Positions 1-64,000 of a stretch of 64,000 bases of DNA are shown in pieces. A program made the translations under genes and the position numbers. Where the stretch lies: the NCBI GenBank assembly GCA_965213675.1, contig OZ243916.1, forward strand, positions 2,208,001-2,272,000, read 5' to 3'. A model generated the notes under the pieces. That model was not told the origin of the DNA. It saw only the letters and a list, made by a program, of their open reading frames with translations, and ran no database searches. The DNA comes from an uncultured Candidatus Binatia bacterium (lineage in GTDB: Bacteria; Desulfobacterota; Binatia; UBA9968; JAJDTQ01). Position 1 is the stretch's first letter, and each line of letters opens with the position of its first letter.

Positions 1-635
1 TTCTTGCTCCGGCCTTCCCCTTGGCCCACGAGGCGGCCGCCCACGCGGATCTCCGTCTCGAAGCACTTGTCATGGCTCGGGCCGGACTCGCGCACCAGCC
101 GGTAGGTGGGGGGAACCCGATAGAGCCGCTGGCTGACTTCCTGGAGTCGGGTCTTGTAGTCGTCGAGTCCGAGATCCGTATAATCCAGGTCCATGGCGAA
201 ATGCCGTTCCACCACCGGCTTCACCGCCTCGTAGCCAGCCTCCCGGTAGATGCCGCCCAGCAACGCCTCCAGCGAGGCGGACAGGATCGATTCCTTGCGC
301 CGGCCGCCGGTGCGCTCTTCGCCCTTCCCCATCCGCAGCACGGCGCCAACGTCGATCACCCGCGCCTTCTCCGCCAGCACCTTCCGGTTCACCAGCGACG
401 CGCGCATGCGCGAGAGATCGCCCTCGCTCCTTTCCGGGAAGCGGCGCATGAGCATGTCGCTGATGACCAGCCCCAGGACGGCGTCCCCCAGAAACTCCAG
501 GGTCTCGTTGTGCGCCTCCATGCCGCCGCCACAGGAAACGTGGGTCAGGCAACGGTTCAGCAGCAGCGGGTCCTGGAAGTGGTAGCCAAGGGCGTCCTGG
601 AAACGGTCCAAAGCGTTGCCGTCGTTGGTCAGCAT
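1..635 (-). CDS. rnc: Ribonuclease III, 3' end beyond window edge
   Basis: Manual translation from ATG 635: MLTNDGNALDRFQDALGYHFQDPLLL...HNETLEFLGDAVLG (RNase III signature); GEGRSKK-type dsRBD motif at the window edge. Confidence 0.93.
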   Translation of the reverse strand, partial: MLTNDGNALDRFQDALGYHFQDPLLLNRCLTHVSCGGGMEAHNETLEFLGDAVLGLVISDMLMRRFPERSEGDLSRMRASLVNRKVLAEKARVIDVGAVLRMGKGEERTGGRRKESILSASLEALLGGIYREAGYEAVKPVVERHFAMDLDYTDLGLDDYKTRLQEVSQRLYRVPPTYRLVRESGPSHDKCFETEIRVGGRLVGQGEGRSK

Positions 636-1933
636 CGCGCTTCCCCCTGGAGCCTCCCACGGGACCACTGCCGAAGCGTGACCGGGACCTCGCGGTGCAC
701 CAGCTCGGGACCGCCGGCGAACCATACCGGCAGGTAGTTGCGGCTGTATCCCTTGAGCCAGCCGGGCTCCCCCGCCACCGGCTGTTCCGCCAGCACCGAC
801 ACACGCTGCCCTACCTGGCCGCGGCAGAACTCCTGCTTCTTGCGCGCGCCCAGCTCGCGCGCCCGGCGCGAGCGTTCCTTCTTCTCCGCGGGCGGCACCT
901 GGTCGGTCATCCCGGCCGCGGCGGTGCCCCGGCGGGAAGACCAGGGGAACACGTGGAAATAGGTCAGTGGCAGGCCGCCGAGGTAATCCAGCGACGCGGC
1001 GAAAGTTTCTTCGCTCTCACCGGGAAAGCCCACGATAACGTCCGTCCCAAGGGCGGCCAGGGGAAGCTTGCCGCGCGCCCGCGCCATCAACCGGGCGAAG
1101 AAGGCCGTGTCGTAATTGCGCCGCATGCGCTTGAGGATGCCATCCTCGCCTGCCTGCACGCACACGTGCAGGTGCGGGCAGACCACTTCCGAATCGGCCA
1201 TCACCGACAGGAGATCGTCCGTGACCTCCCGCGGGTCCAGGGAACTCAGGCGCAGCCTCGGGATCAAGCCGCTGCCGGCGATGCGCCGCACCAGTTCGCT
1301 CAGCGCAACCCGCGGGGTCAGGTCGTGGCCGTAGCCGCCGAGGTGGATGCCCGTGAGCACGATCTCCGCGAAACCGGCTTCCGCGAGGCCGCGCACCTGT
1401 TCCAACACGCGCTCCGGCGGAACGCTGCGGCTGCGGCCGCGGGCGGTGGGGATGATGCAATAGCTGCACGCAAAGTTGCATCCTTCCTGCACTTTGAGAA
1501 ACGCCCGCGTGCGGCCCAGGAAACGCCGCGCGCCCAGGACCCCGACGGCGCGTTCGTCCCGGGAATTTCCGACGGAAACGGCGGGGGCGGCCTCCGACCC
1601 ACCGCCGGCGACGCAACGCACCAGCTCGTCCATGCGGTTGAGGCCCACGACATGGTCCACGCCCGGAACCCGGGACACCTCGTCCGGGCTCACCTGCGCG
1701 TAGCAACCCGTGACCACCACCCGCGCCGCCGGGTTGGAGCGCCTCGCCTTGCGCACAAGCTGGCGCGCCTCCCAGTCGGCCCGGTCCGTGACCGTGCAGG
1801 TGTTCACCACATACACGTCCGCCGGCTCGTCGAACCGCACGAACGCGCACGACTCCCGCGCCAGACGCTCCTGCATCACCGCGGTGTCGTACTGGTTGAT
1901 CTTGCAACCCAGTGTCTTGATGGCTACGCGCAT
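629..1933 (-). CDS. mtaB: tRNA t6A37 methylthiotransferase MtaB (radical SAM)
   Basis: TLGCKINQYD, NTCTVT, VTGCYAQ and CNFACSYC motifs; start at MRVAIKTLG. Confidence 0.88.
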   Translation of the reverse strand: MRVAIKTLGCKINQYDTAVMQERLARESCAFVRFDEPADVYVVNTCTVTDRADWEARQLVRKARRSNPAARVVVTGCYAQVSPDEVSRVPGVDHVVGLNRMDELVRCVAGGGSEAAPAVSVGNSRDERAVGVLGARRFLGRTRAFLKVQEGCNFACSYCIIPTARGRSRSVPPERVLEQVRGLAEAGFAEIVLTGIHLGGYGHDLTPRVALSELVRRIAGSGLIPRLRLSSLDPREVTDDLLSVMADSEVVCPHLHVCVQAGEDGILKRMRRNYDTAFFARLMARARGKLPLAALGTDVIVGFPGESEETFAASLDYLGGLPLTYFHVFPWSSRRGTAAAGMTDQVPPAEKKERSRRARELGARKKQEFCRGQVGQRVSVLAEQPVAGEPGWLKGYSRNYLPVWFAGGPELVHREVPVTLRQWSRGRLQGEARC

Positions 1934-3048
1934 CGGTCCCCCACGGGAGCCCCGCGATCCGCTCCCGGCGCCACGACCCCGGAGCATCTTTCCGCCCTGT
2001 CGATCCAGCCGCCGCCCAGTACCCGCTCGCCGCGGTAGAACACCGCGGCCTGGCCGGGGCTGACGGAAGGAAGCGGGTCAGTGGGCCGTACCTCCACCTT
2101 GTGATCGCCCAACGCCCGCAGCGTACAAGGCGCCGGCCGCGAACGGTAGCGTATCTGCACTTCCGCGGCCGCCTCTCCTTCCGGGGGCGGCGTGATCCAA
2201 TTGACGCCGCTCGCGGTAAAGGCCTCCGTGCGCGACTCTTCGCCCGGGCCCACCACCACCCTCCGCGTGTCCGCGTCGATGCGCAACACGTACAATGGCC
2301 GCGGGGCCGCGATGCCGAGACCCCTTCTCTGCCCCACGGTGAAGCGATGGATGCCGTCGTGACGGCCGAGCACGCGGCCGCGGCTGTCCACGATCTCACC
2401 CGCGCCAAGCTGCCCGGGCTCGGCCAGGGACGCCACCACCGCCCGGTGGTCGCCGAGGCAGATGTCCTGGCTCTCGGGCCGCTCGGCCACCGGCAAGCCC
2501 AGTTCACGCGCCTTGGCGCGCACGGCGTCCTTGTGAAGCCCGCCCAACGGAAACGCGATGCGCTCGAGCTGGCGCGGCGACAGCGCGAAGAGAAAGTACG
2601 ACTGGTCCTTGTTCCGATCCGCGCCGCGCAGCAACCCCGCCCGGTCGCGGCCGTGGGCGACGCGAGCGTAGTGGCCCGTGGCCACGCGCTGGATGCCGCG
2701 GGGCTCCGCCCACGCCAGCAGCCTGTCGATCTTGAACTCGCGATTGCACGCGACGCAGGGATTGGGCGTGGCGCCCTCCAGGTAGCTGCGGGCGAAGGGC
2801 TTCACCACCGCCTCGCGAAAGTCCCCGCGCTGGTCCAGCACCGTATGGGGAATCTCCAGCAGCGCGGCCACCTCTTCCGCGCCCCGATGATCCGAGCAGT
2901 TGCGCGGCCCCAGGTCCGGGCCCTCCCACAGGCGCAACGACACCCCCACCACGTCGTATCCCTGCTCCAGCAGGAGCGCGGCCGCCACCGAGCTGTCCAC
3001 CCCTCCGCTCATGGCCACCGCCACCCTCTTGTCCGCCGCTGCCGTCAC
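1924..3048 (-). CDS. mnmA: tRNA 2-thiouridylase MnmA
   Basis: AMSGGVDSS, TPNPCVACN, ATGHYA, KDQSYFL, ESQDIC. GTG start at 3048 inferred because the longer ORF runs through a REP repeat. Confidence 0.93.
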   Translation of the reverse strand: MTAAADKRVAVAMSGGVDSSVAAALLLEQGYDVVGVSLRLWEGPDLGPRNCSDHRGAEEVAALLEIPHTVLDQRGDFREAVVKPFARSYLEGATPNPCVACNREFKIDRLLAWAEPRGIQRVATGHYARVAHGRDRAGLLRGADRNKDQSYFLFALSPRQLERIAFPLGGLHKDAVRAKARELGLPVAERPESQDICLGDHRAVVASLAEPGQLGAGEIVDSRGRVLGRHDGIHRFTVGQRRGLGIAAPRPLYVLRIDADTRRVVVGPGEESRTEAFTASGVNWITPPPEGEAAAEVQIRYRSRPAPCTLRALGDHKVEVRPTDPLPSVSPGQAAVFYRGERVLGGGWIDRAERCSGVVAPGADRGAPVGDRCA

Positions 3049-3100
3049 CTTGCTCTCATAGGGTTGCTGAACCTGGTTGCTGAACCCCCCGTCCCCACCC

Positions 3101-3212
3101 CTGGATTCCCGCATTCGCGGGAATGACGTGTTCGTCACGTCCCCGCCTGGAGGTTCTGACACCACCAGGAAACGGGGATGACCGGGGGGGATGACGAGGG
3201 GATGACGATTCG
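3101..3212. repeat. REP-like palindrome plus three GGGGATGAC tail remnants
   Basis: CTGGATTCCCGCATTCGCGGGAATGACG at 3101-3128; GGGATGAC three times at about 3175-3212; same family as 35631-35750. Confidence 0.75.
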
Positions 3213-3216
3213 CGCT

Positions 3217-3930
3217 TCAGTTCTTGTACCGGCGCACCTCTTTGTCTTCTTCCTGCTGCCGCGCCTCGATCCCGCCCTGCCTGACATCCAGCTCGTTCAC
3301 CCGCTCCTCCAGCTTGCGGATGTAGGTGGCCAAGTGGCTCAGGGACCTGGCCATGGGGTCGGGCAGGCGGTCGTGGTCCAGGGCGATCTGGTGCTCCACC
3401 GGATCCCGATGCACGCCGTCGCCCTCCACCACCTTGCCGGGAATGCCCACCACCGTGGAGTTGGGCGGCACGTCCTTCACCACCACCGAGCCCGAACCGA
3501 TCTTGCTGTTGCGGCCCACCACCACCGGACCCAGCACGGTGGCGCCGGCGCCGACGATGACGCAGTCCTGCACCGTGGGGTGTCGCTTCTCCTTGCGCAG
3601 ACTGATGCCGCCCAGGGTCACGCCCTGGTACAGCGTCACGTCGTCGCCGATTTCCGTGGTCTCGCCGACGACCACTCCCATGCCGTGGTCGATGAAGAAT
3701 CTTCTTCCGACGGTCGCGCCGGGATGTATCTCGATGCCGGTGAGAAAGCGCCCCAGATGGCTCACGAAACGCGCCAGATTCTTCCAGCCGACGTGCCACA
3801 GGCGGTGGGCTACGCGGTGGAACAGAAGCGCGTGCACGCCCGGATAGCTGAGGAGGACCTCGCCAAGGTTCCGCGCGGCGGGGTCGCGCTCGAAGGCGAC
3901 CCGCACGTCCTCTTTCAGAAGACTCCACAT
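3217..3930 (-). CDS. cysE: Serine O-acetyltransferase
   Basis: [33 protein letters not shown] and hexapeptide repeats. Confidence 0.95.
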
Positions 3931-4030
3931 CGGCGGCTCCCGTGCAGGATCCGGCTGCCGGTCCGGCCCTGCTGCATCCGTTGGCATGCGCGGTCGGGCA
4001 CGCCGGCGTGACGGACGCGGACGTTTCCCC

Positions 4031-5662
4031 TCAGGACGCGGGCGGCGCCGCCGAACGGGCCTTCCCGGCGCCGCCCTTGCGCGCGCGGCCCTTCTTCTTC
4101 CGGTCCTTGTAGAGTTTGTAGTCGATGCTGTCGACCAGCGCCTGCCAGCTCGCCTCGATGACGTTGTGGGACACGCCCACCGTGCCCCATTGACCGTGGC
4201 CGTCGCCCGACTCGATGAGCACCCGCACCGCGGCGCGGGTACCCTCCCCCGACGACAGCACCCGGACCTTGTAGTCCAGCAACTCCACTTCTTCCAGGGA
4301 CGGATAGAACCCCGTGAGAGCCTTCCGCATGGCCTGGTCCAGCGCGTGCACCGGCCCGCTGCCCAGAGCGGCGGCGTGCTCCATCACGCCGTTGACCTCC
4401 ACCTTGACCGTGGCCTCCGACAGGGGCGCCTCTGTCTCCACCCGCTTTTCGTCGATAACGCGGAACCCGTCGAGGCGGAAGTTGCGCTTCTTCTTGCCCA
4501 ACGCCTCCTGGATCAGGAGCTCGAAGGAAGCCTCCGCGGCCTCAAACTCGTAACCCTGGCTCTCCAGTTCCTTGATGCGATTGAGGATCTGGTGCACCGC
4601 TTGATCCTGACCGTTGAGGTCGATGTCGTATTCCCGCGCCTTGTAGACGATATTGCTCCGTCCCGACAGGTCCGACACCAGCACGCGCTGGCGGCTCCCC
4701 ACCCGCTCCGGCTCGATGTGCTCATAGGTCTCGCGGTTCTTGATGATCCCCGAGACGTGAAGTCCGCCCTTGTGGGCGAACGCACTGTCGCCCACGTAGG
4801 GTTGGCGCTTGTTGGGCACCACGTTGGCCAGTTCGTACAGCAGGTGCGAGATCTCCCGCAGCCGGCGCAACTGCGACGGCCGGACGATCTTGTGGCCCTG
4901 CTTCAACTGGAGGTTGGGCAGCACCGAGCACAGGTTCAGGTTGCCGCAGCGCTCGCCGAAACCGTTGATGGTGCCCTGGATCTGGCGCACGCCCTTCTCC
5001 ACCGCCGTCATGGTGTTGGCCACCGCCAACTCGCCGTCGTTGTGGCAATGAACCCCCAGCGGCGTTTTCACCTCATCCTTGACCCGCGTCACCGCCGCGC
5101 CGATGTCGGCCGGCAGGCCGCCGCCGTTGGTATCGCACAGGACGATCCAGTCAGCGCCGCCATCCTCCGCCGCCTTGAGACACTCCAGCGCGAACTTGGG
5201 ATTGTGGCGGTAGCCGTCGAAGAAATGCTCCGCATCGAACATCACTTCGTCGACGCGCTTTTTCATGTAGGCGATGGAATCGGCGATCACTTCCAGGTTG
5301 GCCGTCTGGCTGATGCGCAGGTCGTCGCGCACGTGCAGGTCCCAGGTCTTTCCCACCAGGGTCACCACCGGGGTCTGGGCCGCCAGCAGGAGTTTCAGGC
5401 TGGCGTCCTGGGAAGGCTTCACCGACGGCCGCCGCGTGGTGCCGAAGGACGCCACACGGGTCTTGCGGAGGTTGAGCTTGCCGACCTCCTTGAAGAACTC
5501 GGCGTCGCGGGGGTTGGAGCCGGGATAACCGCCCTCGATGTAATGGATGCCCAGCTCCACCAAGCTTTCGGCGATGCGCAGCTTGTCCTTCAGGCTGAAG
5601 GAGACGTCCTCGCTCTGGCACCCATCCCGCAGGGTGGTATCGTACAGCAACAATTGACTCAT
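4031..5662 (-). CDS. cimA: Citramalate synthase (IPMS family)
   Basis: [36 protein letters not shown] and a C-terminal regulatory domain. Confidence 0.9.
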
Positions 5663-6897
5663 GCCCTCACCTTGCTCATGCCCTCGCTGTCTTCGATCAG
5701 CGAAGCGTGCAGCGCATCCACGGCCCTGTGACTGTCCGCCTCGTTCACCACCACCGACACCTTGATCTCAGAGGTCGAAATCATCTCGATGTTGATGGAC
5801 TGGTCGGCCAGCGCCTTGAACATTTTCGCCGCCACGCCCGCGTTGGTTCGCACACCCACGCCCACCACCGACACCTTGGCCACGCGGGTGTCGGCGGCCA
5901 CTCCCTTAGCTTGGATCAAGGAGGCGGTTTTTTCAATCAATTCCATGGCCTTGGGATGGTCCTTCCTGGGCACGGTGAAGGTGACGTCCGTCGTGCCGTC
6001 CTCGCTGGCGTTCTGGATGATCATGTCCACGACGATGTTGGCGTCCGCGATGGGACCGAAGATCTGGGCCGCGAGGCCGGCACGGTCCGGCACGCCGCGG
6101 ATGGTGATCTTGGCTTCGTCGTTGTCACAGGTCACTGCCGAAACCAGAACCGAATCCATCTGTTCTTCCTCCTCGACCAGCCAGGTGCCGTCCACATCGC
6201 TGAAACTCGAGCGCAGGTGGACCGGGACGCCGAAGTTCTTCGCCGTCTCCACCGAACGGATCTGCAGCACGCGGGCGCCCATGCTGGCCATCTCCAGCAT
6301 CTCGTCGCAGGTGATGCGCTCCAGCTTCCGCGCGCGCGGGCACACAAAGGGATCGGCGGTATAGATCCCGTCCACGTCCGTGTAGATCTCGCACACCGCC
6401 GCGTTCAGGGCCGCGGCCATGGCCACGGCGCTCGTGTCCGAGCCGCCGCGCCCCAGGGTGGTGATGTTGTCGTCCTCGTCCACCCCCTGAAAACCCGCCA
6501 CCACCACCACTTCGTTGTGCTTGAGCGACTCCAGCACACGGGTGGCGTCGATGCTCTTGATGCGCGCGCGGCCGTACACGCTGTCGGTGGCGATGCGCAC
6601 CTGGTGCCCGAGAAACGAGCGCGCCGGCTGCCCCAGCTCCTTGAGCGCCAGCGCCAGCAGCGCGCACGACACCTGCTCGCCCGACGCCAGGAGCACGTCG
6701 ATCTCCCGGTCGTCCACGTGCGCCGAGACCTGGTTGGCCAGGTTCAGCAGGCGGTTGGTCTCGCCGGACATGGCCGACACCACCACCACCACGTCGTTCC
6801 CGGCTTCGCGGGTGGCCGCCACGCGCCTGGCGACGTTGCGGATGCGTTCCACCATGCCGACGGAGGTGCCGCCGTATTTCTGCACGATCAGTGCCAT
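5659..6897 (-). CDS. lysC: Aspartate kinase
   Basis: [32 protein letters not shown], two ACT domains (STSEIKVS). Confidence 0.95.
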
Positions 6898-6970
6898 CGT
6901 TCCCGTATCTGTTGGCGCATGTTCATCCCGGGAGGACGCGCTTCCGCCTCTCCATCTGGGGGCGGCGCGC

Positions 6971-7015
6971 CCTGCGGCTTCGCTCAGCCGAGCGCCCGCG
7001 AAGCGAAGTCGCAGG
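6971..7015. repeat. Intergenic inverted repeat (hairpin) between tsaE and lysC
   Basis: CCTGCGGCTTCGCT (6971-6984) pairs with AGCGAAGTCGCAGG (7002-7015), one mismatch. Confidence 0.55.
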
Positions 7016-7023
7016 AGCCCTCT

Positions 7024-7503
7024 TCAACCGGCCCGCCGCAACGCGGCTATCAGGTCCTCGTAGCGCCGGCCGCGCGCGGCGAAGCGCAGTTCCCGGCGAT
7101 CCTCGTCCACGTAGCGGAAGGCGACGGCGAGGAACTCGTCCACGCCCACCGCGTCCAGGCGCTCGAACCATTCGATGACGCAGACGCTGCCGGAGGCGAA
7201 GTATTCCTCCAGATGCAAGTCCTCCATTTCCGCGCCCTGGGCCACGCGGAACAGGTCCATGTGGACCAGCGGCACACGGCCCTGGTATTCGTTGATGAGC
7301 GTGAAGGTGGGGCTTCGCACCCAACTGTTCCCTCCCACCTCAAGCCCTTCGGCGAGTCCGTGAACGAAGCATGTCTTGCCGCTGCCGAGGTCGCCCGTGA
7401 GGCCCAGGATCTCGCCCCCGGCCATCCAGCCGCCGAGCGTCCGTCCCAGCGCCCGGGTGGCCTCTTGCGAGCCCGTCGTGATCTGAAAGCCGCTGTCGTT
7501 CAT
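7024..7503 (-). CDS. tsaE: tRNA t6A biosynthesis ATPase TsaE
   Basis: GDLGSGKT, SPTFTL, HMDLFR, IEW; ATG 7503 overlaps the nnr stop. Confidence 0.93.
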   Translation of the reverse strand: MNDSGFQITTGSQEATRALGRTLGGWMAGGEILGLTGDLGSGKTCFVHGLAEGLEVGGNSWVRSPTFTLINEYQGRVPLVHMDLFRVAQGAEMEDLHLEEYFASGSVCVIEWFERLDAVGVDEFLAVAFRYVDEDRRELRFAARGRRYEDLIAALRRAG

Positions 7504-9068
7504 CCCTGCACCAGATCCCGGATCTGCATCAGTTCCTTGATGGTGGGCGGCAGCTCTTCGACGAGGTCCGACGCGATCAGCCCCACGTCGCCGCGTTGGT
7601 CCGCCACGCGGTCGCCGGCGCGGCCATGGAGATATACGCCCAGGCGCATGGCGTCCTCCGGGCTCAAGCCCTGCGCCAGGAGCCCGGCGATGATGCCCGC
7701 CAGGACGTCGCCCATGCCCCCCGTGGCCATGCCGGCATTGCCCGTGGGGTTGATGGAGACCCGGCCCTCGGGCGTGGCCACGACCGTGCGCGCGCCCTTG
7801 AGCACCAGGTAGCAGCGGTGCTCCGCGGCGAACGCCCGGGCGATGCCGATACGGTCGGCGTTGACCGCCGCGGCGTCCATGCCGGCGAGCCGGCCCATCT
7901 CGCCGGGGTGCGGCGTCAGCACCGGCGGGACGCGCGCGCCGCGCAGCCGGCTTGTGTCCGCGGCCAGATTGTTGAGCCCGTCGGCGTCGATGAGCCACGG
8001 CAGGTGGCAGTGCTCCAACAGCGTCTCCAGCGTACGGCGCGCGCCTTCGGAGACGCCGACGCCAGGCCCGAAGAGGACGGCATTCCTGCGCTCCGCCAGA
8101 CCTGCCCAATCGGCCGCCGCAAGCGCCGGCCACTGCTCGGCGCCGGGCTCTCCCAAGGCCTCGGTCATGGGTTCCACCAGCGCACCGGCGAGGATGTCCG
8201 CCAAACCGCGCGGCGTGGCCAGGGTCACCAGCCCGGTACCCATGCGCATGGCGCCGCGGCCACAGAGCACCGCCGCGCCGGTCTTGCCGCGGGAGCCGGC
8301 CATCACCAGCAGGTGACCATGGCTGCCCTTGTGGGAGTCTTCCGGCCGGCGCGGCAGGAGCCACACCAATTCAGTGGAATCCAGCAGTTCCGCGGACGGG
8401 GCCACGTCGGCCACGGCCTGGTCCCAAAGGCCGATGTCCGCCACCACCAAGTCGCCGCAATAGGTGACCCCGGGGTAGACCACCTGGCCGGTCTTGGGGT
8501 AGCCGAAAGTCACCGTCACGTCGGCCTGGATGGTCGCGCCCAAGGCGCCGCCCTTGTCGGCATCCAGCCCGGACGGGCTGTCCACCGCGATGATGGGCAG
8601 GCCCGAGACGTTCATGAGCTCCACCACCTCGGCCAGGAACCCCTCCACCGGCGCGCGCAGACCCGTGCCCAGAAGAGCATCCACCAAGAGTCCCTTGTCC
8701 GCGAAACGGTCGCGAAGCGGGTCGAGGTCGCCGCGAGGCATTTCCGTGAACCGTCCCCCCGCGGTGCGGTAGCGCTGGAGATTCGTGGCCGCGTCCGGGG
8801 ACAACTCGGCGGCCCGCGCCACGCACACCACCTCGCACGGGAACTCCCGCTGGTGCAGCAAGCGAGCTACGACCAGCCCGTCGCCACCGTTGTTGCCCTT
8901 GCCCGCCACCACCAGCACGCCGCGCTTGGCCAGTTGGGTCCAGCGCTGGAGGATCACGTCCACCACGCCCTGTCCGGCGCGTTCCATGAGCCGCAGGCTG
9001 GGGACGCCGTGGGCCTGAATGGTGAGTTGGTCCATGCGGCGCATCTCCGCCGCGGTCACCACGTGCAT
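7500..9068 (-). CDS. nnr: Bifunctional NAD(P)H-hydrate epimerase/dehydratase
   Basis: GKGNNGGDG, DALLGTG, DSPSG, HKGSHG, DADGLN, TPHPGE, GGMGDVLAG. Confidence 0.93.
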   Translation of the reverse strand: MHVVTAAEMRRMDQLTIQAHGVPSLRLMERAGQGVVDVILQRWTQLAKRGVLVVAGKGNNGGDGLVVARLLHQREFPCEVVCVARAAELSPDAATNLQRYRTAGGRFTEMPRGDLDPLRDRFADKGLLVDALLGTGLRAPVEGFLAEVVELMNVSGLPIIAVDSPSGLDADKGGALGATIQADVTVTFGYPKTGQVVYPGVTYCGDLVVADIGLWDQAVADVAPSAELLDSTELVWLLPRRPEDSHKGSHGHLLVMAGSRGKTGAAVLCGRGAMRMGTGLVTLATPRGLADILAGALVEPMTEALGEPGAEQWPALAAADWAGLAERRNAVLFGPGVGVSEGARRTLETLLEHCHLPWLIDADGLNNLAADTSRLRGARVPPVLTPHPGEMGRLAGMDAAAVNADRIGIARAFAAEHRCYLVLKGARTVVATPEGRVSINPTGNAGMATGGMGDVLAGIIAGLLAQGLSPEDAMRLGVYLHGRAGDRVADQRGDVGLIASDLVEELPPTIKELMQIRDLVQG

Positions 9069-9071
9069 GAG

Positions 9072-9803
9072 TCAGTCACCCGCCGTTTCCGCCCGCGCAA
9101 TGAGGGCTTTCATTTCCCGCACCGCCTCGACCATCCCCACCATGATGGCCCGCGCGACAATGCTGTGTCCGATGTTGAGCTCCGTGATCTCCGCGATGGC
9201 GGCGATGGGAGCTACGTTGTGCGTGTTGAGGCCGTGGCCGCCGTGGACCTCCAGGCCGAGGCGGGCCGCCAGCGCGGCGGCTCGGCGCACGGCCTCAAGC
9301 TCGCGCTCCGCCCGGTCCGCGGCAGCGTCGCAGTACGTCCCCGTGTGCAGTTCCACGGCATCCGCGCCCAACTCCCGACTGGCTTCGATCTGCCGTGGAT
9401 CGGGGTCCACGAAGAGGCTCACCCGAATGCCGGCGCCGCGCAACCGCGCCACCACCCCTCGCAGCGGCTGGGCGAAGGCGACCACGTCGAGGCCGCCCTC
9501 GGTGGTCAACTCCTCGCGCCGCTCCGGCACCAGGCAGGCGTCGTGTGGCCCCAGGGCCAGCGCGTGCCGCGTCATCTCCTCGGTTCCCGCCATCTCCAGA
9601 TTAAGGCGCGTGCCCAGCCGTTCCCGCAGCCGGGCCACGTCGCGCTCCTGAATATGCCGGCGGTCCTCGCGCAGGTGCACGGTGATCAGGTCGGCGCCGC
9701 CACGCTCGGCGAGGAGCGCCGCCTCCACCGGATCCGGGATGTCGATCCTCCGCGCCTGGCGCACGGTGGCCACGTGGTCCACGTTGATTCCAAGACGGAT
9801 CAT
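9072..9803 (-). CDS. pdxJ: Pyridoxine 5'-phosphate synthase
   Basis: [47 protein letters not shown]. Confidence 0.96.
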
Positions 9804-9867
9804 GCTGAAGCCTCTCGCTCTACATGGAGCCCTTCGACCTCGCGCCGCCGCGTCGCGTTCCTGGCCA

Positions 9868-11298
9868 TCAACCCGACCGATTGCTGGAATGGATCGCGTC
9901 GGCGATGCCCCGCGCCAGCCGCCTGATCTCTTCTTCCGACTCGCCCTCGATCATCACCCGGGCCAACGGCTCGGTGCCGGAATAGCGCACGAGCACGCGG
10001 CCGCGGCCGTCGAGGCGGGTCTCGCTCTCGCTGATGCGCGCCTGCACCTGGTCCAGCTCGGCAAGCGGGCGTTTCTCGCGTACCGGTACGTTGACGACCA
10101 CCTGCGGCAGCTTGCCCATGATCCGGCGCAACTCGCTCAGGGGCTTCTCCTGCTCGACCATGAGGGCCAGCACCTGGAGCGCGGTGAGGCAGCCGTCGCC
10201 GGTGGTGTTGTGGTCCAGGAACACCAGGTGGCCCGACTGCTCGCCGCCCAGGTTGTGGCCGCCGCGGCGCATCTCCTCCACCACGTAGCGGTCGCCGATG
10301 CCGGTGCGCACCACTTCGATGCCGTGCCCGCGCAACGCCACGTCGAGACCCATGTTGCTCATCACCGTCGCCACCACCGTCGCCGTGGGGAGCCGACCGG
10401 CGCGCTTCAGCGCGATGGCGCACATGGCCAGCACCTCGTCGCCGTCCACCAGTTCGCCCTGGTCGTCGATGAACAGTGCCCGGTCCGCGTCGCCGTCAAG
10501 GCACACGGCCAAGTCCGCGCCCTGGGCCAGCAATGCCTCGCGGGCGGTCTCCGGGTACACCGAACCGCACTCCCGGTTGATGTTGGCGCCGTCGGGGTCC
10601 ACCGCCACCGGAACCACCTCGGCGCCCAGTTCCGCCAGCACTTCCGGCGCCACGCGGTACGCGGCGCCGTTGGCGCAGTCCACGACGATCTTGAGGCCCT
10701 CCAGGGTCAGGCGCGCCGGAAACGTGCCCTTGAGGAAGTCCACGGTCCTGCCCAGGGCATCGGCGACGCGGAACGCCTTGCCGATGTCGGTGGCCGCGGG
10801 ACGCTGCGCGCCGGCGTCACCTTCCCACACCAGCGCCTCCATGCGCCGTTCCCACGCGTCCGGCAGCTTGAAACCCTCCCGGGAGAAAAACTTGATGCCA
10901 TTGTCCTGGTACGGGTTATGTGACGCCGAGATCACCACGCCGGCGTCGGCGCGCATGCTCCGGGTCAGGAAGGCCACGCCCGGCGTCGGCAGCGGACCCA
11001 CCAGCAGAACGTCCGCCCCCATGGAACAGATGCCGGAGGCCAGAGCGGTCTCGAACATGTAACCCGACAGGCGCGTGTCCTTGCCGATGAGGATGCGCCG
11101 CCGGCGCGTGCGCTTCCGCCCCAGGGCGCCGCGCGCTTCCGCGCCACCCCCGTGACCGCCGACCACGTGGGCCACGGCCCGGCCCAGCTTCAGCGCCGTC
11201 TCCGCGGTCATGGGCTCCTGATTGGCGACGCCGCGGATGCCGTCGGTACCGAACAGACGCCGACGGCCCGAGGCTCCTTGTGATCTGTCCGTGGTCAC
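9868..11298 (-). CDS. glmM: Phosphoglucosamine mutase
   Basis: [34 protein letters not shown]; start codon uncertain. Confidence 0.94.
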
Positions 11299-11329
11299 CA
11301 AACCCCTTCGGAAGAACAACCGATCCGGC

Positions 11330-12256
11330 TCACTCGCGTGAAGTCTCCGGCGCGCCCGCGCGGATGGCCTCCGCCACGCGAACGGCCCGGCACGTCTCCG
11401 CGACGTCGTGGGCGCGGATGATGTGGGCGCCGGCCAGCACCGCCGCGGTCGCCCCGGCCAGGCTCCCCTCCAGGCGCGCGTCCGGCATGCCCTCGTCCAG
11501 CAGGCGCCCGAGAAACGCCTTGCGGGAAAGCCCCACCAGCACCGGCCGTCCCAGGGCCACCAAGGCGTCCAGGCGCCGCAGCAACTCCAGGTTGTGGCCC
11601 ATGTCCTTGCCGAAGCCGATGCCGGGGTCCACCACGAGGCGGTGCGGGCGCACGCCGCGCTCCCGGGCGAAGGACACGCGTTCCCGGAGGAAGGCGGCCA
11701 CCTCCCACACGACGTCGGCGTAATGTGGCGCGCGCTGCATGGTGCGGGGCCGGCCCTGCATGTGCATGAGCACCACGGGAACGTCCTCGGCCGCCGCCAG
11801 GCCCGCCATGGCGGGGTCGAACCGAAGGGCGCTGATGTCGTTGATCATGTCCGCGCCGGCATCCAGTGCCCGCCGGGCCACTTCCGCCTTGGACGTGTCG
11901 ATGCTGATGGGCACGGGGACCCGCGCGCGCAATCCGCGAATCACCGGGATCACCCGCTCCAGTTCTTCTTCCACCGGGACCGGGGCCGCGCCTGGACGCG
12001 TCGATTCTCCGCCCACGTCCACGATGCCCGCGCCCTCGCGCACCATCTGAACGCCGTGGGCCAATGCAGCGTCCACGTCCGCGTACCGGCCGCCGTCGGA
12101 AAAGGAGTCCGGGGTCCTGTTCAGGATCCCCATCACCGCCGTGCGCCGGCGCAGGTCCAGCACGCCGTGGCGTGTCGCCAGTACGGGAACCATCTCCGTG
12201 CCCATGTCGCCGGACGCCGGAGCCTCGGGGATGACATGTGCGGGCGTCAGTGCCAT
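11330..12256 (-). CDS. folP: Dihydropteroate synthase
   Basis: [44 protein letters not shown]; start uncertain. Confidence 0.94.
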
Positions 12257-12350
12257 TTCGTGGTCGGGTTTTCGGGTCGGGTGCAGGCTCGGACACACCC
12301 TTTCCGTGGAGTTTGCGCGGAACTGGACTGTGTCGGGGACGCCGGTCGGG

Positions 12351-14189
12351 TCAGTTGCCGGCGGGAACGAACGTCGGGGGCTGGTCGAGACCGCTGTCTC
12401 CCATGTATTCGTTGACGATGGCGTCGATCTCGGCGCCGTCCAGCACTTCCTTCTCCAGCAACTCCTTGGCGACGCGGTGCAGCAGATCCAGATGCGTGGT
12501 CAGGAGATGCTTCGCCCGGCAGTAACATTCCTGGATGATGCGCCGGATCTCCATGTCGATCTCCACGGCGGTACTCTCGGAGTAGTCCTGCTGCTGGGTG
12601 AAGTCGCGCCCGAGAAAGATCTGCTCTTCCTTTTTGCCGAAGGTCATGGGTCCGAGCTTCTCGCTCATGCCCCACTCGCACACCATGCGGTGCGCCAGCT
12701 CGGTGGCGCGCTCGATGTCGTTACCGGCGCCGGTGGTCATGTGATCGAGGATCAGTTCCTCGGCCACGCGTCCGCCGAAGAGGATGGTCATGCTGCTGAG
12801 CAGGTGGTCCTTGTCCTGGCTGTGGCGCTCGTCCACGGGAAGCTGTTGGGTGAGGCCCAGGGCCATGCCCCGGGGGATGATGGTCACCTTGTGCACCGGG
12901 TCGGCGCCCGGCAGCAGCTTCGCCACCAGCGCGTGGCCGGACTCGTGATAGGCGGTGTTGCGCTTCTCCTCGTCGCTGATGATCATGCTCCTGCGCTCGG
13001 TCCCCATCATGACCTTGTCCTTGGCCAGTTCAAAGTCACTCATGTTGACCTTTTCCTTGTCGTGCCGCGCCGCCAGTAGCGCCGCCTCGTTGACAAGGTT
13101 CTCCAGGTCCGCGCCGGCGAAGCCGGGCGTCCCGCGCGCGAGCACGCGGATGTCCACGTCGGTTTCCAGCGGCACCCGGCGCGCATGCACCGCCAGAATG
13201 CCCTCGCGTCCCTTGATGTCCGGCGGCGGCACCACCACCCGCCGGTCGAACCGGCCGGGCCGCAGCAACGCGGGATCGAGCACGTCCGGGCGGTTGGTGG
13301 CGGCGATGAGGATCACGCCGTCGTTGGCCTCGAAGCCGTCCATCTCCACCAGCAACTGGTTGAGGGTCTGCTCGCGCTCGTCGTGCCCACCGCCGAGACC
13401 GGCGCCGCGCTGGCGTCCGACGGCGTCGATCTCGTCCACGAAGACGATGCACGGCGCCTGCTTCTTGGCCTGGACGAACAGGTCGCGCACCCGCGACGCG
13501 CCCACGCCGACGAACATCTCGACGAAATCCGATCCGCTGATGCTGAAGAAGGGCACACCCGCCTCACCGGCGATGGCCCGCGCCAGGAGCGTCTTGCCCG
13601 TGCCCGGCGGCCCCACCAGCAGACAGCCCTTGGGGATGCGCCCCCCCAGGCGCGTGAACTTCTTCGGGTCCTTGAGAAAGGCGATGACTTCCTGCAACTC
13701 GTCCTTGGCCTCGTCCACCCCGGCCACGTCACTGAAAGTCACCCGCGCCTGGTTCTCGTTCAAGAGGCGCGCGCGGCTCTTGCCGAAGGACATGGCCTTG
13801 CCGCCGCCCACCTGCATCTGCCGCATGAAGAAGATCCATACGCCGATGAGCAGGAGCATGGGGAACCAGTTCAACAGCAGCACCAGGTACCAGGGAGAAT
13901 CGTCCTCGGGCTTGGCGGCGATGCGGACATGCTTCTCCCGCAGCGTCTTCACCAACTCCGGGTCGTCGGGCGAAAACGTGCGGAAACGGTCTCCGTTCTT
14001 CAGCTTTCCCTGGACGTGCTGACCCTGAATGACGACTTCCTCGACATCGTCGCTTTGCACGGCGGACCAGAATTCACTGAACACCATCTCGGGATCGCGC
14101 CCCTGCTGCCGCGTGAAAACGTTGAAGAGCAGCAGGAACATCAGCCCGAGCACGAGCCAAAGAGCAAGGTTTTTCGTCGCTTGGTTCAA
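12351..14189 (-). CDS. ftsH: ATP-dependent zinc metalloprotease FtsH
   Basis: Two TM helices, [16 protein letters not shown] region, HESGH zinc motif. Confidence 0.97.
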
Positions 14190-14271
14190 AGAGGGTTTCT
14201 CCAGCCAATCGCGCCCTGATGCGGCCTGTTCTCAGCGCAGAAATCAGAGTTAACATACAGGTACGGCTTCT

Positions 14272-15810
14272 TCAACAAGAACGCGGAGCGGCCCGGTCTC
14301 CCGCAGGCAACGGGAGGACCTTGATGCGCCACGCCGCGCGGCTGTCGGGCTCCAGCCTGGCGAAGTCGCCGCGCGCGCATCCGGGAATCCACACGATCTC
14401 CTCCCCGGCCAGCAACAACGGCAAGGTACGGCGATGGGAACGTGGCAGCTTCTTTTCGATGAACAGGTCCTTGAGCTTCTTGCGGCCCACCATGCCCAGG
14501 GGCCGGAAGCGGTCGCCGGGGCGGAAGTTGCGCACCCGGAGCGTGCCCGGGATCCGTTCCACGACGCGGAGGTCGAAGGCGGCCTCGAAGGGGCTTTCCG
14601 GGAGCTCCACGCTGTCCGAGCGCCATGTGGTGACCTTCACACCGGCCTGGGGCAGGAGGAGTTCGCCCTCGAGGGACAGGGGATGTGAGACATCTTCGCG
14701 TTCGCGCCTCTTGACCAGGCGTGTGTCCGCAACGCGGGAGACCAGCCGGACCCATTCGTACTCCCGCACCACGGTCCAGCCGCCAGGGAGGGAGACGCGG
14801 GCGTGGGGACGGGTACCGGCGATGAGGTTCAGGACGGCTTCGACATGCGCGTGGCCGGTACGCCGAAGCGTCCCCAGGACGCGGCCGAGCCAGAACCGCA
14901 CCAGCCGCGGGCGCAGCTCGGGCTCGATCCCGAGGAACGCGGCCCGGTCCAGCACATCCTCGCGGCTGACCCGCGGGTAGGCATTGGCGACCCACCGCTC
15001 CAGCAGGACGTTGTCGGAACGCAGCAGCCCGCCCAAGCGGGCAAGGCGGTCCTCGAGCCCACCTCCCGCCCGCGCCCGCAACTCCGGCAGCAGGCTCCCG
15101 CGGATCCAGTTCCGCAGGAAGCGGGGGTCGCGGTTGGTGGGGTCCTCCCGGTACGCGAGCTTCCGGCGCGCCAGATAGGCCAGAATCTCGTTGCGGGGAA
15201 CCTCCAGCAAGGGACGGATCAGCCACGGACCCCTTGCGCCGGCCGCGTCCCGATCCAGCGGCCGCGCCGCGGGCATGCCCGCAAGCCCTTCGGGTCCGCA
15301 GCCCCGGAGCAGCCACATCAGCATGGTCTCCACCTGATCGCCGCGGTTGTGTCCCACAGCGACCTTGCCGAGGCGGCGCTCCGCCGCCACCCGCGCGAAG
15401 AAGCGGTAGCGTTGCGCGCGCGCGCGGGCCTCCAGGTTTCCTGCGCGTCCCTGTCCCGCTCGGGCTTCCCGGTCTCCGGCGCGCGCTTCAGGGGCATCGG
15501 CGGCACCCGGGTTGTCCGCTTCGGGGTATTCGGCGCCCGGCAAGTCCAGGTGAGTGAGATGAAACGGCAGCGACAGGCCCTCCGCCATGCGCCGGACGAA
15601 CACCGCGTCCTGCCGGCTCTCGGCCCCGCGAATACCGTGCTCCACGTGGGCGACTTCCAGGGAGAGTGCAAGGGCCGGGGCCAGTTCCGTCAGAACGTGG
15701 AGCAGCGCCACGGAGTCCGGTCCGCCGGAAACGCCCACGAGCACCGCGTCGCCAGGGGCCAGGATGTCCTCCCTGAGCAAGGTCTGCATGAGTTTCTGGT
15801 CATGTTCCAT
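14272..15810 (-). CDS. tilS: tRNA(Ile)-lysidine synthase
   Basis: SGGPDS PP-loop, LEARAR...RY, HNRGDQVET, IRPLL, RNWIR, C-terminal KKLKDLF; upstream of ftsH. Confidence 0.92.
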   Translation of the reverse strand: MEHDQKLMQTLLREDILAPGDAVLVGVSGGPDSVALLHVLTELAPALALSLEVAHVEHGIRGAESRQDAVFVRRMAEGLSLPFHLTHLDLPGAEYPEADNPGAADAPEARAGDREARAGQGRAGNLEARARAQRYRFFARVAAERRLGKVAVGHNRGDQVETMLMWLLRGCGPEGLAGMPAARPLDRDAAGARGPWLIRPLLEVPRNEILAYLARRKLAYREDPTNRDPRFLRNWIRGSLLPELRARAGGGLEDRLARLGGLLRSDNVLLERWVANAYPRVSREDVLDRAAFLGIEPELRPRLVRFWLGRVLGTLRRTGHAHVEAVLNLIAGTRPHARVSLPGGWTVVREYEWVRLVSRVADTRLVKRREREDVSHPLSLEGELLLPQAGVKVTTWRSDSVELPESPFEAAFDLRVVERIPGTLRVRNFRPGDRFRPLGMVGRKKLKDLFIEKKLPRSHRRTLPLLLAGEEIVWIPGCARGDFARLEPDSRAAWRIKVLPLPAGDRAAPRSC

Positions 15811-15841
15811 TCAGGCGAGGCGGACGCAGGACAGTGTTGTG

Positions 15842-15870
15842 TTGATGGCAGGGTAAGCGGTTGTTATAGC
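15842..15870 (+). promoter_or_regulatory. Putative sigma70 promoter for the aminotransferase
   Basis: TTGATG-N17-TATAGC with TG extension, in the divergent intergenic region. Confidence 0.35.
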
Positions 15871-15959
15871 GTACCGTGACCGGCCGCTTGGCAGAATACA
15901 CCGCACCCGGCATTGCTCACAACCGAGCCGTCTCCCGAACAACCCACAGGAGCATGCGC

Positions 15960-17132
15960 ATGGCCTCACCGCTCAATCCGCCCCGGAGAATCCTTCTCGG
16001 ACCCGGCCCCAGCAACCCGCATCCCAGCGTGCTGGAGGCGCTGTCGGCTCCGGTCGTGGGCCACCTGGATCCGGAGTTCTTCAAGATCATGGAAGAGAAC
16101 AAGGCCATGCTGCGCTGGTTGTTCCACACCGGGAACGAACTGACCTTTCCGGTGTCGGGCACCGGCAGCGCGGGCATGGAGGCGTGCCTCGCGAACCTCG
16201 TTGAGGAAGGCGACACGGTGCTGGTGTGCGTGAACGGCGTCTTCGGCACGCGCATGGCCGACATCGTGGAGCGCCTCGGCGGGAACCTCGTCAAGGTCGA
16301 GGCAACCTGGGGCGAGATCATCCAGCCGGAACAGGTGGAACTGGCCCTGAAGGAGCACAAGGTCGATATCGTTACCTTGGTGCACGCCGAGACATCCACC
16401 GGCGTGTGGCAGCCGGTGGAAGAGATCTCGCGACTCGCCCATGACGCCGGCGCCCTGCTGGTGCTGGACACGGTGACCTCGCTGGGGGGTTGCCCGGTGA
16501 CCCTGGACGCCTGGAACGTGGACGCCGCCTACAGCGGCACGCAGAAGTGCCTGAGCTGCCCGCCCGGCCTGTCGCCGGTATCATTTGGTCCGGCGGCGCG
16601 GGACAAGCTGGCGCGGCGCAAGGGCAAGGTCAAGAGCTGGTACCTGGACTTCACCATGATCCAGCGGTACTGGGGCGAAGAGCGGGTCTATCACCACACC
16701 GCTCCCATCTCCATGAACTACGGCCTTCACGCCGCCCTGAGCGAGATCGAGCGCGAAGGCCTGGAAGCCCGTTTCGCCCGCCACCAACAGAACCACCGCG
16801 CCCTGGTCGCCGGCCTGGAGGTCCTCGGCATCCCCCTGGCCTCCCAGGAAGGCCACCGCCTGTGGATGCTCAACAGCGTCAAGATTCCCGAGGGCGTCAA
16901 CGACGGCGCCATCCGCAAGCGCCTGCTGCTGGATTTCAACATCGAGATCGGCGGCGGACTCGGCGCCCTGGCCGGCAAGACCTGGCGCATCGGACTCATG
17001 GGCGAGTCGAGCAAGAAGGAGAACGTGACGGCCCTGGTCGAAGCACTGGGGCGGATCCTCCGGGAAGAGGGCGCGGATGTGAGGCTGGAGGATGCAATGG
17101 AGGCCATCGAGAAGGTGTACGGCGGCGGGTAA
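15960..17132 (+). CDS. Class V PLP aminotransferase (alanine-glyoxylate/serine-pyruvate family)
   Basis: GPGPSN, HAETSTG, DTVTSLGG, SGTQKCL (PLP lysine), YHHT, WRIGLMG. Confidence 0.9.
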   Translation: MASPLNPPRRILLGPGPSNPHPSVLEALSAPVVGHLDPEFFKIMEENKAMLRWLFHTGNELTFPVSGTGSAGMEACLANLVEEGDTVLVCVNGVFGTRMADIVERLGGNLVKVEATWGEIIQPEQVELALKEHKVDIVTLVHAETSTGVWQPVEEISRLAHDAGALLVLDTVTSLGGCPVTLDAWNVDAAYSGTQKCLSCPPGLSPVSFGPAARDKLARRKGKVKSWYLDFTMIQRYWGEERVYHHTAPISMNYGLHAALSEIEREGLEARFARHQQNHRALVAGLEVLGIPLASQEGHRLWMLNSVKIPEGVNDGAIRKRLLLDFNIEIGGGLGALAGKTWRIGLMGESSKKENVTALVEALGRILREEGADVRLEDAMEAIEKVYGGG

Positions 17133-17390
17133 GGACCCCGTTCTCGCCGCAACTGGACGCCGCGCGGAGCGACGGTCCTCTGCCAACAAAGTCCAGTAGC
17201 CTCGGGTTTCCCGGCCAAGCACGATACGACCGCCACTACGAAGCCACCAAGCCAACGGTGGTGGCTGGCAGACACTTAGAGTCCTTCCTGTCATACGTGG
17301 ACTAGCGGCGCTCAACGTGCAATTCTTTACCCAGATCATGGGCGCCGGCAACGCGGCGCAGTGACGCGCAATGAACGGACGGGGGACGAA

Positions 17391-18728
17391 ATGAACCGTG
17401 GGGCGGACCGAAGCCGTTTCCGCCACTTGGTGGATGACCGGGTGGATGAGGGGGTGTTTCGCCTCGACCGCTCGATCTACGCCGACCCCGCGGTCTTCGA
17501 GGCGGAGATGGAGCGCATCTTCGCGGGCGGCTGGGTCTACCTTTGCCACGAGAGCCAGGTGGAAACGCCGGGCGCCTATTGGGCGACGGAAATCGGCCGT
17601 CAGCCGGTTTTCGTGATGCGCCAGTCGGATGGGTCCCTCGCCTGTTTCATCAATGCCTGTTCTCATCGGGGTGCGGTGCTGACGCCGCTCAACCGGGGGA
17701 CCGCCAATGTGCTCACCTGCCGCTTCCACGGCTGGGTGTATGACCGCGGCGGTCGTTGCGTCCGCATCAAGAACGAGGAGGCGGGCTACCCCGCCGCGGA
17801 TCGTTCGGATGGCCGCTTCGATCTGCGGCGAATCGGCGCTCTGGAATCCTACAAGGGGTTCGTATTCGGCAGCCTGAGAAGCGATGTGCCCGCGCTTCAG
17901 GATCATCTGGCGGCCGCGGCCCGCTGGATCGATCTGCTGGCCGATCAGGCGCAGAACGGGTTGGAGGTGGTGCCCGGCTGCTCCACCTACGTTGTCCACG
18001 GCAACTGGAAACTCCAGTCCGAGAACAGCGTCGACGGCTACCATGTGACGACCCTGCACAGCGTGTTCGCTGCCACCGTGGCCCAGCGCGAAGCCCGTGA
18101 CGCCACCGCCGGCCTGCGCCGCACCGAGTCCGGGCGCATCCAGGGGAAGGTGCCCAGCGGCACCTACGACCTGGGCAACGGACACATGGGGCTGTGGGCG
18201 CTGCACACCACGCCGCAGGTCCGCCCGATCTACGAGGCGCGGGCGTGGCTCGAGGAGAACCTGAAGCCGGCAGAGGTTGACTGGATCCTGAACCGCGGCC
18301 GCAACCTTTACCTCTTTCCCAACGTGATGCTGATGGACAATCCGTCCACGCAGATCCGCGTTGTGAAGCCGGTTTCCCCCAGCCTGACCGAGGTCACCGT
18401 CTATTGCATCGCCCCCAAGGGAGAGAGCCGGACGGCGCGGGCCGCGCGCCTGCGGAAGTTCGAAGACTTCTACCTGACCGCCGGGATGGCGACGTCGGAC
18501 GACGCCGCCGCGCTCGAAGCCATTCAGGACGCCTCTTGCGGACCGCGCAGCCAGTGGAACGATATGACCCGGGGCCTGTCCGACCTGGTCGCCGGCCCCG
18601 ACCCGGACGCCCGCAAGCTGGGTTTCGAGCCCGCGGCATCCTGCCCCGACTGGGAGCACGAGGGCATGCTGCACGGGTTCTACCGCGCGTGGCTGGAGCG
18701 GTTGGAGAACGTGTACGCCGCACCCTGA
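17391..18728 (+). CDS. Rieske ring-hydroxylating dioxygenase alpha subunit (benzoate/anthranilate-like)
   Basis: CSHRG...CRFHGW Rieske motif; ENSVDGYHVTTLH and TSDD mononuclear Fe ligands; GNGH; FPN. Confidence 0.9.
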   Translation: MNRGADRSRFRHLVDDRVDEGVFRLDRSIYADPAVFEAEMERIFAGGWVYLCHESQVETPGAYWATEIGRQPVFVMRQSDGSLACFINACSHRGAVLTPLNRGTANVLTCRFHGWVYDRGGRCVRIKNEEAGYPAADRSDGRFDLRRIGALESYKGFVFGSLRSDVPALQDHLAAAARWIDLLADQAQNGLEVVPGCSTYVVHGNWKLQSENSVDGYHVTTLHSVFAATVAQREARDATAGLRRTESGRIQGKVPSGTYDLGNGHMGLWALHTTPQVRPIYEARAWLEENLKPAEVDWILNRGRNLYLFPNVMLMDNPSTQIRVVKPVSPSLTEVTVYCIAPKGESRTARAARLRKFEDFYLTAGMATSDDAAALEAIQDASCGPRSQWNDMTRGLSDLVAGPDPDARKLGFEPAASCPDWEHEGMLHGFYRAWLERLENVYAAP

Positions 18729-18783
18729 GGCCGGCGGCCGGAATGCCCCGCGAATCAACCGGACAGGACAGCCAGGACAGCCA

Positions 18784-19290
18784 ATGAGCACCAACGGCAT
18801 CGACGCGGGGCTGGAGCGCGAGGTAGCGGCGCTGATCAGCCGTGAGGCCATGCTGCTGGACCGGCGCCGCTGGCAGGAGTGGCTGGACCTCTACACCGAG
18901 GATGCCGTTTACTGGGCGCCGGCCTGGGCCAGCGAGGAGGAGATCAACACCGATCCCGAGATCCAACTCAACTTGATCTACCTCAAGAACCGCGGCCGGC
19001 TCGAAGATCGGGTATTCCGCATCGAGTCACGCCAGTCCTGGGCTTCCCTTCCCCTGGACCGCACCGTGCACGTCATCGGCAACGTGCTGGTGGAGCGCGT
19101 CGCCGGTGACGCGGTGGATGCCACCGCCAACTGCATCGTGCACGTCTACGGCAAGAAGGGCGCGGCCACCCGCGGCAGCCGCTACGACTTCGCATTCAAG
19201 CGCATCGACGGCGCGCTCAAGATTACCCGCAAGAAGATCGTCTTCATCGACGACCGGCTCGAAGGGCCGGTGGACATCTATCACCTGTAG
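18784..19290 (+). CDS. Ring-hydroxylating dioxygenase beta subunit
   Basis: EAMLLD..W..WL.LY..DAVYWAP, LEDRVFRI, RTVH; directly follows the alpha subunit. Confidence 0.9.
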   Translation: MSTNGIDAGLEREVAALISREAMLLDRRRWQEWLDLYTEDAVYWAPAWASEEEINTDPEIQLNLIYLKNRGRLEDRVFRIESRQSWASLPLDRTVHVIGNVLVERVAGDAVDATANCIVHVYGKKGAATRGSRYDFAFKRIDGALKITRKKIVFIDDRLEGPVDIYHL

Positions 19291-19296
19291 AGAGCG

Positions 19297-20334
19297 TTGC
19301 TGAGCCTCCAAAAGATCGCTCCCGAGATGGGCGGCATCGCGTTGCGCGGGATGGAACCGCGCGACCCCGGTTCCGGCGAAATATTGATCCGGGTGGGCGC
19401 TGCCGGGATCTGCGGCACAGACATGCAGATCTACAATTGGGCGCCGCGCATGGCGCGCCGGATGGCGCTGCCGCGGGTGCTGGGCCACGAGGTCTCGGGC
19501 ACGGTGGAAGCCATCGGACCTGGCGTCGAGAGCGTCGCGGCCGGCGAACGGGTAAGCCTCGAAAGCCATATCTTCTGCGGTCGCTGCCGGCCGTGCCGGC
19601 TCGGACGCGCCCATCTTTGCGAACACACCCGCTACCCCGGCATCGACATCGACGGCGCTTTCGCCGAAACCCTCACGGTCCCCGCCGCCATCGCGTGGGT
19701 GAACCCACCCGACCTGCCGCACGAGACCGCGGCCATGCTGGAGCCCTTCGGCATCGCCGTCCATGCCTGCCTCGCGGGCGCCGGGGTTTCAGGGTTGTCC
19801 GTGCTGGTGAACGGCTGCGGCCCCATCGGACTCATGGCGGTGGCCGCGGCGCGCGCCCTGGGCGCCGCGCGCGTCATCGCCTGCGACCTCAACCCGCTAC
19901 GACTCCAGGCGGCCGGGACCATGGGCGCGGACCGCGCGGTGAACGCCGGCAACGAGGACCTGGCCCGCGTGGTGCGGGACCTCACCGGCGGGGCGGGCGC
20001 CGACGTCGGGATGGAACTCTCCGGCGCCGAGGCCGGCTTCAACGCCGTCTTCGCCGCCCTCGCCAAGGGCGGCGACTTCCGGCTGGTGGGCGCGCCGCCG
20101 TCTGCCATCCCCGTGGACTTCACCTACTGGCTGCTCAAATGCCCGGTGATGCACAACATCCACGGCCGCCTCATCTGGCAGACATGGCAGCGCGCCACCG
20201 AACTGCTGGCCACCGGCGCCGTGGACCTCGCCCCGGTACGCAGCCACGTCCTGCCGCTGTCCGAAGCGCTCCGCGGTTTCGAACTCATCCGCGACGGCGA
20301 GGCGCTCAAGCCACTGCTCGTGCCGGATCGCTAG
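19297..20334 (+). CDS. Zn-dependent MDR dehydrogenase (threonine dehydrogenase-like)
   Basis: GICGTD, GHEVSG, CGRCRPC...C, GCGPIG; TTG start. Confidence 0.85.
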   Translation: MLSLQKIAPEMGGIALRGMEPRDPGSGEILIRVGAAGICGTDMQIYNWAPRMARRMALPRVLGHEVSGTVEAIGPGVESVAAGERVSLESHIFCGRCRPCRLGRAHLCEHTRYPGIDIDGAFAETLTVPAAIAWVNPPDLPHETAAMLEPFGIAVHACLAGAGVSGLSVLVNGCGPIGLMAVAAARALGAARVIACDLNPLRLQAAGTMGADRAVNAGNEDLARVVRDLTGGAGADVGMELSGAEAGFNAVFAALAKGGDFRLVGAPPSAIPVDFTYWLLKCPVMHNIHGRLIWQTWQRATELLATGAVDLAPVRSHVLPLSEALRGFELIRDGEALKPLLVPDR

Positions 20335-20404
20335 TGTCGTGTCCCGTAGATTCCTGCGATACGTTGCGCAGGATTTTCCAGGAGCCTGCGGCGCAGGCTC
20401 CTGG
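20331..20404. terminator. Double hairpin between convergent genes, starting with a MITE-like end
   Basis: CTAGTGTCGTGTC end; TCCTGCG..CGCAGGA and CCAGGAGCCTGC-GGC-GCAGGCTCCTGG hairpins. Confidence 0.5.
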
Positions 20405-20419
20405 CGGCGTTCGCCCGCC

Positions 20420-21541
20420 TCACTGCCACGTCTTCAATTCCGGATAAACCTCCGTGGCGAACAGCTCCATGCTCCGCTTGGTTTCGTCGTGGGTGAGGAA
20501 ACCCGCCTGATTCATCATGAGCAGGTGGCCGACGCCGCAGCGTTCGTGGAGGTACTTGAGCTTCTCGAGGACCTTTTTGGGGGTGCCGGCGATGATCACG
20601 CCCTGATCGAGGAGATCCTCGTAGGTGCGGTTGTAGCGGGCGTTGCCCTTGGGGTCGAAGAAGCGGGTGAGGCCTTGGGGCGGGACGAAGCCGGGCGGGG
20701 CGAAGAAGCCCACGGGGCGGCGCTTGTTGAGGTACCAGAGGAGCTTGCGGCCGCCCTCCTCGGCCTGCTTGTCGGTCTCGCCGGTGAAGGTCAGGGCGCA
20801 GTAGGCGAACTTGTCGCTGCCCGGTTCGGGGTAGTTCATCTCCTCGCAGCGCTTGCGGTAAGCGCCGAACAGGGCTTCGGTCTGTTCGTAGGAGGTGAGG
20901 ACGGTGGCCAGGGTGTAGTGATGGTCGGCCACCCACGGCACGGCGGCCGGCTGGCTGCCGGTGATCCAGATGGGCGGATGGGGCTGCTGGAAGGGGCGCG
21001 GCCACGGGTTCACGTAGCGGTAGTGGTAGTGCTTGCCCTCCCAGTTGAACACATCCTGGGTCTTCCACGCCTTGATGATGAGGTCGTGGGCCTCCTGCAT
21101 GCGTTCCCGGGTGTCGGAGGGGTTGGTGTTGGCGGGATGAATTTCGGTTCCCACGCCCCGGACGAAGCCCGCGATGAGGCGCCCGCCGGAGATCACGTCG
21201 ATCATGGCGGCGTCCTCGGCCACCTGGATGGGGCTCCGGTGCGCCAGCGGAAAACCCAGCACCAGAATCCGTGCGCGTTTGGTGCGCCGAACCAGGGTGC
21301 CGGCGGTGATGGAGACATTGGCCGCCATGCACGTGGCGGTGGCGTGGTGCTCGTTGAGCATGATCTCCAGGCCCAACTCGTCGGCGTACTCGTATTCGTC
21401 GAGATAGCGGTTGTAGAGGTCGTGGGCGACCTGCGGGTCGCAGTAGCGGTTGGGCAGGGTCACGCGCATGGCCCCGTGCCGTTCTTCCACGTCTTCCGGC
21501 AGGAAGGGATAGGGCATTTCGGTGAAGTGGTAGGCCAGCAT
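20420..21541 (-). CDS. LLM-class (luciferase-like) flavin-dependent oxidoreductase
   Basis: NEHH, VAEDAAMIDVISGGR...GFVRG, PRPFQQPHPPIW, GTP; start at MLAYHFTE. Confidence 0.88.
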   Translation of the reverse strand: MLAYHFTEMPYPFLPEDVEERHGAMRVTLPNRYCDPQVAHDLYNRYLDEYEYADELGLEIMLNEHHATATCMAANVSITAGTLVRRTKRARILVLGFPLAHRSPIQVAEDAAMIDVISGGRLIAGFVRGVGTEIHPANTNPSDTRERMQEAHDLIIKAWKTQDVFNWEGKHYHYRYVNPWPRPFQQPHPPIWITGSQPAAVPWVADHHYTLATVLTSYEQTEALFGAYRKRCEEMNYPEPGSDKFAYCALTFTGETDKQAEEGGRKLLWYLNKRRPVGFFAPPGFVPPQGLTRFFDPKGNARYNRTYEDLLDQGVIIAGTPKKVLEKLKYLHERCGVGHLLMMNQAGFLTHDETKRSMELFATEVYPELKTWQ

Positions 21542-21618
21542 CGTCCTGGTCCTCCTGTACTGGAAATGGCGCCCCTCGACTTCGTTCCGCTGACGCTCCA
21601 CTACGTTCGGGAGCCAAC

Positions 21619-22413
21619 CTACTCTCGATCCAGGAACTCCGTGACCGCCCGGGCCAGGGCGTCGGGCTGCTCCCATTGCGGGTAATGGCCGGATGCCGGA
21701 ATCGTGGTGAAGCCGGCGCCCGGAATGGCCTGTTGCAGCGCGCGCCCGTAGTCGGGGGTCACCACCCGGTCGCTCGCGCCCCAGAACACGTGGACGGGCA
21801 CCCGTACCCGACCCAGCCGCCGCGGGAGTTTGGGGTTGTGCATGAAGGGACGCCACGCGAACTTCAGCACCGACTGGCGGTTGCGCAGCAGCGTGAGCAG
21901 TTCGTCGCCCTCCACGCCCTCCGTGCCCGGCCACCGGAGCGCCTTGGCGGCCTCCGGGTTGTGCCACGCCAACCCGGCCAGTTCTTCCGCGGTGTACACG
22001 TAGACATCCTGCACGTCGCGCACGGTGGGATCGGAAATCTTGATGCCCACCGAATCGATCAATGCCAGGCGCCGGATCTGCTGGTGCGAACGCACCGCCA
22101 TTTCAGCGGCGACCCAACCGCCGAAGCCGTGGCCGACGACGTCCACCGGCCCCGCATCCAGGCTTTCGAGCAGGTCGAGCCCGAGGAAGGCCAGATCTTC
22201 CATGGTGTCGAGCCAGTCGGGCAGCTCGGACCGGTTCACTCCGGGCAGCGACGGCGCCACGACCCGGCAACGTGAGGCCAGCGCGTCATCCAACGGGGGG
22301 ACTGGGGTTTCAAGCTGATCACCGTAAAGGATCACCACCGAGGCGCCGTCCCCACGACGGCGCGCGCCCAGCTTGACGCCGTCGACCTCCAGGGTCTCGG
22401 CAACCCATGTCAT
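21619..22413 (-). CDS. Alpha/beta-hydrolase-fold protein with GHGFGG elbow (no Ser)
   Basis: APSLPG, VVGHGFGGWVAAEMA, WGASDRV, SGHYPQWEQP. Confidence 0.8.
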   Translation of the reverse strand: MTWVAETLEVDGVKLGARRRGDGASVVILYGDQLETPVPPLDDALASRCRVVAPSLPGVNRSELPDWLDTMEDLAFLGLDLLESLDAGPVDVVGHGFGGWVAAEMAVRSHQQIRRLALIDSVGIKISDPTVRDVQDVYVYTAEELAGLAWHNPEAAKALRWPGTEGVEGDELLTLLRNRQSVLKFAWRPFMHNPKLPRRLGRVRVPVHVFWGASDRVVTPDYGRALQQAIPGAGFTTIPASGHYPQWEQPDALARAVTEFLDRE

Positions 22414-23291
22414 GAACCCTGCGCCTCCCCGGCGTGACCCCGGGTTTCCCCGGCGTGCCGCTTGATGAAATCGATGGCCAACGCATTGAATTCCGCGGGG
22501 TGCTCCGCGTGGGAACAGTGCCGCGACCTGTCGAATACCTTCACCTCGGAGCCGGGTATCTCGGCCTGGAGGTCGGTGGCATAGGTCGGGTACCGCAACG
22601 GGTCCTGGGCGCCCGCCACAATCAGCACCGGGCAGCGGATCCGGCCGTAGTCGGGCCGCACCGGACGGAAGCCCCGGGGCTGTCCGGACGGCGCCAGCCG
22701 CGCGGCCGCGCAGGCCTCCCAAACCCCAGGCTCCAGACTGGCCTTCCAACGCTCGTCCACCACGTCGTCCGCCCACCAGCGCTCGTCGTAGAAACACACG
22801 CGCAGGATGTCGCGCATCTGCTCCCGCTCGCCGGTGTAACCCGTGAGCACCTTGCGTTCGTCGTTGTCCGGCGCCTTGCCGCCGCCGCTCACGGCGATGA
22901 CCGAGGCCACGTTGAAACGCGGGTCCGTGGCCATCTGCAAGCAAAAGCCGCCGCCGAAGGAATTGCCGATGAGATGCACCGGCCCGAGGCACAGGGTCCG
23001 GAGGAAGCTGTCCACGTGCCTGAGGCGAAACCCCACCGGATCGCTGAAGCTGTAGACCCGGTCCGTGCGGCCGAACCCGGCGAGATCGGGGGCGTAGACA
23101 TGAAAGTGCTCACCGAGTTGGGCGATATTGTCGCGCCAACTGAACTCCGCCCGCCCGCCGAACTCGCCGCTGTGGATCAGCACCACCGTGGGGCCGTCGC
23201 CCACGCCGGCTTCGAGATAATGCGTGCGGATTTGGCCTGTCTGAACGTAGTGTCGGCTCACACTTGGCGGAAGGTCGGGTACGGTACTCAC
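22410..23291 (-). CDS. Alpha/beta hydrolase (C-C hydrolase MhpC/BphD-like)
   Basis: APDLAGFG, IGNSFGG, GAQDPL, RHCSHAEHP; start uncertain (23291-23327). Confidence 0.82.
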   Translation of the reverse strand: MSTVPDLPPSVSRHYVQTGQIRTHYLEAGVGDGPTVVLIHSGEFGGRAEFSWRDNIAQLGEHFHVYAPDLAGFGRTDRVYSFSDPVGFRLRHVDSFLRTLCLGPVHLIGNSFGGGFCLQMATDPRFNVASVIAVSGGGKAPDNDERKVLTGYTGEREQMRDILRVCFYDERWWADDVVDERWKASLEPGVWEACAAARLAPSGQPRGFRPVRPDYGRIRCPVLIVAGAQDPLRYPTYATDLQAEIPGSEVKVFDRSRHCSHAEHPAEFNALAIDFIKRHAGETRGHAGEAQGS

Positions 23292-23433
23292 GGCCCCCTG
23301 CGTAACCGAAAGACCCATACGTGTCAACTTGACAACGGCGGCACAGACTCGCGGCTGGCCGCAGTATGTGATAGTTCGTTTCTCAGTTCGGATGGCATCC
23401 GGACCACAAAGCTTGGACGCAGGGGGGGTTCAC

Positions 23434-24237
23434 ATGCACTGGGGTATGGAAAACAGAATGGCGCGCATCATCCAGCCGAATGATGGACGTTGCGTGATGT
23501 TGGCCGTGGACCACGGCTACTTTTTGGGACCGACCAGCGGACTGGAGCAACCACGCGAGACCATCGAACCGTTGCTGCCCCACGCCGACGCCATCATGCT
23601 CACCCGGGGCGTACTGCGCACCGCGGTGGACGCCAACATGCAGGCGCCGGTGGTGCTGCGCGTGTCCGGGGGCACCAGCATCCTGAAGGAATTGTCCAAC
23701 GAGGACATCACCGTATCCATCGAAGACGCCATCCGGCTCAACGTTTCCGCTCTGGCGCTGTCAATCTTCGTGGGCTCGGAATTCGAGAAGGAAACGCTCG
23801 TGAGCCTGGCCAAGCTGGTGGACGAGGGCGAGCGGTACGGCATTCCCGTGCTCGCCGTCACCGCGGTGGGCAAGGACATGGCTCGGGACGAGCGTTATCT
23901 GAGCCTTTCCTGCCGCATTGCCGCCGAGCTGGGCGCCCACATCGTCAAGACCTACTACTGCGAGGGCTTCGAAAACCTGGTCGCCAGTTGCCCGATTCCG
24001 GTGATCGTGGCGGGCGGCAAGAAGACCCCGGAGATGGAGGCCCTGGAGCTGGCCCGGAACGCGGTGGACCACGGCGCGGTGGGCGTTGACATGGGCCGCA
24101 ACATCTTCCAGTCCGACAGTCCGGCGGGAATGATCCAGGCCGTGCGCGCCATCGTTCACGGCGGCGCCTCGGTGGCGGACGCCTACGGGATCTACGAAGC
24201 GTCGCGGCCGTCGCCCGCGGAACGCGCCGCCGGCTAG
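23434..24237 (+). CDS. lsrF: Class I aldolase-fold LsrF-like thiolase/aldolase
   Basis: MHWGMENR, AVDHGYFLGPTSGL, AELGAHIVKTYY, AGGKK, DMGRNIFQ. Confidence 0.8.
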   Translation: MHWGMENRMARIIQPNDGRCVMLAVDHGYFLGPTSGLEQPRETIEPLLPHADAIMLTRGVLRTAVDANMQAPVVLRVSGGTSILKELSNEDITVSIEDAIRLNVSALALSIFVGSEFEKETLVSLAKLVDEGERYGIPVLAVTAVGKDMARDERYLSLSCRIAAELGAHIVKTYYCEGFENLVASCPIPVIVAGGKKTPEMEALELARNAVDHGAVGVDMGRNIFQSDSPAGMIQAVRAIVHGGASVADAYGIYEASRPSPAERAAG

Positions 24238-24398
24238 TGTGGTGTCTGGTTAATTCGCGTCATAATCTGCGGAGGATTTTTTGTCGTCGGCAAGGCGCGA
24301 TGACGAGCAGTGGCGGGTACCACGCGAGGAAGAGCAACGCAGCCGACGGCGAATAAGACCCGCAGATTATGTCGCGTATTAACCAGACGCCACACTAG
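24234..24398. mobile_element. MITE with 39-bp terminal inverted repeats, CTAG at both ends
   Basis: 24234-24272 matches the reverse complement of 24360-24398 at 36/39 positions; no coding capacity. Confidence 0.8.
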
Positions 24399-24478
24399 GA
24401 GCTTGCCCTCGCGGGAAGGAGGCTCTGCAACGGGGTTACCTCGGAAGGTCCCCCACGGCCTGGTGTCGGAAGCGAAAC

Positions 24479-25507
24479 ATGCGCGTCGCCATGTATTACA
24501 GCAACGATGACGTCCGGCTGGAGGAACTGCCCGTTCCCAGGGCCGGCGCGGGCGAGTTGCTCATGCGTGTGGAGGCCAGCGGCATCTGCGGCACCGACGT
24601 GCTGGAATGGTACCGGCGCGCCCAGGCGCCCAAGGTGCTGGGCCACGAGGTCACCGGCGAGGTGGCCGAGGTGGGCGCCGGCGTCACCGGGTTCGCGCCC
24701 GGGGACCGCATCGTCACCACCCATCACGTGCCCTGCGACGACTGCCACCACTGCCGCTCCGGGCACGCCTCGGTGTGCCAGCTCATGCGCGAGACCCACT
24801 TCGACCCCGGCGGCTTCGCCGAATACCTGCGGCTGCCCAAGGTCAACGTGGATTCCGGAACGTTCCTGCTTCCCGATTCGCTTTCCTTCGAACAGGGTTC
24901 CTTCGTCGAACCGCTGGGCTGCGTGGTGCGGGCGCAACAGCACGCCCGCGCGCCCGCGCAGGAAAACGTGCTGGTCATCGGCGCCGGCGTCGCCGGCCTG
25001 CTGCACATCCAGCTTGCCCGGAGCCGCGGCGTCAGAACCCTGGTGGCCACCGACATCAACGACGAACGCCTGCGTCTGGCCCGATCCCTGGGCGCGGACC
25101 CCACGTTCCACGCCACCGACGACGTGCCCGCGCGCGTGCGCCAAGCCTGCGGCGGACGCCTTGCCGACCTCGTGATCGTATGCACCGGCGCCGCTCCGGC
25201 CATCCGGCAGGCATTCCAGAGCGTCGAACGCGGCGGCAAGCTGCTCTTCTTCGCCTCCACCGCCGCCGGCCACGACGTGCCCATGCCGCTCTACGAAATG
25301 TGGCGCAACGAGGTGAGCCTCGTCACATCCTACGGCGCCAGCCCCGAAGACTTGAGAGCCGCCGTGGACCTGCTGGCGTCCGGCAAGGTGCAGGTGGACC
25401 CACTCATCACCCACCGCCTTTCCCTCGCCGAAACCGGAACCGGTTTCCAACTCGTGGCCAACGCCAAGAATTCACTGAAAGTCATCATCGAGCCGCAGAA
25501 GCGCTGA
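24479..25507 (+). CDS. Zn-dependent MDR dehydrogenase (polyol/sugar dehydrogenase-like)
   Basis: GICGTD, GHEVTG, CDDCHHC...C, EPLGC, GAGVAG. Confidence 0.88.
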   Translation: MRVAMYYSNDDVRLEELPVPRAGAGELLMRVEASGICGTDVLEWYRRAQAPKVLGHEVTGEVAEVGAGVTGFAPGDRIVTTHHVPCDDCHHCRSGHASVCQLMRETHFDPGGFAEYLRLPKVNVDSGTFLLPDSLSFEQGSFVEPLGCVVRAQQHARAPAQENVLVIGAGVAGLLHIQLARSRGVRTLVATDINDERLRLARSLGADPTFHATDDVPARVRQACGGRLADLVIVCTGAAPAIRQAFQSVERGGKLLFFASTAAGHDVPMPLYEMWRNEVSLVTSYGASPEDLRAAVDLLASGKVQVDPLITHRLSLAETGTGFQLVANAKNSLKVIIEPQKR

Positions 25508-25755
25508 ACCGCCGAGGGCGCGAAGGGTCGAGTTTCTCGAAGCGGTCGGCGCACGTTTCTTGCACGTTCCAGGAAGGAAACAAGCCGGCAGGGCCGCAAA
25601 GAGGTCGCGACTCAGTTACGGGAAATTGAGGAACTCACGCGCGGGAACGCGTTCCGGGATCGCCAGCATCGCTTCGAGCTCGCGATCCGGGCAGGTGAAG
25701 GTCAGCCGCAGGGACCGTGGAGAACCAGTCCTTGGCCGGCGGATTATTCGAGGGA

Positions 25756-25962
25756 TTATTCGAGCTCGGTCGTTTCAACCGGCGTTTCCCGCACCCTGCC
25801 GGCGGCGATCTCGCGCAGGGCCACGACAATCTCGCGGTTGTCGGACTCCACCAGAGGCTTGGCGCCCTTGAGGAGCTGCTTGGTGCGCTGGGAACCGAGC
25901 ATGACGAGCTTGAAGCGGTTGGTCACTTCGTCGAGGCAGTCTTCCACGGTAATTCTTGCCAC
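25756..25962 (-). CDS. rpoZ: RNA polymerase omega subunit
   Basis: [10 protein letters not shown]...NRFKLV...ALREIAAG. Confidence 0.95.
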
Positions 25963-26023
25963 GGGACATTCTCCTGAGGTGTGAACGCCGGCGGGCGACG
26001 GAGCCGGCGGGTCCGCGGGCGAC

Positions 26024-27064
26024 CTACGCCACGGTCGGCTGCTCCAGAACTTCTTCCCCTCCCGACGTTTCGATCTCGAATCCCAGGTCTTCGATCATTC
26101 GGTGGGCGTCGGAGGCTTCCTGACCGGATGTGGTCAGGTAGCCGTTGACGAAAATCGAGTTGGCTGGGTACAGGCTCAGCGGCTGCAACGAGCGCAGGTT
26201 GACTTCCCGGCCGCCGGCCACGCGAATCTCCTTGTCCGGGTTGACGAAGCGGAACAGGCACAGGACCTTGAGGCAATACTGCGGGGTCAGGTTGGAGCGC
26301 TCCGCCATGGGCGTCCCCGGAATGGCGTGCAGGAAGTTGACCGGGATGGAATCCACGTCGAGTTGCCGCAACGACACGGCCAGATCGATGACGTCGTCAT
26401 CCTGTTCGCCAAGGCCGACGATGCCGCCGCAGCAGGTGGACAGCCCCGCGGCCTTGACGCTCTCCAGGGTGGCCACGCGATCCTCGTAGGTGTGCGTGGA
26501 CACCACTTCGGGATGATACCGGCTGCTGGTGTTGAGGTTGTGGTTGATCCGCTCGACCCCTGCGTCCTTGAGGATGCGCGCCTTGGATTCCGTCAGCAGC
26601 CCCATGCACGCGCAGATATTGATGGGGACACGGCGCTTGATCTCGGACACGGCGTCGGCCATCCGTTGGGTTTCCTTGAGCGTGGGGCCGCGGCCGCTGT
26701 TGACCATGCAGAAGCGCATGGCCCCCGCCTCCTTGGCCCGAACCGCCGCTTCCACGAGTTCTTCCTTGGCGAGGAACGGATACTTGTCGATTTCGGCCTC
26801 GGAAACCGACGACTGCGAGCAGTAGCCGCAATCCTCGGGGCACAGGCCGCTCTTGGCGTTCATCAGCACGTGGATCTGCACCCGCTTGCCGAAATAGTGA
26901 TGGCGAACGCGGAACGCGGCATCGAGCAACTCCGGCAGCCTTTCGTCCGGGCCGTGAATGACCGACTTCATTTCAGACGGGGACAGAAGCTCCCCGGCGA
27001 GCGCCTTTTCCGCAAGCTCCGCGTAGCTGGATTCCACGTTGTTCATGGAGATTTCGTCTAACAT
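26024..27064 (-). CDS. bioB: Biotin synthase
   Basis: [48 protein letters not shown]. Confidence 0.95.
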
Positions 27065-27236
27065 GGGGGTGGCGATTCCGCAAGCAAACCGCGATCATGG
27101 CGCCGGGGTTGCGCGGCGGTGGCGCCATGGGGCACGCGTCGCGGCGGCGGCCATGCGGCGGACGCGGCCTGCCGGCCTTCGGCGGGCGCTTCACCGGCAG
27201 CCCATATTGGCGAAACCGCCGCCGTGGCCTTGTCCG

Positions 27237-27725
27237 CTACCCGATGAAGAGCTGGAAGATCGCGCCCCGCTGGTTCGTCACGGTCTTGGGCATCAGCAGC
27301 TTCGGTTCGTCCGCCAGCGCGCTCTGCGCCACTTCCCAGTTGGTCTGCGGCAGGGGGTCGAGGGCGCGGATCTCGTCCAGCGACAGGTACACGGCCTGAT
27401 CGACTTCCCGCCCGTCCGGCGTGGGCGCCTCGGTGAGGCCCCGGAGCCGCAGCACGACGTAAAGGCTGTTGCCGGACTCGGCGTCGTAGCGGCTGCGAAC
27501 GCCCAGTACCCCCTCCACCTCCGCCTCGACGCCGGCTTCCTCGGCCACCTCGCGCACCACCGCATCCTCAATGGTCTCGTCGGGCTCCACGAAACCGCCG
27601 GGCACTTGCCAGTTGCCGCGCCCCCGGCGCGACGCGCGCCGGACGAAGAGAAGGCGTCCGTCCCGAACCACCGCTCCGCCCACACCGATGTTGTAGCCCG
27701 TGTTGTAGCGTTCCGGTATCGCCAT
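27237..27725 (-). CDS. NUDIX hydrolase
   Basis: Nudix box GGFVEPDETIEDAVVREVAEEAGV. Confidence 0.9.
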   Translation of the reverse strand: MAIPERYNTGYNIGVGGAVVRDGRLLFVRRASRRGRGNWQVPGGFVEPDETIEDAVVREVAEEAGVEAEVEGVLGVRSRYDAESGNSLYVVLRLRGLTEAPTPDGREVDQAVYLSLDEIRALDPLPQTNWEVAQSALADEPKLLMPKTVTNQRGAIFQLFIG

Positions 27726-27786
27726 GCGTCCTTCCGTCGTTTCCAGGGAAACCCCGCTCCATTGAAAGCCTGCTCCGAAACCCTGC

Positions 27787-28146
27787 TCAAGGGTTCCGAT
27801 GACTGGCTCCGATCAATCGCCGGAGCGCCTCCACGAGCCGGCGATTCCGACCGAAATCCCAAATCCCGATGCGCGACGCCGAACGGACGTGGATGCGGTG
27901 GGCGGCGACACAGAGTTGGCATTCGAGGTCGTCCACGAAGCCCAACCAGGTGCGGCAGACGGCGTGGACATATGCGTCGGTCTCGGCGACAATGGTGGTC
28001 CGGGGAAAGGCCGCGAGCACGGCCTTCAACCGCACAAAGACCGCCTCCGGGTCTTCCGGAGCAGCCAATGGCTCGATACGATGGAGCGTCGAGGCGTCGT
28101 CTCGACTGCAAACGCACCGCGGCAGCCAGGAACAAGGCCGGAGCAT
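27787..28146 (-). CDS. DUF1499-family protein
   Basis: PC..P.CVCS, GFVDDLE, IHVRSASRIG..DFG.NR pattern. Confidence 0.75.
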   Translation of the reverse strand: MLRPCSWLPRCVCSRDDASTLHRIEPLAAPEDPEAVFVRLKAVLAAFPRTTIVAETDAYVHAVCRTWLGFVDDLECQLCVAAHRIHVRSASRIGIWDFGRNRRLVEALRRLIGASHRNP

Positions 28147-28250
28147 TGAAAGGGATCCTCGGGGTCAACTGGATGCGTCGTGTCCCGCCCATTCCTGCCA
28201 GCCGGGGTTCGTGAATGCAACCGGGACCAAAACTCACGGGAGGAACACGC

Positions 28251-28997
28251 ATGGCCGATGCCTTGGGATGGCGCCGCAAGTTCGCCGTCATCGCTCCTTC
28301 AACCAATACGTCCGTGCAGCCCGAGTTCGACGACATGCGGCCGGAGGGCGTGACCAACCACTTCGCGCGCATCTGGATACCCGACGATCCCATTCACGAC
28401 GACGCGGATTTCGAGCAGCTCATGCGCAACATCCGCGCCGAGGTGGACAACGCCATCGACCGGGCCATGACCTGCCGGCCGGACTACCTGGTCATGGGCA
28501 TGTCCTCGGAAACGTTCTGGGACGGCGCCGAGGGCAGCCGGCGCCTGCTGGCGAACGTCGAGGAACGGGCCGGGGTCCGTGTGGCCATGGGATCCTACGC
28601 CTGCGAGGCAGCCCTGGAGGCGTACGGCGGCATCCGGCGGCTCGGGGTGATCACGCCGTACATGCCCGTGGGCGACGCCCAGGTGGTGCGCTTCTTCACC
28701 GACTGCGGCTACGAGGTGGCGCGGCTCAAGGGGCTCAAGTGCGAGAGTCCGGTCCTGATCGCCCACGTGCAGGCGGACACGCTGGAGGCCGCCATCACCG
28801 AGGTGGACGGCGACGGCGTGGACGCGGTGGTGCAGGTGGGCACCAACCTGGCCATGGCCCGTGTCGCGGCGGCGGCGGAACAACGTCTCGGCAAGCCGGT
28901 CATCGCCATCAACACGGCCATCTACTGGTACGCGCTGCGCCAGAATGGGTTGTCGGACAAGGTCGAGGGGTTCGGCAACCTGCTGGCGCGGTTTTGA
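28251..28997 (+). CDS. Maleate isomerase/arylmalonate decarboxylase (Asp/Glu racemase fold) family protein
   Basis: IAPSTNTSVQPEF, GVITPY, GTNL, LGKPVIAIN; SD GGGAGG. Confidence 0.8.
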   Translation: MADALGWRRKFAVIAPSTNTSVQPEFDDMRPEGVTNHFARIWIPDDPIHDDADFEQLMRNIRAEVDNAIDRAMTCRPDYLVMGMSSETFWDGAEGSRRLLANVEERAGVRVAMGSYACEAALEAYGGIRRLGVITPYMPVGDAQVVRFFTDCGYEVARLKGLKCESPVLIAHVQADTLEAAITEVDGDGVDAVVQVGTNLAMARVAAAAEQRLGKPVIAINTAIYWYALRQNGLSDKVEGFGNLLARF

Positions 28998-29076
28998 GCA
29001 TTCTCTGATCGGCGGCGGTCACGCCTGGGAGCTTGCGCCGCAGCCACGGACGGCCCGACTGAGAAAGGAACCACAC

Positions 29077-29871
29077 GTGGACTTGACGGTTTATCGCGTT
29101 CCCTCGTGGACCACCGCGCAGCCGGGACTGAGGCACGGCTTCGTGGGCCGGAACGGCGGCAACAGCGCGGGCGCGTACGCGAGCCTCAACGTGTCGTTCA
29201 ACGTGGGCGACGACCCGCGGGCGGTCAAGGACAACTATTGCGCCATGAAGGGCGCCGTGGGCATGACCGGAACACGGATGGTCACCATGCGGCAACGGCA
29301 CGGCGACACCATCCTGGACGTGGCCGAACCGTGCAAGGAGGCCGGCGAGGGCGACGCCATGGTGACGGATGCGCCGGGAGTGTTTCTCGGGGTCCTCACC
29401 GCCGACTGCGTACCCATCGTGTGCTGGGCGCGCACCTCGGACCGCAAGCTGGCGGCGGTGGTCCATGCGGGTTGGCGCGGAGCCCTGGCGGGCGTGGCCA
29501 TGAAGACGGTGCGGCACATCGAGCACCGCTACGGCGTGCCGCCCCAGAGTCTTCACTGCGCCCTGGGGCCGGCCATCGGACCATGCTGCTACGAGATCGG
29601 CGCGGACGTCGCCGTCCCGCTGGTGCGGGAGTGGGGCCAAATGGCGGAGGCCGCGCTTCAATCCAGGGACGGCGGCACGTATCTCCACCTGAGACGGCTG
29701 AACGCGGCCCTGCTGGCGGCGGCCGGAGTCCCCGGCGAACGCATCGTTTCCACCGGCCCCTGCACCGCGTGCAGCCCGGCGGAGTTCTTCTCCCATCGCC
29801 GTGAATCGAAGAGAGGCGCCAGCGCCACTGGACGGCAGACCGGTTTCATCGGTTGGCCGGATATGCCTTGA
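29077..29871 (+). CDS. pgeF: YfiH/PgeF family (peptidoglycan editing factor/purine nucleoside phosphorylase)
   Basis: HGF, QRHG, TADCVP, HAGWRG, GPAIGPCCYE, FFSHRR. Confidence 0.9.
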   Translation: MDLTVYRVPSWTTAQPGLRHGFVGRNGGNSAGAYASLNVSFNVGDDPRAVKDNYCAMKGAVGMTGTRMVTMRQRHGDTILDVAEPCKEAGEGDAMVTDAPGVFLGVLTADCVPIVCWARTSDRKLAAVVHAGWRGALAGVAMKTVRHIEHRYGVPPQSLHCALGPAIGPCCYEIGADVAVPLVREWGQMAEAALQSRDGGTYLHLRRLNAALLAAAGVPGERIVSTGPCTACSPAEFFSHRRESKRGASATGRQTGFIGWPDMP

Positions 29872-29893
29872 GTCGGATGCGGAGGGAGGGGGA

Positions 29894-29933
29894 GAAACAG
29901 AAAGCCCTGGCTGACGCATGGCCAGCCAGGGCT
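29894..29933 (-). terminator. Intrinsic terminator of the small minus-strand transcript
   Basis: 11-bp perfect stem AGCCCTGGCTG/CAGCCAGGGCT (29903-29933), followed on the minus strand by TTCTGTTTC. Confidence 0.75.
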
Positions 29934-29986
29934 CGGCGTACTGTCGGAATTGACCAAGACCCTCAATTCCGAATTGGCTCGAGAGC

Positions 29987-30025
29987 CTAGGTCTCAGTCA
30001 CCTCGCAGCTACATATGTCATTCAT
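29987..30025 (-). CDS. 12-aa small ORF MNDICSCEVTET
   Basis: ATG AAT GAC ATA TGT AGC TGC GAG GTG ACT GAG ACC TAG, preceded by AGAAAGGAGGTGGTC, with its own promoter and terminator. Confidence 0.6.
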   Translation of the reverse strand: MNDICSCEVTET

Positions 30026-30056
30026 ATTTTGACCACCTCCTTTCTCTGCTGGACCC

Positions 30057-30085
30057 ATCCTAGGGCAGCGAAGCCCATTTGTCAA
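30057..30085 (-). promoter_or_regulatory. Sigma70 promoter TTGACA-N17-TAGGAT
   Basis: Consensus -35 at 30085-30080, 17-nt spacer, -10 at 30062-30057. Confidence 0.7.
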
Positions 30086-30205
30086 ACTTTTGGAGTCTTC
30101 TCCAACGAGACATGGGCCTGAAGGAGAGTCCGGCTTCCTCCTGGTGATTCCCGCCCGCGTTCGTCGTTGAGACGAAAATACGACAGTGGTTGAAAGGGGC
30201 GACTT

Positions 30206-30805
30206 TCAACGGACCACCGCGAGCTTCTTCACGGCGAACGCGGCGGCATTGCGCACCCGTGGATCGGCATCGTCAGTGGCGGCATGGGTGAGCGCGCCCA
30301 TCATTTCCGCGCTCACGTCCCGCGACTTGGAAAGGCTGGTGACCACCGCCACGCGGACAAGCGGCTCGGGATCGCGCATGGCTTCCAGAAAGGCGGGCGC
30401 GCCACCGATGCCGGCCGCGTCCGTGACCGGACCCTCATGGATGTCCCGCAGGCAGTACACCGCCATGCGCCGCTGGGTAGCCGAGCCGCCGCGCAGCAGC
30501 GCTTCCAGACGCGCCGCCACATCCGGGTACTGTTTGCCGAGGCCGGTGAGCAGCAGTTGCGTGGCCCAGCGCACGTCCTGGTCTTCGCTCCCGAGACCAT
30601 GCGCAAGCACTTCGACGCAGAGCGTGGAGGGACGCGCGATCTGCCCAAGGGCGTAGGCCACCGGCCAACGCGGAGCGGCGCGCAACCGCCCTTCGAGGGC
30701 CTCGGCGACCCGCGGCTCCCCGGCCGCCAGGGCCACGAGGCTTTCCACCGAGCGCCGCACGACTCCCTTGTCCGTTTCCTCCAGCGCCGCGATCAGCGGC
30801 CCCAT
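30206..30805 (-). CDS. HEAT-repeat protein
   Basis: Repeated helical units (DQDVRWA, DPEPLVRVAV, DADPRVRNAAA). Confidence 0.7.
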   Translation of the reverse strand: MGPLIAALEETDKGVVRRSVESLVALAAGEPRVAEALEGRLRAAPRWPVAYALGQIARPSTLCVEVLAHGLGSEDQDVRWATQLLLTGLGKQYPDVAARLEALLRGGSATQRRMAVYCLRDIHEGPVTDAAGIGGAPAFLEAMRDPEPLVRVAVVTSLSKSRDVSAEMMGALTHAATDDADPRVRNAAAFAVKKLAVVR

Positions 30806-30913
30806 GCGCGCATCCAGCGTCCTACCCCCTATGCCGCTCACCAGGCACGGTGTCGCACGGCAACACGCCCGTTGGACCCTCACTCCAGAGAGGGGCCGGC
30901 GGCGCGCCGCGCT

Positions 30914-31738
30914 TCAACGCGCCTGAAACGAACCGATCACCCCGCGCAGGCGGCCCGGGAAATCCGTGATGATGCCGTCCACGCCGAGGGCCAGGAGTTC
31001 GGCCATCTCGCCAGGGTCGTTGATGGTCCACACGTGCACCTCGACGCCGAGGGCGTGGGCGGCGGCCAGGGACGCGGGCGTGACGAGATCGAGGCCTTCG
31101 TGCCGGCGCGGGATCTGGAGCGCCCGGCCCGGGATCTCCGGCGGCGCCTGTCCCGACCACAGCGCGGTCATGAGAGCACGGATCTCACCGCCGGAGAAAC
31201 CCGTGGCCACGGACAGGCCGCGCTCGCGGATGACCGCGCGGGCGGAACCCATGGCGGCGTCGCCCTCCGCGGCCACCAGCACCTGCGGCGCCTTGTCGAA
31301 CTCCTCGATGAGATCAAACAACACGCCCATGGCCGGCCCCGGCAGTTCCTTGATCTCCACCGTGGCCGCGGCGTGGGGAAATTCCACGAAGAACTCCCGC
31401 AGGGTGGGTATGCGAACGTCCTGTCCGCGGAACGGATGCGTCGAGCCGCCATCGGCGGTGAATCGGTACCCGGCGTCGAGCCGCTGCAGCGCTCCCAGAC
31501 CCATTTCCCGCACCGCGCCGGCGCCGTCGGTGGTGCGCTCCACCGTCGCGTCGTGAATGATGACGATCTCGCCGTCGCGGGTGGCGTGGATGTCCATCTC
31601 GAGGCAGGTCGCCCCTTCCTCCAGCGCACGGCGGAAGGACACCAGGGTATTTTCCGGCGCGGTTCCGGCGGCGCCGCGATGGCCGGCGATGCGCGGCGGA
31701 GCGCCGGCGAAGAACGCGTGTGGCGTGGGCTGGGTCAT
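30914..31738 (-). CDS. Glycerophosphodiester phosphodiesterase
   Basis: GHRGAAG.APENTL, LEMDI, HDATVERTT, IPTL, EIK, WTIND, GIITDFP. Confidence 0.92.
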   Translation of the reverse strand: MTQPTPHAFFAGAPPRIAGHRGAAGTAPENTLVSFRRALEEGATCLEMDIHATRDGEIVIIHDATVERTTDGAGAVREMGLGALQRLDAGYRFTADGGSTHPFRGQDVRIPTLREFFVEFPHAAATVEIKELPGPAMGVLFDLIEEFDKAPQVLVAAEGDAAMGSARAVIRERGLSVATGFSGGEIRALMTALWSGQAPPEIPGRALQIPRRHEGLDLVTPASLAAAHALGVEVHVWTINDPGEMAELLALGVDGIITDFPGRLRGVIGSFQAR

Positions 31739-31780
31739 GGTTCGGGTGTCTTTCGGAACCGGCGGAGCGTGCCGCGTTCC

Positions 31781-31809
31781 TTGTGTTTTCGCCTTGTGGA
31801 ATCTATGAT
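31781..31809 (+). promoter_or_regulatory. Putative sigma70 promoter of the carboxylase operon
   Basis: TTGTGT-N17-TATGAT about 190 nt upstream of ATG 31996. Confidence 0.45.
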
Positions 31810-31995
31810 CCCCTGGATTTGGGATCCTCGCGGCCGTGTGCCGCTGGGAACCCTCGGTGTGGATCACTGATAACCGCGGTGCCCCTCCCGGGTCAAACAC
31901 GCAGTCCCGAAGGGAAGTCGCGAGCCGCAGGACACGGCGCGCCCGACCCACGGGACGCACCGCCCATCACGGGACGTACCGCGCAAAGGAAGTCG

Positions 31996-33546
<1,551 letters not shown>

Positions 33547-33569
33547 CGACAAGGCGGAAGCGTCCGACG

Positions 33570-35108
33570 ATGTTCAAACGAATTCTGGTGGCCAACCGCG
33601 GCGAGATCGCCGTCCGCATCATCCGCGCGTGCCGCGAACTGGATATCGAGAGCGTGGCGGTCTACTCCGAGGCGGACCGCGACGCGCTCCACGTCAAATA
33701 CGCCGACTACTCCTATCCCGTGGGTCCGGCTCCGTCGGCGGAGAGCTACCTGCGCATCGACCGCATCATCGACGTGGCCAGGAAGAGCCGCGCCGAGGCC
33801 ATCCATCCGGGTTACGGCTTCCTCGCCGAGAACCCCGCGTTCGCGCGCGCCTGCGGCGAAGCCGGCATCGTTTTTCTGGGGCCGGCCCCGGACGTGATCA
33901 AGCAGATGGGCGACAAGGTCCACGCCCGCGCCCTCATGAAGAAGGCCGGCCTGCCGGTGATCCCCGGCTCGGACGACATCCTGAGTTCCGAGGAAGAAGT
34001 GCTGGAGACCACCGAGGCCATCGGCTACCCGTGCGTGCTCAAGGCCGTGGCCGGCGGCGGCGGCAAGGGCCTGCGGCTGGTGGAGTCGGGCGACGAGGTG
34101 CGCTCCGCCTTCCGCGCGGTGCGCTCCGAGGCCGCGTCGTCCTTTGGCGACTCCCGGCTCTACGTCGAGAAGTACCTGGAGCGCTGCCGCCACATCGAGG
34201 TCCAGCTCCTGGCCGACATCTACGGCAAGGTGCTGCACCTCTTCACGCGGGAATGCTCCATCCAGCGGCGCCACCAGAAGATCATCGAAGAGTGCCCCGC
34301 GCCCACCATCGACCTGCGCATGCAGAAGGCCATGGGCAAGACCGCGGCCCAGGGCGCCAAGGCGCTCAAGTACACCGGGGTGGGCACCATGGAGTTCCTG
34401 GTGGACCGCCAGAAGAACTTCTACTTCCTGGAGATGAATACCCGCCTCCAGGTCGAGCACGCCATCACCGAGCGGGTCATGGGCATCGACCTGGTGAAGG
34501 CGCAGATCAACGTAGCCGCGGGCATGCCGCTCCTCTGGTCCCAGCGTCAGATCCAGGGGGCGGGCCACGCCATCGAGTGCCGCATCTACGCCGAGGATCC
34601 CGAGACCGACTTCATGCCCTGTCCGGGCAAGATCGAGGGGCTGCGCCTGCCCGAGGGCTTCGGCATACGCAACGACTGCGGGGTGTACGAAGGTGCCGAG
34701 ATTCCCATCCACTACGACCCCATGATCGCCAAGCTCATCGTCTGGGGCGAGGACCGCGCCGAAGCCATCCGGCGCCTCAAGCGCGCCTTGCGCGAGTACC
34801 AGGTGCGGGGCGTCAAGACCAACATCCCTTTCCACCAATGGATGCTGCGCCACCCCCAGTTCATCGAAGCGGACTTCCATACCGGGTTCGTGGACGAGCA
34901 GCGCGGCTTCATGTCGCGGGAGGAAGTCTATCCCAACCGCCACGTGGCACTGGCCTCGGCGGCCATCGTGGCGCTCCACCGGGAGCAGGAACGGGCGCTT
35001 CAGATGGTGGAGAAGGGGGCATCGGAACAGTCGGGCTGGCGCGTGGCGGGACGCCGGGAGGCGTTGCGGCTTCAGCCCGGGACGGCCGCTCCGGGACGGG
35101 GTTGGTAG
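33570..35108 (+). CDS. Biotin carboxylase subunit (AccC/PccA-like)
   Basis: ILVANRGEIA, HPGYGFLAEN, GGGGKG, RECSIQRRHQK, EMNTRLQVEH, YDPMIAK. Confidence 0.93.
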   Translation: MFKRILVANRGEIAVRIIRACRELDIESVAVYSEADRDALHVKYADYSYPVGPAPSAESYLRIDRIIDVARKSRAEAIHPGYGFLAENPAFARACGEAGIVFLGPAPDVIKQMGDKVHARALMKKAGLPVIPGSDDILSSEEEVLETTEAIGYPCVLKAVAGGGGKGLRLVESGDEVRSAFRAVRSEAASSFGDSRLYVEKYLERCRHIEVQLLADIYGKVLHLFTRECSIQRRHQKIIEECPAPTIDLRMQKAMGKTAAQGAKALKYTGVGTMEFLVDRQKNFYFLEMNTRLQVEHAITERVMGIDLVKAQINVAAGMPLLWSQRQIQGAGHAIECRIYAEDPETDFMPCPGKIEGLRLPEGFGIRNDCGVYEGAEIPIHYDPMIAKLIVWGEDRAEAIRRLKRALREYQVRGVKTNIPFHQWMLRHPQFIEADFHTGFVDEQRGFMSREEVYPNRHVALASAAIVALHREQERALQMVEKGASEQSGWRVAGRREALRLQPGTAAPGRGW

Positions 35109-35112
35109 ACCC

Positions 35113-35622
35113 ATGGCATTCATCGCAAAGCTCGGCGGCCAGACCTCGGCGGTACGCATCACCGAGACCGGGAAGTCGCTCTACAAGGTGGTGGTGGACG
35201 GGCATGAGTTCACGGTGGACGGAAGGCGCACCGGCCGCAACAACTACTCGCTGCTCATCGACAACCGTTCGTTCGAGGTGGACGTGGACGTGGACACCGC
35301 CGAGGACGCATACCGCGTGCTCCTGGACGGCCGCACCTACCATATCCGCATGTCCGACGAGCGCCAGGTACGCGTCGGCGGGCGCCAGTCCGGCGTGGAG
35401 GTGTCCGGCCGGCAGGAGATCCGCATCCCCATGCCGGGCAAGGTGGTGACCGTACTCGTGAACGAGGGCGACACCGTCGCCAAGGGACAGGGCCTGGTCA
35501 TCGTCGAAGCCATGAAGATGGAGAACGAGGTGCGCGCACCGGGTCCGGGCAAGGTCGCGGATCTCCGCGTCAAGGCCGGCGAGTCGGTGGAATCCGGGCA
35601 GGTGCTGGTGATCGTGGAGTGA
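35113..35622 (+). CDS. Biotin carboxyl carrier protein
   Basis: PMPGKV...EAMKMEN biotinylation motif. Confidence 0.93.
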   Translation: MAFIAKLGGQTSAVRITETGKSLYKVVVDGHEFTVDGRRTGRNNYSLLIDNRSFEVDVDVDTAEDAYRVLLDGRTYHIRMSDERQVRVGGRQSGVEVSGRQEIRIPMPGKVVTVLVNEGDTVAKGQGLVIVEAMKMENEVRAPGPGKVADLRVKAGESVESGQVLVIVE

Positions 35623-35630
35623 ACCCGGTA

Positions 35631-35750
35631 CCCCCCGAATCGTCATTCCCGCGGAAGCGGGAATCCAGGCGGGGCGAGGTGGGGAATACGCCCGTTTGGC
35701 CCCTCTCCACCCCTGGATTCCCGCTTCCGCGGGAATGACGATTCGGGGGG
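35631..35750. repeat. Inverted REP pair (BIME/REPIN-like)
   Basis: Perfect 39-bp inverted repeat CCCCCCGAATCGTCATTCCCGCGGAAGCGGGAATCCAGG at 35631-35669 and 35712-35750, between convergent genes. Confidence 0.85.
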
Positions 35751-35768
35751 GTCGCTTAGCCCCCTGGT

Positions 35769-36557
35769 TCATTCGTCCTTCCGCCTCATGAAATAGACCA
35801 GCACGATGGTGAGCCCGTAGAGCACCGTCAGCGGCAGCGCCAGCAGGATCTGCGAGACCACGTCGGGCGGCGTGAGCATGGCGCCAAGCACGACGATGCC
35901 CAACAGTGCGTAGGGAAAATGCCGCATCATCATGCGGTGGTCGATGAGCCCCACCCGCGCCAGGAACACCCCCACCACCGGCAGCTCGAATACCACGCCG
36001 AACGCCAGCATGAGCTTGGCCGAGAAACCCAGGTACTCGCTCACGCGAATGGCCGGGCGGATGTTCAGTTGCTGGTACTGCTCCAGGAAGAAGCGGTAGC
36101 CCACGTCGAAGATCACGACGTAGCAGAAGCCCGCGCCAAGCAGGAAAAACAGGGTGCCGCAGGCCACGAACGCCTTGGCGTAGCGCCTCTCCTTGTTGTA
36201 GAGCCCCGGCGCCACGAACTGCCAAGCGTGCCACAGCAGCACCGGCAGCGCCGCGAAGATCGCGGCCACGAAAGCCACCTTGAGCTTGGCGAAAAAGGCC
36301 TCGGCGACACCCGTGCCGATGACGGTGAGTCCCGCGGCCTCGAGGCGCAGCAGCGGCGCGGTCATGAAGGCGATGAGCCAGCCCGCCGCCCCGTAGCAGG
36401 CCAGGAAGGCGACGAAGACGGTCACGGCGGACTTGATGAGGCGGGAGCGCAGTTCTTCCAGGTGCGCGGCAAGGGGCATGCTGGCGTCTTCCGACAGCCG
36501 CTCTCCCTCTCCCGCGCCGGCGTTCTCCTCCGCGCTCGCTCCGTTGTCCGCGTTCAC
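35769..36557 (-). CDS. tatC: Twin-arginine translocase TatC
   Basis: [32 protein letters not shown]; multiple TM helices. Confidence 0.95.
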
Positions 36558-36826
36558 TCTTTCGTGGGGGGATCGCCCGCTGGAGAAATGGTATTGGCGG
36601 GGGCGCCTTCTCCGGACGGCTCGGCAGGGGTGTTCTCGCTCGCGGGGGGTTTCTCGATCTCATCCGCCGCGGATTGCAATTCGCGCTTCATGTCGTCGGT
36701 GGTACGGCGAAACTCCGCCAGCCCGCGACCGAGGGCGCGCGCCATCTCGGGCAGCTTCTTGGGCCCCAGGACGATCAAGGCCACCGCCATGATCAAGAGC
36801 AGTTCCGGCATTCCAATACCAAACAT
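36554..36826 (-). CDS. tatB: Twin-arginine translocase TatA/TatB family subunit
   Basis: [10 protein letters not shown]...[14 protein letters not shown]; upstream of tatC. Confidence 0.8.
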
Positions 36827-36949
36827 GTCCACACCCAGAACGTAGGCTAAGGCATTTGCCGGGGGGAGTCAAAGAGCGGCCGGGACCACGCGGCGGCGCC
36901 GTTCGCGCTTTGACTCGCTCTGATCCGTAATGGTATGTTGGCCGTCAAT

Positions 36950-37987
36950 ATGCCCCGATCCGCCATCCGATCCGCCATCGTTACCGACCCGGTTTTTCTC
37001 AAGCACGAGCCGGGTCCGCACCACCCTGAAAACCCGCAAAGGATCAAGACGCTTCTCGACCTCGCCGGCGAGGTCGCGGCCAGTGACGACCGCTTCGAGC
37101 TGCTGCCCCTGCGCGCAGCGGTACAGGAGGAGCTGGAGCTGGGCCACGGTTCGGAATACATCGACCTCGTGCGCTCGACTTCGGAGCACAACCGCTTCGC
37201 CCTGGACGGCGACACCCTCACGTGCCGGGACTCCTTCGGCGTGGCGCTGATGGCGGTGGGCGGGTTCCTGCAACTGCTGGACGCGGTGGCGGGATCGGAC
37301 TACGGCAACGGATTCACCATGGCGCGGCCGCCGGGGCATCACGCGCTACGGAACCGCGGCATGGGGTTCTGCCTGTTCAACACGGTGGCCATCGGCGCCC
37401 GCTACCTCCAGGAAAAACACGGCGCGCGGCGGGTCGCCATCATGGATTGGGACGTGCATCACGGCAACGGCTCCCAGGACGCGTTCTACGACGATCCCTC
37501 CGTGCTGTTCCTGTCCACGCATCAATATCCCTACTATCCGGGGACCGGCGCCGCGGACGAGGTGGGCAGCGGCTTGGGCGAGGGCTACACGGTGAACGTG
37601 CCGCTGCCGGCGGGCTGCGGCGACGCCGAGTACCTGGCGGTATTCAGGGACATCATCATCCCCGCGGTCCGGCGCTACGAACCCGACTGGCTGCTCGTGT
37701 CGGCCGGTTTCGACTCGCACCGCGACGATCCCCTAGGGGCCATGGGCGTCACCGAGCGCGGCTTCGGCGTCATGGCCAACGCGCTGCTGGAGCTGGCGCG
37801 GGAACACACCGGCGGCAAGATCGCGTTTCTCCTGGAGGGCGGCTACGATCTCGCCGCGCTGCGCAACTCCGTGGCTACGGTGCTGGAGTGCATGCAGTCC
37901 GAGGAAGCCGTCTCCTGGGACGACCGCGGGGAGCGCATCGCGGGCCGTATCCGGGAGGTGCTTCAAATACGCGAGCGGTATTGGTAG
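36950..37987 (+). CDS. Histone-deacetylase-family amidohydrolase
   Basis: HPENPQR, RPPGHHA, GFCLFN, DWDVHHGNG, SAGFD, LEGGY. Confidence 0.93.
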   Translation: MPRSAIRSAIVTDPVFLKHEPGPHHPENPQRIKTLLDLAGEVAASDDRFELLPLRAAVQEELELGHGSEYIDLVRSTSEHNRFALDGDTLTCRDSFGVALMAVGGFLQLLDAVAGSDYGNGFTMARPPGHHALRNRGMGFCLFNTVAIGARYLQEKHGARRVAIMDWDVHHGNGSQDAFYDDPSVLFLSTHQYPYYPGTGAADEVGSGLGEGYTVNVPLPAGCGDAEYLAVFRDIIIPAVRRYEPDWLLVSAGFDSHRDDPLGAMGVTERGFGVMANALLELAREHTGGKIAFLLEGGYDLAALRNSVATVLECMQSEEAVSWDDRGERIAGRIREVLQIRERYW

Positions 37988-38121
37988 AGCAAGCCGGAGC
38001 CGCCGGCGGGAGCGCCGCCGGGAATCCGGGGATTCCAATTTTTTGACAAGAAGGACCTCTTCCGTGTGACCGCTTGGGGTCGGCTCGACCGCAACAGTCT
38101 ACGGCACACCGGGAACACACC

Positions 38122-39371
38122 ATGGGAAATCCCAACGGACGTCGAGTCGTGATCACCGGCATGGGGATGGCCACGCCCCTGGGCATCGGCGTGGAACCCA
38201 ACTGGGACGCGATCCAGGCCGGGCGCTCCGGCATCGGCCCCATCACCCGCATCGAGGACATCGAGTCCTTCGGCAGCCGCATCGGCGGCGAGGTGGACGA
38301 TTTCAATCCGCTGGACTTCATCGAAGCCCGTGAAGTCAAGAAGATGGACCTGTTCATGCAGTACGCCATGGCCGCGGCGCAAATGGCGGTGGAGGACAGC
38401 GGGTTCGCGGTCAGCGAGGACGAGGCGTTCCGGGCCGGCTCCATCGTGGGCGTGGGCTTCTGCGGCATCGCCACCATCGAACACTATCATGGCGTGTACC
38501 TGAAACAGGGCCCGCGCAAGATCTCCCCCTTCTTTATCCCCAAGGTCATCTCCAACCTGGCGCCCGGCCATATCGCCATCCGCTACGGGCTCAAGGGCGT
38601 CAACTGGACCCCCACCTCGGCATGCGCGTCGGGCAACAACGCCGTGGGGGAGGCCTATCACCTGATCCGCGACGGCCGGCAGGACGCCATCATCGCCGGC
38701 GGGACGGAAGCGGCCACGACTCCTCTGGGGCTGGGCGGGTTCGCCGCCATGAAGGCCCTGTCCACGCGCAACGACGAGCCGGAGAGGGCCAGCCGGCCCT
38801 TCGACAAGGACCGGGACGGGTTCGTCATGTCGGAGGGCGCGGGCATGCTGGTTCTGGAGGAGCGCGAACGCGCGCTGCGGCGCGGCGCGCGCATCTACGC
38901 CGAGATGATCGGTTACGGCACCAACGGCGACGCCTACCACATCACATCCCCCGCTCCCGCGGGCGAAGGCGCGGCCCGCTGCATGGCGCTGACCCTGGAG
39001 GACGCCGGCGTCGAAGCGACCGGCGTGGACTACATCAACGCCCACGGCACGTCGACCCCGTACAACGACGCCAACGAGACCGCCGCCATCAAGACGGTGT
39101 TCGGCGATCACGCCGGCAGGCTGGCGGTGAGTTCCACCAAATCCATGACCGGACACCTGCTCGGCGCCGCCGGCGCGGTGGAGGCGATCTACAGCACGCT
39201 CGCGCTGCACCACGGCGTGCTGCCGCCCACCATCAACTACGAGACACCCGACCCCGACTGCGATCTCGATTACGTACCCAACGGGCCGCGGCAGGCGGAC
39301 ATTCGGATCGCCCTTTCCAATTCCTTCGGATTCGGCGGCACCAACGCGTGCATCCTGCTCAGGAAGGCGAC

Positions 39372-39375
<4 letters not shown>
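38122..39375 (+). CDS. fabF: Beta-ketoacyl-ACP synthase II
   Basis: RRVVITG, SACASG, NAHGTST, KSMTGH, SNSFGFGGTN. Confidence 0.95.
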
Positions 39376-40367
<992 letters not shown>

Positions 40368-40400
40368 TGCCCGGGACGCGGGCTGGCAGACCTCCCTCAC

Positions 40401-41267
40401 GTGATACCGGCTGAAGGCTTCGCCCTCGCCTGCGGGTTCTTCACCGCCGTCAATCTGATCTTCCTCAAGAAGGGATTGGCCCACGGCAATCCCATCAGCG
40501 CCACCGTTCTCTCGCTTGCCATCAACGTGTTGAGCTTCTGGAGCTTCGTCCTGGCCGTGCTGCCGTGGGACGAGATCCTCCGCCCCGAACTTCTCATCTT
40601 CGTGCTGGTGGGCCTGATCCAGCCCGGCGGCACGCGGTTTCTCGCCTATCTGAGCGTGGAGAAGGTGGGTGTGGCCGTCACCGCGCCGATCCGCGCCACC
40701 ACCCCGCTATTCTCGTCGCTCCTGGCCATCGCCGTGCTGGGCGAGGAGCTCACGCCGGCCGTGGGCGCGGGAACCGCTCTCGTGGTGGGCGGCATCATCC
40801 TCCTGAGTCTGAGCCACGAGAAGACTGGCGCATGGATGAACGTCATGGTCGCCCTGCCCCTGTTGAGCGCCTTCGTGGCGGGCTCCACCCAGGTTATACG
40901 CAAGATCGGCCTGGCCGGCATCAGCCTCCCCATCCTCGGCGCCGCCACCACCACCGGCACCTCGCTGGTGGCCATCGCCGTGTCGCTGACCGTTTCGCGC
41001 AACTGGCCCATGGTGCGCTTCGACCGCCGCGCCCTGGGCTATTTCGTTCTGGCCGGCTGTTCCGTGACCTTGGGCGTGGCCAGCGTGTTCATGTCCCTGC
41101 ACCTTTCCGACGTCGTCATCGTCGCCCCGCTGGCGAGTCTGAGCCCGCTCTACAGCCTGGTGCTATCGGCGGTGTTTCTGCGCGACGTGGAGGTCATTAC
41201 GGCGCGGAAGGTGATGGCGGCGGGACTGATCGTGCTGGGGGTGGTGCTGATTACGGCGATTCGGTGA
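40401..41267 (+). CDS. DMT/EamA family transporter
   Basis: About 10 hydrophobic segments in two repeated halves (LGEELT; FLRD.E.IT). Confidence 0.85.
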   Translation: MIPAEGFALACGFFTAVNLIFLKKGLAHGNPISATVLSLAINVLSFWSFVLAVLPWDEILRPELLIFVLVGLIQPGGTRFLAYLSVEKVGVAVTAPIRATTPLFSSLLAIAVLGEELTPAVGAGTALVVGGIILLSLSHEKTGAWMNVMVALPLLSAFVAGSTQVIRKIGLAGISLPILGAATTTGTSLVAIAVSLTVSRNWPMVRFDRRALGYFVLAGCSVTLGVASVFMSLHLSDVVIVAPLASLSPLYSLVLSAVFLRDVEVITARKVMAAGLIVLGVVLITAIR

Positions 41268-41431
41268 AGCGCGGCACCAACTCACATACCCCACACGTCG
41301 ATCTCGAAACCGCCGGTGGGCTCGCGGGGCGCGATGACGGGACGATACTTCAGGTTCATGGGTCATCGGAAGGGCCCGGGGTTGAAAGTCACCGCGGGCC
41401 GGGCCACATTCCCCTTCCAAAGGAGGCAGAC

Positions 41432-42064
41432 ATGAGACAGGTACTCAGTGAGCACGTCCCGGCCAACACGGGCTGGTCCGGCGACCTCAGGCAGGGGCAG
41501 ATCATCCGCATCATCGCCATGTCCACCGTGGATTTCCTGGTGCTGGACCAGCACAACCTGCGGGAGCGTTTCGACCAGGCGCGGACGAAGGTCTACAACG
41601 GGAAGATCTTTCTCAGCACCGGCGACAAGCTCATGTCGCGGGACAACCAGCACTTCATGACCATCGTGGCGGATACCTTCGCGGAGGGGACCCACGACCT
41701 GCAGAAGGGCATGTGCAGCGGACGCCGTTTCCAGTTGGCGAAACAGGAAGGGCGGCTGCGGGAATACTACCACCGGGACTACCGCGACGACGAGATCCCC
41801 GATCACGGCTGCTGGGAAAACCTCTCCGGGGCGCTGGCGCCCTACGACATCGCGCCGGAGGACGTGCCGAACCCGTTCAACCTCTTCCAGCACATGATCA
41901 TCGACGGCAAGACCGGAATCATGCAGCACACCACGGTCCGGCCGGCGGCGCCGACCCACGTGGACATGCGCGCGGAGCGCGACCTGCTGGCGGCGTTCAG
42001 TGCGTGCCCGGACATGCCGGTGGGCGGGAAACCGGTGGACGTGGAAATCTACGAGGAGGATTGA
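41432..42064 (+). CDS. DUF1989 (urea carboxylase-associated family) protein, copy 1
   Basis: ERFDQARTK, HDLQKGMC, HGCWENL, PFNLFQ, SACP; SD AAGGAGG. Confidence 0.82.
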   Translation: MRQVLSEHVPANTGWSGDLRQGQIIRIIAMSTVDFLVLDQHNLRERFDQARTKVYNGKIFLSTGDKLMSRDNQHFMTIVADTFAEGTHDLQKGMCSGRRFQLAKQEGRLREYYHRDYRDDEIPDHGCWENLSGALAPYDIAPEDVPNPFNLFQHMIIDGKTGIMQHTTVRPAAPTHVDMRAERDLLAAFSACPDMPVGGKPVDVEIYEED

Positions 42065-42081
42065 CGCCGGCCTCGCCCCGC

Positions 42082-42109
42082 CCGGATTCCCGCTTGCGCG
42101 GGCATGACG
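42082..42109. repeat. REP-like palindrome
   Basis: CCGGATTCCCGCTTGCGCGGGCATGACG, same family as 3101 and 35641. Confidence 0.7.
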
Positions 42110-42156
42110 GAAAAGGGGGCGGGGAGAGCGGGAATCAGGTCAGCGGACGACGGCGG

Positions 42157-42825
42157 CTACTCGAAACCCATGCGCCGGCCCCAGTTGGACGGGTCCTTGA
42201 GGAAATCGACGATCTGGTTGCGGTTTTCCTCGGAGAAAAACCCGGTGTCTTCGCCGGCGTTCAGAACATCGTCCCAATTGGACAGGGTGTGGAGGTCGAT
42301 GTCGTGGTCGGCGAGGTTCTTCTTGCCCTCGTGCAGGTCGAGGGCGTCGGAGCTGTACTCGAAGACGCACAGGCAATGAGTGATGCGCGCCTTCTGGGCG
42401 CGCACGCCGATGTTGAAACGGAGCTTGCTGAAGCCATCGGTGACGAGGTCTTCCACCAGCGTCACCCGCTGGCCCTCGTTCAGGACCCCCTCGATCTGGT
42501 TGGTGTGGCCGTAGCCCTTGGGGTTCTTGCGGATGTAGATCATGGGCTTGCGCAGGTAGTGGGAAACGAACGCGGCATAGGGGATGCCCGCGGTCTCGCC
42601 TCCGGCCACCACGTCCATGTTGCCGAGGCCGATGTCGCGCCGTGCGATCTGGGCCAACGCCTCGAGGATCTCGTCCCGCGCCTCCGGGAAGGACAGCAGC
42701 CGGCGGCAGTCGATGTACACCGGTGAGACCCGCCCCGACACGAACACGAACGGCCTGTCGCGGTACACCTGGATGGACTGTGTGCTCAGCAGAAGCTCGG
42801 CGATTCTCTTTCCGGTCTCGGACAT
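42157..42825 (-). CDS. pyrE: Orotate phosphoribosyltransferase
   Basis: SGRVSPVYIDCR, AGGETAGIP, IRKNPKGYG, LVEDLVTDG. Confidence 0.88.
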   Translation of the reverse strand: MSETGKRIAELLLSTQSIQVYRDRPFVFVSGRVSPVYIDCRRLLSFPEARDEILEALAQIARRDIGLGNMDVVAGGETAGIPYAAFVSHYLRKPMIYIRKNPKGYGHTNQIEGVLNEGQRVTLVEDLVTDGFSKLRFNIGVRAQKARITHCLCVFEYSSDALDLHEGKKNLADHDIDLHTLSNWDDVLNAGEDTGFFSEENRNQIVDFLKDPSNWGRRMGFE

Positions 42826-43166
42826 GGATGCGTTTCCTCTGGTCTATGCCGTTCGACGAAAAACGATGGATTCCAATGGCTCTCGATGGAACTCGATGAG
42901 ATGACCGCGGTCCCCGCGGCGGGCGAGTTGGTCGGGGTTTGTAACATGGCCCATGGGCCTATTGCCAGCCGTTGTTGCCGCTCATGCTTTCCTGATACCA
43001 TGCCTCCGGTAACGTCGAGCTTGCGCCTTTCGAATGCGCCCTTCGACCTCGCCCGGAGACGCCTCGCCACGCTCCGGACGAACGCCAACGAGCTGTTTCG
43101 TCGCGCTTGCCATGACTCCTGAGACAGGCAGCGCTTGCCCTGCTTTCCTCTCCGGACCCGTATCGG

Positions 43167-44432
43167 ATGGAAGTCCCCAAGATCAACAAGGACAGGCTGT
43201 TGCGCGACCTGAACGCGGTCTCGCGCATCGGCTTGGGCGAGGGCGGATCGGTCACGCGGCTGGTGTTCTCGGTGCACGAGATGCGCGCGCGCCAGTTGCT
43301 GGTCCACCGGATGCGCCAGGCCGGGCTGGGCGTGCGCGTGGATGCGCTGGGGAACGTCTTCGGCCGGCTGGCGGGGCAGCGGGAGGGACCGGCGGTGCTG
43401 GCCGGGTCGCATCTCGATTCCGTGGTACAGGGCGGGAGATACGACGGCCCGGTGGGGGTCATCGGCGCGCTTGAAGCGGTGCGCGCCATCAAGGAGAGTG
43501 GCGTGCCCGTGCCAGCGCCGCTGGAGAGCGTGTGCTTCGTGGGCGAGGAATCCAGCCGATTCGGGTTCTCCACCCTGGGCAGCACCCTGGTGGCGGGGGA
43601 CGTCACCATGGACGACTTCGCCCATGCGGTGGACGCGGGCGGCGCCCGGCTGGAAGACGTGCTTTCGGGCCTGGGCATCCACCGCGAGAACCTCGATTCG
43701 CTGAAGCGCGACCCCAAGACCGTCAAGGCGTACCTCGAACTGCACATCGAGCAGGGTCCCGTCCTGGAGTCCCGGAAGAAGAAGATCGGCGTGGTGACGG
43801 CTATTGCCGCGCCGAGCCGGTTCCGGGTGGTCTTTCGCGGCCAGGCCGACCACAGCGGCACCACGCCCATGGATATGCGCAAGGACGCGCTGGTGGCGGC
43901 GGCGCTTCTGATCACGTTCATCGACGAGGTGTGCCGGGAGCATTCCTCCACCGAGATGGGACGCGTGGTGGGAACCGTGGGCGCCATCAAGGTGGAGCCC
44001 GGCGTCATCAACGCCATCCCGGGGCGGGCGGAGATGCAGGTGGATGTGCGCAGCATCACCGCCGCCTCCAAGCGCAAGGTCGCCGGACGGGTCCGGACGC
44101 GGGCGCGGCGCATCGCCCGGGAGCGCGGCGTGGAGGTGGACCTCGTGACCATCCGGGACGAGAAGCCGGTGGCGTTGCACCGGCGGGTGATCGGGCTCAT
44201 CCGCGCGTTGTGCGAGGAACACCGCGTCCCTTTCGAGGTGATGCCGTCCGGGGCCGGCCACGACGCCATGCAGATGGCCAGGATCACTCCCACGGGCATG
44301 ATCTTCATCCCCAGCGTCAACGGCGTGAGCCACAACCCCACGGAATGGACCGACCCCGAGGACATCTGTCTCGGGACCCAGCTTCTGATGGAAGCGATGC
44401 TGAGAGCCGCCCATGCAGAAATCCGGAACTGA
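43167..44432 (+). CDS. M20 Zn-dependent N-carbamoyl amidohydrolase (allantoate amidohydrolase/beta-ureidopropionase family)
   Basis: GSHLDSV, GRYDG, EESSRF, ELHIEQGP, HSGTTPM, SGAGHDA, GVSHNP. Confidence 0.9.
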   Translation: MEVPKINKDRLLRDLNAVSRIGLGEGGSVTRLVFSVHEMRARQLLVHRMRQAGLGVRVDALGNVFGRLAGQREGPAVLAGSHLDSVVQGGRYDGPVGVIGALEAVRAIKESGVPVPAPLESVCFVGEESSRFGFSTLGSTLVAGDVTMDDFAHAVDAGGARLEDVLSGLGIHRENLDSLKRDPKTVKAYLELHIEQGPVLESRKKKIGVVTAIAAPSRFRVVFRGQADHSGTTPMDMRKDALVAAALLITFIDEVCREHSSTEMGRVVGTVGAIKVEPGVINAIPGRAEMQVDVRSITAASKRKVAGRVRTRARRIARERGVEVDLVTIRDEKPVALHRRVIGLIRALCEEHRVPFEVMPSGAGHDAMQMARITPTGMIFIPSVNGVSHNPTEWTDPEDICLGTQLLMEAMLRAAHAEIRN

Positions 44433-44958
44433 GAAGACCGCACGGGTGCTGAGCGCGGCCCAGATGGCGCGGATCCTCGCGGGCTTCGCCAAACGCATTG
44501 CGGGCGAGTTCGACGCGGCCGCCTCCCTGGCTTTCGTTGGCATCCGCACCCGCGGCCCGACCCTGGCGCGGCGCGTGGCGGACATGCTGAAGGAGAAGCA
44601 TGGCTTGGCGGTGAGCGTGGGCGAACTGGACATCACGCTCTACCGCGACGACCTGAACACACTCCTGCCGGAGGGGCGCATCGACGGCACCCATGTTCCC
44701 TTCGAGGTCAGCGACAAGACCCTGATTCTGTTCGACGACGTGCTCCATACCGGACGCACGGCTCGCGCCGCCGTGGATCACCTCATGGCCTTGGGGCGGC
44801 CCCGGGCCGTCTTTCTGGCGGTGCTGGTGGACCGGGGCGGGCGCGAACTCCCCATCGAGGCCCGGTTCGTCGGCAAGGAGGTGGACCTGCGGAAGGGCGG
44901 AGACGTGCGCGTGAGGCTGGCGGAGGTGGATGAGGTGGACGAGGTTGTGGTGGCCTGA
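44413..44958 (+). CDS. pyrR: PyrR-family phosphoribosyltransferase (atypical)
   Basis: VGIRTRG, LDITLYRDD, DDVLHTGRT, DRGGRELPI. Confidence 0.8.
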   Translation: MQKSGTEKTARVLSAAQMARILAGFAKRIAGEFDAAASLAFVGIRTRGPTLARRVADMLKEKHGLAVSVGELDITLYRDDLNTLLPEGRIDGTHVPFEVSDKTLILFDDVLHTGRTARAAVDHLMALGRPRAVFLAVLVDRGGRELPIEARFVGKEVDLRKGGDVRVRLAEVDEVDEVVVA

Positions 44959-44964
44959 AGCCCC

Positions 44965-44993
44965 TTGACAAGCCGCACCAATACCCGTATGAG
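44965..44993 (+). promoter_or_regulatory. Putative sigma70 promoter of the ABC operon
   Basis: TTGACA-N17-TATGAG. Confidence 0.45.
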
Positions 44994-45050
44994 GCAGGGT
45001 TTGATCGGGGCAGGGCTCCAAAAACCCCATTTTCACACCCATCTGATTTC

Positions 45051-45881
45051 ATGAGCAAGACACAAGAAGTTCCCCTCGAAGAGACCCAGGAATCGTCGTT
45101 TGTCAAGTCTGTGAAAGGCGTCTACAACCGCCACCGCATCGGCATCAACTTCTTCTTGTCGGTGATCCTGGCCCTGTTGACGTGGGAGTTCATCGACTAC
45201 ATCTTCGATGATCCCGACTTCTTCACCGGCCCAGTGGCAGTAGCGGTCGAATTCACCGTGCTGATCTACGAGCCGCGGTTCTGGGAAAACATCAACTACA
45301 GCGGCACCGAGCTGATCTACGGCTTCGGACTCGCCATGATCCTGGGAGTCGTCATCGGCGCGGCGGTGGCTTTCAGCAAGACCCTGGACGAGATGTTCTC
45401 CCCCATCCTGGTGGGCCTCTACGCCACACCGCGTTCGGTGGCGGCGCCGCTGTTCATCATCTGGCTGGGCCTCGGCATCGCCTCCAAGGTCGGCGTCATC
45501 ACCCTCGCCTCGGTGTTTCCCGTGATCATCAACACCCAGGCCGGCATCAAGAACGTTCAGGGCGAGTTCCGCATGCTGGGACGGGCCTTCAACATTTCGT
45601 TCTGGGGCATACTGACCAAGATCATCATACCGGGGTCGATGCCGTTCCTGATCGCGGGACTGAGGCTCGGCTACTCCCGGTCGGTGGTGACCATCATGGT
45701 GGCGGAGCTGTTCGGGGCCGAGGCCGGTATCGGCTACATGATCGACCACGCGACCCAGACGTTCCACGTGGCCGAAATGATGGTGGGCATCTCGCTCCTG
45801 ACCATCATGGGCATCGCGGGCAACGAGATCCTGAAGGGCGTCGAGCGCTGGGCCACGCCTTACAGGAAGACTTTGGTCTAA
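45051..45881 (+). CDS. NitT/TauT-family ABC permease
   Basis: TM helices; PLFIIWLGLG, IIIPGSMP, VAELFG. Confidence 0.9.
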   Translation: MSKTQEVPLEETQESSFVKSVKGVYNRHRIGINFFLSVILALLTWEFIDYIFDDPDFFTGPVAVAVEFTVLIYEPRFWENINYSGTELIYGFGLAMILGVVIGAAVAFSKTLDEMFSPILVGLYATPRSVAAPLFIIWLGLGIASKVGVITLASVFPVIINTQAGIKNVQGEFRMLGRAFNISFWGILTKIIIPGSMPFLIAGLRLGYSRSVVTIMVAELFGAEAGIGYMIDHATQTFHVAEMMVGISLLTIMGIAGNEILKGVERWATPYRKTLV

Positions 45882-45904
45882 GCAAAAGAGCCGGAAGCGG
45901 AGCC

Positions 45905-46690
45905 ATGGAAGCCTTGTCAAGGATCTATCAGCAGCAGCGAAGATGGCTGAACGCCATCTTCGGCCTCACCGTCGTGGCGGTGTTCTGGTCATTCGCCAAC
46001 TGGCAGGTCAACAGCGAGTTGTTCTTCGTGGGCCCATGGCGGGTGATTACCTACACCTACGAACTATTCGCCAGCGGCGAGATCCTTGACGATCTGTACA
46101 TCAGCGGCATCGAGTTCTTTTGGGGATTCGGCGTGGCCGCGTTCGCGGGCATCGCCCTCGGGATGATTTTCGGGATCAGCCGGGTTTTCCGCGAATTCTT
46201 CGATCCCTGGCTCAGCGCGGTCTATGCCACACCGTCGGTGGCCTTGGCGCCGCTCATCATCATCTGGTTCGGCGTGGACCTCACGGCCAAGATCGTCATC
46301 GTCCTCATCACCGCGGTCGTCCCCATCGTCCTGAACACCTACACCGGGGTCCTGAGCGTCGGCAAGGAATTCCAGACCCTGGCCAACTCGTTCTGCATTC
46401 CCAAGAATCAGGTCCTTTACAAGATCCTCATTCCGGGTTCACTCCCCTACATCGTCACGGGGCTGCGCCTCGGCATCTCCCGCGGGATCGTGGGAGTCGT
46501 CGTGGGAGAGTATTTCGGCGCGTATGCGGGACTCGGCTATCAACTGTTCAAGGGACTGGATACCTTCAACATGCCGCTCATGATGTCGTGCGCGGCCATG
46601 CTCGCCGGCACCGGCGTGGTGCTCAATCAGGCGATTCTCGTGATCGAGCGCCGCATGGCGCCCTGGCGTGACACCCAATTACAGGAGTAG
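45905..46690 (+). CDS. NitT/TauT-family ABC permease
   Basis: PLIIIWFG, ILIPGSLPYIVTGLR, VVGE. Confidence 0.9.
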   Translation: MEALSRIYQQQRRWLNAIFGLTVVAVFWSFANWQVNSELFFVGPWRVITYTYELFASGEILDDLYISGIEFFWGFGVAAFAGIALGMIFGISRVFREFFDPWLSAVYATPSVALAPLIIIWFGVDLTAKIVIVLITAVVPIVLNTYTGVLSVGKEFQTLANSFCIPKNQVLYKILIPGSLPYIVTGLRLGISRGIVGVVVGEYFGAYAGLGYQLFKGLDTFNMPLMMSCAAMLAGTGVVLNQAILVIERRMAPWRDTQLQE

Positions 46691-46693
46691 TCC

Positions 46694-47485
46694 GTGTCGT
46701 CATCGATTCAGGTAGAGCAAATCCACAAGACCTTCATGAAACCCACCGGGGAGACGGTCCATGCCGTGGGCGGCGTCGACATGGATCTCCGTCCGGGGAC
46801 GTTCTATTCGTTCGTGGGACCCAGCGGCTGCGGCAAGACGACGCTGCTACACATGATCCATGGGCTGCTGCCCCCTACCAGGGGCCGTATCCTGCTGGAC
46901 GGCGAGGAAGTGACCGGTCCGACGCCCAACAAGGCCGTGGTGTTCCAGCAGGCCCTGCTGCTACCTTGGCGGAACGTTACCGACAACATCCAGTTCGGCA
47001 TCGAGAACGACCGCAGCATGTCCGCCACCGAAAAGCGCGAGATCTGCGACAAGTACACGCAGATCGTCGGGCTGCGCGGCTTCGAGACCCACTACCCCCA
47101 CGAACTCTCCGGCGGCATGCAACAGCGTGTGAACCTGGCCCGCGCGCTGGCGGTGGACCCTGAAATTCTCCTGATGGACGAACCCTTCGCCTCCCTGGAC
47201 GCCCAGACGCGGCTGCTCATGCAGGAAGAGCTGCAGCGGATGATCGACTGGAAGAACTCGGGCAAGATAGTGGTCTTCGTGACCCACGACATCGAGGAAG
47301 CCGTGTTTCTTTCCGACGTCGTTTTCTGCTTCAGCTTCAGGCCGGGGACCATCATGAAAGAGATCAAGGTCCCTTTCCCCACCCCGCGCACACTACGAGT
47401 CAAGGAAGAACCCGAGTTCCTGCAGATCAAGCACGACATCTGGGAGTTGCTCGCGGACGAGGCTCGCAAGGCCATGGAGGAGTAG
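46694..47485 (+). CDS. NitT/TauT-family ABC ATP-binding protein
   Basis: GPSGCGKT, LSGGMQQR, LMDEPF, VTHDIEEA. Confidence 0.95.
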   Translation: MSSSIQVEQIHKTFMKPTGETVHAVGGVDMDLRPGTFYSFVGPSGCGKTTLLHMIHGLLPPTRGRILLDGEEVTGPTPNKAVVFQQALLLPWRNVTDNIQFGIENDRSMSATEKREICDKYTQIVGLRGFETHYPHELSGGMQQRVNLARALAVDPEILLMDEPFASLDAQTRLLMQEELQRMIDWKNSGKIVVFVTHDIEEAVFLSDVVFCFSFRPGTIMKEIKVPFPTPRTLRVKEEPEFLQIKHDIWELLADEARKAMEE

Positions 47486-47582
47486 CCCCCCGCCGTTTGG
47501 CAGGCATCGTTCCATTTGTTCCATTTGCACCGGCAATAACGCGAAGTTCTGGGCTGAGTCTCACAAACAAGGAGGGACGCCG

Positions 47583-47624
47583 ATGAAAACTGAACTTGTC
47601 GTTGGAAGAGTCGCCGTTGCCTGA
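47583..47624 (+). other. Candidate 13-aa upstream ORF MKTELVVGRVAVA
   Basis: AAGGAGGG at 47569-47576, ATG 47583, TGA 47624. Confidence 0.3.
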
Positions 47625-47687
47625 CTGCGGGCATGCCTGTCACAGGTCGGCCGGACGCCGACCCTGAAACAGCAAAGGGGAGCACTC

Positions 47688-48710
47688 ATGACATCCAAGC
47701 GCATTGCGAAGATTATTGTCGCGGCCTTGCTGGGCACCGGCCTGTTGTTCGCCGGCCACGCGTTGGCCCTGGAGAAGCTCCGTATCCCGGTGGCGTCCCC
47801 CAACTCGAGCACCGCACTGGTGCAGCAGGTGGGCATCCACAAGGGCTGGTTCAAGGAGATCGGCTACGACGCCGGGGTCTACTCGGTGTCGGGCGGCGAG
47901 AACGCCGCCGTGCTGGCCCTGGAACGGGGTCAGCTCCCCTTCTTCAGCTCGGACGACGTCGTTCCCTTGGCCATTCGTCCCAGCAGCAACATCCGGGTCG
48001 TCGGCACCTTGATGAATACACTGCCCTACTGGCTGGTGGGCGGCAAACACGTCAAGTCGTACAAGGACCTGCCCCGGCCCGTGAAAGTGGGCATCAGCTC
48101 CCCCACCTCGGGTAATGTCTATGTGTCCCTCAAGCTGCTCGAGACCGCCGGCATTGACAGAAAGGATGTGCGCCTGGTGAAAGTCGGCGGGTCGTCGGCG
48201 CGTCTGGCAGGGGTCAAAGCGGGCAAGATCGACGTGGGCTCGCTGACCTTCGGCAACATGCTGCGCGCCCGGGAAGCGCAGTTGACGATCCTCGGCGCCG
48301 CCAACCAGTTCGTGAAGGAATACGCCTTCACGCAACTGGGCATGAACAAGAACTACATCAAGGACAATCCGGAGAAGGCCACGGCCATGTTCGGTACCCT
48401 CATCCGCGGGTGTGCGTACATCAACGACCCCGCGAACAAGGAAGAGGTGATGCACGTCCTCACGAAGGTCATGCGCAACAAGCCGAACCTGGCCAAGGAG
48501 ATGTACGACATCGAGGTGACCAAGAGCAAGCACATCCCGGACCGCTGCCAAGCCACCGAGGCGGGCATCAAGGCCTTCCTCGACTCGGCCTTCTGGACCA
48601 AGTCCATAGCGGCGGACACCAAGATTCCGCCCATCAACGAGATCCTGTTCCCCGAGTTCTATGAACGCGCCTTGGCTTGGTACAACAACAAGGGATGGAT
48701 GAAGAACTAG
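47688..48710 (+). CDS. ABC substrate-binding protein (NMT1/SsuA-like), copy 1
   Basis: Signal peptide ending ALA; KGWFKEIG, VGGSSARLAG..AGKID, NPE; in the ABC operon. Confidence 0.88.
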   Translation: MTSKRIAKIIVAALLGTGLLFAGHALALEKLRIPVASPNSSTALVQQVGIHKGWFKEIGYDAGVYSVSGGENAAVLALERGQLPFFSSDDVVPLAIRPSSNIRVVGTLMNTLPYWLVGGKHVKSYKDLPRPVKVGISSPTSGNVYVSLKLLETAGIDRKDVRLVKVGGSSARLAGVKAGKIDVGSLTFGNMLRAREAQLTILGAANQFVKEYAFTQLGMNKNYIKDNPEKATAMFGTLIRGCAYINDPANKEEVMHVLTKVMRNKPNLAKEMYDIEVTKSKHIPDRCQATEAGIKAFLDSAFWTKSIAADTKIPPINEILFPEFYERALAWYNNKGWMKN

Positions 48711-48840
48711 GGAAGAGTCACAGCAAAGGATGTTGCAGAGAGAGGGATCCCTCTGATGTCTCACAAGACGTCGGACGGGTCCCCCTTCTATCAATAACAG
48801 GCCGACAACGGCCAGTAGCGAACAACAAGGAGGAAACCAC

Positions 48841-49863
48841 ATGAGGGCCAAGAGCATTGCAAGGGGAATCACCACAGCCCTGCTGGGAGCCAGCCTCGTC
48901 TGGAGCGGGCACGCACTCGCACTGGAGAAACTCCGCATCCCGGTGGCGCAGACCACCTCCACCACGTCGCTGGTGGAGCAGGTGGCCATCCACAAAGGCT
49001 TTTTCAAGGACATCGGCTACGACGCCAGGGTCTACTCGGTCTCGGGCGGTGAGAACGCCGCGGTCCTCGCCCTGGAACGGGGTCAGCTCCCGTTTTTCGG
49101 ATCGGATGACAACATCGCCCTGGCCATTCGTCCAGGCAGCAGCATCCGCATCGTCGGCACCGAGGTGAACACCCTGCCCTACTGGCTCGTGGGCGGCAAA
49201 CACGTCAAGTCCTACAAGGACCTGCCCCGGCCCGTGAAGGTGGGCATCAGTTCTCCCACGTCCGGCAACGTCTACGTGTCTCTCAAGCTGCTGGGGACTG
49301 CGGGCATTCCCGAGAAGGACGTGCGCCTGGTGAAGGTCGGTGGATCGTCGGCGCGGTTGGCCGGCGTCAAGGCTGGCAAGATCGACGTGGGCTCGCTCAC
49401 CTTCGGCAAGATGCTGGCCGCGCGGGACGCGGGCCTGACGGTTCTCGGCGCCGCGGAACAGTTCGTGAAGGAATACGCGTTCCTGCAGCTCGCCATGAAC
49501 AAGAACTTCATCAAGGACAACCCCGAGAAGGCCACCGCCTTGATGGGCACGCTCGTTCGTGCATGCGCCTTCATCAACGACCCGGCCAATGGCGAGGAAG
49601 TGCTGCACGTCTACGAGAAGGTGATGCGCAACAAGCCGCACATCGCCAAGAAGATGTACGAGATCGAGATCGTGGAAGCGAAGTCCATCCCGAACCGCTG
49701 TCAGGCGACTGCGGCAGGTATCGATGCGTACATCGAGTCCGCGTTCTGGACCAAGTCCATCGACAAGGACACCAAGGTCCCGCCAGTGGAACAGATCATG
49801 TTCAAGGAGTTCCACGACAAGGCCGTGGCCTGGTATGAGAACAAGGGCTGGATGAAGAAGTAG
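48841..49863 (+). CDS. ABC substrate-binding protein (NMT1/SsuA-like), copy 2
   Basis: Same length (340 aa) as copy 1, with long identical blocks. Confidence 0.88.
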   Translation: MRAKSIARGITTALLGASLVWSGHALALEKLRIPVAQTTSTTSLVEQVAIHKGFFKDIGYDARVYSVSGGENAAVLALERGQLPFFGSDDNIALAIRPGSSIRIVGTEVNTLPYWLVGGKHVKSYKDLPRPVKVGISSPTSGNVYVSLKLLGTAGIPEKDVRLVKVGGSSARLAGVKAGKIDVGSLTFGKMLAARDAGLTVLGAAEQFVKEYAFLQLAMNKNFIKDNPEKATALMGTLVRACAFINDPANGEEVLHVYEKVMRNKPHIAKKMYEIEIVEAKSIPNRCQATAAGIDAYIESAFWTKSIDKDTKVPPVEQIMFKEFHDKAVAWYENKGWMKK

Positions 49864-49895
49864 AATCGACAGGCGACGCCGTCGCCAGCGCGAGG

Positions 49896-49941
49896 AAGGG
49901 GTCCTTTCGATGCCGCCGGGCACCGGGAGGGCCCCTTTTTT
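49896..49941 (+). terminator. Intrinsic terminator of the ABC operon
   Basis: AAGGGGTCCTTTC...GGGAGGGCCCCTT hairpin followed by a T-run. Confidence 0.7.
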
Positions 49942-49970
49942 GCACCCGCGAAGACCGCGACCCTCCACCT

Positions 49971-50012
49971 CGTCGTTTCCACCTCCACGGGTATCCGGGG
50001 GCGGGAATGACG
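49971..50012. repeat. Degenerate REP-like hairpin
   Basis: CGTCGTTTCC...GCGGGAATGACG; tail identical to the REP family. Confidence 0.5.
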
Positions 50013-50041
50013 GTAGCGGGCGTTCTCGACGGTATCGACGG

Positions 50042-51244
50042 TCAGGCGAGCAGTTGCAGCGCGGCTGCGGCGTAGATGCGCGCGGCCCGGCGAACTTGTT
50101 CCAGCGGCACCACTTCGGCGTCCGTATGGGCGAAGGCGAGATCGCCGGGACCAAACATGACCGTCTCGATGCCCTGCTCGTTCAGGTAGCCCGCGTCCAG
50201 CGCCGCCGGGAAGTAAATCGGCGGCCCGGCCTCCCCCGCTTCCCCGCGCGCCGCCTCCAGGGCTGCAGCCACGTCGCTGCTGGCCGGCACGTCCGCCGGA
50301 TACATGAAGTTCCCCCGAATCACCTCCACCTGCCAGGGTTCGATGTCCGCCAGCGCTCGGGAGATGGCGGCCAACGCCTCCGACGGGTCCTCTCCCGGCA
50401 TGAGCCGCCGGTCCAGCGTCAGCCGGCAGCGGTCCTGGATGGTGTGGAGGATGTCGGGACCGCTCTCGATGTGAGTGGCCACCAAGCTCGCCGGACCCAG
50501 CTCCGGGTGGGCGATGCCCGCCACCAATCCATCCAGGCGTTCCAGGACGGCGCGGGCGCCGTCCACCGCATTGATCCCGGCCCACGGCGTGCTGCTGTGA
50601 CAGGACTTGCCGCGCACCACCACGTCCACGTCGATGCGGCCCTTGTTGCCCAGGCAGACCCGGTTGGTGGTGCCCAGTCCGACGATTCCGTAACGCGCGG
50701 CAAGCCCTTCCTCCTCCAGCATGTGACGCGCGGCGTCATGCCGCCCGGTTTCCCCCGCGAGACTCACCGCCAGGGACAGCGGCCGGGTCAGCTCCAGGCC
50801 CGATCGGCACACCGCCGCCGCGCCCGCCATCATGGCGGCAAGCGCGGCCTTCTGCTCGCAGCCGCCGCGGCCCCATAGGCATGGGCCGTCCAGTCCGTAG
50901 TCCTCGCCGCGAACGACTTTCGCCGAGAACGGCTCGGGCATCGAAGCCGCCGGAAAGGTCATCGCGTAACCCATGAAGAGCAGCCCTTCCGCCGCATCGG
51001 ACCCTGCGCCGCCGCACCGCCACAGCAGGTTGCCCATGCCGTCGGCGCGCGGCGCCACGCCGGTGAGTCCTTGAAGCCTGGGCGCCACCACATCGGCGGC
51101 AAACCGCTTGACCGCGGGATCCGCCTCCATAAGCTCGGTGTGCACCGACGGCGCCCGGAGCAGCGCCCCAAACAGCGCATCCAGCTCCAGATCGTCGACA
51201 TGCCTGCCAGCAACGACAAAGGCTTCGCGTGGGTCCATCGTCAT
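50042..51244 (-). CDS. M20/ArgE-DapE-fold protein with divergent metal site
   Basis: WGRG..EQK, GKSCHSSTPWAGINA, DRRLMPGE, LDAGYL, FGPGD..AHT..E. Confidence 0.8.
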   Translation of the reverse strand: MTMDPREAFVVAGRHVDDLELDALFGALLRAPSVHTELMEADPAVKRFAADVVAPRLQGLTGVAPRADGMGNLLWRCGGAGSDAAEGLLFMGYAMTFPAASMPEPFSAKVVRGEDYGLDGPCLWGRGGCEQKAALAAMMAGAAAVCRSGLELTRPLSLAVSLAGETGRHDAARHMLEEEGLAARYGIVGLGTTNRVCLGNKGRIDVDVVVRGKSCHSSTPWAGINAVDGARAVLERLDGLVAGIAHPELGPASLVATHIESGPDILHTIQDRCRLTLDRRLMPGEDPSEALAAISRALADIEPWQVEVIRGNFMYPADVPASSDVAAALEAARGEAGEAGPPIYFPAALDAGYLNEQGIETVMFGPGDLAFAHTDAEVVPLEQVRRAARIYAAAALQLLA

Positions 51245-51312
51245 GCGTCAAGCGCGATACGGCCGTTCACCTTTTTCCATGCGTCCATGCTGCTGCCCCA
51301 CGCATCCGGCGC

Positions 51313-51966
51313 CTACTCACGCCGGCCCTCGAAGATCTCCACCCGGATGGCCTGCCCCCGGCCGGATTCCGGGCAGGCGCTGACCGCCGCCAGGCAGTCC
51401 ATCTCCGCGCGAAAGTCCACGTGGGCCTCATCCCTGGGGCGTATGAAGGTGTCGAAGATGGCGCCCGTGTCCGGGTCGAAGCGCATGGTCTGGAAGATAT
51501 TGAACGGGCTCGGAATGTCCACCGGAGCGATGTCCCAAGGGCGCACCGCCTCGGACAGGTTCTCGTAGCACCCGTGGGTGGGAATGTCCTCGGGCCGCTT
51601 GGGGTTGGGGTCCACCCCCTCGATGAAGTTGCGTTGGGCGCGTCCCGCCGCCACCAGTTCGAAGCGCTTGCGGCTGCACATGCCCTTCTGCAGATCGTGC
51701 CGCCCCTCCGCAAACGTGTCCGCGACGATGGTCAGCAGCGGATTGTTGAGCTTGGACAGAAGCTGATCGCCCGTGCTGATGAATAGCTTGGCCTGGTTGG
51801 TCTTGGTGCGCGCCTGATCGAATCGCTCCGTCAGGTCGTGCAGGTTGAAAGCCACGAAATCCACCACCGACCGGCCCGCCACCCGCAGGCACTGCCCTCT
51901 CAGAACGGTAAGGGCAAACCCCGAATTCTTCGGAACGGTCACGCTGCTCAGAACGCGGTTCAGCAT
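51313..51966 (-). CDS. DUF1989 (urea carboxylase-associated family) protein, copy 2
   Basis: ERFDQARTK, HDLQKGMC, HGCYENL, PFNIFQ, SACP. Confidence 0.82.
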   Translation of the reverse strand: MLNRVLSSVTVPKNSGFALTVLRGQCLRVAGRSVVDFVAFNLHDLTERFDQARTKTNQAKLFISTGDQLLSKLNNPLLTIVADTFAEGRHDLQKGMCSRKRFELVAAGRAQRNFIEGVDPNPKRPEDIPTHGCYENLSEAVRPWDIAPVDIPSPFNIFQTMRFDPDTGAIFDTFIRPRDEAHVDFRAEMDCLAAVSACPESGRGQAIRVEIFEGRRE

Positions 51967-52233
51967 ACATTACAATCCTGCGTTGGCGGCCAACTCGTCG
52001 TATCCGCCTTCGGAAGTCTGGATGCGCCCTCAACTACCAGTGCCCGGATGCTGTCTCAGGTACGGCTCCTCATCCTTGAAGCAACGCCAAGGCGGCATGG
52101 TCATGTGTCACAGTCGGGTTGGACGATGTCAAGAGCGCGGTTCGCGCCCTGTGCCGCACGGCGCCTCCCCTTGCGTTGAAGGTAGCCTCGTGCTACCTGA
52201 AAATCAGTCGGCGTTTACCAAGGGAGGCATGCC

Positions 52234-52950
52234 ATGTTCACCGACAAGGTCGAATTGAAAGACTTCGAAAAGATGGATCCGGAGTATCAGGATCTGCTGA
52301 AGCGGGTGCTGGCGATCCAGTGCGACTGCGAGATCGGTGGGCCGCACCTCTACCTGGACGACATGCTGCCCAGCGCGCCCAGCAAGCTGTACCGACTCGT
52401 GGTGGCACGCACCGCGGCGGAGGAAGTGGACCACTACCGCAAGATGGCCAAGCTGGCCAGCGACATCGGCGAGGACACGTCCTACGTGCTGAGCTGGCCC
52501 AACCAGAAGCGCTACGTGGAAGCGTTCCGCGGCAAGATCACGACGTGGGAAGATTTTGCCGTGTTCGGCTTCCTGATCGACCGTGTCGGTCGCTACCAGC
52601 TCGAGGAGTTCCAGGACTGCAGCTACGTGCCCCTGGCCGAACTCCTGCCTACGGTGGAGCAGGAAGAAGTGGCGCACATCTCCTTCGGCACCAACATGAC
52701 GCGGGAACTGGCCGAGAAGGGCGACGAATCCCGGGAACGTGTCCAGAAGTCCATCAACTACTGGTACGTCAAGGGTCTCGACATGTTCGGCAAGTCGGAG
52801 TCGTGGCGCTCCGAACGTTTCCGTCATTGGGGCCTCAAGCGGCGCACCAACGCCGAGGCGCGGCAGCAATACACCGACGAGATCAACGCCCTCATCACCG
52901 GCATGGGCCTCGACATCCCGGATCCCAACGAGGGCCGGCTCTACGCCTGA
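52234..52950 (+). CDS. Ferritin-like diiron protein, PaaA/BoxB (aryl-CoA epoxidase) family
   Basis: DCEIGG, EEVDH, LIDRVG, EEVAH, LDMFG, LKRRTN.E.RQ; SD AAGGGAGG. Confidence 0.8.
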   Translation: MFTDKVELKDFEKMDPEYQDLLKRVLAIQCDCEIGGPHLYLDDMLPSAPSKLYRLVVARTAAEEVDHYRKMAKLASDIGEDTSYVLSWPNQKRYVEAFRGKITTWEDFAVFGFLIDRVGRYQLEEFQDCSYVPLAELLPTVEQEEVAHISFGTNMTRELAEKGDESRERVQKSINYWYVKGLDMFGKSESWRSERFRHWGLKRRTNAEARQQYTDEINALITGMGLDIPDPNEGRLYA

Positions 52951-52963
52951 GACGGAATCCACG

Positions 52964-53152
52964 ATGGCACAAGCACCCCGTTCAGCGGCAATCGACGAGC
53001 ACCTGAAGGAATGCATCGCGGCGGTCCACGGCGCCGTCAACCGGGCGATCCCCAACGTTCAGGACGAGAAGATCGTGGACCAGGCGCTCCGGGACTGTCA
53101 GGAAGTCCTGGACATGGTGATGGAGGGGAAGGTCTCCGAGTGGGTGGAGTGA
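52964..53152 (+). CDS. 62-aa hypothetical helical protein
   Basis: MAQAPRSAAIDEHLKECIAAV...; GC3-rich codons, 13 nt after the diiron gene stop. Confidence 0.7.
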   Translation: MAQAPRSAAIDEHLKECIAAVHGAVNRAIPNVQDEKIVDQALRDCQEVLDMVMEGKVSEWVE

Positions 53153-53243
53153 CCCCGACGGATTCCTCTCTCCCGCCATCGCATCCGAACGCACCACAGG
53201 TCGGCGCGGCCGGCCCGCACACCCCCTGCCGGAGGTTCGCAAC

Positions 53244-54023
53244 TTGGACATCGTGGTCTGCGGCAAGATCATTCCCGCCAGCACCGTCACCATTGAGATC
53301 GATCCCGCCACCAAGCGGATGATCCGCAAAGGCGTGGCTCACGAACTGGACCCGGCGGCGGCCAGCGCCGTGGAGGAAGCCCTGCGGTTGATGGAGAAGG
53401 TGGGCGGCACGGTTACGCTGGTGACCATGGGTTTCAACGAGATCACCATCGGCATCCGCACCGCCTTGGCCATGGGCGCCACCTCCGCGGTGCACATCTT
53501 CGACGACGCGCTGGCGGGATCCGACACGCTGGCGACGGCCAAGGCCCTGACCGCGGCCATCCGCAAGAAGCCCTTCGACCTCATCATCTGCGGCACCGAG
53601 AGCAGCGACAGCTATTCCGGCATCGTGCCGGGCCAGATCGCGCGGCTGCTCGGGGTCCCGCCCGTGACCTTTGCCAACGACATGAGCGTGGAAGGCAATA
53701 CCCTCACGGTGCAACGCCAGAGCGAGTCCGGCTACGACGTGGTGGAGGCCGACCTGCCCGCGCTGGTGACGGTGACCAGTGGAATCAACGAACCCCGCTA
53801 CCCCAAGCTCAAGGGCATCATGGCGGCCAAGCGGAAAGAGATCGTGCAGTACTCCGCGGCAGACCTGGGGCTTGCGGCCAGCGACGTGGGAGAGGCGGGC
53901 GCGAGAGAGAAGGTACTGGAGGTGGGCCGGCCGCCCCAGCGGGAGGCCGGCGAGGTGGTGGAGGACGACGGCGATGGGGGCAAGCGCATCGCCGATTTTC
54001 TGGCCGAGGCCAAGGTTCTCTAG
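53244..54023 (+). CDS. etfB: Electron transfer flavoprotein beta subunit
   Basis: AVEEAL, ALAMGA, DTLATA, INEPRYP; TTG start with GGAGG. Confidence 0.92.
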   Translation: MDIVVCGKIIPASTVTIEIDPATKRMIRKGVAHELDPAAASAVEEALRLMEKVGGTVTLVTMGFNEITIGIRTALAMGATSAVHIFDDALAGSDTLATAKALTAAIRKKPFDLIICGTESSDSYSGIVPGQIARLLGVPPVTFANDMSVEGNTLTVQRQSESGYDVVEADLPALVTVTSGINEPRYPKLKGIMAAKRKEIVQYSAADLGLAASDVGEAGAREKVLEVGRPPQREAGEVVEDDGDGGKRIADFLAEAKVL

Positions 54024-54062
54024 GAGCCTGCGCCGCTGACACCGGCGGGACGCGACACTGGC

Positions 54063-55061
54063 ATGTCTGAAGTGATTTGGGTCTATGGCGAGGTGGTGGA
54101 TGACGCCCTCACCTCGACGACACTGGAAATGGTCACGAAGGCGGCCGCCGTGGGTACCGCCGAGGTGATCCTGCTGGGTCCGGCGCCGGACAACGCGGTG
54201 GAATTACTGGGCGAGCACGGCGCCAGCAAGATTTTTCGATCCCCCGACCCGGTGTTCCACGACTTCCTGACGCTGCCTGCGGCCACCGCGGTGGAATCCC
54301 TGATCCGGCGGCACAAGCCCGCCATGGTCCTGTTCGCGTCGAGCTACGGTGGTCGGGACGTGGCCGCCGCCTTGAGCGCCAGCCTCGACTGCGGCGCCAT
54401 CACCGACGTGGCGGACTTCACTCCGACCGGCGGCACGGTGGCGGCGAAAATCCCCGCGTTGGGCGCCAGCTACTGGAACACCGCCACGCTGGCGCACGAC
54501 GACGTGAAGCTCCTGCTGGTGCGGCCCAAGTCCTTCGAGCCTGCTTCGAACCCCAGAACCCCGGTGGTCGAAGAGGTGGCCGCTCCGGACGACCGCGAGT
54601 TGCGCAAGATCCGGCTCAAGGAAAAGGTCACCGCCAAGGCCGAAGGGCCGCAACTCGACGGCGCCAAGGTCGTGGTCTCCGGCGGCCGCGGGCTTGCCGG
54701 GGCCGAGAACTTCGACATGCTGCGGGAGCTGGCGGAGTTGCTGAACGGCGCCGTGGGCGCCACCCGCGCCGTGGTGGACTCGGGCTGGGTACCCTACTCC
54801 CTTCAAATCGGCCAGACCGGCAAGACCGTCAAGCCCGAGCTTTACATCGCCTGTGGTATTTCCGGGGCCGTGCAGCATCTCGCTGGCATGAAGGATTCCA
54901 AACTGATCGTCGCCGTCAACAAGGACCCCGACGCCCCGATCTTCCAGATGTGCGACCTGGGCATCGTGGGGGATGTCTTCAAGATCGTCCCCCAGTTGAT
55001 CGAAGAGATCAAGGCGCGCCGGCAGGCGCCGGCGTCACAAGCACAGACGTCGGCCTCTTGA
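54063..55061 (+). CDS. etfA: Electron transfer flavoprotein alpha subunit
   Basis: [39 protein letters not shown]. Confidence 0.94.
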
Positions 55062-55342
55062 CACTGCACCCCGTTACGTAGTATTGAATCAGTGTTCTGC
55101 TGACGCACCAGCCAGCTCCCTCGGGCCAGTTCCTCGGGCCATTCTTCTCGGACATGAACCGTTAACGGCTCCGAGGGTTTTTTGCATCCGCGTTCCTCCT
55201 TCCAAGACAACGCCCGCTGGTCGCCTCGTCAGGTGGCATGAAACCGTCGAACATGACGTTTTGATCGGCGATTCCGTCGACCGCAACGTCCACGAAGTGC
55301 CGCACATCGCCAAATTTCAAGGGCTTGGCGTGTCGCCGTTCA

Positions 55343-55357
55343 TGGCATGATGTTTGC
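55343..55357 (+). promoter_or_regulatory. Sigma54 (-24/-12) promoter
   Basis: TGGCAT-GATGT-TTGC with exact GG-N10-GC spacing, 42 nt before ATG 55400. Confidence 0.7.
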
Positions 55358-55399
55358 GTTACAGAACGACAAGAACATCCCTTGAATGAGGAACCCACA

Positions 55400-55624
55400 A
55401 TGCAATCACTCACGCTTCTCGACGTCATCAACGCAGTCAGCGAGCACGCCCAAACGCCCGACGAACTGAAGGCCGTCGTCACACACCTCGTCAACAGCGG
55501 CAAGGTCAAGCTGCGCGGCGAACTCGCCGGCTGCAAGATCGAGTTCGGCCCGGTTCCCACGCCGGGGCCCGTTGTAAACTCCCAGACCACCCTCCCCCAG
55601 CAGACGCTGGATCAGGCAGGCTGA
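55400..55624 (+). CDS. 74-aa hypothetical protein
   Basis: MQSLTLLDVINAVSEH...HLVNSGKVKLRG; SD GAGGA; downstream of a sigma54 site. Confidence 0.7.
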   Translation: MQSLTLLDVINAVSEHAQTPDELKAVVTHLVNSGKVKLRGELAGCKIEFGPVPTPGPVVNSQTTLPQQTLDQAG

Positions 55625-55706
55625 CAAGGCGCGTCCCAGGACACTTGCGCCGCAGGAGTTCACGGCTGCAAGCCCGCTCTCATCCGCCCCTTCGGCCGGT
55701 CGATTT

Positions 55707-57233
55707 CTACGCCAGCGGCCGGTCGAGGCTGCGATACTGAACGGCTTCGGCGATGTGTGTGGACTGGATGGTCTCGGCGCCGGCGAGGTCGGCAATGGTG
55801 CGGCCCACCTTGAGGATGCGCACGTAGGCGCGGGCGCTCAGACCCAGGCGGTTGATGGCAGTCTCCAGGAGTTGCTCGCCGGCCGGGTCGACCCGACAGT
55901 AGCGCCGGACGTCGCGCGCGCCCATGCGCGCGTTGGCATGGATCCCGGTCTCGTCGAAGCGCTCCACCTGGAGTCTCCGGGCCTGGTTGACCCGCTCGCG
56001 CACGGTCTCGGAAGGCTCGCCCGGCGCCTTTGAAGCGAGCGCCTCGTAGGCCACGGCAGGTACTTCCACCTGGATGTCGATGCGGTCCAGCAACGGCCCC
56101 GAAACCCGTGAACGGTACCGGGCGATCTGCGTGGGCGTGCAGCGGCACTCTTTCTGGGGGTCGCCGAAGAAGCCGCAGGGGCACGGATTCATGGCCGCCA
56201 CGAGCATGGAACTCGCCGGGTAGTCGATGGAGCCGGCGGCGCGCGCCACCGTGATGCAGCCGTCCTCCAGGGGCTGACGCAACACTTCCAGCACGTTGCG
56301 ACGAAACTCCGGCACCTCGTCGAGGAAGAGCACGCCGTTGTGGGCCAGGGAAACCTCGCCGGGCTTGGGCACGGCGCCGCCACCCACGAGCCCCGCGTCG
56401 GATATGGTATGGTGCGGCGCCCGGAACGGCCGCACGGCCACCAGCGAACGCTCGTTGAGAACCCCCGCCACGCTGTGGATCTTGGTGGTTTCCAGGGCCT
56501 CCGGCAAGGTCAGGTCCGGCAGGATCGTGGCAAGCCGCTTCGCCAGCATGGTCTTCCCGGACCCCGGCGGACCCATCAACAGGACGTTGTGGCTCCCCGC
56601 GGCCGCCACCTCCAGCGCGCGCTTGACGTGGGGCTGGCCGCGCACGTCGCTCAGGTCGGCATCGTGCACCGCGTGGCTGTGAAAGAGCCGGGCCAGGTCC
56701 ACGCGAGTGGGCTCGATCTCCCGCTCCCCGTTCAGAAAATCCACCACCTCGGCCAGACTCTCCACGCCGTAGACGTCGATGCCCTGAATCACCGCGGCCT
56801 CGGCGCTGTTGATTCGGGGCAGGATCAGGCTCTTGAGGCCCTCGCGCTTCACCGCGGCGGCGACGGACAGCGCCCCGCGCACTGGTCTGACGGCGCCATC
56901 CAGCGACAACTCCCCCACCATGAGGCACTCGCCGAGGCGGGATGCGTCCACCGCGCCCTGGGCCGCGGCAATGCCCACCGCCATGGGAAGATCGTAGCCC
57001 GAGCCTTCCTTGCGAACGTCCGCCGGAGCGAGGTTGATGGTGATGCGCTGGTACGGAAACGGGTAGCCGCAGTTCCGCAAGGCCGCGCGGATGCGCACCT
57101 TGCTCTCGCGCACCGCGCCCTGGGGCCGGCCCACCATGAGCAGTTCGGGAAGCCCTGAAGCGATATCCACTTCCACCGCCACCCTGAGGGCGTCGATCCC
57201 GTGGAGCGCCGCGCCGTAGATTCTGGAAAGCAT
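55707..57233 (-). CDS. comM: YifB/ComM Mg-chelatase-like AAA ATPase
   Basis: ITINLAPAD, GPPGSGKT, PFRAPHH, LAHNGVLFLDE, NPCPCG, SGPLLDRID. Confidence 0.9.
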   Translation of the reverse strand: MLSRIYGAALHGIDALRVAVEVDIASGLPELLMVGRPQGAVRESKVRIRAALRNCGYPFPYQRITINLAPADVRKEGSGYDLPMAVGIAAAQGAVDASRLGECLMVGELSLDGAVRPVRGALSVAAAVKREGLKSLILPRINSAEAAVIQGIDVYGVESLAEVVDFLNGEREIEPTRVDLARLFHSHAVHDADLSDVRGQPHVKRALEVAAAGSHNVLLMGPPGSGKTMLAKRLATILPDLTLPEALETTKIHSVAGVLNERSLVAVRPFRAPHHTISDAGLVGGGAVPKPGEVSLAHNGVLFLDEVPEFRRNVLEVLRQPLEDGCITVARAAGSIDYPASSMLVAAMNPCPCGFFGDPQKECRCTPTQIARYRSRVSGPLLDRIDIQVEVPAVAYEALASKAPGEPSETVRERVNQARRLQVERFDETGIHANARMGARDVRRYCRVDPAGEQLLETAINRLGLSARAYVRILKVGRTIADLAGAETIQSTHIAEAVQYRSLDRPLA

Positions 57234-57504
57234 CGCCTGTAGAAAGGATCGGTGCGTTTCGCGGGAACTTAAGCCGCACCGTGGGATCATCCCCGCAAGG
57301 GGGCGAATCAACTTGCCACGAAAGGGGAATCTTGCTAGGAGCGTGTCCGTGTAGGGGTGGCCATCGGTCGCCTTTGCCGGGGCACCCACACCGGGGGCGG
57401 CCACCGGTCGCCCCGCACGGTTTTCATGCTTCGCGGTACTATCCCGAATACACGGACAGGCTCCTGGGAGAAAACATGGAGACGAGCCAAACGAAACTCA
57501 CGGG

Positions 57505-57533
57505 AAGCCCAGGCGGAAGTCTGGGCTTTTTTT
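57505..57533 (+). terminator. Intrinsic terminator in the 5' leader of guaB
   Basis: AAGCCCAGGC-GGAA-GTCTGGGC followed by T7, ending 35 nt before the guaB ATG. Confidence 0.7.
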
Positions 57534-57568
57534 GTACCGTGTTCGCGCCGTCCGGACTGAGGTGAAGG

Positions 57569-59031
<1,463 letters not shown>

Positions 59032-59035
<4 letters not shown>

Positions 59036-60564
59036 TCGCCGTCCTGGACTTCGGATCGCAGTACACCCAACTCATCGCCCGCCGCGTGCGCGAGGCGCGC
59101 GTGTACTGTGAGATTCATCCCTTCGATACCGCCGTCGAAGAGATCGCGCGCCTGGAGCCCGCCGGCATCATCCTGTCCGGCGGGCCAGCCAGCGTCTACG
59201 GCAGCGGCGCGCCGCGGGTGGACCCGGACCTGTTCCGGCTGCCGGCGCCGTTTCTCGGCATCTGCTACGGCATGGGGCTTCTCAACCAGGCCATGGGAGG
59301 CGCGGTCGCCGAGGCCTCCCAACGCGAATACGGCCTTGCCGACCTCGCCATCGACGACGCCACCGACCTCTTCGCCGGGCTCGACCGGGACGGCGCCCAG
59401 AGCGTTTGGATGAGCCACGGCGACCGCATGACGGCGCTCCCCGAAGGGTGGGCGGTGCTGGCGCACACCGGCAACTCACCCATTGCCGCGTTCGCCGACG
59501 ACCAGCGGCGCTTCTACGGACTTCAGTTCCACCCCGAGGTGGCGCACACCCGCAACGGCCGGGCCATCCTGGAGAACTTCCTGTTCCGCATCTGCGGGTG
59601 CGCGGCGGACTGGGACATGGAGCACTTCGCCAGCGCCGCGATGGAACGCATCCGAGCGCAGGTGGGCGACGCCCGCGTGCTGTGCGGCCTGAGCGGCGGC
59701 GTCGACTCGTCGGTGGCCGCCACCCTGGTGCACCGCGCCATCGGCGACCGGCTCGTGTGCGTGTTCGTCAACAATGGACTGCTGCGGCAGGGAGAGCCGG
59801 AGGCCGTGTCGCAGGTCATGGGAGAGCGCTTCGGCGAAGGCTTCCGCCACGTGGACGCATCGCGCCGGTTCCTCGACGCCCTCGCAGGGGTGGAGGACCC
59901 GGAGGAGAAGCGCAAACGCATCGGCAACCTCTTCATCCGCGTGTTCGAGGAGGAGACGCGCAAGCTCGGCGATTTCCCGTTTCTGTGTCAGGGGACCCTC
60001 TACCCCGACGTCATCGAGTCCGTGCCCCATGCCGGTCCGTCCGCCCTCATCAAGAGCCATCACAACGTCGGCGGGCTCCCCGAGAACATGCAGTTCGAAC
60101 TGGTGGAGCCGTTGCGGGAACTGTTCAAGGACGAGGTGCGCGTCCTCGGGCGCGAACTGGGTCTGCCGGAGCGGTGGATCCACCGCCAGCCCTTTCCCGG
60201 ACCGGGACTGGCCATCCGCATCCTCGGCGACGTTACCGAGGAACGCCTGAACATCCTTCGGTCGGCGGACGCCATCGTCGTGGAGGAGGTGCGCCGCGCC
60301 GGGCTGTACGAACGCATCTGGCAGTCCTTCGCCATCCTCCTGCCCATCCGCACCGTGGGGGTGATGGGGGACGAGCGCACCTACGAGAACGTCGCCGCCA
60401 TCCGGGCCGTGGAGAGCCGGGACGGCATGACCGCCGACTGGGTGACGCTGCCGCCGGAGTTGCTGGGGCGTATCTCCAACCGCATCATCAACGAAGTGCG
60501 CGGCATCAACCGGGTGGTCTACGACATCTCGTCCAAGCCGCCCGCCACCATCGAGTGGGAGTGA
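59032..60564 (+). CDS. guaA: GMP synthase (glutamine-hydrolysing)
   Basis: [40 protein letters not shown]. Confidence 0.97.
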
Positions 60565-60588
60565 GGAACCGACAGAGGACGTAGTTTC

Positions 60589-64000
<3,412 letters not shown>

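Follow-up and report, generated by a model that had tools for sequence, protein, structure and literature searches.

An Ms_IGR-5-related small RNA gene in a Candidatus Binatia genome combines an extended 16S-tail complement with a frame-conserved mini-ORF

We analysed a 64,000-nucleotide stretch (hereafter the window) of contig OZ243916.1 from an uncultured Candidatus Binatia bacterium (assembly GCA_965213675.1) and focused on a short transcription unit on its minus strand. The features of this unit, mostly in the order of transcription, are as follows:

30057..30085, minus strand: sigma-70-type promoter, TTGACA (30085-30080), 17-nt spacer and TAGGAT (30062-30057), with 10/12 matches
30050..30051, minus strand: predicted 5' end of the RNA, inferred from the position 6-7 nt past the -10 box and from position 1 of the Rfam model, which aligns at 30050
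30046..30049, minus strand: 5' strand (GCAG) of the leader helix P0, from RNAalifold on the Binatia copies and a fixed-register test
30031..30045, minus strand: 15-nt complement of the 16S rRNA 3' tail (extended Shine-Dalgarno, SD), AGAAAGGAGGTGGTC, from the sequence and genome comparison
29987..30025, minus strand: 12-codon ORF MNDICSCEVTET plus TAG, with ATG at 30025 and TAG ending at 29987, read from the sequence
30005..30008, minus strand: 3' strand (CUGC) of P0, over codons 6-7 (Ser-Cys), from RNAalifold and the fixed-register test
29999..30004, minus strand: SD-like invariant word GAGGUG (codons Glu-Val), 9 nt ahead of the stop, in 28/28 model-based copies
29995..30002, minus strand: 5' strand GGUGACUG of the long-range helix P1, codons 8-11, from RNAalifold and covariation
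29944..29972, minus strand: hairpin P2, 10 bp (29972-29963 with 29953-29944), its 3' strand being the conserved AAUUCC word
29935..29943, minus strand: 3' strand CAGUACGCC of P1, with A29939 bulged, from RNAalifold and covariation
29892..29934, minus strand: intrinsic terminator read from the sequence, a 14-bp stem (29934-29902) and then the U-rich tail TCTGTTTCTC

The promoter, ribosome site, ORF, hairpin and terminator of the original prediction were all found where it had placed them, and only the terminator stem was read differently (14 bp, as against 11 bp). The promoter is the sole promoter-like site within 1 kb (mean for shuffled sequences, 0.1), and the element has a G+C of 0.51-0.54 versus ~0.70 in its flanks. 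Its computed fold reaches -69.1 kcal/mol versus -50.8 kcal/mol for shuffled sequences (z = -4.2), with 0 of 200 shuffles equalling it. TTGACN-N17/18-TANNNT was present in 30 of the 30 copies extracted from the window's own order, with AAGGAGG always placed 14-16 nt past the -10 box, and by inspection a G+C-rich hairpin followed by a T run lies downstream of the element in other clades. The claim that the unit is self-contained is thus borne out by its conserved promoter and its terminator. As 39 of the 41 genomes of the order (Binatia-type MAGs) each carry the entire unit once, its occurrence lies far beyond chance. We conclude that the locus is, almost certainly, an autonomous gene, present in single copy and driven by a strong promoter, that gives a terminated and structured RNA of ~155 nt homologous to the actinobacterial small RNA (sRNA) Ms_IGR-5.

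The family assignment comes from the Rfam model RF02471 (Ms_IGR-5), which aligned with the window copy over its full length (model positions 1-184) at 33.1 bits (E = 2.5e-5 in a 2-kb scan against all 4227 Rfam families; E = 1.4e-5 in the whole genome). As this score lies below the gathering score of 45, we file the window copy as a homologue outside Rfam's present boundary and not as a curated member; two of the 41 genomes of the order passed the cut-off (58.1 and 46.7 bits), and 14 control genomes contained no RF02471 match at E <= 0.01. The original prediction had held that a match to an already described RNA family would count against it, and in part such a match was found, full-length to Ms_IGR-5 though below the curated cut-off. 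It had also called for homologues in related genomes, and those recovered keep both the frame and the SD. Beyond the order, the element was present in 73 of 151 sampled Actinomycetota (an even draw, about half) and in Methylomirabilota/Rokubacteria MAGs. A joint model, R1, was built from actinobacterial, Binatia and Rokubacteria copies and gives 88 bits for the window copy and 104.3 bits for the M. triplex copy (174.9 bits on RF02471). Its training sequences match by construction, and copies outside the training set reached 54.7 bits (genome G078) and 61.4 bits (MT835602.1).

Several weaker matches were rejected as members. R1 found nothing at a second RF02471 match in the window's genome (17.8 bits, E = 0.136), nor at a match in genome G176 (23.7 bits) that lies inside an apparent ABC-ATPase gene. 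Five matches of ~20 bits, each ~45-50 nt long and found in classes of the phylum other than the window's own, were taken as ordinary strong ribosome sites; the only alignment viewed (L166) covers the SD and start part alone. MTS0823 of M. tuberculosis (between Rv1051c and Rv1052), considered from guessed sRNA names, proved to be an unrelated locus. No plasmid match was found for the window copy, and for a mycobacterial copy the mobile-element search gave nothing beyond one unverified "Bacteriophage sp." scaffold and a Nocardia record of 2.66 Mb that is filed as a plasmid.

Read from members that pass the Rfam cut-off, Ms_IGR-5 shares with the window copy the leader, the 16S complement, an in-frame mini-ORF ending 9 nt past GAGGUG, both helices P0 and P1, the AAUUCC word and the terminator, and is likewise single-copy and intergenic. 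The window copy differs in coming from a Binatia-type MAG rather than from Actinomycetota, in its length (~155 nt against a 184-position model), in its middle hairpin, in starting with ATG where TTG is frequent in the family, and in a C-x-C motif that is specific to its genus. We found no described function for Ms_IGR-5 in the searchable literature, and there the accessible portions of papers naming Ms_IGR-5 contained no mention of an ORF, a 16S complement or helices. IGR-5 is unmentioned in two mycobacterial sRNA reviews, and the accessible portions of literature on conserved actinobacterial sRNAs with small ORFs yielded nothing relevant.

The 16S complement is exceptional within the host genome. 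Since the genome's own 16S gene ends in GGATCACCTCCTTTCT, the RNA is able to pair with it over 15 nt with one G-U, as originally claimed. The 4.53-Mb genome has 15,293 GGAGG sites, counting both strands, and the one in this element has the longest contiguous tail pairing (15); a higher value (16) comes only from the 16S gene itself read in antisense, and the next-best sites reach 14 (6 sites). The complement spans 15-23 nt in at least 147 family copies (minimum 15, mode 17, maximum 23), taking the window's 16S tail as the reference for all 147 and with 115 of them coming from a pattern search that forces 9 of these bases, and in three copies (L036, L050 and L052) it extends into the 3' strand of helix 45. 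Family copies also contain a second, at times a third, SD-like word within the same RNA. GGAGG is separated from the start by a long spacing (10-12 nt for 105 of 115 copies among the matches listed), unless the 3' extension of the duplex is counted. The pairing claimed for this site, well past a normal SD, therefore holds for the genome and is conserved in the family.

The ORF behind this site is conserved as a frame. A well-placed in-frame start, 5-14 nt past GGAGG, was present in 97 of the 98 unique pattern matches listed (3 and 9 for the other two frames), with peptides of 11-15 residues among these listed matches, and indels inside the genus are whole codons. In the 28 model-based copies GAGGUG is invariant and the stop follows exactly 9 nt later in 27, a pattern into which the window ORF fits with its 12 codons and its TAG 9 nt past GAGGTG; the remaining copy (G210) has 8 nt instead, and its frame is therefore broken. 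The sole in-frame start is CUG in 10 of these 28 copies, all from one actinobacterial clade. The encoded residues are far more variable. Only E-V is invariant, and it coincides with the SD-like word; the residue ahead of it (R in 17 of the 28 copies, C in 5, L in 3, and a single instance each of H, E and V) varies in step with the 5' leader. The position two ahead of that residue is W, R or G via NGG codons, which reads as RNA-level conservation of GG. By these comparisons, the mini-ORF is conserved in its frame and not in its peptide sequence.

Two helices involve the codons of the ORF. P1 was recovered unaided by RNAalifold, and in the window it pairs GGUG and the following bases (30002-29995) with the segment ahead of the terminator (29943-29935). 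Its covariation score was 0.274 versus 0.121 for shuffles (0/500), with slid registers at 0.108 or below, and its duplex energy gave modest support (-18.4 versus -16.6 kcal/mol; 33/41 classes). For P0, the fixed-register test found 37 of 61 unique pairs fully paired versus 21.3 for permuted partners (0/2000), with at least 12 compensatory helix types; an any-register run-length measure was non-discriminating (4.25 versus 3.90), and Rokubacteria-type leaders did not fit the tested register. As shown by comparison of the copies, P0 pairs the first bases of the transcript with the codons ahead of GAGGUG, closing a loop of ~40 nt that holds the 16S complement, the start codon and the first codons. 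The same kind of comparison shows that in P1, directly after this, GGUG together with the five to six bases that follow it, which make up the last codons, pairs with the segment ahead of the terminator, enclosing the P2 domain. For P2 itself, whose covariation the original prediction had put forward as a check, one pair alternates among the Binatia genera between GC (8) and AU (7), and the hairpin is otherwise little tested. A GUCC/GGAC hairpin around the start codon was 69.3% paired, equal to shuffled sequences, and showed no covariation, both of its sides hardly varying.

Published data on homologues bear on expression and ribosome engagement. The M. abscessus homologue, ncMab10731, has a mapped TSS 2 nt ahead of the Rfam match, and in the accessible part of the published dataset it has 70.3 RPKM by RNA-seq versus 3736.6 RPKM by ribosome profiling, i.e., ~53-fold more footprints. 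The footprint-to-RNA ratio was below 1 for 6C, SRP RNA and RNase P RNA in the same part of that dataset, and the authors caution, in the text available from it, that sedimented RNPs may yield footprints on non-coding RNAs. The original suggestion that ribosomes engage this RNA is consistent with these values. ncMab10731 was induced by erythromycin (logFC 2.67; the summary for that drug counts one differentially expressed ncRNA) and by kanamycin (logFC 1.14, FDR 4.2e-7). In the available excerpts of the respective reports, Ms_IGR-5 was validated by RNA-seq in S. lividans, and in S. avermitilis it formed an sRNA transcription unit of its own. In the window's own lineage, contigs from RNA libraries carry the element of a close relative, and since they include that relative's promoter region they indicate presence only and not transcription. 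The flanks of the window's element were uncovered in three RNA runs, which says nothing on expression because the contigs there come from a relative with other flanks.

Our best explanation, to which we give a probability of about 0.45 in its full form, is that this is a ribosome-occupied, translation-gated RNA, probably working through ribosome occupancy rather than through its tiny peptide. At the very 5' end of the RNA, the super-SD would capture a 30S subunit, and the 11-15-codon frame is very probably translated; a ribosome on the mini-ORF would have to melt both P0 and P1, and on termination its anti-SD could pair again with GAGGUG, which lies 9 nt ahead of the stop. A ribosome that is bound or has stalled may shield the 5' end from RNase J, which the host genome encodes (matches of 569.9 and 568.5 bits versus a 400-bit cut-off), and may prevent pairing of the P2 domain and of the P1 3' strand. 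By shielding the 5' end and holding P1 and P2 open, the ribosome would make the amount and the conformation of the RNA report the state of translation; the signal would then be occupancy and not the peptide. A precedent for the shielding step appears in the accessible part of a study of B. subtilis hbs mRNA, where initiating ribosomes at a strong SD block RNase J1 (PMC5737220). That the RNA serves as a sensor of translation stress or translation capacity is a tentative further step, for which we would accept slightly worse than even odds. Several observations speak against the explanation as a whole. The same footprint signal could come from a 30S subunit that sits on the super-SD but does not translate, and the induction by erythromycin and kanamycin could be transcriptional. 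The CUG-only copies and the broken frame of G210 fit it poorly, as do the Rokubacteria-type leaders outside the tested P0 register and the long GGAGG-to-start spacing. A wider formulation, which we regard as doubtful, makes the element a cross-phylum ribosome-docking riboregulator conserved in Actinomycetota, Binatia and Methylomirabilota, in which a looped 15-23-nt complement would capture a ribosome and a mini-ORF of fixed geometry would hold it, the SD-like word 9 nt before the stop allowing re-pairing at termination; with a ribosome seated or stalled there, the two covarying helices would open and the RNA would be stabilised and activated as a trans-acting sensor of the supply of free ribosomes or of ribosome-targeting antibiotics.

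The same complement could instead serve an RNA that binds the 16S tail of free 30S subunits or their precursors and titrates, parks or protects them, with no need of translation and with the ORF as a secondary feature. Such an RNA would explain why the complementarity exceeds what initiation needs, reaching into helix 45 in L036, L050 and L052, why this is the genome's longest such site, and why a covarying helix closes the loop that presents it; the very high footprint density of the M. abscessus homologue and the additional SD-like words also agree with it. However, the kept frame (97/98 listed), the whole-codon indels and the fixed stop (27/28) would be needless for a pure docking RNA, one RNA per 30S subunit would demand a very high copy number against a modest 70.3 RPKM in M. 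abscessus RNA-seq, and the complement lengths in other genomes assume the window's 16S tail. We consider this reading rather unlikely. A micropeptide gene, in which the 12-residue peptide is the effector (a metal or redox ligand, or acting in the ribosome tunnel) and the RNA structure only tunes its synthesis, is a still weaker candidate. The ORF does stay open with its start and stop, Asp3 and Cys5 undergo only synonymous changes within the genus (GAT/GAC, TGT/TGC), the Thr ahead of the variable residue uses all four ACN codons, and Binatia and several actinobacterial peptides look alike (e.g., MNDICSCEVTET versus MNDFWTCEVTAS). Yet the residue ahead of E-V may be C, R, L, H, E or V in step with the leader, the NGG codons for W, R or G point to the RNA, covariation ties the final three residues to the P1 partner, and the only invariant residues, E-V, fall on the site of GAGGUG.

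These points also bear on the acidic CSC micropeptide of the original prediction, a metal- or redox-binding peptide or modification substrate. Its C-x-C occurs in this genus only, no conserved core of the kind expected of a RiPP-like precursor or conserved micropeptide exists past E-V, the neighbourhood comparison found no conserved modifying or partner genes adjoining the element, and the peptide words were absent from the searched literature. Since the C codon and the last codons covary as RNA and conserved modifying genes are lacking nearby, a metal/redox micropeptide or modification substrate finds little support, and we consider a CxC peptide that binds metal unlikely. The element also recalls a leader-peptide attenuator acting in cis on a neighbouring gene, in that the 3' part of its short ORF pairs with a segment beside a terminator, and within the order it usually lies beside a HEAT-repeat gene. 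For such a role we see very little chance: the next gene downstream in the window is convergent, in genome G010 the element sits in the opposite orientation between the same pair of genes, the neighbours differ in M. triplex, Kitasatospora and G183 and are unrelated housekeeping-type genes, and the promoter kept in 30/30 own-order copies is the element's own. A conserved same-strand downstream gene, as a leader-peptide attenuator would have, was not found.

Known systems resemble parts of the translation-gated RNA that we favour. Inducible resistance genes of the erm/cat type carry ribosome-stalling leader ORFs, and erythromycin induces stabilisation of ermC mRNA. Like these leaders, the element has a very short ORF after a strong SD near the 5' end, with the 3' part of the ORF in alternative helices, and its M. 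abscessus homologue rises with erythromycin and kanamycin; unlike them, it has no downstream regulated gene, ends at its own terminator among unconserved neighbours, and is a free-standing gene kept across several phyla. The STAB-SD of cryIIIA is a 5' stabiliser made of a strong SD. With it and with B. subtilis hbs the element shares a near-perfect 16S complement a few bases from the 5' end and RNase J in the host, but its SD precedes a conserved, correctly spaced ORF and lies within covarying helices, and there is no long coding part to protect. The dual-function sRNAs SgrS/SgrT, RNAIII/hld and SR1/SR1P also encode a small protein, and their peptides are conserved and active. The element is likewise a small, independently transcribed and structured RNA with a short ORF (translation here being predicted), whereas its peptide is unconserved beyond E-V.

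Ms_IGR-5 has been known in Rfam for years as an actinobacterial sRNA, and the same gene now extends well outside Actinomycetota. Its distant copies expose a common design, i.e., a 5' 16S complement of at least 15 nt, a mini-ORF conserved in frame and free in sequence, and two covarying helices that translation would open, and we found no description of this combination of complement, mini-ORF and helices in the searchable literature. Even if the proposed mechanism is wrong, the element illustrates cleanly that what looks like codon conservation, here the synonymous Cys changes, can be RNA covariation. Together, this design, the footprint density on the homologue and its induction by two ribosome-targeting drugs provide a testable hypothesis for a widespread orphan sRNA.

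The minus strand of this AT-richer intergenic stretch carries all five features of the original prediction (promoter, 16S complement, ORF, hairpin and terminator), as read directly from the sequence:

30883-30206, minus: HEAT-repeat gene, one flank of the element
30085-30057, minus: promoter TTGACA-N17-TAGGAT, the sole promoter-like site within 1 kb
30045-30031, minus: 16S-tail complement AGAAAGGAGGTGGTC (sequence)
30025-29987, minus: mini-ORF from ATG to TAG, peptide MNDICSCEVTET (sequence)
29972-29944, minus: hairpin P2, 10 bp (sequence)
29934-29902, minus: stem (14 bp) of a terminator with a U-rich tail (terminator prediction)
28861-29871, plus: PgeF/Cu-oxidase_4 gene, the other flank, convergent with the element

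The G+C content of the element is 0.51-0.54 against about 0.70 around it, and the predicted fold of its RNA beats 200 of 200 shuffles (z = -4.2). An arylmalonate-decarboxylase-like gene (28215-28997, plus) and a glycerophosphodiester phosphodiesterase gene (30914-31960, minus) are further neighbours. Within the mini-ORF, in another frame, an ATG is directly followed by TAG (30014-30009, minus), and copies of the C-S-C form within the genus retain ATGTAGC.

Searched permissively with the 4227 Rfam families, a 2-kb stretch gave a single notable match, RF02471 (Ms_IGR-5, "Actinobacteria sRNA"), with model positions 1-184 aligned to 29895-30050 of the minus strand (33.1 bits, E = 2.5e-5). This match to a described family is full-length and the top RF02471 match genome-wide, but it falls under the gathering score of 45; on sequence comparison, the element is an Ms_IGR-5 homologue scoring under Rfam's current cut-off. 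Within the window's order, 39 of 41 genomes carry the family as a single copy (E <= 0.01), two copies exceeding the gathering score (58.1 and 46.7 bits); it was not found at this threshold in G032 (97% complete) and G040 (87% complete). The predicted transcription unit is thus of a kind already known (Ms_IGR-5). What appears to be new is its occurrence beyond Actinomycetota, a mini-ORF whose frame is conserved and whose sequence is free, and a 16S complement of at least 15 nt combined with two ORF-overlapping helices; none of these features was described in the literature searched (family name, peptide words, conserved actinobacterial sRNAs with small ORFs), a coverage outside which most subscription papers lie.

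We scanned species-representative genomes with the pattern AAGGAGGTG, 20-35 nt, TGYGAGGTG, 9 nt, TAG and obtained at least 115 loci; the 115 listed share one design on inspection. Carriers among the matches listed, with MAG taxon labels taken as deposited, include Actinomycetota (Mycobacterium, Mycolicibacterium, Nocardia, Gordonia, Streptomyces, Kitasatospora, Saccharopolyspora, Nocardiopsis, Propionibacteriaceae), Binatia, Rokubacteria/Methylomirabilota, MAGs labelled Deltaproteobacteria, Syntrophobacter(ales) or Thermodesulfobacteriota, single MAGs labelled Ignavibacteriales and Gammaproteobacteria (L089), and unnamed bacteria. A covariance model, R1, was built from 65 diverse actinobacterial, Binatia and Rokubacteria copies. 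In an even draw of Actinomycetota (the phylum of M. triplex), it matched 73 of 151 genomes at E <= 1e-5, with two copies in one genome and one in each other (67 of 145 without the six unpublished genomes G213, G315, G196, G243, G277 and G283, which enter this tally alone and contributed no sequence to the analysis). Strong matches in a 151-genome draw of the window's phylum were confined to the window's class (the window, G183, G150 and G078), of which G116 had none; five other matches (~20 bits, ~45-50 nt each) were set aside, the alignment of L166 covering the SD and start part only. Searches of the plasmid and phage collections showed the element to be essentially missing there. One complete family member (61.4 bits on R1) lies at 247-367 of L201 (MT835602.1, 15123-15678), an UNVERIFIED 'Bacteriophage sp.' scaffold from human faeces whose record carries no annotation. 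This copy has the peptide MISDRTCEVARR, a TGA stop, its own promoter-like sequence upstream and 63% G+C across the match; it looks like actinobacterial rather than phage DNA.

The start codon was not part of the search pattern, yet ATG, GTG or TTG stood 5-14 nt past the GGAGG core, in frame with GAGGUG and the stop, in 97 of 98 unique pattern hits, against 3 and 9 of 98 in the other two frames. The peptides have 11-15 residues (12 in 87 of the 115 listed copies), and length differences within the genus are whole codons, as in MSDICSCEVTET versus MSDICCEVTET. Because Cys, GAGGTG and TAG were forced by the pattern, we also read a less biased sample of 28 copies, namely the best 27 R1 loci of the Actinomycetota draw (two from unpublished genomes omitted) and G078. 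GAGGTG occurred in all 28 and the stop fell exactly 9 nt past it in 27 (TAG 22, TAA 3, TGA 2), the exception being G210 (8 nt, frame broken); in-frame starts were ATG, GTG or TTG in 17 and CTG only in 10, the latter from one clade. The residue preceding Glu-Val was Arg in 17, Cys in 5, Leu in 3, and His, Glu and Val in one each. Of the conserved frame with a CEV-like core envisaged in the original prediction, the frame therefore stands and the Cys does not: by these alignments, frame and geometry are conserved and the peptide is not. Some Rokubacteria-type and other-Binatia copies (L033, L083, L141 and similar) carry a third SD-like word, with GGUGAUC repeated just upstream of UGUGAGGUG and a peptide of the form ...TVICEV...; their ORF end, CCUCCUAG, resembles the anti-SD itself.

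The 15-nt pairing with the 16S tail, including one G-U, proved real, because the only 16S gene detected in the window's genome (a 4.53-Mb Binatia-type MAG, 97.7% complete, 8% contamination) ends GGATCACCTCCTTTCT. Among 15,293 GGAGG sites in this genome, the window site is the longest contiguous tail complement, the antisense strand of the 16S gene excepted. With G-U pairs counted and the window's 16S end as reference throughout, the complement reached at least 15 nt in 147 of 147 copies (mode 17, in 69 copies; maximum 23, in three). In those three Rokubacteria-type and Binatia-type copies (L036, L050 and L052, positions 401-462 of each), it crosses the start codon and reaches the 3' strand of 16S helix 45, beyond the single-stranded tail; such an extension could serve a function or be left over from an origin as antisense rDNA.

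Two helices overlap the ORF. Unaided, RNAalifold placed only four pairs on the 65-sequence alignment, each with compensatory changes; they are part of P1, which joins the bases past GGUG to the segment just upstream of the terminator and was also recovered in a Binatia-only alignment. The full P1 (10-11 pairs) had 78.3% of cells paired versus 67.8% in shuffled alignments (0/500) and a covariation score of 0.274 versus 0.121 (0/500), six slid registers all scoring <= 0.108; a proposed pair, 78-164, was dropped as it never pairs. P0 joins four leader bases ending 5 nt upstream of GGAGG to the bases just preceding GAG. With the register fixed (shift 0 or -1), pairing was complete in 37 of 61 unique pairs, a count reached in 0 of 2000 permutations of partners (mean 21.3, maximum 31). 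Helix types include CACA/UGUG, GCAG/CUGC, CACG/CGUG, CGCG/CGCG, CGAG/CUCG, CCAG/CUGG, CCAC/GUGG, CGUG/CACG, CUUC/GAAG, CGCA/UGCG and GCAU/AUGC; Rokubacteria-type leaders did not fit the tested register. Because of P0, the "Cys" codon changes identity and its wobble base tracks the leader. P0 closes a ~40-nt loop presenting the 16S complement and start codon, P1 starts one or two bases past it, and P2 lies inside P1. Covariation in P2, a check proposed with the original prediction, was seen at one pair, which alternates between GC and AU across genera.

A cis leader is a very unlikely reading. Within the genus, the element lies between the PgeF and HEAT-repeat genes in a syntenic Amdase-PgeF-element-HEAT-GDPD block. 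One species of the genus, G010, has it in the opposite orientation between these two genes (L161, G010:C1:3808800-3820800; element 5940-5995, plus), which points to a local inversion confined to the small gene. Another family of the order has it convergent with the HEAT gene; in M. triplex it comes after an aminotransferase-IV gene close to purM; in Kitasatospora it has a PrsW protease gene on one side and a TPR/AAA regulator gene on the other; and in G183 it is flanked by an aldehyde dehydrogenase gene and an unknown gene. No conserved cis partner was found across these lineages, and TTGACN-N17/18-TANNNT is kept in 30 of 30 extracted own-order copies, the -10 box standing 14-16 nt ahead of AAGGAGG.

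Experimental data come from actinobacterial homologues. Ms_IGR-5 is listed as RNA-seq-validated in S. lividans (PMC8079986, Table 2) and is among two sRNA transcription units with an Rfam match in S. avermitilis (PMC8780764). Significant ribosomal reads were reported on the homologue in M. abscessus and M. smegmatis (PMC4974804); ncMab10731 of M. abscessus (164 nt, TSS 736030) has 70.3 RPKM in RNA-seq and 3736.6 in ribosome profiling, compared with 10836 and 865 for 6C, 1794 and 490 for SRP RNA, and 31841 and 73 for RNase P RNA (supplement 2, sheet 4). In supplement 5 of the same paper, Ms_IGR5 rose after 1 h of erythromycin (logFC 2.67, FDR 2.2e-5; sheet assigned from part numbers, the summary giving one DE ncRNA for that drug) and after kanamycin (logFC 1.14, FDR 4.2e-7), with no further Ms_IGR5 entries in that file. 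A homologue is thus shown to be heavily associated with ribosomes and to be induced by two drugs that target the ribosome. Closer to the window's lineage, one sponge-metagenome study has three RNA-library runs with contigs of 362-391 nt matching 29894-30051 from a close relative (95-99% alike), with unlike sequence beyond the match, including the relative's promoter region; they show that the sequence occurs in RNA libraries, not that it is transcribed. A further run, the fourth, is near-identical across the whole stretch and may be source DNA.

A translation-independent RNA that binds the 16S tail or the 30S subunit, close to the ribosome-titrating role originally proposed, would draw on the same complement, and the authors of PMC4974804 caution that footprints on non-coding RNAs can come from sedimented RNPs; the reading frame is nevertheless kept. 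Less probably, the peptide would be the effector, as in the proposed CxC micropeptide; here the frame is conserved and the residues vary. We tentatively favour a mechanism in which the RNA senses its own occupation by ribosomes. The super-SD would capture a 30S subunit within a few bases of the 5' end, translation of the mini-ORF would melt P0 and P1, and at termination the anti-SD could pair again with GAGGUG, which stands as far from the last sense codon as an SD normally does from a start. A ribosome that occupies the RNA or stalls on it may then shield the RNA 5' end from RNase J, a principle stated in PMC5737220. The window's genome has two full-length RNase J matches on different contigs (569.9 and 568.5 bits; G000:C1:3962248-3963882 and G000:C17:13863-15497), which may be a true duplicate or reflect the assembly's 8% contamination. 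Ribosome occupancy would also free the P1 3' strand and the P2 domain and, because it would set both 5'-end protection and the P1/P2 state, the RNA would report translation status.
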